Origin: a virus
Taxonomy: Duplodnaviria > Caudoviricetes
IMG/VR virus record: IMGVR_UViG_3300017903_000532
Coordinates: 1 to 32,402 of that record
Length of the DNA stretch: 32,402 bases
Direction: 5' to 3' (one strand)
The notes under the pieces are model-generated. The model was not told the DNA's origin and did no database searches. It saw only the letters and a program-made list of their open reading frames with translations. The translations under genes were made by a program, and so were the position numbers. Positions 1-32,402 of this stretch are shown here, piece by piece. The stretch's first letter is position 1. Every line of letters starts with the position of its first letter.

Positions 1-1877
1 AAAATGATCCAGAGGGATTTCTTACAGCATTAAATGGTTGGCAAGAAGGATATTCAGATAAAGCAGGTAAATACAAACCATTAGTTGAAATATCTGTTAA
101 TCAATATGGATTGCAACATGCTAATGCTTTGTATGTAGATAAAGCAAATCTTGAAGATAGACAGGCATTTAATAATGAAGTTGGTTTATTAGATGGTGAT
201 TTGAATGATTTAGAGTCTGGTATTCAAGGATTATCTGAACAGCCGTTTTTTTATCTTGGCGAAGGTGATGATCAAGTTTCTCTTACAAACGCAGAATTTT
301 TGTCTAAGTATAAAGAAAAATTAATTAGTCAGGTAAATGAAATATATGAGTCTCACCCTACAAGATATTCTAGCGATAATAGAGATAGAGATTTAAGAAG
401 AATAGAAAAAGCATTTGCTACTGTACCTGTTACAAGAGCTGTAAATGCTATTGCAAATGCTCAATACAGTTCTGATTTAGAATATGATAGACAACTTAAA
501 GAAGCTTCTTTAAATGATTTAGCTCTTGCTTTAAGGGGTGTGTCTATTAGCCCTCAGTCAATGGAAATATTAGCACAGTTTGGTTTTGATGAAGATTATT
601 TAAACTCAACTCCTTTTATTATAAGGAAAGATATTGCTTCAGATATTACTACTATTGCTAATACTATTTCTGAAAACGAAACACTTAGAAGAGATTTAAA
701 ACAATCTATATTAACTCAAGAAAAAATTACAAATAATATTTCAGTTACACCAACTGAAGTAGAAAATTATTTAAAAGTTGGTCTTGGTATTGAAACGCCT
801 AATGATTTATACAGAGTGCTTTTTTCAGAAAAAGGTTTAAATGATACAAACTCACCTTTGTTTAAGGTAATGTTTAATCAACAACAAGACTTGCCTCAAG
901 TATTTAAAGATTTTTTTAAAAAAGACAATATATTAAGACTAATTAGCAATAATCAACAAGATGCAACGGGTCTTGTAAAATTTTATAATGCCTTAACACG
1001 AACACAAAATAATCAATTTTTGTATAGAGGGTTATCAGATAGCACTATTGAACTAATGACATCAATAGAACTATTATCACAAACAGCACAAGTTGCTGAT
1101 ATACCAGAAGTAGTAAGAAGATTAAATGACCCTAATATAAATGTAAAACAAACATTTGAATCTTTAATGGGGGAAGATTTTAAAACACTTGATGAATATA
1201 TTATTAAAGAATTTACTTATGATACTCTTGCTTTTGGTGATGAAAGAGGACTTACACCTGCTGAAGATAATTATGTAAGAGCAAGTTTACCTAAACTTGT
1301 AGCAGTATATGGTAAAGAACTAGGCACAGAAGTAATGAGACAATCTTTATCTAAAAGATTTTATAGAAAAGGTTCTCGATTTATGGTTCCTGAGTTTAAT
1401 GTTTCTCAGTTTGCTCCAGAAAGATTATATGGAGAAAAAGGAGATGATATCCAAGAGTTTCAGTTTCAAGCGCAAATGATTTTAAATACAATGGATGATA
1501 CATCTAAAAAAATATTTTTAAATGGACAAGAGCCTGTATTTGGTGAAAATGTTTTTGTTGCAGAACCAAGAAATATAAGTGGAGTATATCCTACTTATAC
1601 ATTAGTAGATGAATTTTCTAGGCCTATTATTGTAGGTAATACTGTATTACAGGTAAATAGAGCAGGCATGATTAAACATCATCAAGATTTAGCTAATGAA
1701 CGAAATAGAGATTTGACTCGCTTTAATGAGTTAGCTCAAAAAGGCCCATATATCCCAACATTATCTTCTAATGTACAACAACAAGCAGATGAAATAGGAG
1801 CAAATGAAAGTAAAAAACCAATGATGAGTTGGAAAGAATTAGGAAAATTAATAACACCCAATTTTTTTGGTAATTAA
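1..1877 (+). CDS. Internal virion (ejection) protein, C-terminal part; 5' end lies outside or at the far end of the window
   Basis: Frame is open from nt 3 (NDPEGFLTALNGWQ...), so TTG 111 is not the real start. Synteny after tail tube B and the small internal protein, and before a 1058-aa protein and the tail fibre, matches T7-like gp15 position. Confidence 0.65.
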   Translation, partial: NDPEGFLTALNGWQEGYSDKAGKYKPLVEISVNQYGLQHANALYVDKANLEDRQAFNNEVGLLDGDLNDLESGIQGLSEQPFFYLGEGDDQVSLTNAEFLSKYKEKLISQVNEIYESHPTRYSSDNRDRDLRRIEKAFATVPVTRAVNAIANAQYSSDLEYDRQLKEASLNDLALALRGVSISPQSMEILAQFGFDEDYLNSTPFIIRKDIASDITTIANTISENETLRRDLKQSILTQEKITNNISVTPTEVENYLKVGLGIETPNDLYRVLFSEKGLNDTNSPLFKVMFNQQQDLPQVFKDFFKKDNILRLISNNQQDATGLVKFYNALTRTQNNQFLYRGLSDSTIELMTSIELLSQTAQVADIPEVVRRLNDPNINVKQTFESLMGEDFKTLDEYIIKEFTYDTLAFGDERGLTPAEDNYVRASLPKLVAVYGKELGTEVMRQSLSKRFYRKGSRFMVPEFNVSQFAPERLYGEKGDDIQEFQFQAQMILNTMDDTSKKIFLNGQEPVFGENVFVAEPRNISGVYPTYTLVDEFSRPIIVGNTVLQVNRAGMIKHHQDLANERNRDLTRFNELAQKGPYIPTLSSNVQQQADEIGANESKKPMMSWKELGKLITPNFFGN

Positions 1878-4800
1878 ATGGACATAAGTTTAAGAGAAAT
1901 ATTATTAAGTCCTGATGATATTATTAGGTATCAAGATGACCCTTCTTTTGTAGAAGGGTTTAAAGCTAATGTTGCTTATGTAAATGCTCCGTTACTGAAT
2001 AGTGTAGAAGAAGGTGTAAGATTTGGTGCTATTCCAAAAGACCCTAATTTTAAAGCTGAAATACCTGATGATTTATTGCCACATTACAAACAATTATATC
2101 ATTATAAAAATGAAGAACATTTTAATTTTCTTGTTCAAAATTTAAGAGCTTCTTTAGATAGAAAAAAAGTTTTGTCACAGTCTGGTGTATTACCAGCTTT
2201 GACAGCTATGCCTTTTGATCCATTATTTTTTATTAGTTTTTCTCCTTTATTTAATATTGGATTAAAGGGCAAAAGTCTTTTGCAAACAACAGGCGCATTT
2301 ACAAAACAAGGTAGTATATTTGCTCTTGCATCTGAAGCAAGACGTGCGCCTTTCGATGTAAATGAAGAAGGAGAAGTTTTATCTAATGTTGCTACAACAA
2401 CTATTTTATCTGGTGCGCTTGGATTAGGATTTGGAGCTACACCTATATTAGCAAGAGGTGTTAAAGGTACTGTAAACAAAACAATAGGTTTAGCTAGAGG
2501 TAAACAATCTAAAAGATTTATAGATGAAGAAGGTAATATTAAATTTTCAGATGAAAACTATACAGAGTATGATAAATCACTAGGCGATTATGATTTAACA
2601 ACAACAGATTTTATTCCTACTCCTACTAAAACAGTGTTATCTGATAGAAAAATACCTCAATCTGTTAAAGAGTTATTTGCAAAAGTATCTTACAATTCTT
2701 CACTTGGTATTAATAGACAACGAAAAGGCATGGGTGAAGCTTCTGTTGCACAAATGATTACTACGCATGATGGTAATGCTTTTAAATTAATAAACGAAAT
2801 GGATGAATTATACAGTCGAGATATTAATATAAACAATAATACTAAGTTTGCAGATACACAATTAACAGCAGATGAATGGTGGGAAGATACTGTTACTCGA
2901 TATATTAATCAAGATAATCCTGACCCAGCTATTTCTTTACCAGCTGTAAATGATGCAACACCAAATCAAAAACAAGCGTTTACATTAATTAAACAGTTTT
3001 TTGACCAGTATGATTTAGAAGGCAGATATGTTGGTTTGTTGTTAGATGATGTTAAAATAAAAAAATTAATTCAAGAAATAGATGATACGTTAGCTGATAA
3101 CGCAAAAAAGGCTAGTGCTATTGAAGCTAATGTTCGAGCTAAACAAGGAGCAACAAAAAAACAAACTGCTGAATTAAAAAGACTAGATGAAATAAGAGAA
3201 AGAGAAAGTGCTAAACGTATTGAGTTAGAAGATGCGTTAGAATCGCCAACACGCAAGAATTTTAGATTTTCTATTTATTATGATAGAGATAAATTACAAA
3301 CACCAGAAGGCAAACAAGCATTTTTAGAAATGGCAACAAAGTCTTATATAAGACAAAGAGCTACAATGCCTGATAAAAAGTTTGCTAATACTCCAGAAGA
3401 TGATGCTCTAGCTACATATAAGAATATAATGCAAGAGAGTGATGAAGAAATGGAGGCTAATTTTTCTGGTAACTCAAAGCATTTAAAATTAAGAAAAACT
3501 GGATTTGAAGAATGGGAAGTAGAGCCATTTATTCAAAAAAACAAAGATGTAATATTTTCTTATGCAAAACGTATGGGTGGTCGTATTGAGTTTGCTCGTA
3601 AGTTTGATAACAAATCTGTTGAAGATATTTTAAAAGATATTGAATTAGATATGAAAAAAGCTAATATGCCTGATGCTAAGATAGCTAAAACAAAAGCGGC
3701 ATTTTTAGCAGAATATGAACGTGCTACTGGTGGCCTTATTAAAAGTGCTGATAGGTGGGACAATCAACTTGCTATGATTCTAAAAAATTATTCTGCTTGG
3801 GTATATTTGCCATTAGCAGGTATATCTGCTGTTGGAGATTTAGGAACTATTTTACTTCAACATGGTTTAAAAGATACAATACAAGCAGGTATAACAGCTT
3901 ATACAAATACTGGTTTTAGGGCAGATATAATTAAAAATGGTAGAATGGGCGGTGATATACTCGAAGCTGTATTAGGTGATACACAGCGTAGAATTATTGG
4001 AGATACAATAAAACGTAATCAACCGAATGCTAGAGAAAAATTTATAGCTAAAGGAAATCAATTATTTTATTTAGCAAATCTTTTAACACCTATTACACAA
4101 GCTGGTAAAACATTAGACCATGTATTAGTTAATAATAAGTTTTATCAACTATCTCGTAATTATAAAAATTTATCAAAATTTGATAAAGAATATTTAGCTC
4201 GTTATGGAATCACAGAAGAAGATGCGGCTTATTATGCACAAATGCCATTTGATAAAGCAACAAATGGTAATTTTTATTATGCAAATATTACAAAATGGAA
4301 TGCAAAAACTGCTCAAGAAATAGAAATGTTACGCAAATGGCAAGCGGCAACAAATGCTCATGCTAACAATTCAGTTATCTATGGGCAACAATTTGATATA
4401 CCTCTAGTTGCAAATGGTGTTGTGTATGCAAAAGACAATTTATATTTTCAAGGCGCGAGAAAACTTTTTCCTACTTTGTATAAGATAGATGAAACTGTAT
4501 CTACTACTAATACAAAACTTGTAAGACTCGAAAGCCAGTTAATGACTTTACCTTTTACTTTTATGAATTTTGCATTTGCAGCCAATAATAAAATTTTAGG
4601 CAGGATACGTGACCCTAATCAACAGCATAGACTTACTGGTGTTATCGCATTAATGGGATTATCATATCTTGCTCTTGATTTAAAGAAACCTTACTGGTGG
4701 TTTAAAGATAAAGATGCAACTAATCTTGGATTAAGAATTATAGACCATTCTGGTATAACTGGTTTGTATTCTGATTTAGCATATATGGGGTTACATATAG

Positions 4801-5054
4801 CGGCAGGTACAGGTTTGTATGATGCTGAAAAAGGATTGATAAAAGGAAAGTATGCTCCTGATTCTTTTGATTCTGTATTAGAGCCATTTGGTGCGCCAGT
4901 TGGTTTAGTAACAGATTATGGTAGAGCCGCAGTTGATTTCTTTAATGGGAATACAACTGAGGGTACAGATAGATTAGTAAACTCTTTACCTCTTATTGGA
5001 TTGCCACATATTTTTGGTGATACAAAAGCGATGTTAAAAGATTTAGGCAGATAA
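1878..5054 (+). CDS. Large internal virion/ejection protein (T7 gp16-like position)
   Basis: 1058 aa, helical, Gly-rich hydrophobic segments near both termini, directly before the tail fibre. Function inferred from synteny. Confidence 0.65.
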   Translation: MDISLREILLSPDDIIRYQDDPSFVEGFKANVAYVNAPLLNSVEEGVRFGAIPKDPNFKAEIPDDLLPHYKQLYHYKNEEHFNFLVQNLRASLDRKKVLSQSGVLPALTAMPFDPLFFISFSPLFNIGLKGKSLLQTTGAFTKQGSIFALASEARRAPFDVNEEGEVLSNVATTTILSGALGLGFGATPILARGVKGTVNKTIGLARGKQSKRFIDEEGNIKFSDENYTEYDKSLGDYDLTTTDFIPTPTKTVLSDRKIPQSVKELFAKVSYNSSLGINRQRKGMGEASVAQMITTHDGNAFKLINEMDELYSRDININNNTKFADTQLTADEWWEDTVTRYINQDNPDPAISLPAVNDATPNQKQAFTLIKQFFDQYDLEGRYVGLLLDDVKIKKLIQEIDDTLADNAKKASAIEANVRAKQGATKKQTAELKRLDEIRERESAKRIELEDALESPTRKNFRFSIYYDRDKLQTPEGKQAFLEMATKSYIRQRATMPDKKFANTPEDDALATYKNIMQESDEEMEANFSGNSKHLKLRKTGFEEWEVEPFIQKNKDVIFSYAKRMGGRIEFARKFDNKSVEDILKDIELDMKKANMPDAKIAKTKAAFLAEYERATGGLIKSADRWDNQLAMILKNYSAWVYLPLAGISAVGDLGTILLQHGLKDTIQAGITAYTNTGFRADIIKNGRMGGDILEAVLGDTQRRIIGDTIKRNQPNAREKFIAKGNQLFYLANLLTPITQAGKTLDHVLVNNKFYQLSRNYKNLSKFDKEYLARYGITEEDAAYYAQMPFDKATNGNFYYANITKWNAKTAQEIEMLRKWQAATNAHANNSVIYGQQFDIPLVANGVVYAKDNLYFQGARKLFPTLYKIDETVSTTNTKLVRLESQLMTLPFTFMNFAFAANNKILGRIRDPNQQHRLTGVIALMGLSYLALDLKKPYWWFKDKDATNLGLRIIDHSGITGLYSDLAYMGLHIAAGTGLYDAEKGLIKGKYAPDSFDSVLEPFGAPVGLVTDYGRAAVDFFNGNTTEGTDRLVNSLPLIGLPHIFGDTKAMLKDLGR

Positions 5055-5055
5055 A

Positions 5056-5090
5056 TGTACATTGAGTATTTGTTTTATAAATGATAGGAA
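5056..5090 (+). promoter_or_regulatory. Candidate late promoter (TGTACATTGAGT-N-ATGaTAGGAA)
   Basis: Shares TGTRCRTTG at -35 and an extended -10 TG at identical spacing with sites at 19589 and 26712. Confidence 0.5.
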
Positions 5091-5096
5091 AATAAT

Positions 5097-7583
5097 ATGA
5101 CTATTTCATCAGGAAATAATGCACGTAGAGTTATATATCAACTAGGGCCAAATTTAACTCAAAGCCTTTGGACAGTACCATTTGAGTTTAATGACTTTAC
5201 TGAGCTAACACTATTTTATCAAAGTAATAGTTCTACATTTGGCCCACAAATATTTAACTCTGACAATGGTGGATTAACTTCTTCTGTTGTATCTGGAGGC
5301 AATGGTTCAACAGGCAGTATTTCAAAGTCTATTACAGGTCATTCTGGTCTTGGTTCAACAGTAGTTATTGTAAGAAACACAGCACTTTCTCGTACTACAG
5401 ATTTTCCATCAACAGGTGCGTTTGATATTACACATCTTAATACAGAACTTGATACGTTTTTGTATATGGCGGCTGATAATAAAGATAGAGCAGAAAGAGC
5501 CTTACATTTCCCAGAGCAAGACAGAGTTACTAATTCAGAAATACCTGAGTGGCGTGCAAGAGGTGGCAAAGTATTAGGCTTTAACACAGATGGGCATCCA
5601 ATAGCTTCTCCATCTTTAGAGTATTCTACTATGTTGACTCAAACAGGTGCAGAAGGCTCATCTGCTTCTGTATCTTATCATAGTGGTTTTTATAGATTGA
5701 CATTTACTAATCCAAGAAGAAATACAGGAGCCACAGGGCCACAAGGGGCTAATAGTGCAACCGGGCCACAAGGCCCTCAAGGAGATACAGGAGCTACAGG
5801 AGCTACAGGTCCTACTGGTGCTACTGGAGCTACTGGAGCTACAGGACCTCAAGGCCCAGCTGGTGCTGATGGCAGTACAGACGCACAAACTCTCGACAGC
5901 TTAGACAGCATACAGTTTCTTCGCAGTGACGTCGCAGACACAAAAACAAGTGGCAATTTGCATTTTAGTGATAATGTCAAAGCTACATTTGGCGATACGT
6001 CTTCACCTGATTTAGAAATATTTCATGATGGCACTAGAAGCAGAATTACTGATGCAGGCACAGGAAGTTTGCGAATAAATACAAATAATTTTGAAATAAG
6101 AAATGGAGTTGATGGAGAAAATATAGCAATATTTCAACAAAATGGTGCTGTAGAACTATACTACGACAACAACAAAAAGATTGAAACAACCTCAAGCGGT
6201 GCGACAGTCACAGGTCAGTTAGTAGCAACAAGCCTAGATATCTCTGGAGATGTCGATGTAGATGGCACACTAGAAGCTGATGCAATAACTCTTAATGGTA
6301 CTGCTTTAGCAAGTTCAGCTACGACAGATACAACTAACGCTAGTAACATTAGTTCTGGCACTCTTAATGCGGATAGATTGCCTGACTTAACTGTATCAGA
6401 ATTAGCCGCAAACAGCTTAACAACTAGTTCTGAATCGTTTGCAGATAACGATACGACACTTATGACCAGTGCGGCAATTAATGACCGCATAGAATCATTT
6501 GGATACACAACGAATACAGGAGATATTACAGGAGTAACTGCTGGTACAGGATTATCTGGGGGCGGCTCTTCTGGTGGTGTTACATTAAACGTATCAGGGC
6601 TTACTGTTTCTGAGTTAGCGGCAAATAGTTTAACAACAAGTTCGGAGTCATTTGCAGACAACGATACAACATTAATGACAAGTGCCGCTATAAATGACCG
6701 TATCGAAAGTTTTGGTTATATAACTAGTGCAGATGGCGGCAATGCACAAACCCTCGATAGCCTTGACAGCGCATCTTTTTTAAGAAGTGATGCGGCAGAT
6801 ACTAAAACATCTGGTGATTTAACATTTAACGATGATGTAGCATTAAAGGTAGGCACTGGAGGTGATTTATCTATCAATCATGTTTCTGCCACTGGACATA
6901 CAAATATAGCAGAGTCTGGCTCTGGCAATCTTTTTATTTCAGCCTCCAACCTTACACTACAAACTACGAGTGGAGAAAAGTACATAAGAGGAATAGCTAA
7001 TAGCGCAGTTGAATTATACCATGACAACAGCAAGAAGTTTGAAACAACTAGCACAGGTGTAACTGTAACTGGTACCGCTGAGATAACTGGCGGTGTTGTA
7101 GATTTGAAAAATACAGGCTCACAGTCTGAGCTACGATTATACTGCGAGAGTAGCAATGCCCATTATGCGGCTCTAAAAGCCCCTGCACACTCAGATTTCA
7201 GCGGTGATGTAGATTTAACTTTACCTGCTACAACATCTACGCTTCTTAGCACAACTAGCAATTTAGCTGACTTGGCTAATGTAGCTTCAACAGCACCAAC
7301 TACAAATCAAGTATTATCTTGGAATGGTTCTACTTGGACACCTGCTGATGCTTCTAGTGGTGGCTCATCGACATTAGATGGATTGACCGATGTATCAGTT
7401 AGCTCACCCTCAGACGGTCAGGTTTTGAAATACAACGCAACATCCTCGCAGTGGGAAGCAGGCACGGATAATACTAGCTCTGGCGGCACTAACGCAGACA
7501 CAGTTGATAACTATCATATCTCTGTGGTGACAAGTTTGCCTGCAAATCCTAACAGTTCAACAATCTATTTTGTAACAGGATAA
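5097..7583 (+). CDS. Tail fibre protein with collagen-like segment and internal repeats
   Basis: Podovirus fibre N-terminal adaptor motif (R.T...R.TDF...G......LN.ELD), Gly-X-Y run, two [14 protein letters not shown] / VELY.DN.KK.ETTS.G modules, C-terminal L..L.DV....P...QVL.(W/Y)N...W repeats. Confidence 0.9.
5727..5870 (+). repeat. Collagen-like Gly-X-Y repeat (16 triplets, one Gly-to-Ser break)
   Basis: [48 protein letters not shown] in the translation. Confidence 0.9.
6387..6719 (+). repeat. Two copies (6387-6506, 6600-6719) of an identical 40-aa peptide
   Basis: [40 protein letters not shown] occurs twice; only synonymous differences. Confidence 0.95.
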
Positions 7584-7586
7584 ACA

Positions 7587-7826
7587 ATGTCTTTTGAATC
7601 ATGGATTAACAACCCAAGCTACGAGTTGGTTACAGATACTGAAAGTAATGCACTTATTATACAATGCACTGGCTCTATCAAAACAACTACTAACGAAGTT
7701 TTTGATTACAATGATGAAATTACTATCGTTAATGACCAAACAAACATACCTTTTTATGCACTGCATGATGAACTTATAAGTGCTTTTAATAATTGGATTA
7801 TGCAAAAAGAACAGGAGCATAACTAA
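7587..7826 (+). CDS. Small acidic protein, possible fibre chaperone
   Basis: 79 aa ORF tightly packed between two fibre-like genes; TAATG coupling to the next gene. Confidence 0.6.
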   Translation: MSFESWINNPSYELVTDTESNALIIQCTGSIKTTTNEVFDYNDEITIVNDQTNIPFYALHDELISAFNNWIMQKEQEHN

Positions 7827-9919
7827 TGCCAGTCGTATGGATAGACCCCTTCATTGCAGGGGCTGTAGCTCGTTCAGACACAACAATACTAGGTCATGGA
7901 ACTGATACTGTAAATTACAATACAGCCGCATCAAGAACAGGCACGTACCTTAATCCATTTCGGTTTGATGACTGGCAGAGTAATAACTCTTCTGCAACCA
8001 CAGTTAATGGCGTTACTATAGCGGCTGATACAGAAGTTCGTATCAAAGGCAAAACTATGGCAGACATGACCACTAACATGGGTGCAATGTATAAAAGTGG
8101 TTCTTATATATACCCAGAAACAAGCAATACAACTTATGCAACTCTTGGCGGTAATACAGACTATTATACTTCATGGGCATATTTAAGTGGCTCTAACATA
8201 GATGATATGTTTCCAGACGTATCTGGAATTGTAAAGTTTCCGTTGTTGTTGCCATTCCCTGCTAATTCAACATCTTCATCTTGGCAAATAGGCAGTACAT
8301 CAAACAACAGTGATGGACGAGCATTGTATAATGCGATCAATGACGCAGGCTTTACCAAGTTTAATCAAGATGGTGTGTCAGGGAACTTTTGCGATTTAGC
8401 GTTTTTAAAACAAGGATATTTACAATCACACGCTCTAAGCAATGGCGATAAATATCATTGGTTTAGTACTAATGGGCGAGTTACTTCATCTAGCGCAGGA
8501 TGGACGAGTGAGACTGAACAGAATGGCTATTCACTAGTTTCACTATCGCAATCAGATACATACGAGCGTCAGCATATTGTGGGCTCAAATTGTACTTTTG
8601 ATTGGTCACGTTTGTATATGCGCAATGTATCTCGTAGAATGTATTTTAGATTCGGGCCTTCTAAATCAGGTGTGCATCATAAGCTAGGTATGTTTAGTTG
8701 TAGAAATGACCAATATTACGAACAACGTATGTATAATACTGTTGCTTCTACGTTAGAAGTTGGCACGATAGCAGGATATCAAATACAAGTAGATGCCTCT
8801 AATGCTAATGGTACTTCACAAGTTAATTTAGTTATATCTAGTGCTGATAATCTACGATTGAATAGTAGTTCAAGCACTAATAATCGTATGAAGTTTGGTA
8901 GCATTTATATCCGTAGTGGCGGTACATTTACAGACCAACGTGGCTTTCTAAAATTTAATAATATAGGGACAAAATACGTAGAGTTTTTAAATGGGAGTAG
9001 TTACTACTCAACATTAAGCACATCGAACACAGCCGCTTTAAATGGGAATAGGTCTAACTATACAAACTCAAATATTTATGTTTACCCCACAACATTATAT
9101 AGAGCAGGTGTAGCAGGGCATTGGCTTGGCAATATTCCTGCTTCTACAGCCGCTACCAGAAATCCAAGACTTGGGAAAACATTAGAAACTAATCTAAACA
9201 ATGAACCATTTTTAGATAATATTTCATTAACTGCAAATAATTGGTGGGAGCTTACTGGGTTACGACAAGAAACAAATTACGGCAAATTACCTATTAGGGA
9301 TATTGGTCGTTTGCTATGTGGTGGTGCTAACTACAAAACAACTGCTAATCAATTAGCAACTTTAGCAGGTAAAATACTAACAACATCTGTAACAATATTC
9401 CCTGCAAACTTTGGTATAGAGTCAAATGATTATGACAATAAGCCTTTAATTATTATGCCAGACACAGGGGGTAGCTCTGAGAGTGCCGCTTTTGCTTATA
9501 ACGAAACTGTAAATGGTGAGGCTGTTGTTGTGTTGCAAGGTGGTGGTGATAGTGGGAGTTATGCTTATGGCTTTGAGTTACAAGTGCCAAGTGATTATGA
9601 CCCTGATGGAACAGATACAACTAAGGATAGTATAAGAGCAAGGTTGAGAGTAAGCAGGAGTAGCAATGTTTCATCGTCACAAACTTTTTATTATATGTAT
9701 AGATTAGACACAGATAACCAAATCTATTCAGTAGCCCATAGCTCTAGCAGTATATCTACAGACCAGACTGCTCCAACTTTAATAAATCGCAATATTAATA
9801 AACCTGCATCAGGGTTGCGTAAAATCAACTCTGTTTTAATTTACGTGAATTTTAGAACAGGCAGTACAAGTACTGCTGAGAGATTGTATATTCACGATGC
9901 TTACGTGGAGACTTATTAA
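7826..9919 (+). CDS. Putative second receptor-binding/tail spike-like protein
   Basis: 697 aa, Ser/Thr/Asn/Gly-rich beta-type composition, in the tail fibre region. No family recognised. Confidence 0.5.
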   Translation: MPVVWIDPFIAGAVARSDTTILGHGTDTVNYNTAASRTGTYLNPFRFDDWQSNNSSATTVNGVTIAADTEVRIKGKTMADMTTNMGAMYKSGSYIYPETSNTTYATLGGNTDYYTSWAYLSGSNIDDMFPDVSGIVKFPLLLPFPANSTSSSWQIGSTSNNSDGRALYNAINDAGFTKFNQDGVSGNFCDLAFLKQGYLQSHALSNGDKYHWFSTNGRVTSSSAGWTSETEQNGYSLVSLSQSDTYERQHIVGSNCTFDWSRLYMRNVSRRMYFRFGPSKSGVHHKLGMFSCRNDQYYEQRMYNTVASTLEVGTIAGYQIQVDASNANGTSQVNLVISSADNLRLNSSSSTNNRMKFGSIYIRSGGTFTDQRGFLKFNNIGTKYVEFLNGSSYYSTLSTSNTAALNGNRSNYTNSNIYVYPTTLYRAGVAGHWLGNIPASTAATRNPRLGKTLETNLNNEPFLDNISLTANNWWELTGLRQETNYGKLPIRDIGRLLCGGANYKTTANQLATLAGKILTTSVTIFPANFGIESNDYDNKPLIIMPDTGGSSESAAFAYNETVNGEAVVVLQGGGDSGSYAYGFELQVPSDYDPDGTDTTKDSIRARLRVSRSSNVSSSQTFYYMYRLDTDNQIYSVAHSSSSISTDQTAPTLINRNINKPASGLRKINSVLIYVNFRTGSTSTAERLYIHDAYVETY

Positions 9920-10131
9920 TGGCTATTCCGAGTATATCAGGCTTGGGGTACTACAAAGGTTTGAATGTATCACCCCTTGGTGGGTTTTATGTTTCTGCTA
10001 CAGCAAGCGATAGCGATGATGTTATATCTTCAACAAGCATTAGCATAGGCTCAACAACACCAACGAGCATTTATGTTGGTAGTACACAAGTTAATGAAGT
10101 GTATGTTGGCAGTACAAAGGTGTGGGGATGA
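9919..10131 (+). CDS. Small fibre-associated protein
   Basis: 70 aa with repeated (I/V)YVGST motif ending KVWG, typical of small fibre-tip proteins; coupled by TAATG. Confidence 0.6.
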   Translation: MAIPSISGLGYYKGLNVSPLGGFYVSATASDSDDVISSTSISIGSTTPTSIYVGSTQVNEVYVGSTKVWG

Positions 10132-10301
10132 TTGAGCCAGAAAAAAATATTGAAATAGATGTTCCTTTAGTTATTGCTGGTATTTCTTCACCTGTTTGGT
10201 TGACTGTTATTAACGATATTCTTGGAATAGTTTTAGCAAGCATTGGTATTATTATTGGTTTGATAAGATTGTATCAAATTATACAGAGCAGGAAGAAGTA
10301 A
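10128..10301 (+). CDS. Small membrane protein, holin-like (57 aa, not in ORF track)
   Basis: MIEPEKNIEIDVPLVIAGISSPVWLTVINDILGIVLASIGIIIGLIRLYQIIQSRKK; ATGA and TAATG overlaps on both sides; hydrophobic helix plus basic tail. Confidence 0.7.
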   Translation: MIEPEKNIEIDVPLVIAGISSPVWLTVINDILGIVLASIGIIIGLIRLYQIIQSRKK

Positions 10302-10780
10302 TGGTTGATCCAATATCAGCTATGGCTATTGCAGGAGCGGCTTTTAATACACTTAAACGAGGCGTTTCTATTGGTCGTGATATTGAATCTATGGGAAAGG
10401 ATTTATCTCGTTGGATGTCAGCAGTGTCAGACATTGATAGAGCGAAAAAAAAAAAAAAAAATCCTCCAATATTTAAAAAAATATTTAATGCTAAAAGTGT
10501 AGAAGAAGAAGCAATCGAGTTATTTACACAAAAAAAACAATTACAAAATCAACGTGATGAGTTGCGTAAATTAATTAGTTCTATGTGTGGCCCTAATGCA
10601 TGGCAAGAATTATTAAAAATGGAAGCAGATATACGCAAGCAACGCAAAGAGACATTGTATGCACAACGAGAAGCACGAAGACAATTTGTAGAAATTGTAA
10701 GCATTTTCTTTTTAACTCTTACTATTGTTGGGTTTTTTATTTTTCTTTTATTTTTATGGCAAAGAAGGGGAACAATATGA
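10301..10780 (+). CDS. Coiled-coil protein with C-terminal transmembrane helix (lysis region)
   Basis: 159 aa, MVDPISA... start, charged coiled coil, hydrophobic C-terminus; contains an A17 run. Confidence 0.7.
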   Translation: MVDPISAMAIAGAAFNTLKRGVSIGRDIESMGKDLSRWMSAVSDIDRAKKKKKNPPIFKKIFNAKSVEEEAIELFTQKKQLQNQRDELRKLISSMCGPNAWQELLKMEADIRKQRKETLYAQREARRQFVEIVSIFFLTLTIVGFFIFLLFLWQRRGTI

Positions 10781-10986
10781 GTGCAGAAGAAGTAGCTCGT
10801 AAGTTATTAGAGTTAAAAATATTACCACGATTTATGATGTTATGTATGACAGGTGTGTATATACGTTGCATTGAATGGGCATTGTCTCAACCAGATTTGT
10901 CAACACAACAAGCAAGTTTAATATCTGTAGTTACTGGTGCTATGACTGGTAGTCTTGCTGTTTGGTTAAACTCGGAGAAACATTGA
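10777..10986 (+). CDS. Two-TM small membrane protein, holin/antiholin-like (69 aa)
   Basis: Start reassigned to ATG 10777 (ATGA overlap, upstream AGGGG); MSAEEVARKLLELKILPR... with two hydrophobic helices. Confidence 0.65.
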   Translation: MSAEEVARKLLELKILPRFMMLCMTGVYIRCIEWALSQPDLSTQQASLISVVTGAMTGSLAVWLNSEKH

Positions 10987-11351
10987 TGATTGGTGTGATT
11001 GGAAAAATATTAGGGTCAGATAAAATTTTATCCAAAGGAATTGATTTAATTGACTCGATTCATACGTCTGATACTGAAATGATAGAAGCAAAGACGACTC
11101 AAAAAGTGGAGCTATTAAAAAGTTATGCACCATTTAAAATTGCTCAAAGATATCTTGCTTTGATGTTTGGTGGTACATTTTTAATATCTTTTTTTCTTGT
11201 GTTAGGAATGAGTTTATTTGGATATGGGAATACATTTGTAATTAGAGGTGTTCTTGATGATTTTTATATTGGAGAAATAATGTTATTAATTATTGGCTTT
11301 TATTTTGGCGGAGGTTTAGCTGAATCAATAAAAAGGAAACCAAAAGAATGA
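10986..11351 (+). CDS. Holin (3TM GTA-holin-like)
   Basis: Start ATG 10986; IDSIHTSD.E, R.LA hydrophobic segments and C-terminal IIGFYFGG; directly before the endolysin. Confidence 0.65.
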   Translation: MIGVIGKILGSDKILSKGIDLIDSIHTSDTEMIEAKTTQKVELLKSYAPFKIAQRYLALMFGGTFLISFFLVLGMSLFGYGNTFVIRGVLDDFYIGEIMLLIIGFYFGGGLAESIKRKPKE

Positions 11352-11797
11352 TGCTTTCAGAAAATTTTTCATTAACAGAATTATGCAAGAGTCAAACAGC
11401 TTTGCGAAAGGGCATTGATAATAATCCAAATTCTGACCATATATCGGCTTTAGGTTATTTAGCTATGAATATACTACAGCCTGTTCGCAATCACTTTGGT
11501 AAGCCTTTTACGCCCAGCAGTGGCTATCGTAGTATTGATTTATGTTTAGCAATAGGAAGTTCTGAACGAAGTCAACACGCAAAAGGTGAAGCGGCTGACT
11601 TTGAAGTTCCTAATGTATCTAATATGGAGCTTGCTCAATGGATTGTATCTAACCTTGATTTTGATCAACTTATATTAGAATATTATACTGGCGGTAATAC
11701 TGGTTGGGTTCACTGTAGTTATAAAGAATCTGGCAATCGCAAAGAAATTCTTACATTAAATAAGAAACATGGTTATCGTTCTGGATTAGTTGAATAA
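11348..11797 (+). CDS. Endolysin, peptidase M15A family
   Basis: LSENFSL.EL, SSGYRS, SQH..GEAADF, FDQLILE, GWVHCSY: Zn-binding H..D..H pattern of M15 peptidases. Confidence 0.9.
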   Translation: MMLSENFSLTELCKSQTALRKGIDNNPNSDHISALGYLAMNILQPVRNHFGKPFTPSSGYRSIDLCLAIGSSERSQHAKGEAADFEVPNVSNMELAQWIVSNLDFDQLILEYYTGGNTGWVHCSYKESGNRKEILTLNKKHGYRSGLVE

Positions 11798-12135
11798 CTT
11801 TTTTCTTTTACTTTAATATTAATACAGTTTTGACAGATAACTTTTTTCTCTCTGATAAATTGAATAAGTTTATTTGGTTTCCATTTAACATAATTATTAG
11901 CTATTTTTTTGTCTAAGTTTTCAAATGCTAAAGCTAAAGCATTAGTTTTGTATCCACAAACATGACATCCTTGTGATTCTTTGTATTTGTTAAGCCAGTG
12001 TCTGCGTCTTTTATATTTTTTGTAAGCCTTTTGTTCTCTTTCTTTTTTCTTTCGATACTGTAAATCCCATTTATCATTTCTATATTTGATAAATTTTTGC
12101 CATGATATTGTATCATTATCCTCTAAGACTCTCAT
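11773..12135 (-). CDS. HNH-like zinc-finger protein, probably degenerate nuclease
   Basis: GCHVCGY....LAL.F ... K.VICQNC scaffold with AGGAG RBS; the usual catalytic His after L.F and the His after C..NC are absent. Confidence 0.6.
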   Translation of the reverse strand: MRVLEDNDTISWQKFIKYRNDKWDLQYRKKKEREQKAYKKYKRRRHWLNKYKESQGCHVCGYKTNALALAFENLDKKIANNYVKWKPNKLIQFIREKKVICQNCINIKVKEKSYSTNPER

Positions 12136-12160
12136 CTCTTAATCTCCTTTTTACCTCTAA

Positions 12161-12176
12161 TGTTTCACGTGAAACA
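12161..12176. promoter_or_regulatory. parS: parS centromere-like site
   Basis: TGTTTCACGTGAAACA is an exact match to the canonical bacterial chromosomal parS palindrome; intergenic. Confidence 0.85.
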
Positions 12177-12181
12177 TAAAT

Positions 12182-12214
12182 AAAAAAGGGCAGAGATCGC
12201 CTAAACTCTGCCCT
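12182..12214 (-). terminator. Intrinsic terminator of the recombination operon
   Basis: Minus strand AGGGCAGAG-N10-CTCTGCCC followed by T6. Confidence 0.85.
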
Positions 12215-12252
12215 CCTACCTATGTTGGAGAACCACTTCTTCCATAGGTATG
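12182..12252 (-). ncRNA. Candidate 3'-UTR-derived small RNA with anti-Shine-Dalgarno seed UGGUUCUCC
   Basis: Hairpin TACCTATG/CATAGGTA enclosing GTGGTTCTCC, followed by the terminator; seed is complementary to early-gene leaders. No expression evidence. Confidence 0.4.
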
Positions 12253-12660
12253 TTAGAAAGGAATGTCTCCAATATCTATTTCAGATTGTGGTTCTTGTAT
12301 CTGAGTTTGTTGTTGTTCGAGTTCTTTTAGTTGTAAAGACATCCAAGCTTTTGTGTTACCATTTTCATCTTGTTTTATTTTTTTCCAACCAGCAATTCTT
12401 TTTGGCTTTGTAATTCCGCTTGCTCCTATTGGCCCACCATAGTCTGGTTTGGTTGAGCCTTCTTCTTTTTCATTTTCATACATGATACCTACTTTGTGAT
12501 ATACGTGTATAACTTTTCGCCCATCTTTTAATTGTCCTGCAATTAGAGCAATGTTTTTATCATCACCATCTACATTTAGATTGCCCTGCAAAATAAATTT
12601 TTGTTCTGGGAAAGGTGGATGTACGCTACCACGATTTGTATTATCAAATTCACTGTTCAT
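12253..12660 (-). CDS. Single-stranded DNA-binding-like protein (DUF736-like)
   Basis: G..YENEK.....PDYGG and AGWKK......WMSL motifs; acidic C-terminal DIPF tail typical of SSBs; follows ERF. Confidence 0.7.
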   Translation of the reverse strand: MNSEFDNTNRGSVHPPFPEQKFILQGNLNVDGDDKNIALIAGQLKDGRKVIHVYHKVGIMYENEKEEGSTKPDYGGPIGASGITKPKRIAGWKKIKQDENGNTKAWMSLQLKELEQQQTQIQEPQSEIDIGDIPF

Positions 12661-12742
12661 TATTTTTTTTCTCCATTAGTTTTTCAATATTATAATTTAT
12701 TCTTTTGAGTTCTGTAAGAATCTCTCTGAGTAAAGTAAGCAT
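12650..12742 (-). CDS. 30-aa peptide (not in ORF track)
   Basis: MLTLLREILTELKRINYNIEKLMEKKNNEQ; TAATG-coupled to the ERF stop and fills the gap to the SSB-like gene. Confidence 0.5.
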   Translation of the reverse strand: MLTLLREILTELKRINYNIEKLMEKKNNEQ

Positions 12743-13230
12743 TACCAATTTCCATCTTCTTCAACATGAGTTGGGCCTAATGCTTCAGCTAATGTTTGTA
12801 CTTTTGGTGATGGCTTTGATGCTTCATTACCATCATCATCTTCTGATGGCAGACCTAGCATTGATTGAAGACCGTATCGTTTTGCATAGGTAATACCGCT
12901 ACCCATTTTCTGTGGGTCTGTTGGGTCTTTGGATCGTATCAATACTCTTGATGAACGACTATCACCAGATGGTACATGTATGAGTGTTGTACGTACAAAA
13001 GTAATACCATTGCCTTCATGCCATTCAAAATCAATCTCTTGTGTAAAGCATATGCCAAACTCTTGTGCTTTTGAGGCGGCTTCAATAACTGCTTCCAAGC
13101 TTGCATAGTTGGATTTGAAGTGTGGATTTTTGCTATCTTTTTTTGCAGATACAGCAAGCTTTTGAAAGTGTAGCAATGCATTATTGAGCGAATTATTATT
13201 TGTTTTTGTTGTTTCTTTTTTAGTAGTCAT
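12742..13230 (-). CDS. erf: ERF-family ssDNA annealing recombinase
   Basis: K...NPHFKS.YASL, T.L.H.PSG and PQKMGSGITYAKRYGL...LG...EDDDGN signature. Confidence 0.92.
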   Translation of the reverse strand: MTTKKETTKTNNNSLNNALLHFQKLAVSAKKDSKNPHFKSNYASLEAVIEAASKAQEFGICFTQEIDFEWHEGNGITFVRTTLIHVPSGDSRSSRVLIRSKDPTDPQKMGSGITYAKRYGLQSMLGLPSEDDDGNEASKPSPKVQTLAEALGPTHVEEDGNW

Positions 13231-13245
13231 AAGGTTCTCCTATGT

Positions 13246-14022
13246 TTATTTTGTTGTAATGCGTAATGAGCCACGTTTATCACGCTTGATTGATAGTAGG
13301 TCGCAATATACTTCTCGTTCATTGTCTCCTACCATTTCCTTCAAGTAAGACTTAGCATTATTAAATGCTTCTGCTCCTTCTTGATATTGAATATAGTCAT
13401 GACATGCTGATATAAATTCATTGTCTCCTGTTGCATCTCTTCTGACCATATTGTTTACAGGTATTGTGTCTATTGATACAGGTAGTGGTGTTTGATACGG
13501 TTCTGTATCTTCAATTACATGTTGCCAAAACTGTTGTAGTTTTTGTTGCATTACTTTTAGATAATCTTCATCAAATGATATATGAGCGCAATCCCATTTT
13601 CTGTTACCAAATATAACAGATAACCAACATCCATTTGATTGAGCTAACCACATATAAAACTGCATTTGTGGCATATACTGACGCAAACAACTTTCCATAG
13701 TAGAGTGTTCGTTTGTATGTTTGCACTCTAGTACATCATTCTTTGTTGTTCTAACTATGGCATCGACAGTACCTTTGAGTGGTATGTCTTGCCATAGCAT
13801 TCTATATTCTTGTTGTTTATTTTTAATATCATGTAATAGATTGTAATTTTTTGAAAACCAATCAACATTAAACTGCTCTGTGTATGAGCCTAGTTGTACT
13901 GCGAGGTTATCAGATAAATCTTCTGGTTCTTTTCTACCAGTTTTGACTAGCCAAAGTTCATGCCAGTCTTTATTCATAATGACGTTCATATCTGAACCGC
14001 CAATAAATCCTTGTCTATTCAT
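13246..14022 (-). CDS. YqaJ/lambda-exonuclease-like recombination nuclease
   Basis: RQGFIGGSD, LW..KTG, G...E, TVD...LECK (PD-(D/E)xK) and Y.PQMQFYM motifs. Confidence 0.9.
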   Translation of the reverse strand: MNRQGFIGGSDMNVIMNKDWHELWLVKTGRKEPEDLSDNLAVQLGSYTEQFNVDWFSKNYNLLHDIKNKQQEYRMLWQDIPLKGTVDAIVRTTKNDVLECKHTNEHSTMESCLRQYMPQMQFYMWLAQSNGCWLSVIFGNRKWDCAHISFDEDYLKVMQQKLQQFWQHVIEDTEPYQTPLPVSIDTIPVNNMVRRDATGDNEFISACHDYIQYQEGAEAFNNAKSYLKEMVGDNEREVYCDLLSIKRDKRGSLRITTK

Positions 14023-14045
14023 TTGGTTCTCCTTTGTTTTGTAAG

Positions 14046-14092
14046 TGGGAACAGTGTCTCTCTAAAGTGTGATAGGTCTGAAACTGTTCCCA
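14046..14092. other. 10-bp stem with large loop just upstream of the exonuclease RBS
   Basis: TGGGAACAGT...ACTGTTCCCA; no U-tract. Confidence 0.6.
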
Positions 14093-14150
14093 TTCTAATA
14101 TGATTATTTTCCTTACTCAGGAACAACATATTAGAAAAACTTATCTTATG

Positions 14151-14179
14151 ATATTACTGCTACTACGCAGTAAAGTCAA
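14151..14179 (-). promoter_or_regulatory. Sigma70-type promoter with operator palindrome in the spacer
   Basis: TTGACT-N17-TAATAT; TTACTGC-N6-GCAGTAA at 14154-14173. Confidence 0.7.
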
Positions 14180-14705
14180 CCATTTTGGCAGTCAAAGCAT
14201 CGAACAATCTGGTTCTGAGTTTGATTCTCCAAAGTATATGGTCACAAAATTCTTTGTATGCAGGGAAGAATGTGCATGTCTCTGCAACTCTAGCTATAGC
14301 TGTAGCTACAATATCAGCAGGGAAATCTGATAGTTGAAGAGCCATTGCTTTTCTTTTCTTAGTATACTGTTGCTCGTTGATACCTGCTGGTTTGACAACA
14401 AGATTAGCAAGTAAATCTAACTGCGCTTCAATCTGTTTTACTGGCAGAGGTAACATAGATAATCGCACCATCTCTACAATTTTTATAGCGGTAGCTTTGT
14501 CAGGTATGTCAATATCAAAGCCTTGAAATACTTCTTCATATCCATGTGGCCCAAACTTTTCTTTTTTTCTAAACTCTAGCTTGACGTTTGGTATCTCTCG
14601 AATCTTTGCAACTAAGTTGATGTCAACTTGATTTGGATCGTTGACAGCTAGTAATCTGCGAACAGATTCAGTCTCGATTGTTGTGAGTTCTTTTTTTGTT
14701 TCCAT
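14163..14705 (-). CDS. Hypothetical protein, possibly replication/helicase-loader related
   Basis: C-terminal L.DFPADIV..AI......TFFPAYKEF helical motif resembles phage helicase loader/inhibitor-type domains; GGAGAACCA RBS. Confidence 0.45.
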   Translation of the reverse strand: METKKELTTIETESVRRLLAVNDPNQVDINLVAKIREIPNVKLEFRKKEKFGPHGYEEVFQGFDIDIPDKATAIKIVEMVRLSMLPLPVKQIEAQLDLLANLVVKPAGINEQQYTKKRKAMALQLSDFPADIVATAIARVAETCTFFPAYKEFCDHILWRIKLRTRLFDALTAKMVDFTA

Positions 14706-15030
14706 TTTGGTTCTCCTTTATCAATGGTATAATTACTTTTTCAAACACATCACCATCAAACATTATAATTGTTTTTGGTGCGCCAACTTTACGTTTATAG
14801 ATAAGCATATCACGTATTACAGTAAATGGATTAGGAAAGTTTGACTTATCTCTGTACTTTACTTCTGCCACCAATCTATTTTCTCCGATGTTGATGACGA
14901 TATCTCCGCTATATTCTCCTCCCAATGAGCCAGAGAGCGGTTGCCTTTTCGCTTTGATGCCGATTTCTTGTAGCCATTTTGTGATTTGCCTTTCGTGATA
15001 GTCTCCTTTTCTGCGATTTTTTCCTGCCAT
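14668..15030 (-). CDS. Holliday junction resolvase (archaeal Hjc-like PD-(D/E)xK)
   Basis: RRKG..HER.I...L, R.PLSG, GDI, EVK motifs. Confidence 0.8.
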   Translation of the reverse strand: MAGKNRRKGDYHERQITKWLQEIGIKAKRQPLSGSLGGEYSGDIVINIGENRLVAEVKYRDKSNFPNPFTVIRDMLIYKRKVGAPKTIIMFDGDVFEKVIIPLIKENQNGNKKRTHNNRD

Positions 15031-15197
15031 ATGTCTCTCTCATAACAGTTTGCACATATTGTATAATGTGTCGGTGGTTCGATTGTAGCTACAATACAAA
15101 CATACCAATGAGTTACGTATCCACACGCATCACACGGATACGGAACTCCTTGGTGGTTTTGTAATCTCTTTCTTATTGATTTTGATCTCAAGGCCAA
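14859..15197 (-). CDS. Putative zinc-finger protein overlapping both neighbours
   Basis: CDAC...CANC pair lies in the gap between the XRE and resolvase genes; start uncertain. Confidence 0.45.
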   Translation of the reverse strand: MALRSKSIRKRLQNHQGVPYPCDACGYVTHWYVCIVATIEPPTHYTICANCYERDIWQEKIAEKETITKGKSQNGYKKSASKRKGNRSLAHWEENIAEISSSTSEKIDWWQK

Positions 15198-15417
15198 GTG
15201 AATCTACCCAACAACAAAACATAAATGGTGATGGCAATCTATCGAAGTTCTCCCATTTGCTAATGAGAGAGTTGGCAACGCCAATCTTATCTGCCAACTC
15301 TTCTTGTGTAAGGTTCATCTCCTTACGATAGTAAACAAGTTCACGTACTAAGTTTTGAAAGTCTTTCAATTTCTTTCTCAACTTTTTGTGCTGTTTCGTA
15401 TCGTAAATCTTTACCAT
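15130..15417 (-). CDS. XRE/Cro-C1 helix-turn-helix regulator
   Basis: RKEMNLTQEELADKIGVANSLISKWEN..R.PS; exact start uncertain. Confidence 0.88.
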   Translation of the reverse strand: MVKIYDTKQHKKLRKKLKDFQNLVRELVYYRKEMNLTQEELADKIGVANSLISKWENFDRLPSPFMFCCWVDSLGLEIKINKKEITKPPRSSVSV

Positions 15418-15529
15418 GCTTTGCGCGATAATAGGTAGAGTCTCTTACACCAGCAGACACAAATGCCTTTTTGAGGTAGACATTTGCGTCTGCTGATTTT
15501 TTTTTTTTTTTTTTCATGTAACTATTCAT
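15341..15529 (-). CDS. Cro-like HTH protein, probably leaderless (62 aa)
   Basis: L..AF..AGV.DSTYYRAK.G.DLRYETA.KV resembles an HTH; ATG 15529 falls at the predicted +1 of the promoter; contains an 18-nt homopolymer. Confidence 0.65.
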   Translation of the reverse strand: MNSYMKKKKKKSADANVYLKKAFVSAGVRDSTYYRAKHGKDLRYETAQKVEKEIERLSKLST

Positions 15530-15535
15530 CCATCC

Positions 15536-15564
15536 AATATGATGCAACTATGCAGTACTGTCAA
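15536..15564 (-). promoter_or_regulatory. Promoter with imperfect operator
   Basis: TTGACA-N17-CATATT; TGC-N6-GCAGTA at 15543-15557. Confidence 0.7.
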
Positions 15565-15736
15565 CTGTCATTTTATTTTTATACATTTCTTTGTCAATTT
15601 CAGCTAATGATGTGTGTGGTATTTGTATTTTAAGATGTATAAATCCACCTGACATAGATGTAATTGTAAATGTAAATGGACAAGATTCTATCCATTCGAG
15701 TGTTTTTTTTAAGTTATCAGTTTGTACTGTTATCAT
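15548..15736 (-). CDS. Hypothetical protein (62 aa)
   Basis: ORF with GGAGAAC RBS. Confidence 0.7.
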   Translation of the reverse strand: MITVQTDNLKKTLEWIESCPFTFTITSMSGGFIHLKIQIPHTSLAEIDKEMYKNKMTVDSTA

Positions 15737-15756
15737 TTAGTTCTCCATTGTTAAGA

Positions 15757-15848
15757 AGCGGTAGCCAAACGAAAGGAAGAAACATGGCTACCGCTAATAT
15801 GAAATGATTCATTTTTATAGCAGAGTCTTATCGAATCACTTCATACTA
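15757..15848 (-). other. Two abutting intergenic stem-loops
   Basis: AGCGGTAGCCA/TGGCTACCGCT (11 bp) and a 16-bp stem 15795-15848 whose mismatches are G-U on the minus strand. Confidence 0.6.
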
Positions 15849-15899
15849 TTACTATACCATTACTTGTCAGTATAATTGACGTAGTGGGATAAAAATAAT

Positions 15900-16262
15900 T
15901 TAATTAATATTTGGTCGGTATCCTGCTTCCAATACCTGATATTTATCAGTAGGATAGTGTACGTCTGCAATCATAATCAATTGCTCTGTACCAGACCTAC
16001 CTTTTCGTTTGTTACCATCCCTGATTATTCTTCCTGCTTCTTCAAGAGGTTTGTATCTGGGTGTAATACTATGAAAGCCAACGTTACCTTCGACAGCAAG
16101 TATTTGTATAACATCATCTGATATACATCCTCTGCGTCCAAAGCTTGCGATAACATTGTATACACGTTCGAGTAATATCGAAGTCTTAACTTTCTTTGCA
16201 GACTCTTTGCTTGTTTGTGGGTCAGTAGTTCGAGCGTAAGCTGGTGTATCATTACTATTCAT
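15900..16262 (-). CDS. Winged-helix-like DNA-binding protein
   Basis: AR.TDP.TS..SA and SITPRY..L...G.I......RKGRSG..Q pattern common in phage early wHTH proteins; GGAGAAC RBS. Confidence 0.6.
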   Translation of the reverse strand: MNSNDTPAYARTTDPQTSKESAKKVKTSILLERVYNVIASFGRRGCISDDVIQILAVEGNVGFHSITPRYKPLEEAGRIIRDGNKRKGRSGTEQLIMIADVHYPTDKYQVLEAGYRPNIN

Positions 16263-16449
16263 TATAGTTCTCCTTTTGTTTTAAGTTGTCAGAGCCACAG
16301 GCACATAGTGTGCCGTAGCCCTCACATGGTTCACAAAGTTGTGATTCAAATGTTTCGATTTCACAATCTTGACAGACGAATAGTACGTCAAGATATTCTA
16401 AGGTGTGGTATTTCATCATCATACTCAAGTTGCAAATTATTTTTATCAA
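16255..16449 (-). CDS. Small Cys-rich zinc-ribbon protein (start uncertain)
   Basis: CQDC, CEPC and CAC motifs. Confidence 0.55.
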   Translation of the reverse strand: MIKIICNLSMMMKYHTLEYLDVLFVCQDCEIETFESQLCEPCEGYGTLCACGSDNLKQKENYNE

Positions 16450-16645
16450 CAGTATCTATCATATCTTTTGGAAGATTTTTTTCTTCCCATGCTAATGTTG
16501 CTTTAGATACAAAATATATATAATCAAACTTTGGATTATCTTCTGCTAGATATCTAGCAAGTTCATGTATTTTATCAGGCCATGAAAGACTAGGTGCAAT
16601 TTTAGTTGCAAGAATTTCATAGTGTCTAGCTTGAAACAATGCCAT
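16388..16645 (-). CDS. Hypothetical early protein
   Basis: 85 aa, F.ARHY..LA ... LA.DNPKFD..YF; RBS AGGAG; coupled to the upstream gene. Confidence 0.7.
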   Translation of the reverse strand: MALFQARHYEILATKIAPSLSWPDKIHELARYLAEDNPKFDYIYFVSKATLAWEEKNLPKDMIDTVDKNNLQLEYDDEIPHLRIS

Positions 16646-16866
16646 TAGTTTTTCTCCTGATTTTTTGGTGGTGTGTATGGATAATCACTTTCTAAATCAT
16701 GTCGTAATACTTCATGGAATGTTTGACTAATATTTTGTATGTCAATTTTTGCTCCATTAATTATAAATCTAAATTGTGATTGTTCTTTGTTAGCACGTTC
16801 GGCAAGTTTGTTTAGTTCAAATAATACTTGCTCAACGTGTGCAATAAATGATATAGTCTCTTTCAT
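16645..16866 (-). CDS. Hypothetical early protein (73 aa)
   Basis: Start reassigned to ATG 16866 after AGGAGAAC. Confidence 0.65.
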   Translation of the reverse strand: MKETISFIAHVEQVLFELNKLAERANKEQSQFRFIINGAKIDIQNISQTFHEVLRHDLESDYPYTPPKNQEKN

Positions 16867-16902
16867 ATTAGTTCTCCTGTGTGAGGCCATTGTTTGATAA
16901 TG

Positions 16903-16930
16903 ATACCCCAAGCTTGATTGCTTGGGGTAT
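16903..16930. other. 11-bp perfect intergenic hairpin
   Basis: ATACCCCAAGC-TTGATT-GCTTGGGGTAT after the DUF932-like stop; no clear U-tract on the minus strand. Confidence 0.6.
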
Positions 16931-16941
16931 TGTTGTTTGGG

Positions 16942-17781
16942 TTATCCTCCTATCGTTACCCAATCTGTGCGTGACAATGCTTTGGCAAAGTCTCTTTCTT
17001 TGTTAAGCGTTGTCACAATATTGTCGTTGTGTGTTACCCAATGTGTGAAGGCGTTGTATAAAGCCCATTTGGTTTTGCCAAGTGAAGCAGAATATTCCCA
17101 CCACTTTTGCATAAGTTCACTAACTCTTTTTTCATTGTATTTTTCAGTACCATTTGAACCATACTCTCTAAATGAAAATCTTCTGATAAACTCATACGCA
17201 TCTTCGTTATCAACCTTATGTTCTGTCCATTGTTTCCATAACTTACTTTCGTTAAAGAATGCAGTAAGACCTAGTTTCATTTGTCCAGTTGCATGAGATA
17301 AATTTATACCTAATGCATTACCTCTGGTGTGTTTGTATCTTGTCTTAGTAATAGTATCTGCTGTTGTCATACCATTCAAACAAAACAATCGTCTGCCTTT
17401 AGCTTCCTGTAAGAAAGCCCAGCTACCATCGTATGAATTGTAGAATAGTATTTCAAATCGTACATAGTCACCAACAGCAGGTTGAACTGTAAGGTCATCG
17501 AATATAATCTTGCCAAACATCTTTGCACCATTGTCAAATGTTTTGATATCAGTTGTGTAATCTTTTGATATGTCAGATTGATTGACAGCATCAAACATAC
17601 TATTCACAACGTCATCATGTAGAATGTATTCATACTTTGATCCATGTACACCAAGAGCTTCGTTAGTATCAGTTCGTACTAATGCTCTTGCCATAGTGCT
17701 GGGAATATTAATATCACCAGCATGTATATGTTTCATTTCAATTGGGAATGCATAGTCTTTTGTGATAGTCATGTCGTTCAT
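16942..17781 (-). CDS. DUF932-family protein
   Basis: R.DT...LGV.GS.Y...H, NSYDGS, R..C.NG and T.WALYNAFT motifs; start reassigned to ATG 17781 after AGGAGAACCA. Confidence 0.8.
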   Translation of the reverse strand: MNDMTITKDYAFPIEMKHIHAGDINIPSTMARALVRTDTNEALGVHGSKYEYILHDDVVNSMFDAVNQSDISKDYTTDIKTFDNGAKMFGKIIFDDLTVQPAVGDYVRFEILFYNSYDGSWAFLQEAKGRRLFCLNGMTTADTITKTRYKHTRGNALGINLSHATGQMKLGLTAFFNESKLWKQWTEHKVDNEDAYEFIRRFSFREYGSNGTEKYNEKRVSELMQKWWEYSASLGKTKWALYNAFTHWVTHNDNIVTTLNKERDFAKALSRTDWVTIGG

Positions 17782-17809
17782 TTGGTTCTCCTTTATGTTT
17801 GACTTTTTT

Positions 17810-17902
17810 TCACGCAAAGATAACTAGAATAGCAATCATTACCCCGAACAGCGTCAGCATGAAAGCTATTGCTGTTATCGCTTCAAGTATATTATGTATC
17901 AT
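17810..17902 (-). CDS. 30-aa single-TM peptide (not in ORF track)
   Basis: MIHNILEAITAIAFMLTLFGVMIAILVIFA; RBS GAAAGGA; first ORF after the promoter. Confidence 0.6.
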   Translation of the reverse strand: MIHNILEAITAIAFMLTLFGVMIAILVIFA

Positions 17903-17918
17903 CCTAGTATCCTTTCTA

Positions 17919-17960
17919 ACTGCATATATGCAGTATGCCATATATTCGCACACTGTTCAA
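17919..17960 (-). promoter_or_regulatory. Early promoter with operator over -10/+1
   Basis: TTGAAC-N17-CATACT; ACTGC-N6-GCAGT at 17919-17934. Confidence 0.7.
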
Positions 17961-17964
17961 GCAT

Positions 17965-17998
17965 AAAAAAAGCTCAAGTGCCTTTGGCACTTGAGCTT
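17965..17998 (-). terminator. Intrinsic terminator after the 138-aa gene
   Basis: AAGCTCAAGTGCC-AAA-GGCACTTGAGC followed by T7 on the minus strand. Confidence 0.9.
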
Positions 17999-18008
17999 GA
18001 AGGCTGTG

Positions 18009-18425
18009 TTATACAGCCTTCAATTTCTTGCTTGTTGTAGTTGAGTATTTAGCTATGATGTTGTCCATCTGTTCAGCTTGCTTGTCAACTTCTGGAAACA
18101 ACTGTGTAAAAGCTTCTTGAAGATAAGCTTTGAAGTCTTCATTGATGGCAATCTGGTCTTTCTGCCATGCAATATCCTGCTCATTCTGCAAAAGCTTATC
18201 TTGATCAAGAAGCTCACCATGCTGTTGGTGTCTGTGAATCATGTCACCAGACTGTTCCTCAAGTTCAGCTATCTTCTTGTGCTTCATATCTGTATTGTAT
18301 CTGATACCTTGTATCATTCTGTCAATGTGATATTTGCACTGTGAATTGTGAGTCCTGTTTGACAAAGTGAAGCGACCAATAATATCCTGTGCGAAGCCGT
18401 TGATGTTTTGTGATTTCTTAGACAT
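18009..18425 (-). CDS. Coiled-coil hypothetical protein, first and monocistronic early gene
   Basis: 138 aa, AGGAGA RBS, own terminator. Confidence 0.75.
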   Translation of the reverse strand: MSKKSQNINGFAQDIIGRFTLSNRTHNSQCKYHIDRMIQGIRYNTDMKHKKIAELEEQSGDMIHRHQQHGELLDQDKLLQNEQDIAWQKDQIAINEDFKAYLQEAFTQLFPEVDKQAEQMDNIIAKYSTTTSKKLKAV

Positions 18426-18668
18426 TTGTTTCTCCTGTAATGTCAGTTATAGATAAGCTTGGCAGAACACGAATGGCGAGGGCTGTCTAGTCACGCTCGA
18501 CCGAGCGTCCTGCCATGCAGGTCGACTAGATGGGCATCGACAGTTGTGTTATGGTTTAGCGATTCTTAGCTGACTTGCAGGAGACACAAATGTCTGCTTA
18601 AGAAATCCAAAACAAATCAAAAGGCGGAGTACAGATATTATGGGGAGCGGAACTTTGTCAAACAGGAC
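18352..18668 (+). other. ~317-nt imperfect inverted repeat (rod hairpin with branched apex)
   Basis: 17-bp perfect base GTCCTGTTTGACAAAGT/ACTTTGTCAAACAGGAC, then continuous colinear helices to an apex with two small hairpins. Confidence 0.9.
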
Positions 18669-18697
18669 GGAAGGTTCATCGTGTAAAAAAAGGGAGC

Positions 18698-18930
18698 GAC
18701 TAGGAAATCAGGCGAAGAAATAAGATTTACATTTGCCACGACAAGCCATAGCTTGTCGCAAATTCTAGCAAATCTTATTTATTGCCTGACATATTTCCTA
18801 GTCCATGCGCGAACGGAGGGCGGGTCAAGCATGTTGCAAGGAAGACCCCTCGAAGGGTCAGCCTTGCAAATCCCCCCCTTTGAATTGTGACTTGACAAAC
18901 ATATTTCAACTGGTCCACAAAAGGGGGGGA
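18698..18930. other. Three further hairpins (18698-18803, 18834-18869, 18871-18930)
   Basis: GACTAGGAAAT/ATTTCCTAGTC with inner helices; TTGCAAGG/CCTTGCAA; TCCCCCCCTTT/AAAGGGGGGGA. Confidence 0.85.
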
Positions 18931-18960
18931 ACACAAGGGGGGGTTAAGAAAGGGTATTGT

Positions 18961-19338
18961 ATGAGTAACGTGGCAACGAAGCAATTAACCGCAAGACAGA
19001 CGAGGCTTGTTGATACTCTCGTAGCAAATGGATGCAGTGTGGCTGAAGCCTCTCGTCTTGCTGGTTATGCTTCTGGTGAAGCAGGGAGAGTGACAGCCAG
19101 TAAGACTTTGCGGTTGCCACATGTGCAAGCGTACATGATGCAAAGGATAGCTGAGACAATGGGTGTGTCTGCTACGGTTGCCTCTGCGAAGCTTGTGCAA
19201 CTTGCTCGTGGAGCCAAGAGTGAGTACGTGCAACTGGAAGCGAGTAAAGATATCCTAGACCGCGCAGGGTTCAAGGCTCCCGAGCGTCACATGCACATGC
19301 ACGCAGGAGACATAACCGTGCAGATTGACTTGACATAG
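18961..19338 (+). CDS. terS: Terminase small subunit
   Basis: Start ATG 18961. LT.RQ..LV....A...AGY...AS..LR.P.V..Y HTH and V.L.ASKDILDRAG oligomerisation motif; upstream of terL. Confidence 0.8.
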   Translation: MSNVATKQLTARQTRLVDTLVANGCSVAEASRLAGYASGEAGRVTASKTLRLPHVQAYMMQRIAETMGVSATVASAKLVQLARGAKSEYVQLEASKDILDRAGFKAPERHMHMHAGDITVQIDLT

Positions 19339-19424
19339 CGGTGGGGGGGTCAAAAACCCAACGTGTCAATAGTCAACACCACCCTCACTCTTATTTTTGC
19401 CACAAAGGTTCGTTATAAAAAACT

Positions 19425-19598
19425 ATGAATGATTTAGTTAATTACATATTTATTGTTTGCATAGACTTCTTGTATTGGGTTGAAGCACAAACTGGCATAA
19501 CATATGAATGGCTTAATGTTGTTTTATTTATATTTGTTCAACCTGCATTAATATTGTTATTTTTTATTTTATGGGTTAAAGCACGTTTTGTGCGTTGA
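19425..19598 (+). CDS. 57-aa membrane protein (not in ORF track)
   Basis: MNDLVNYIFIVCIDFLYWVEAQTGITYEWLNVVLFIFVQPALILLFFILWVKARFVR. Confidence 0.65.
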   Translation: MNDLVNYIFIVCIDFLYWVEAQTGITYEWLNVVLFIFVQPALILLFFILWVKARFVR

Positions 19599-19623
19599 CA
19601 TATTAATCTAATCATGTTCAATA
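19589..19623 (+). promoter_or_regulatory. Candidate late promoter
   Basis: TGTGCGTTGACA-N-ATGtTCAATA; same motif as at 5056 and 26712. Confidence 0.55.
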
Positions 19624-19633
19624 TTTTTTTATT

Positions 19634-20467
19634 ATGCCAAGTTTTTTACAACTAAGAGATACATTCAACAATCTGGATAAAGCTTTATTACCAGAGCATA
19701 TTAGTTTTTATGTTCGTGGAGTTCTTAATTCTATGTATGCTCCCTTTATTGGGGCTTCTACTATTACCGAGAATGATGTATCTGGTGAGTATCTCGAAAC
19801 ATTAAGATTTATTATTGAACAATCAAACCCTAACATGCAGGTTGGTGATACTGCATTTATTGATTATTCAGATACTAACAAGCATTTAAACTTAACCAGT
19901 ATATTTGAAAGAGATTATAATATTGATAGTATTGGCGATAGAATTAAAACTACTCTTGGCGGCTTTACTGTAATAAAAACAGAAGATGGATATACAGTAA
20001 ATGATGTTTATGATTTTGGAATTGTAGGTAATGTAAAGCGAGATGATTCTTTATTTACTGTTGCTAAAGAAGCATTCAAACAATATAAAAAAGACCCTAG
20101 GTTATATGTTCCTGCTAGAGTAATGGGTGGTTACATAATGCCAGAAAATAAAGATGGAACATCTAATTCAGACTCAATGAGAGTTTCTATTAATATTCCG
20201 CTTGAACCAAAGATAGAAGAAACTGTTTATGAAACAGAAATACCAGAAAATGCTAAAGAGTTTGTTTTGCGTGGGCCTATGACACCACAAAGAAATACTG
20301 TTTGGAATAGTTTTAAAAATTTATTAATTAAATCTGCTAGTGCTTCTGAAGCGCAAAGCCCAACTCCAATGCCAAGACCTACTATATCAGAGCGTATTAC
20401 AGAACAACCAACACCAAGACCAGATATGTCTTTATTGGCTCAAAGAAAAAGAGCAAGGAATCGATAA
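19634..20467 (+). CDS. Hypothetical protein (277 aa)
   Basis: Long ORF with Pro-rich PTP(M)PRP repeats near the C-terminus; no family recognised. Confidence 0.75.
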   Translation: MPSFLQLRDTFNNLDKALLPEHISFYVRGVLNSMYAPFIGASTITENDVSGEYLETLRFIIEQSNPNMQVGDTAFIDYSDTNKHLNLTSIFERDYNIDSIGDRIKTTLGGFTVIKTEDGYTVNDVYDFGIVGNVKRDDSLFTVAKEAFKQYKKDPRLYVPARVMGGYIMPENKDGTSNSDSMRVSINIPLEPKIEETVYETEIPENAKEFVLRGPMTPQRNTVWNSFKNLLIKSASASEAQSPTPMPRPTISERITEQPTPRPDMSLLAQRKRARNR

Positions 20468-20772
20468 TGGCTAAGACACCTGCATGGCAAAGAAAAGAAG
20501 GCAAGAATCCCAAAGGTGGATTGAATGCAAAAGGTCGTGCGTCTTACAAACAGGGTACATTAAAAGCTCCAGTAAAAAGTGGCGATAATCCTCGCAGAGC
20601 AAGTTTCCTTGCTCGAATGTCTGGTAATAGAGGCCCTGATAGAGATTCTAAAGGAAGACCTACCAGAAAATTATTAGCCCTAAGAGCTTGGGGTGCATCG
20701 AGTTCTGCTGATGCTAGAGCAAAGGCTAGAGCTATAACCAAACGAAACAAAGCAAAGAAGAGGACAGCATAA
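20467..20772 (+). CDS. Small basic protein (DUF6321-like)
   Basis: AWQRKEGKNPKGGLNAKGRAS...RRASF.ARM...PTR..L.LRAW; family name from recollection. Confidence 0.7.
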   Translation: MAKTPAWQRKEGKNPKGGLNAKGRASYKQGTLKAPVKSGDNPRRASFLARMSGNRGPDRDSKGRPTRKLLALRAWGASSSADARAKARAITKRNKAKKRTA

Positions 20773-21044
20773 TGAAAAAAGTTCCGAGTCTTCTTAAAAT
20801 AAAAGAAGGGGTTACAAAAGAAATTAAAAAGCGTGACCCTAAAGCAAAACCTAAACTAACAAAGGTTGGTCTTTTTGATTTAATGTCTAAAGACGATCAA
20901 GATGATTTAAGGCTTGAATTATTTGAAAATGAAGGCCCAATGGGTTCTCCCAGAAGCCCTAATTATGGATATAAAAATGCTTATAAAAAAGCAATTAAAA
21001 GATTAGCAATTGAATGGTTTAAACGACAAAGAAAGGGGAATTAA
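20772..21044 (+). CDS. Small Lys-rich protein
   Basis: 90 aa, TAATG coupling. Confidence 0.65.
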   Translation: MKKVPSLLKIKEGVTKEIKKRDPKAKPKLTKVGLFDLMSKDDQDDLRLELFENEGPMGSPRSPNYGYKNAYKKAIKRLAIEWFKRQRKGN

Positions 21045-21045
21045 T

Positions 21046-21192
21046 ATGCCTATGGGAAAAGGAACTTATGGTTCACAGGTTGGAAGACCACCAGCAAAAA
21101 AGAAAGCGGCTAAGAAGTCAATGTTGACTGCAAAACAGAAGACATTACCAAAAGCATTGCAACAAAGAATTATGAAATCAAAGATGAAATGA
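21046..21192 (+). CDS. 48-aa basic peptide
   Basis: MPMGKGTYGSQVGRPPAKKK...; RBS AAGGGG; start reassigned to ATG 21046. Confidence 0.7.
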   Translation: MPMGKGTYGSQVGRPPAKKKAAKKSMLTAKQKTLPKALQQRIMKSKMK

Positions 21193-21278
21193 TGCAAAAG
21201 AAACGCACACCATCTAAAGCAAAAAAGAAAAAACCAGCAAGGGAGTTACCTGCTGGTAAATACTCTAGGGGATACTAA
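21189..21278 (+). CDS. 29-aa basic peptide (not in ORF track)
   Basis: MMQKKRTPSKAKKKKPARELPAGKYSRGY; ATGA and TAATG overlaps on both sides. Confidence 0.6.
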   Translation: MMQKKRTPSKAKKKKPARELPAGKYSRGY

Positions 21279-21445
21279 TGGCAGTTAATGCGGCTGGTAA
21301 CTATACTAAACCTGCAATGAGAAGAAGAATCTTTCAACGCATTAAAGCAGGTAACAAAGGTGGTGCTAGTGGTCAATGGTCTGCTCGTAAAGCGCAGATG
21401 CTTGCCAAAGCCTACAAGAAAGCAGGAGGAGGTTATACTTCGTGA
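21278..21445 (+). CDS. 55-aa basic protein (not in ORF track)
   Basis: MAVNAAGNYTKPAMRRRIFQRIKAGNKGGASGQWSARKAQMLAKAYKKAGGGYTS; recognisable GQWSARKAQ...YK..GGGY motif. Confidence 0.8.
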   Translation: MAVNAAGNYTKPAMRRRIFQRIKAGNKGGASGQWSARKAQMLAKAYKKAGGGYTS

Positions 21446-21606
21446 CTGAATCATTATTAAAACTTAAAAGTGCTGATATAAAATATATGATGAATGATAC
21501 TGGATTTCGTTCTTATGCATCAAAGGCAAAAGTAAACCTTGATAAGATTGATGCAAAACGAATGCATAATTTATTTTTTCGTTATTTGAAAGCTACTAAT
21601 AGATGA
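21442..21606 (+). CDS. 54-aa protein (GTG start, not in ORF track)
   Basis: GTGA and ATGA overlaps on both sides, strong AGGAGG RBS; MTESLLKLKSADIKYMMND... Confidence 0.6.
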   Translation: MTESLLKLKSADIKYMMNDTGFRSYASKAKVNLDKIDAKRMHNLFFRYLKATNR

Positions 21607-21848
21607 AAGCTCCCCAACGTTCATTAGTAAACTGGACAAAACAGAAATGGCGCACCAAGTCTGGGAAGCCCTCCACTCAAGGCTCAAAAGCAACAGGTGA
21701 ACGCTATCTCCCAGAGGCGGCAATCAAAGCTCTATCCTCCTCAGAGTATGCCGCCTCTACTGCCGCCAAACGCAAAGCAATAAGAAAAGGCAAGCAGTTT
21801 AGCAAGCAACCAAAGTCTGTTGCAAAGAAAACAAAGGCGTATCGATGA
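21603..21848 (+). CDS. Small basic protein (DUF5872-like)
   Basis: Q.SL..WTKQKWRTKSGKPS...GERYLP..AIK.LS...GKQF; family name from recollection. Confidence 0.7.
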   Translation: MKAPQRSLVNWTKQKWRTKSGKPSTQGSKATGERYLPEAAIKALSSSEYAASTAAKRKAIRKGKQFSKQPKSVAKKTKAYR

Positions 21849-22039
21849 GTTATTTCACACATTCTTTAAAGAAAGAAGAAAGGGATATACTCAGACAGGT
21901 TGTTAAGAAAGTACATTTAATACACCATCCAAAAGAATTTTGTACTGATACAGAAGCTGATAAAGTTATTAATACTATTGGGCCAGAGGTTGTAGAGCGT
22001 ATGATTAAGTTTGGTGTTGATAATAATGACCGCCTTTAA
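21845..22039 (+). CDS. Hypothetical protein preceding terL
   Basis: 64 aa, ATGA overlap with the upstream gene. Confidence 0.7.
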   Translation: MSYFTHSLKKEERDILRQVVKKVHLIHHPKEFCTDTEADKVINTIGPEVVERMIKFGVDNNDRL

Positions 22040-23546
22040 ATATAAACCTGATGGTGATATTCTTAAATCTTTTATGAAAGATAATAGTTTCTTTCGAGGA
22101 TTGCGTGGGCCAGTTGGCTCTGGCAAATCTGTTTGTTGTTGCGTTGAAGTATTTAGAAGAGCATTAGGTCAAGCAAAAAATGCTGATGGTATAAGACGAT
22201 CTAGATGGGCAATCATACGAAATACGAACCCACAACTCAGAACTACCACAATAAAAACATGGCTTGATTGGTTTCCAGAACATGTTTGGGGGAAGTTTAA
22301 CTGGTCTGTGCCTTACACACATCATATTAAACAATCTGATTTAGACCTCGAAGTTATCTTTTTAGCATTAGATAGACCAGAAGATGTAAAGAAATTATTA
22401 TCATTAGAGCTTACAGGCATTTGGGTAAATGAAGCTAGAGAAATACCTAAGTCTATTATTGATGCTTGTACAATGCGTGTTGGTCGTTTTCCGTCTATGA
22501 AGGATGGTGGATGCACTTGGACAGGATTAATCTGTGATACTAACGCACCAGAAGAAGACCATTGGTGGCCTATCATGTCAGGAGAAGTTCCAGTTCCAGA
22601 CCATATTCCTAAAGAAGAAGCAAGGATGCTTGTTAAACCAGACAACTGGGAGTTTTATACACAACCAGCAGGAATGCTAGAAAAGAAAGATGAGGAGGGC
22701 AATGTTACTGAATACACTCGAAATAAAAGCGCAGAGAATGTAAACAATATGAGGGAAGACTATTACAGCAATATTGTAATGGGTAAAACAAAAAGCTGGA
22801 TTGATGTATATGTAATGAATAAATTAGGGAGTATTAAAGATGGCAAACCCATTTATCCCATGTTTGCACCTGATGTCCACATTGCCAAAGAAGAAATACC
22901 AGTTGCCGCCTCCCTTCCTGTTTATGTTGGTATTGATTTTGGCCTTACTCCTGCTTGTGCATTCGGTCAAAAAGTTAGAGGCAGGTGGCTAATACTTCAA
23001 GAGATTGTAGCTTTTGATATGGGCATTGTTAAGTTTTCTGAAATACTAAGGCAAGAATTATCAACACGTTATAGCATGTGTGAAGCTATAATATTTGGCG
23101 ACCCTGCAGGCGATTTCCGCGCACAGACTGACGAGTCAACCCCCTTTCAAATATTGCGTGGAGCAGGATTAGTTGCTAGACCTGCGCCTTCTAATGATGT
23201 TTCTTTGCGTCTTGAATCTGTTTCCTCTCCATTAAACAGAATGGTTGAAGGCCAATCTGGATTACTTATAGACCCTAGATGTAGAAACATTATAAAAGGT
23301 TTTGAAGGGGGATACCAATATAGAAGGTTGCAGGTTTCTGGAGAAAGATTTGATGACAAGCCAGAAAAAAATCATTACTCTCATATACACGATGCGCTTC
23401 AATATCTTATGTTAGGAGCAGGTGAAGGCAGACAAGTTATGCACAATATGAACATAACAAAGGGTGCTTTCCAAGCAAAAAGAGAATACGATGTCTTTAC
23501 AAGACAACCAAGAAAGCGTAGACAAGGATTATGGGCTAGAATGTAA
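22026..23546 (+). CDS. terL: Terminase large subunit
   Basis: Walker A GPVGSGKS, Walker B variant IWVNE, DTN coupling motif, nuclease GIDFG ... GDPAG ... H.HDALQY; start ATG 22026. Confidence 0.95.
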   Translation: MTAFKYKPDGDILKSFMKDNSFFRGLRGPVGSGKSVCCCVEVFRRALGQAKNADGIRRSRWAIIRNTNPQLRTTTIKTWLDWFPEHVWGKFNWSVPYTHHIKQSDLDLEVIFLALDRPEDVKKLLSLELTGIWVNEAREIPKSIIDACTMRVGRFPSMKDGGCTWTGLICDTNAPEEDHWWPIMSGEVPVPDHIPKEEARMLVKPDNWEFYTQPAGMLEKKDEEGNVTEYTRNKSAENVNNMREDYYSNIVMGKTKSWIDVYVMNKLGSIKDGKPIYPMFAPDVHIAKEEIPVAASLPVYVGIDFGLTPACAFGQKVRGRWLILQEIVAFDMGIVKFSEILRQELSTRYSMCEAIIFGDPAGDFRAQTDESTPFQILRGAGLVARPAPSNDVSLRLESVSSPLNRMVEGQSGLLIDPRCRNIIKGFEGGYQYRRLQVSGERFDDKPEKNHYSHIHDALQYLMLGAGEGRQVMHNMNITKGAFQAKREYDVFTRQPRKRRQGLWARM

Positions 23547-23557
23547 AGGAGCTTAAT

Positions 23558-23776
23558 ATGTGTTTACCAAGACCATCAAGACCATCACGACCTGCTGTTG
23601 ACCCAAATGTTGAAGCAATGAGAAGAGATCAAGAAGCGACTGAACGCAGAAAAATAGCTGACAATAAAGCAGAAGCACTTGAAGCAAGAGTAAGAAGAAT
23701 GCGAGGTGGCTCTGGATTGCGTTCTTTGTTAACTAGCAATCGTGGTGGATTAGGATATTATAGCGAAACATTATAA
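23558..23776 (+). CDS. Small virion/assembly protein before portal
   Basis: MC..P-rich N-terminus, G.RSLLT; AGGAG RBS; typical pre-portal gene in podoviruses. Confidence 0.7.
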   Translation: MCLPRPSRPSRPAVDPNVEAMRRDQEATERRKIADNKAEALEARVRRMRGGSGLRSLLTSNRGGLGYYSETL

Positions 23777-25323
23777 TGGATAAACTAGCTGAAAACATGT
23801 TGCAAAAATACGAACGAGCTAAAACACATCGTTCTTATTTTGAGCCTTTATATGAAGAATGTTATGAATACGCTTTGCCTATGCGTAAGAGTTTTTTTAC
23901 AGAAGCAATAGGTCAAAGAAGAGATGATAAGATATTTGATGAGACAGCAGTAGTAGGAACACAAGAGTTTGCATCTCGTTTGCAATCTGGTCTTGTTCCT
24001 AACTTTGCAAGATGGGCAGACTTCATTGCTGGTTCTGAAGTTCCAAAAGAAGAGCAAGATGCGGTAAATAATCAGTTAGATGAGGTTACAGAATATGTAT
24101 TTGAAGTTATTCAAAACTCTAACTTTGGTCAGGAAATACACGAAAGCTTTATGGATTTGGCTGTTGGCACAGGCATCTTACTGGTTCAAGAAGGTAATGC
24201 AATTAATCCAGTCCGCTTTAATGCAATTCCATTACCATCTGTTATGCTGGACACTGGGCCTGATGATAACATTGACCACGTTTATAGGGAACGCGAACTT
24301 AAATATATCGACATACCTATCGCATATCCGAAAGCAAATTTACTTGAAAAAGTACGTAGAGGAGTCGAATCAACGCCAGAAGAAAAAGCCAAAGTCTTAG
24401 AAGTTGTTTGTAGAAACTATCAAAAGAAAAATGAAGAAAGATATGATTACTTTGTTATTGATAGAACAAAACAAGAGTTAATACATCAAGAACAATTTAC
24501 TGGGACAGGCTCTAATCCTTTTGTATGTTTTCGTTGGTCTAAAGCGGCTGGTGAAATATATGGCAGAGGCCCACTTATCAATGCATTAAGCGCAATCAAA
24601 ACTACTAACCTTACAATCGAACTTGTATTAGAAAATGCACAGATGGCTATCTCAGGCATTTATCAAATGGATGATGATGGAGTTATAAATACAGATACAA
24701 TAAACCTCGTTCCGGGAACTATCATCCCAAAGGCGCAAGGCTCACAAGGTTTACAACCTATACGTCCTGCAGGTAGTTTTGATGTTGCCAATCTTGTTCT
24801 AGGTGATATGAGAAATAATATTAAACGCGCTTTATATAATGATATGCTTGGCGATCCAAACAAAACACCTGCATCTGCAACAGAAGTAGCAGAACGTATG
24901 GCTGATTTATCAAGACGTATTGGTTCCGCTTTTGGACGATTACAAGCCGAAATGGTACAGCCTGTATTACAACGAGTTGTACATATTTTAAAGAAACAGG
25001 GACGTATAGAAATACCTACTATTAATGGGAGAGAGGTTAAAATACGTTCTGTATCTCCATTAGCACAAGCGCAAGCTAATCAAGATATATCAAACGTATC
25101 ACGTTATTTAGGTTTAGTTGGGCAAACATTTGGTCCAGAGCTGTTAAATTTACTTGTTTCATCTGAAGATACTGCTGTGTATCTTGCCAAAAAGTTTGGT
25201 GTGCCTGATTCTTTAATAAGAGATGATGCTCAAAGACAACAGATAATAATGGCGGCTCAACAACAAATGGCAATGCAACAACAGCAACAGGGTATGATGA
25301 ATGACGCAACATCTGGGAATTGA
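23776..25323 (+). CDS. Portal (head-tail connector, T7 gp8/Bbp21-like)
   Basis: 515 aa; IFD.T, DL...GTG, RW....GE.YGRGP, SATEV.ER, FGRLQ.E...P motifs. Confidence 0.95.
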   Translation: MDKLAENMLQKYERAKTHRSYFEPLYEECYEYALPMRKSFFTEAIGQRRDDKIFDETAVVGTQEFASRLQSGLVPNFARWADFIAGSEVPKEEQDAVNNQLDEVTEYVFEVIQNSNFGQEIHESFMDLAVGTGILLVQEGNAINPVRFNAIPLPSVMLDTGPDDNIDHVYRERELKYIDIPIAYPKANLLEKVRRGVESTPEEKAKVLEVVCRNYQKKNEERYDYFVIDRTKQELIHQEQFTGTGSNPFVCFRWSKAAGEIYGRGPLINALSAIKTTNLTIELVLENAQMAISGIYQMDDDGVINTDTINLVPGTIIPKAQGSQGLQPIRPAGSFDVANLVLGDMRNNIKRALYNDMLGDPNKTPASATEVAERMADLSRRIGSAFGRLQAEMVQPVLQRVVHILKKQGRIEIPTINGREVKIRSVSPLAQAQANQDISNVSRYLGLVGQTFGPELLNLLVSSEDTAVYLAKKFGVPDSLIRDDAQRQQIIMAAQQQMAMQQQQQGMMNDATSGN

Positions 25324-25558
25324 TGGCTTTCCACGCAGTAAAGAAAATGATGAAATCATTTCCAAAAATTTTCAAAGTGTATTTAATACACCATCTGGTA
25401 AGGCAGTATTAGCTTATTTGCGTTCTGTTACTCTTGATTTAGTATCAGGGCCAAACGCATCTGATGGCGAACTACGTCACAGAGAAGGGCAACGATTTAT
25501 TGTTGCTATTATTGAAAAACGAATTGAACATGCACAAAGGATAAAAGATAATGGATGA
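25301..25558 (+). CDS. Bbp19-like protein
   Basis: VF.TPSG..VL.YL ... EGQR..V..I; follows the portal. Confidence 0.75.
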   Translation: MTQHLGIDGFPRSKENDEIISKNFQSVFNTPSGKAVLAYLRSVTLDLVSGPNASDGELRHREGQRFIVAIIEKRIEHAQRIKDNG

Positions 25559-26246
25559 AGTTGTAGATAATGTGGAAGCAACAGCAGAAGCACCTACTGA
25601 TTCAAGACCAGAATGGTTGCCAGAAAAGTTTAAAACACCAGAAGATTTAGTTACTTCTTACTCTAATCTTGAAAGCAAACTAGGCTCTAGTCAAGAAGAA
25701 ATAAAAGCAAATTTATTACAAGAGTTAGAAACAGAAGCATTGTCATCACGACCTGCTACTGTAGGTGACTATCAAGTTCCAGAAACATTAGATGAATCTC
25801 TTGTTAATGATAATGAATTATTTCAATGGTGGGCTAATCATTCATTTGAAAATGGATATAGTCAGGAAGAATTTGAAGCTGGTATTTCAAAGTATGCAGA
25901 GTTTGCGGAAACATTTCAACCTGATTTAGAATATGAAAAACAACAACTTGGCGATAATGCAGATGCACGTATTGAGGCTGTTGATTTATGGGCTAATAAA
26001 TTTTTTCCAGAAGAACTAGGCGATGCAATACTTTTACTTGGGCAATCTGCTCAAGGAATACAAGCATTAGAATATATTATGGAAAAAACAAATAGCTCTT
26101 CTGTAAGCCCTGATATACAACCAACAGGCAGAATAACAGAAGCAGATTTGCGTTCTAAAATGCAAGACCCAAGATATTGGAATCCTTCAAAACGTGATCC
26201 AGCGTTTGTAAAAGAAATAGAAGATGGTTTTTCCAAACTCTATTAA
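25551..26246 (+). CDS. Capsid scaffolding protein
   Basis: Acidic, RPEWLPEKF...Y..LE..LG and C-terminal M.DPRY....DP motif. Confidence 0.85.
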   Translation: MDEVVDNVEATAEAPTDSRPEWLPEKFKTPEDLVTSYSNLESKLGSSQEEIKANLLQELETEALSSRPATVGDYQVPETLDESLVNDNELFQWWANHSFENGYSQEEFEAGISKYAEFAETFQPDLEYEKQQLGDNADARIEAVDLWANKFFPEELGDAILLLGQSAQGIQALEYIMEKTNSSSVSPDIQPTGRITEADLRSKMQDPRYWNPSKRDPAFVKEIEDGFSKLY

Positions 26247-26736
26247 AGGATGTTTTCATAAAAAAGGGCATGTTTCTATAGTTTCCTCCCAGTATGAACA
26301 TGCCCAACATCTCCAAGATAAATTAAGAAAAGAAGATTTGTATGAATGTTTTATTCATAGAGTAACCCCTTTTATGGCATTACATCAGCCTATAAAAGAA
26401 AAAGATGGGTATGTGTTTACAGCATTATATGAAGATGAACCTGTTGCTATGTTTGGAGTTGCGGATATTGAAAACGATTTAAACATAAATGCAGGTACTG
26501 TTTGGATGTTAGGAAGTGAAAAATTATATAAATGTCAATTATCATTAACAAAAACAAGCAAAGAAGTAGTTGATTGGTTAATGAAAGAGTATGATTTGCT
26601 TGAAAATATTGTTCCTGCAAAAAATAAAAAAACTATACAATGGTTAAAATTTTTAGGGTTTACAGTAAAAAATGACCCTATAAATGTAAATAATTGCGAT
26701 TGTTTTCATTTTGTACGTTGCCATTCTGTTAAATAA
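26224..26736 (+). CDS. T7 gp13-like (DUF2833, GNAT-like fold) protein
   Basis: LR.ED..E, AMFGV, VWMLGS, L.N.V...N...I.WLKFLGF motifs. Confidence 0.75.
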   Translation: MVFPNSIKGCFHKKGHVSIVSSQYEHAQHLQDKLRKEDLYECFIHRVTPFMALHQPIKEKDGYVFTALYEDEPVAMFGVADIENDLNINAGTVWMLGSEKLYKCQLSLTKTSKEVVDWLMKEYDLLENIVPAKNKKTIQWLKFLGFTVKNDPINVNNCDCFHFVRCHSVK

Positions 26737-26746
26737 ATGGCAAATA
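26712..26746 (+). promoter_or_regulatory. Candidate late promoter for the capsid gene
   Basis: TGTACGTTGCCA-N-ATGgCAAATA. Confidence 0.55.
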
Positions 26747-26844
26747 GATAGTATGACCCTCTGTAGCTGACAGCCCTAATGGATAACTGGATGAAGCGAA
26801 AAGTGGATAATCTGTTAAATGTAAACTTTTAATAGGAGCTTAAA

Positions 26845-27660
26845 ATGGCGAATACAATAGATGTCGCTTTTATTAAGCAGTTCGAGTCTGAAGTTCACAT
26901 GGCTTATCAGCGTATGGGTTCTAAGTTAAGAAATACTGTACGTACTGTTGGTAATGTTCGTGGTAGCGTTGTACGCTTTCAGAAAATAGGCACTGGTTCT
27001 GCTTCAACTAAGTCACGCAATGGTGACGTAACACCAATGGAACTTGCACATACAACTGTGGAAGCCACCATGTCTGATTTTTATGCGGCTGAATATATAG
27101 ACAAGCTGGATGAATTAAAGACAAACATCGATGAGCGTCAGGCAGTAGCACAATCTGCGGCCGCGGCTTTAGGTCGTAAAACAGATGACTTGCTTATTAC
27201 TGCTATGGATGCAGGCGCAAACTCTACTCAGATTAACGATACAAGTGGTGCGTTAGTAAAAGATGATTTGCTTACTTTGTTTGAAACTTTTGGTAGTGCA
27301 AACATTCCAGAAGATGGTGGTCGTTATTTAGCAATGCATCCAAAAGGATATGCAGATTTATTCGCAATTACTGAATTTGCATCATCTGATTTTGTTGGTG
27401 AACAGAATCTTCCATATGCAGGTGGCATGACTATGAAAGAATTTCTTGGATTCAAGATATTCTCAACCTCCGCAGTAGCGGCTGGTAAAAGCATGGCATA
27501 CCACACTTCTGCTGTTGGATTGGGTGTTAACTCCGATGTTTCTACTGAACTTAATTATGTTCCACAGAAAGCATCACATCTTGCAACCTCTATGATGTCA
27601 ATGGGTGCTGTTGTTATCGATAACAATGGTATCTATGAAGTCTTAGATAACAATACGTAG
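26845..27660 (+). CDS. Major capsid protein
   Basis: AFIKQF...V...YQ..GSKLR.TVR, D..D..K, ALGRK.D, FLGF; AGGAG RBS; position after the scaffold. Confidence 0.92.
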   Translation: MANTIDVAFIKQFESEVHMAYQRMGSKLRNTVRTVGNVRGSVVRFQKIGTGSASTKSRNGDVTPMELAHTTVEATMSDFYAAEYIDKLDELKTNIDERQAVAQSAAAALGRKTDDLLITAMDAGANSTQINDTSGALVKDDLLTLFETFGSANIPEDGGRYLAMHPKGYADLFAITEFASSDFVGEQNLPYAGGMTMKEFLGFKIFSTSAVAAGKSMAYHTSAVGLGVNSDVSTELNYVPQKASHLATSMMSMGAVVIDNNGIYEVLDNNT

Positions 27661-27669
27661 GAGGATTGA

Positions 27670-27930
27670 ATGGCTTATAATTCTGCAAATCTAACTCGTT
27701 TAGCAGGTGGTTCTGGTGTTAATCTTTGGCACTATACTTCTGCTGATGCAATTGCAACTGTTAAGGCATCTGGTTATTTTACTGGAGAAGCAGTTAACAT
27801 GATGAGAGCGAGAGATGTAATCATTTGTGTAGATACTGCTACACCTACAACTTATGTAGCTTCTGTTTTAAGTAATGATGGGACAACCATTAATACTTCA
27901 CAGGGCACTCAAGTGTCAGAAACAGACTAA
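27670..27930 (+). CDS. Probable capsid decoration protein
   Basis: 86 aa, strong AGGAGG RBS, between the capsid gene and a hairpin. Confidence 0.6.
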   Translation: MAYNSANLTRLAGGSGVNLWHYTSADAIATVKASGYFTGEAVNMMRARDVIICVDTATPTTYVASVLSNDGTTINTSQGTQVSETD

Positions 27931-27934
27931 GGGA

Positions 27935-27967
27935 TAGGGAGATGTAATCCTAGCTTACATCTCCCTA
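27935..27967 (+). terminator. 13-bp hairpin after capsid genes (terminator or stabiliser)
   Basis: TAGGGAGATGTAA-N7-TTACATCTCCCTA; lacks a U-tract. Confidence 0.6.
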
Positions 27968-27974
27968 ACATAAT

Positions 27975-28562
27975 ATGGCTCCAACAAGCGCATCATCCTC
28001 ATTAGATATAACAAATCGTGCATTAATTCTTGTAGGTGCAAATACTATTTCATCCTTTGATGAAGATAGTGAAGAAGGTCGTGTATCAAATTCTATGTAT
28101 GAAGATATGATACGCACATTGCTTATATCTTCACGATGGAGATTTGCAACAAAACAGGCTCAATTAAATCTTTTATCTGAAACACCTCTTGGTAGATATA
28201 CAAGAAAGTATCAGTTACCATCAGATTATTTAATGCTTCATGCCATTACTGTAAATGATTTAGCAATTGAATATAACGTATATGAAGATGAAGTATATGC
28301 AGACACAGATTCAGCAGATACTTTAATTGCTGATTATGCATTTAGAGTATCAGAAGCAAACTTTCCTTCTTATTTTATAATGCTTGCTGAATATCGAATG
28401 GCAACTATTCTTGCAACTGCATTAGCAAGAGATGAGCAAATGGCATCATTGTTTAATGCAGAAACAACTGTTATGGCACAACAAGCTAAAACATTAGACT
28501 CACAACAACAAACAACACGTAAACTGGTGACATCGAGATTTATTACTGACAGGAGAAGTTAA
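27975..28562 (+). CDS. Tail tubular protein A (adaptor)
   Basis: I.NRAL..VG...I.SF, WRFA, YQLPSD.L motifs. Confidence 0.88.
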   Translation: MAPTSASSSLDITNRALILVGANTISSFDEDSEEGRVSNSMYEDMIRTLLISSRWRFATKQAQLNLLSETPLGRYTRKYQLPSDYLMLHAITVNDLAIEYNVYEDEVYADTDSADTLIADYAFRVSEANFPSYFIMLAEYRMATILATALARDEQMASLFNAETTVMAQQAKTLDSQQQTTRKLVTSRFITDRRS

Positions 28563-31500
28563 TGGCAAGGGTGCGAATACCTTTAAATAATTTTTCTTTT
28601 GGTGAAGTAAATCCCTCTCTTTCAAGTAGAACAGATAATGCGATATATGCTCAATCTGGTGAGAAGGTAGAGAATTTTTTTATACGACCTGAGGGCGGTT
28701 TAAAAAAACGTGCAGGCACATGGCTTCATGATTCTATACCGCATGAAGGTATGTCTTCATCTACTTCTAATATGGATGTTCGTCTTGAGCCATTTGTATT
28801 TTCTGATGATGAGAAATATATCATAGCATTTGATGATGGTGGATTTACCCCATATCGTGTTGAGCCTAATATAACAGATGCTATTGATAATACTTTTGGT
28901 GATAGTCTTGGTATTTCTCAATTAGAAAGAATAACATCAGACCAAATATTTAGATTTAATAATATTGGAGTTCATGGCCCTAGTAGTATTGGTCATCCTA
29001 TTGGAACTAATCCAGCTAACTCTTATGTCATAAATACAATAGGTGTAGTTAGATTTAAAATTACATTAAATTCAACTAACTTTTTTCATACTTCTTTGAC
29101 TGATGCTAACTATGCGTCTGGAACAACTCTTCCAATAAGAAGAGGTAAAACAATTTTAAGATTAAGCACGGATAATGGCAAACCATTTACTCCTGCAAAT
29201 AATGTTTTTCTTTTTGATGAAACATATAGTGGAACAACAACAACAACTGATGTTGGCGGCACAGGATTAGACATAACTGTAATTACGATAAAGTCTGGCG
29301 TTAATGGTGCATCAACAAAATATAATATACGTTATTCAAATAATACTGATATTACATTAAAATTTGAAATAGACAGTCAAGAAATAATTCTAAATCCTAA
29401 TCAACTTTATGAAGAGTTTAATCAATCATCTACGAGTTGGTCGGTTACTTTTAAAGAAGATGTTGAAAAAATTATATGGACTTCTGGTTATGGTGGAGAT
29501 TCTTCTAATCCTTTGTCAATAGGAACTCTTTCTACAACTCCTACTCCAATGTCTGTTTTAGATAATAATAATGATAATGGTTTAACGAGTAGCGGTAGTG
29601 CTCTTTGTTCTCTTGAAGTTTTTACATCAAGTGAAATAACATCAACAGATTACGTTCCTTGTCCTTGGACAAGCTCTACATTAAATCAATTTACATATAC
29701 ACAGCGTGGCGATTTTATGATTATCTGCCATGATACTTGGAATCCTGTGATGATAGTACGTACAGGATTGAATACATTTGAGATAAGAGAATTTGATTTT
29801 GATAAATCGTTAGATGGCAATCGTATTTTTCAACCTTATTATAATTTTCAAGAAAGTAGTAATACACTTACTCCATCAGGTACTACTGGCTCTGTAACTC
29901 TAACAACTTCTCAAAATTATTTTACTTCTGCTCATGTAGGCACAACACTTTTAATTGGTCAGACAGAAGCTACTATAACTGCATTTACAAACGCTAAGAA
30001 CGTGACTGCATCTATCTTAGGTACATTAGAGTTTCAACTTGATAGAGATGCTTTAAAGACTGCAAAGGGTTCAAACAAAGTAGAAGTAACCCATGCATTA
30101 CATGGATTACAATCTGGTTCTTCTATTGTAATATCTGAGGCTGGTGGTGTTGGTGGTATAGGTTCAGGAAATATAAATGGCACACGTACTATTTCTGAAG
30201 TAATTGATGATAATACATATAAAATAACTGCTGGTGCAAGTGCTACTTCTACAGAAGACGGTGGTGGTTCTCCAAAGATATCTGGCACTGCGGCAACAAC
30301 AGAATGGTATGAGCAGTCTTATTCTGCTTATAGAGGCTATCCACAAGCTGTTACATTTCATGAGGATAGATTATGGTTTGCAGGCACACCTTCACAGCCA
30401 TTAGGTATATGGGCATCACGCACAGGAAAGTATTTTGATTTTGATATTCGTGATGGTGAGGCTGACGATGCAATTGATATTGAAGCAAATATAGGTGTTC
30501 AAGCACAAATAAGACATCTTGTTAGTAATCGTGATTTACAGATATTTGCATCTGAGTTTGAATTTTTTATTCCTGCTTTTACAGATCAACCAGTTACACC
30601 TGCAAATGCAAAGATATCATCTCAAACACCTTTTGGTATTGGATATACAAAGCCATTACCGTTTGATGGTGTAACAATATTTGCACAGGCTGATGGCAAA
30701 ACAATAAGAGATTTTTTATATTCAGATGCAGAAGGAGCTTATGTATCTAATCCAATCTCTTTACTTTCATCTCACATGACTGAAAATGTTTATCAATCGT
30801 GTGTATTAAAAGGTGGGCTTAATCAGTCTGGTTCTTATTTGTTTTTAATGAGAAGCAAAGCTGATTCTGTTGATTATACAAACACAGAGCTTTTGGTTTA
30901 TTATCAGATAAGAGGTGATAGACGTTCTGGTTGGGTAAGATGGACAACTAATTATGGATATATGCAATCAATTTGTGCTGTTGATAATCGTTTGTTTGTA
31001 GCATGTAATAGACGCTCAGATTCAACCAAGAGATTTGTTATTGAAGAATTTACTAATGCTGTAAATGCAGAACATTGTTCCTCTCCTCATATGGTAAATG
31101 ATAGTACAGCAGGAACATACGTTGCTAGTAAATCATCAGCACAGTTTCCAAATGCAGGCACTTCGAAAGTAGCCATGTTTACATCAACAAATATTTTACT
31201 TGATGAATATACTTTGTCTTCTGGTGAAATAGATGTTGGTGATTATAGCGTTGATTATTCTAGTGGTTATATTGGGTTTCCATTTACAGCAACAGCAAAA
31301 ACACAAAGTCTTGATGCACTTGTAGAAGGAGGCCCTCTTACAGGTAGACCAAGACGTATTACAAAAGTTGTTGCTGACTTACAAGATACAAAAAGCGTTG
31401 TAATTAACGGAACAAAGATGTTGCCAAAATATGTAAATAATAGTCCAGCACAAGGAATTATTGCAGTATCAGAACGAAAAGAATTTCATGTCAGAGGTAT

Positions 31501-31585
31501 TACCAAAGACCCTAAAGTTACAATTACACAAGATAAATCTCTTCCTTGTCAGGTTGATGGTATAGTTGTAGAGGTGGCGTTTTAA
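28562..31585 (+). CDS. Tail tubular protein B (nozzle) with large insertion
   Basis: NFS.GEV.P....R.D, N....P.GG...R.GT, L.PF.FS, GYP..V.FHEDRLWF.G, W.SR.G.YFDF motifs; 1007 aa. Confidence 0.9.
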   Translation: MARVRIPLNNFSFGEVNPSLSSRTDNAIYAQSGEKVENFFIRPEGGLKKRAGTWLHDSIPHEGMSSSTSNMDVRLEPFVFSDDEKYIIAFDDGGFTPYRVEPNITDAIDNTFGDSLGISQLERITSDQIFRFNNIGVHGPSSIGHPIGTNPANSYVINTIGVVRFKITLNSTNFFHTSLTDANYASGTTLPIRRGKTILRLSTDNGKPFTPANNVFLFDETYSGTTTTTDVGGTGLDITVITIKSGVNGASTKYNIRYSNNTDITLKFEIDSQEIILNPNQLYEEFNQSSTSWSVTFKEDVEKIIWTSGYGGDSSNPLSIGTLSTTPTPMSVLDNNNDNGLTSSGSALCSLEVFTSSEITSTDYVPCPWTSSTLNQFTYTQRGDFMIICHDTWNPVMIVRTGLNTFEIREFDFDKSLDGNRIFQPYYNFQESSNTLTPSGTTGSVTLTTSQNYFTSAHVGTTLLIGQTEATITAFTNAKNVTASILGTLEFQLDRDALKTAKGSNKVEVTHALHGLQSGSSIVISEAGGVGGIGSGNINGTRTISEVIDDNTYKITAGASATSTEDGGGSPKISGTAATTEWYEQSYSAYRGYPQAVTFHEDRLWFAGTPSQPLGIWASRTGKYFDFDIRDGEADDAIDIEANIGVQAQIRHLVSNRDLQIFASEFEFFIPAFTDQPVTPANAKISSQTPFGIGYTKPLPFDGVTIFAQADGKTIRDFLYSDAEGAYVSNPISLLSSHMTENVYQSCVLKGGLNQSGSYLFLMRSKADSVDYTNTELLVYYQIRGDRRSGWVRWTTNYGYMQSICAVDNRLFVACNRRSDSTKRFVIEEFTNAVNAEHCSSPHMVNDSTAGTYVASKSSAQFPNAGTSKVAMFTSTNILLDEYTLSSGEIDVGDYSVDYSSGYIGFPFTATAKTQSLDALVEGGPLTGRPRRITKVVADLQDTKSVVINGTKMLPKYVNNSPAQGIIAVSERKEFHVRGITKDPKVTITQDKSLPCQVDGIVVEVAF

Positions 31586-32037
31586 TGAGTCCAATTTTTT
31601 ATCTTGCCGTTGGCGGCATAAATTTTATGATGCAACAACAAGCAGGTGTAGCACAGCAACAATTATATAATCGTCAAGCACAACAGTTTGAATTTAATGC
31701 TGATATGCAAAAGCTTCGTGGTTTGCAAGAAAGTAATGCATTAACAGAAAAATTTAATACTTATCAAAAACAAGCAAATGCTCAACGTGCAAAACTTGGA
31801 CGCTCAACAAGTGACCGTTCTATTAATGCAATGCTTGATAAAGCAAGACGTTCTAATAGAGAAGAACAAGCAAGGAGTTTATTACAAAACTTAGCTTCTG
31901 CACAACAATCATTAGGTCAAGCAGATATCTCAAGGATGGAAGGTGGTATTGCAAGACAAACTGCATTTTTAACTGGATTTAATTCTTTAGCAACTGGCGT
32001 TTATAGAGCGCAAAGTTTAGGATTTGGTGGTGGATAA
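31585..32037 (+). CDS. Small internal virion protein (T7 gp14-like position)
   Basis: 150 aa, Gln/Ala-rich, hydrophobic Gly-rich ends, after tail tube B. Confidence 0.7.
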   Translation: MSPIFYLAVGGINFMMQQQAGVAQQQLYNRQAQQFEFNADMQKLRGLQESNALTEKFNTYQKQANAQRAKLGRSTSDRSINAMLDKARRSNREEQARSLLQNLASAQQSLGQADISRMEGGIARQTAFLTGFNSLATGVYRAQSLGFGGG

Positions 32038-32038
32038 A

Positions 32039-32402
32039 ATGGCTATTCAAGTATATCGAACATCCCAAAATTTTAATTCACCAATAGGGGTTGCTGGTGT
32101 AAGTCAAGCTCCTACAAGATTAGCTAATGCATTTTCACAAGTAACTGAAAATATTGCACAAATGCAATACAAAAAAGATGTAAGAAAACAAGAAGAGCAA
32201 GCATTAGATACTGTAAGTCAAATGTCATTGAGACAAACAGACCCAAATGATCCAACTGGCAGAGGTACATTAGTATTTAAAGAATTACCAGAAAGTTTTT
32301 CTCCAGTACAAAGAAGAGCTGTTCAAGAAACTCTTGATAAAATGTATGCCCAACAAATACAATTTGATGTTCAATACAAAACTGCTGAATTAGCTAGAGA
32401 AT
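32039..32402 (+). CDS. Internal virion protein, N-terminal part (truncated by window end)
   Basis: MAIQVYRTSQNFNSPIGV...KTAELARE, open to the end; in frame with the ORF at the window start. Confidence 0.75.
   Translation, partial: MAIQVYRTSQNFNSPIGVAGVSQAPTRLANAFSQVTENIAQMQYKKDVRKQEEQALDTVSQMSLRQTDPNDPTGRGTLVFKELPESFSPVQRRAVQETLDKMYAQQIQFDVQYKTAELARE

Follow-up and report, generated by a model that had tools for sequence, protein, structure and literature searches.

A conserved, strand-specific DNA rod with predicted promoter anatomy upstream of the first leftward gene of Hodr-like marine podoviruses

Genes and features around the rod

The window analysed here is the whole 32,402-nucleotide (32.4-kb) stretch of IMG/VR record IMGVR_UViG_3300017903_000532, a marine podovirus record with a T7-like tail and internal virion proteins. 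Its nearest named phage was Pelagibacter phage EXVC031P Hodr (TerL 65%, capsid 55%), on which no paper was found in a search of the open-access literature. A family scan of the 42 proteins of this complete podovirus genome detected no DNA polymerase, primase, helicase, integrase, relaxase or T4SS family and no virion-type or phage RNA polymerase; two large internal virion proteins were without a family match. Host assignment via GTDB was discarded, the five matches being phage contigs inside unrelated MAGs.

The rod described below lies where a leftward early operon (gene 1, DUF932, HTH, resolvase, YqaJ exonuclease, Erf and HNH) diverges from the rightward gene of the terminase small subunit, terS (18961..19338, plus strand). 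Gene 1 (18009..18425, minus strand), which co-occurs with the rod, encodes 138 amino acids and is preceded by the RBS AGGAGA (18431..18436, minus). Since an intrinsic-terminator-like hairpin (17970..17998, minus) and then an ordinary duplex promoter-like site, TTGAAC-N17-CATACT (17932..17960, minus; read by eye), ahead of the remaining early operon, were found 3' of gene 1, it looks like a separate, monocistronic transcription unit. For the product of gene 1, structure prediction gave a long helical hairpin (pLDDT 88.5), and it could be assigned to no sequence family in PHROG, Pfam or PDB; the best ESM Atlas structure scored 0.76, Foldseek against PDB and BFVD gave no match at E 0.001, and VIA-align returned generic helical hairpins only (best Z 9.9).

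An unlisted hydrophobic ORF of 30 aa with a leader hairpin (17810-17902, minus) was seen between the gene-1 terminator and the DUF932 gene (16942..17817, minus), the first large gene of the early operon. In the unrelated phages Gordonia Clawz (gene 1), Arthrobacter Beans (gene 72) and Roseobacter CRP-212, a DUF932 relative stands at the end of the record, a position that fits a first-to-enter role. Further along the operon, the YqaJ/RecE-like exonuclease and the Erf annealing protein (12742..14022, minus) could generate single-stranded 3' ends. Homopolymers of 17-18 bases occur twice, at 15497-15514 and 10445-10461, within or at the start of ORFs, and are either slippage sites or assembly error; the former is followed by a 28-nt stretch resembling the right arm of the rod.

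On the other side of the rod, a duplex promoter-like site, TTGACA-N18-CACAAA, with two G runs (18892..18945, plus) precedes terS and is conserved in the clade. Across L001-L080 it reads TTGTGCGTTGACA-N18-[C/T/G]ATAAA, then G7-AACACAA-G7, in 53 distinct copies whose -10 is without -7T. A conserved G-run motif 3' of terS (19339..19412, plus) is a candidate packaging or terminus signal; most relatives have a G-run, TCAAAAA and a downstream motif there, and some have a hairpin inserted between terS and the motif. A second hairpin (18698..18803, either strand), which lacks strand asymmetry, is probably a separate element. Together with 18830-18870 it represents a class of branched hairpins without strand bias, located between the first gene and terS, that was also seen in relatives L005, L010, L020, L025, L029, L032, L060, L063, L071 and L076. 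This class occurs even in relatives without the gene-1 rod, several members bear a CAAATGTCTGC-like motif, and it is possibly an origin or a protein-binding cruciform.

Fold, strand choice and distribution of the rod

The plus strand at 18352..18668, which is the template of gene 1, is predicted to fold into an imperfect rod hairpin. Its left arm (18352..18492, plus) contains the template for the promoter, the 5' UTR, the RBS and the first 25 codons of gene 1. The branched apex (18493..18521, plus) consists of two small hairpins with loops GACC and CAT, and a GNA triloop is absent from it in the window genome. The right arm (18522..18668, plus) is a non-coding, mismatched copy of the sense strand and the predicted non-template strand in the fold; its copy of the RBS and ATG (18579..18601, plus) runs into a stop after three codons. 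The rod of 317 nt and both apex hairpins, first described by hand in an earlier note on this DNA, were recovered when 18352-18668 was folded. Both strands were folded as DNA and as RNA against shuffled controls, as that note had proposed, and in all four cases none of 100 shuffles folded as well. As DNA, the plus strand reached -94.0 kcal/mol (z -13.8) and the minus strand -75.6 (z -11.0); as RNA, the values were -164.2 and -129.1, respectively. No other such rod is present in the window, its self-complement score being 100 compared with at most 33 in every other part. The DNA fold of the plus strand had 127 pairs including seven G-T, and that of the minus strand had no G-T. The earlier count of about eight wobbles was thus one too high, and the claimed absence of A-C pairs on the plus strand held (0 of 19 symmetric mismatches). 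It had been overlooked that 17 of these 19 mismatches are purine-purine (14 of them G·A).

When gene 1 was used as query against IMG/VR, no locus was found. Loci were instead collected from the best 80 of 599 terS matches plus Hodr, fifteen with less than 700 nt upstream being dropped, and 67 regions (65 from IMG/VR, Hodr and the window) were scored. In this set, 43 of 67 regions had a self-complement score of at least 52, against at most 33 elsewhere in the window and at most 31 in downstream controls, and the rod-bearing regions formed 26 clusters at 85% identity. The rod was absent in Skadi-1 (HTVC010P type), MEP301, Vibrio D105, BcepC6B and SI2 (best scores at most 41). The rods extend 30-216 nt into the ORF and lie 0-430 nt from terS. 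The right arm matches the gene start of its own locus despite wide divergence of the genes; its copy of the ATG is lost in 8 of 26 rods and is otherwise followed by 2-83 codons, with at most six of the first ten residues matching.

The first leftward genes of the rod loci aligned as one divergent family, with 7-43% identity to the window's protein. Among 51 distinct loci, a complement over the gene start was present in 28 of 33 members of the gene-1 family compared with 4 of 18 other first genes (p 2e-5), and all 33 family loci folded better on the template strand. The four exceptions with a complement and another first gene (Hodr, L083, L085 and L086) may be distant members of the family; the relatives' alternative first genes belong to no informative family. 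The rods of L081 (Hodr), L085 and L086 are AT-rich and long (550-600 nt) and are broken mainly by bulges, not by G·T wobbles, and those of Hodr and L085/L086 show little or no G·T bias. The rod is a clade-wide cassette of Hodr-like marine podoviruses, placed between terS and the first leftward gene.

The earlier proposal that folding favours the plus strand extends beyond the window, since the plus strand had the lower energy in 26 of 26 divergent clusters with DNA and RNA parameters alike. In a strand-neutral alignment, opposed bases on the plus strand were G·T in 264 cases against 53 A·C, G·A in 240 against 47 C·T, G·G in 88 against 13 C·C, and T·T in 85 against 51 A·A, and the excesses of G·T, G·A and G·G surpassed the expectation from composition. 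The plus strand thus collects the stable mismatch types, among which G·T and G·A are counted. The order G·G, T·T, A·A, C·C agrees with the stability measured for DNA mismatches, according to the available part of PMC3061078. Strand-biased deamination was rejected as the source of the wobbles because the transversion-type mismatches G·A and G·G, which cannot arise from it, are equally biased. An RBS-sequestering leader on the minus strand was likewise rejected, as the strand bias speaks against it.

Covariation was analysed in an alignment of a 10-sequence subfamily, and 19 of 76 main-stem pairs showed double changes, above all 500 shuffles and all slid controls, in keeping with the earlier idea that the fold is under selection; since this alignment had itself supplied the structure and 12 apex or short pairs of the 88 predicted were left out, this result is supportive and does not amount to a probability. 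A close relative differed from the window at 19 of 152 positions in the part of gene 1 beyond the rod and at 1 of 317 within the rod, the latter change turning a G·T into an A-T. For a second relative the differences were 15 of 149 outside and 4 of 317 inside; low variation extends past the rod. One contig of low depth carried two pair-breaking changes (18576 and 18578). In one contig of run X20, the T·C mismatch of 18430 and 18585 was replaced by A·G through a change on both sides, giving a stabler mismatch type.

Since the same mismatch order is valid for RNA, it fixes the strand and not the molecule. The loops at the apex bear on the molecule. In the apex zones (3,466 bases), C(GNA)G triloops occurred nine times on the plus strand and once on the minus strand, compared with seven and ten times, respectively, in 119,038 flanking bases, that is 34 times more DNA; UUCG was found 0 times and a GNRA tetraloop once. 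In an enlarged set of 89 family loci, 11 of 34 clusters had such triloops on the plus strand, on seven different stems, and one on the minus strand. These GNA-type loops cap branch hairpins far above the start site. As far as the accessible portions of PMC3201870 and PMC13037366 go, C(GNA)G-type loops confer exceptional stability in DNA, and a related tetraloop fragment is much weaker as RNA. The loop type argues for DNA over RNA as the acting molecule.

We consider it decidedly unlikely that a plus-strand transcript over the rod acts as a structured non-coding or antisense RNA, or as a 6S-like decoy, that regulates gene 1. Such an RNA would agree with the better folding of the plus strand under RNA parameters in all 26 clusters and with the stability of G·U and tandem G·A in RNA as well, and a plus-strand TTGACA-N18-TATCCT exists at 18359-18388, though within the left arm. 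However, the apex loops are of the DNA triloop type and not UUCG or GNRA, and in an RNA rod there would be no role for a -35 sequence that is paired and lies 16-18 nt from a hexamer resembling -10. Moreover, an Rfam search of the window returned one weak match (E 0.053), which lies outside the rod, and a terminator-like site is absent at the right end of the rod.

Predicted promoter elements in the window and in related rods

All the promoter elements that had been picked out by hand were located in the window and are in register. On the sense strand of gene 1, a -35-like TAGACA (18484..18489, minus) is paired in the fold, with two G-T wobbles, and the duplex -10 position is occupied by the non-consensus TCTGCC (18461..18466, minus), without -11A and -7T. 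The right arm carries TAGATG-N17-TATGGT with TG at -15/-14 (18527..18555, plus), which provides -11A and -7T in the fold. Thus the sense strand, TAGACA-N17-TCTGCC, and the right arm, TAGATG-N17-TATGGT, each have one good and one poor box when linear, and the fold would join the template of the better -35 with the better -10. The template base facing -11A was unpaired (P 0.00), and the predicted transcription start (18454..18456, minus) falls in an unpaired bubble, its three positions being mostly unpaired (P 0.29, 0.16 and 0.06). Best scores in the window were 1.9-6.0 for the duplex promoter and 4.2-8.1 for the fold promoter, the range being set by the matrix.

The promoter anatomy of subfamily 1 was examined in 17 sequences. 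A sense-strand TTG is fixed 77-83 nt upstream of the ATG and is paired; pairing was at least 0.94 at -38 to -32, 0.16-0.70 at -11 to -6 and 0.18-0.48 at +1 to +4. In several rods, often in this subfamily, a branch hairpin that stacks on the main stem makes up the rest of the -35. On the right arm, a conserved hexamer of the [C/T]A[T/G/C] type lies 6-7 nt ahead of the copy of the 5' UTR hairpin. According to a script whose register was wrong in four cases, -11A is on the right arm in 13 and on the sense strand in six. A linear TTG -35 was found in two right arms by the script, and four right arms have a -35 of their own when read by eye.

The register of -35 and -10 described earlier for the window was conserved in subfamily 1, whereas over all 26 rods the test was not significant with E. 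coli weights (fold versus duplex 15 versus 11, p 0.31; fold versus right arm alone 13 versus 11). A further set of -10 weights was derived from 53 terS promoters of this clade; these promoters do not depend on the rods and likewise lack -7T. According to the available part of PMC7703639, a missing -7T is common in alphaproteobacterial promoters. With the clade-derived weights the fold was favoured over the mirror arrangement in 17 rods to 8 (p 6e-4) and over the duplex in 16 to 9 (p 0.01), all p-values being overstated since the rods are kin. With three positions only, the fold prevailed over the mirror by 10 to 4 and over the duplex by 14 to 2, the rest being ties. In 9 of the 26 rods the duplex promoter outscored the fold promoter with the clade-trained weights.

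Naive best-promoter scoring of the rods gave no clear signal, and an 'alpha-relaxed' matrix (p 0.04) was discounted as it had been tuned after the data were seen. An RpoH-type reading of CCTATC motifs was excluded by eye, the spacing being 26 nt. In subfamily 2 (L043, L058, L065 and L067) no clear -35 can be made out, and a CATAAG on the sense strand reaches an equal or better score; L013 has a plausible duplex promoter. The right arms of L002, L003, L018, L114, L035 and Hodr each contain both boxes and might act as rightward promoters in the duplex.

Proposed function, alternatives and related systems

What sequence comparison shows is a strand-biased fold that has been conserved and goes with the gene-1 family. 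As for its function, we find it moderately probable that the rod is a fold-dependent, Frpo-like sigma70 promoter acting on single-stranded plus-strand DNA. The plus strand, once freed from its partner, would fold back on itself, and the right arm would provide a -10, which gene 1 probably lacks in the duplex. Transcription of gene 1 by the sigma70 RNA polymerase of the host would presumably follow. Pairing over the RBS and the first 10-70 codons would provide a non-template strand that frees the 5' end of the mRNA for ribosomes, and the stopped or shifted copy of the ATG would bar protein synthesis from the right arm. The gene-1 transcript may also prime re-synthesis of the lost strand.

We know of no single-stranded entry stage in tailed phages. 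The single strand would most likely come from 5'-to-3' resection, by host enzymes or the phage exonuclease, of a genome end to the right of the rod near terS. Since such an end would lie to the right, this resection would leave exactly the plus strand as a 3' tail; the polarity suits a 3' tail at the right-hand end, and genes for an exonuclease and Erf are present. Phage exonuclease and annealing proteins act on injected ends, as described in the available part of PMC12407980. Given the promoter reading, resection as the trigger is a guess to which we assign a little less than an even chance; replication intermediates are a further possible source of single strands. Adjacency to terS, the conserved G-run motifs and a clustering of contig ends led us to infer a genome end near terS. 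Contig ends within 350 nt of terS numbered 10 of 42 upstream (p 0.007) and 6 of 24 downstream (p 0.03), a clustering that falls short of proof of a terminus because assemblies also converge on terS, where short contigs are numerous. The accessible portions of PMC10504331 and PMC7111524 gave no terminus for the window's clade.

Together with the resection trigger, the most speculative suggestion is that gene 1 counters host end-processing or a response to ssDNA. We regard it as rather doubtful that the rod is, in full, an independently evolved ssDNA promoter that works as a tripwire near the genome end, fired only when nuclease resection of the incoming DNA exposes the 3' strand, the phage thereby sensing that its end is being processed and making a counter-protein of a new family.

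The rod sits between divergent transcription units and could also be extruded as a cruciform from supercoiled duplex between the early and terS promoters, gene 1 then reporting supercoiling or circularisation. By a rough estimate for a 32.5-kb circle, extrusion would cost about 261 kcal/mol against a release of about 215 at sigma -0.06 and 293 at -0.08, so that the cost exceeds the release at ordinary supercoiling but not at the stronger value. In a cruciform both strands must fold, yet the minus strand gathers the weakest mismatches. There is a precedent in phage N4, whose early hairpin promoters, as far as described in the available part of PMC13037366, resemble the rod as hairpins of template-strand DNA with GNA-capped loops (in 11 of 34 clusters) and a role as phage early promoters (predicted in the present case). 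In N4 the stem has 5 bp and the loop three bases, and the phage virion RNA polymerase reads these hairpins (PMC13037366, same portion), whereas the rods measure 250-600 nt and have sigma70-type boxes, the apex in the window lacks a GNA loop, and no virion-type or other phage RNA polymerase was detected among the 42 proteins. We judge cruciform extrusion decidedly unlikely.

It is very unlikely that the rod is mainly a single-strand origin, at which a primer made by host RNA polymerase or primase would convert a displaced or resected plus strand, the overlap with gene 1 being secondary. The rod does resemble the G4 origin and RSF1010 ssiA, which are strand-specific hairpins with mini-hairpin loops and can start RNA primers on ssDNA. 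The ssoA-type origins of rolling-circle plasmids share this likeness. In favour of an origin, no DNA polymerase, primase or helicase was detected in the genome; Frpo transcripts prime complementary synthesis (available part of 10.64898/2026.01.09.698686), and mini-hairpins occur at phage ssDNA origins (available part of PMC13037366). However, unlike single-strand origins, the rod is tied to one gene family and its translation start, whose RBS and start codon it covers, and not to a replicon, and no rolling-circle initiator or primase was detected in the window. Furthermore, 14 of 18 loci with another first gene have no complement, with the same terS and layout, and an origin that is essential would not be expected to appear and disappear along with a single gene.

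Although the rods lie 0-430 nt from terS and contig ends cluster there, it is highly improbable that the rod serves packaging, end protection or protein binding close to the genome end, or that it is an inverted duplication which arises again and again and does not act as a promoter, in view of the ordered mismatch types, the position of the bubble, the compensatory changes and the low variation, of the relatives without gene 1 that use the same terS for packaging without a rod, and of the G-run motifs as better terminus candidates.

The single-strand promoter reading places the rod beside the Frpo/ssi promoters of conjugative plasmids (PMC9849209, PMC12672017, PMC11541004 and 10.64898/2026.01.09.698686, each in its available part). 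Like these, the rod is an imperfect stem-loop of great length, formed by the template strand immediately before a gene, its fold is predicted to rebuild -35 and -10 for host RNA polymerase, and it lies in what may be the first DNA to enter, followed by a DUF932 gene. Unlike them, it resides in a tailed dsDNA phage and not in the leading region of a conjugatively transferred T-strand, it is present in one copy with one monocistronic gene, the RBS and 30-216 nt of coding sequence lie within its stem, many rods build the -35 across a branched junction, and the -10 is often without -7T. No match to the rod was found by blastn among 72,556 plasmids at E up to 1, and no homology to Frpo/ssi class 1-3. 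No report of an ssDNA promoter for host polymerase in a tailed dsDNA phage was found in the titles and abstract openings of the open-access literature.

We regard the rod as a real, conserved, strand-specific DNA structure whose predicted fold has promoter anatomy, in an unexpected host element. Sigma70 promoters active only on ssDNA have so far been shown on conjugative plasmids, which enter as ssDNA. If the promoter reading is true, tailed phages with dsDNA would possess a conserved ssDNA promoter unrelated in sequence to those of plasmids, and their genome would have to adopt a single-stranded or extruded state, so far unrecognised, by which genes are controlled. Gene 1 would represent a new protein family, and its timing hints at a function during entry. 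What happens early on to the ends of phage genomes, including resection, circularisation and host end-processing, would then become directly testable; Hodr, a cultured Pelagibacter phage, bears the rod.
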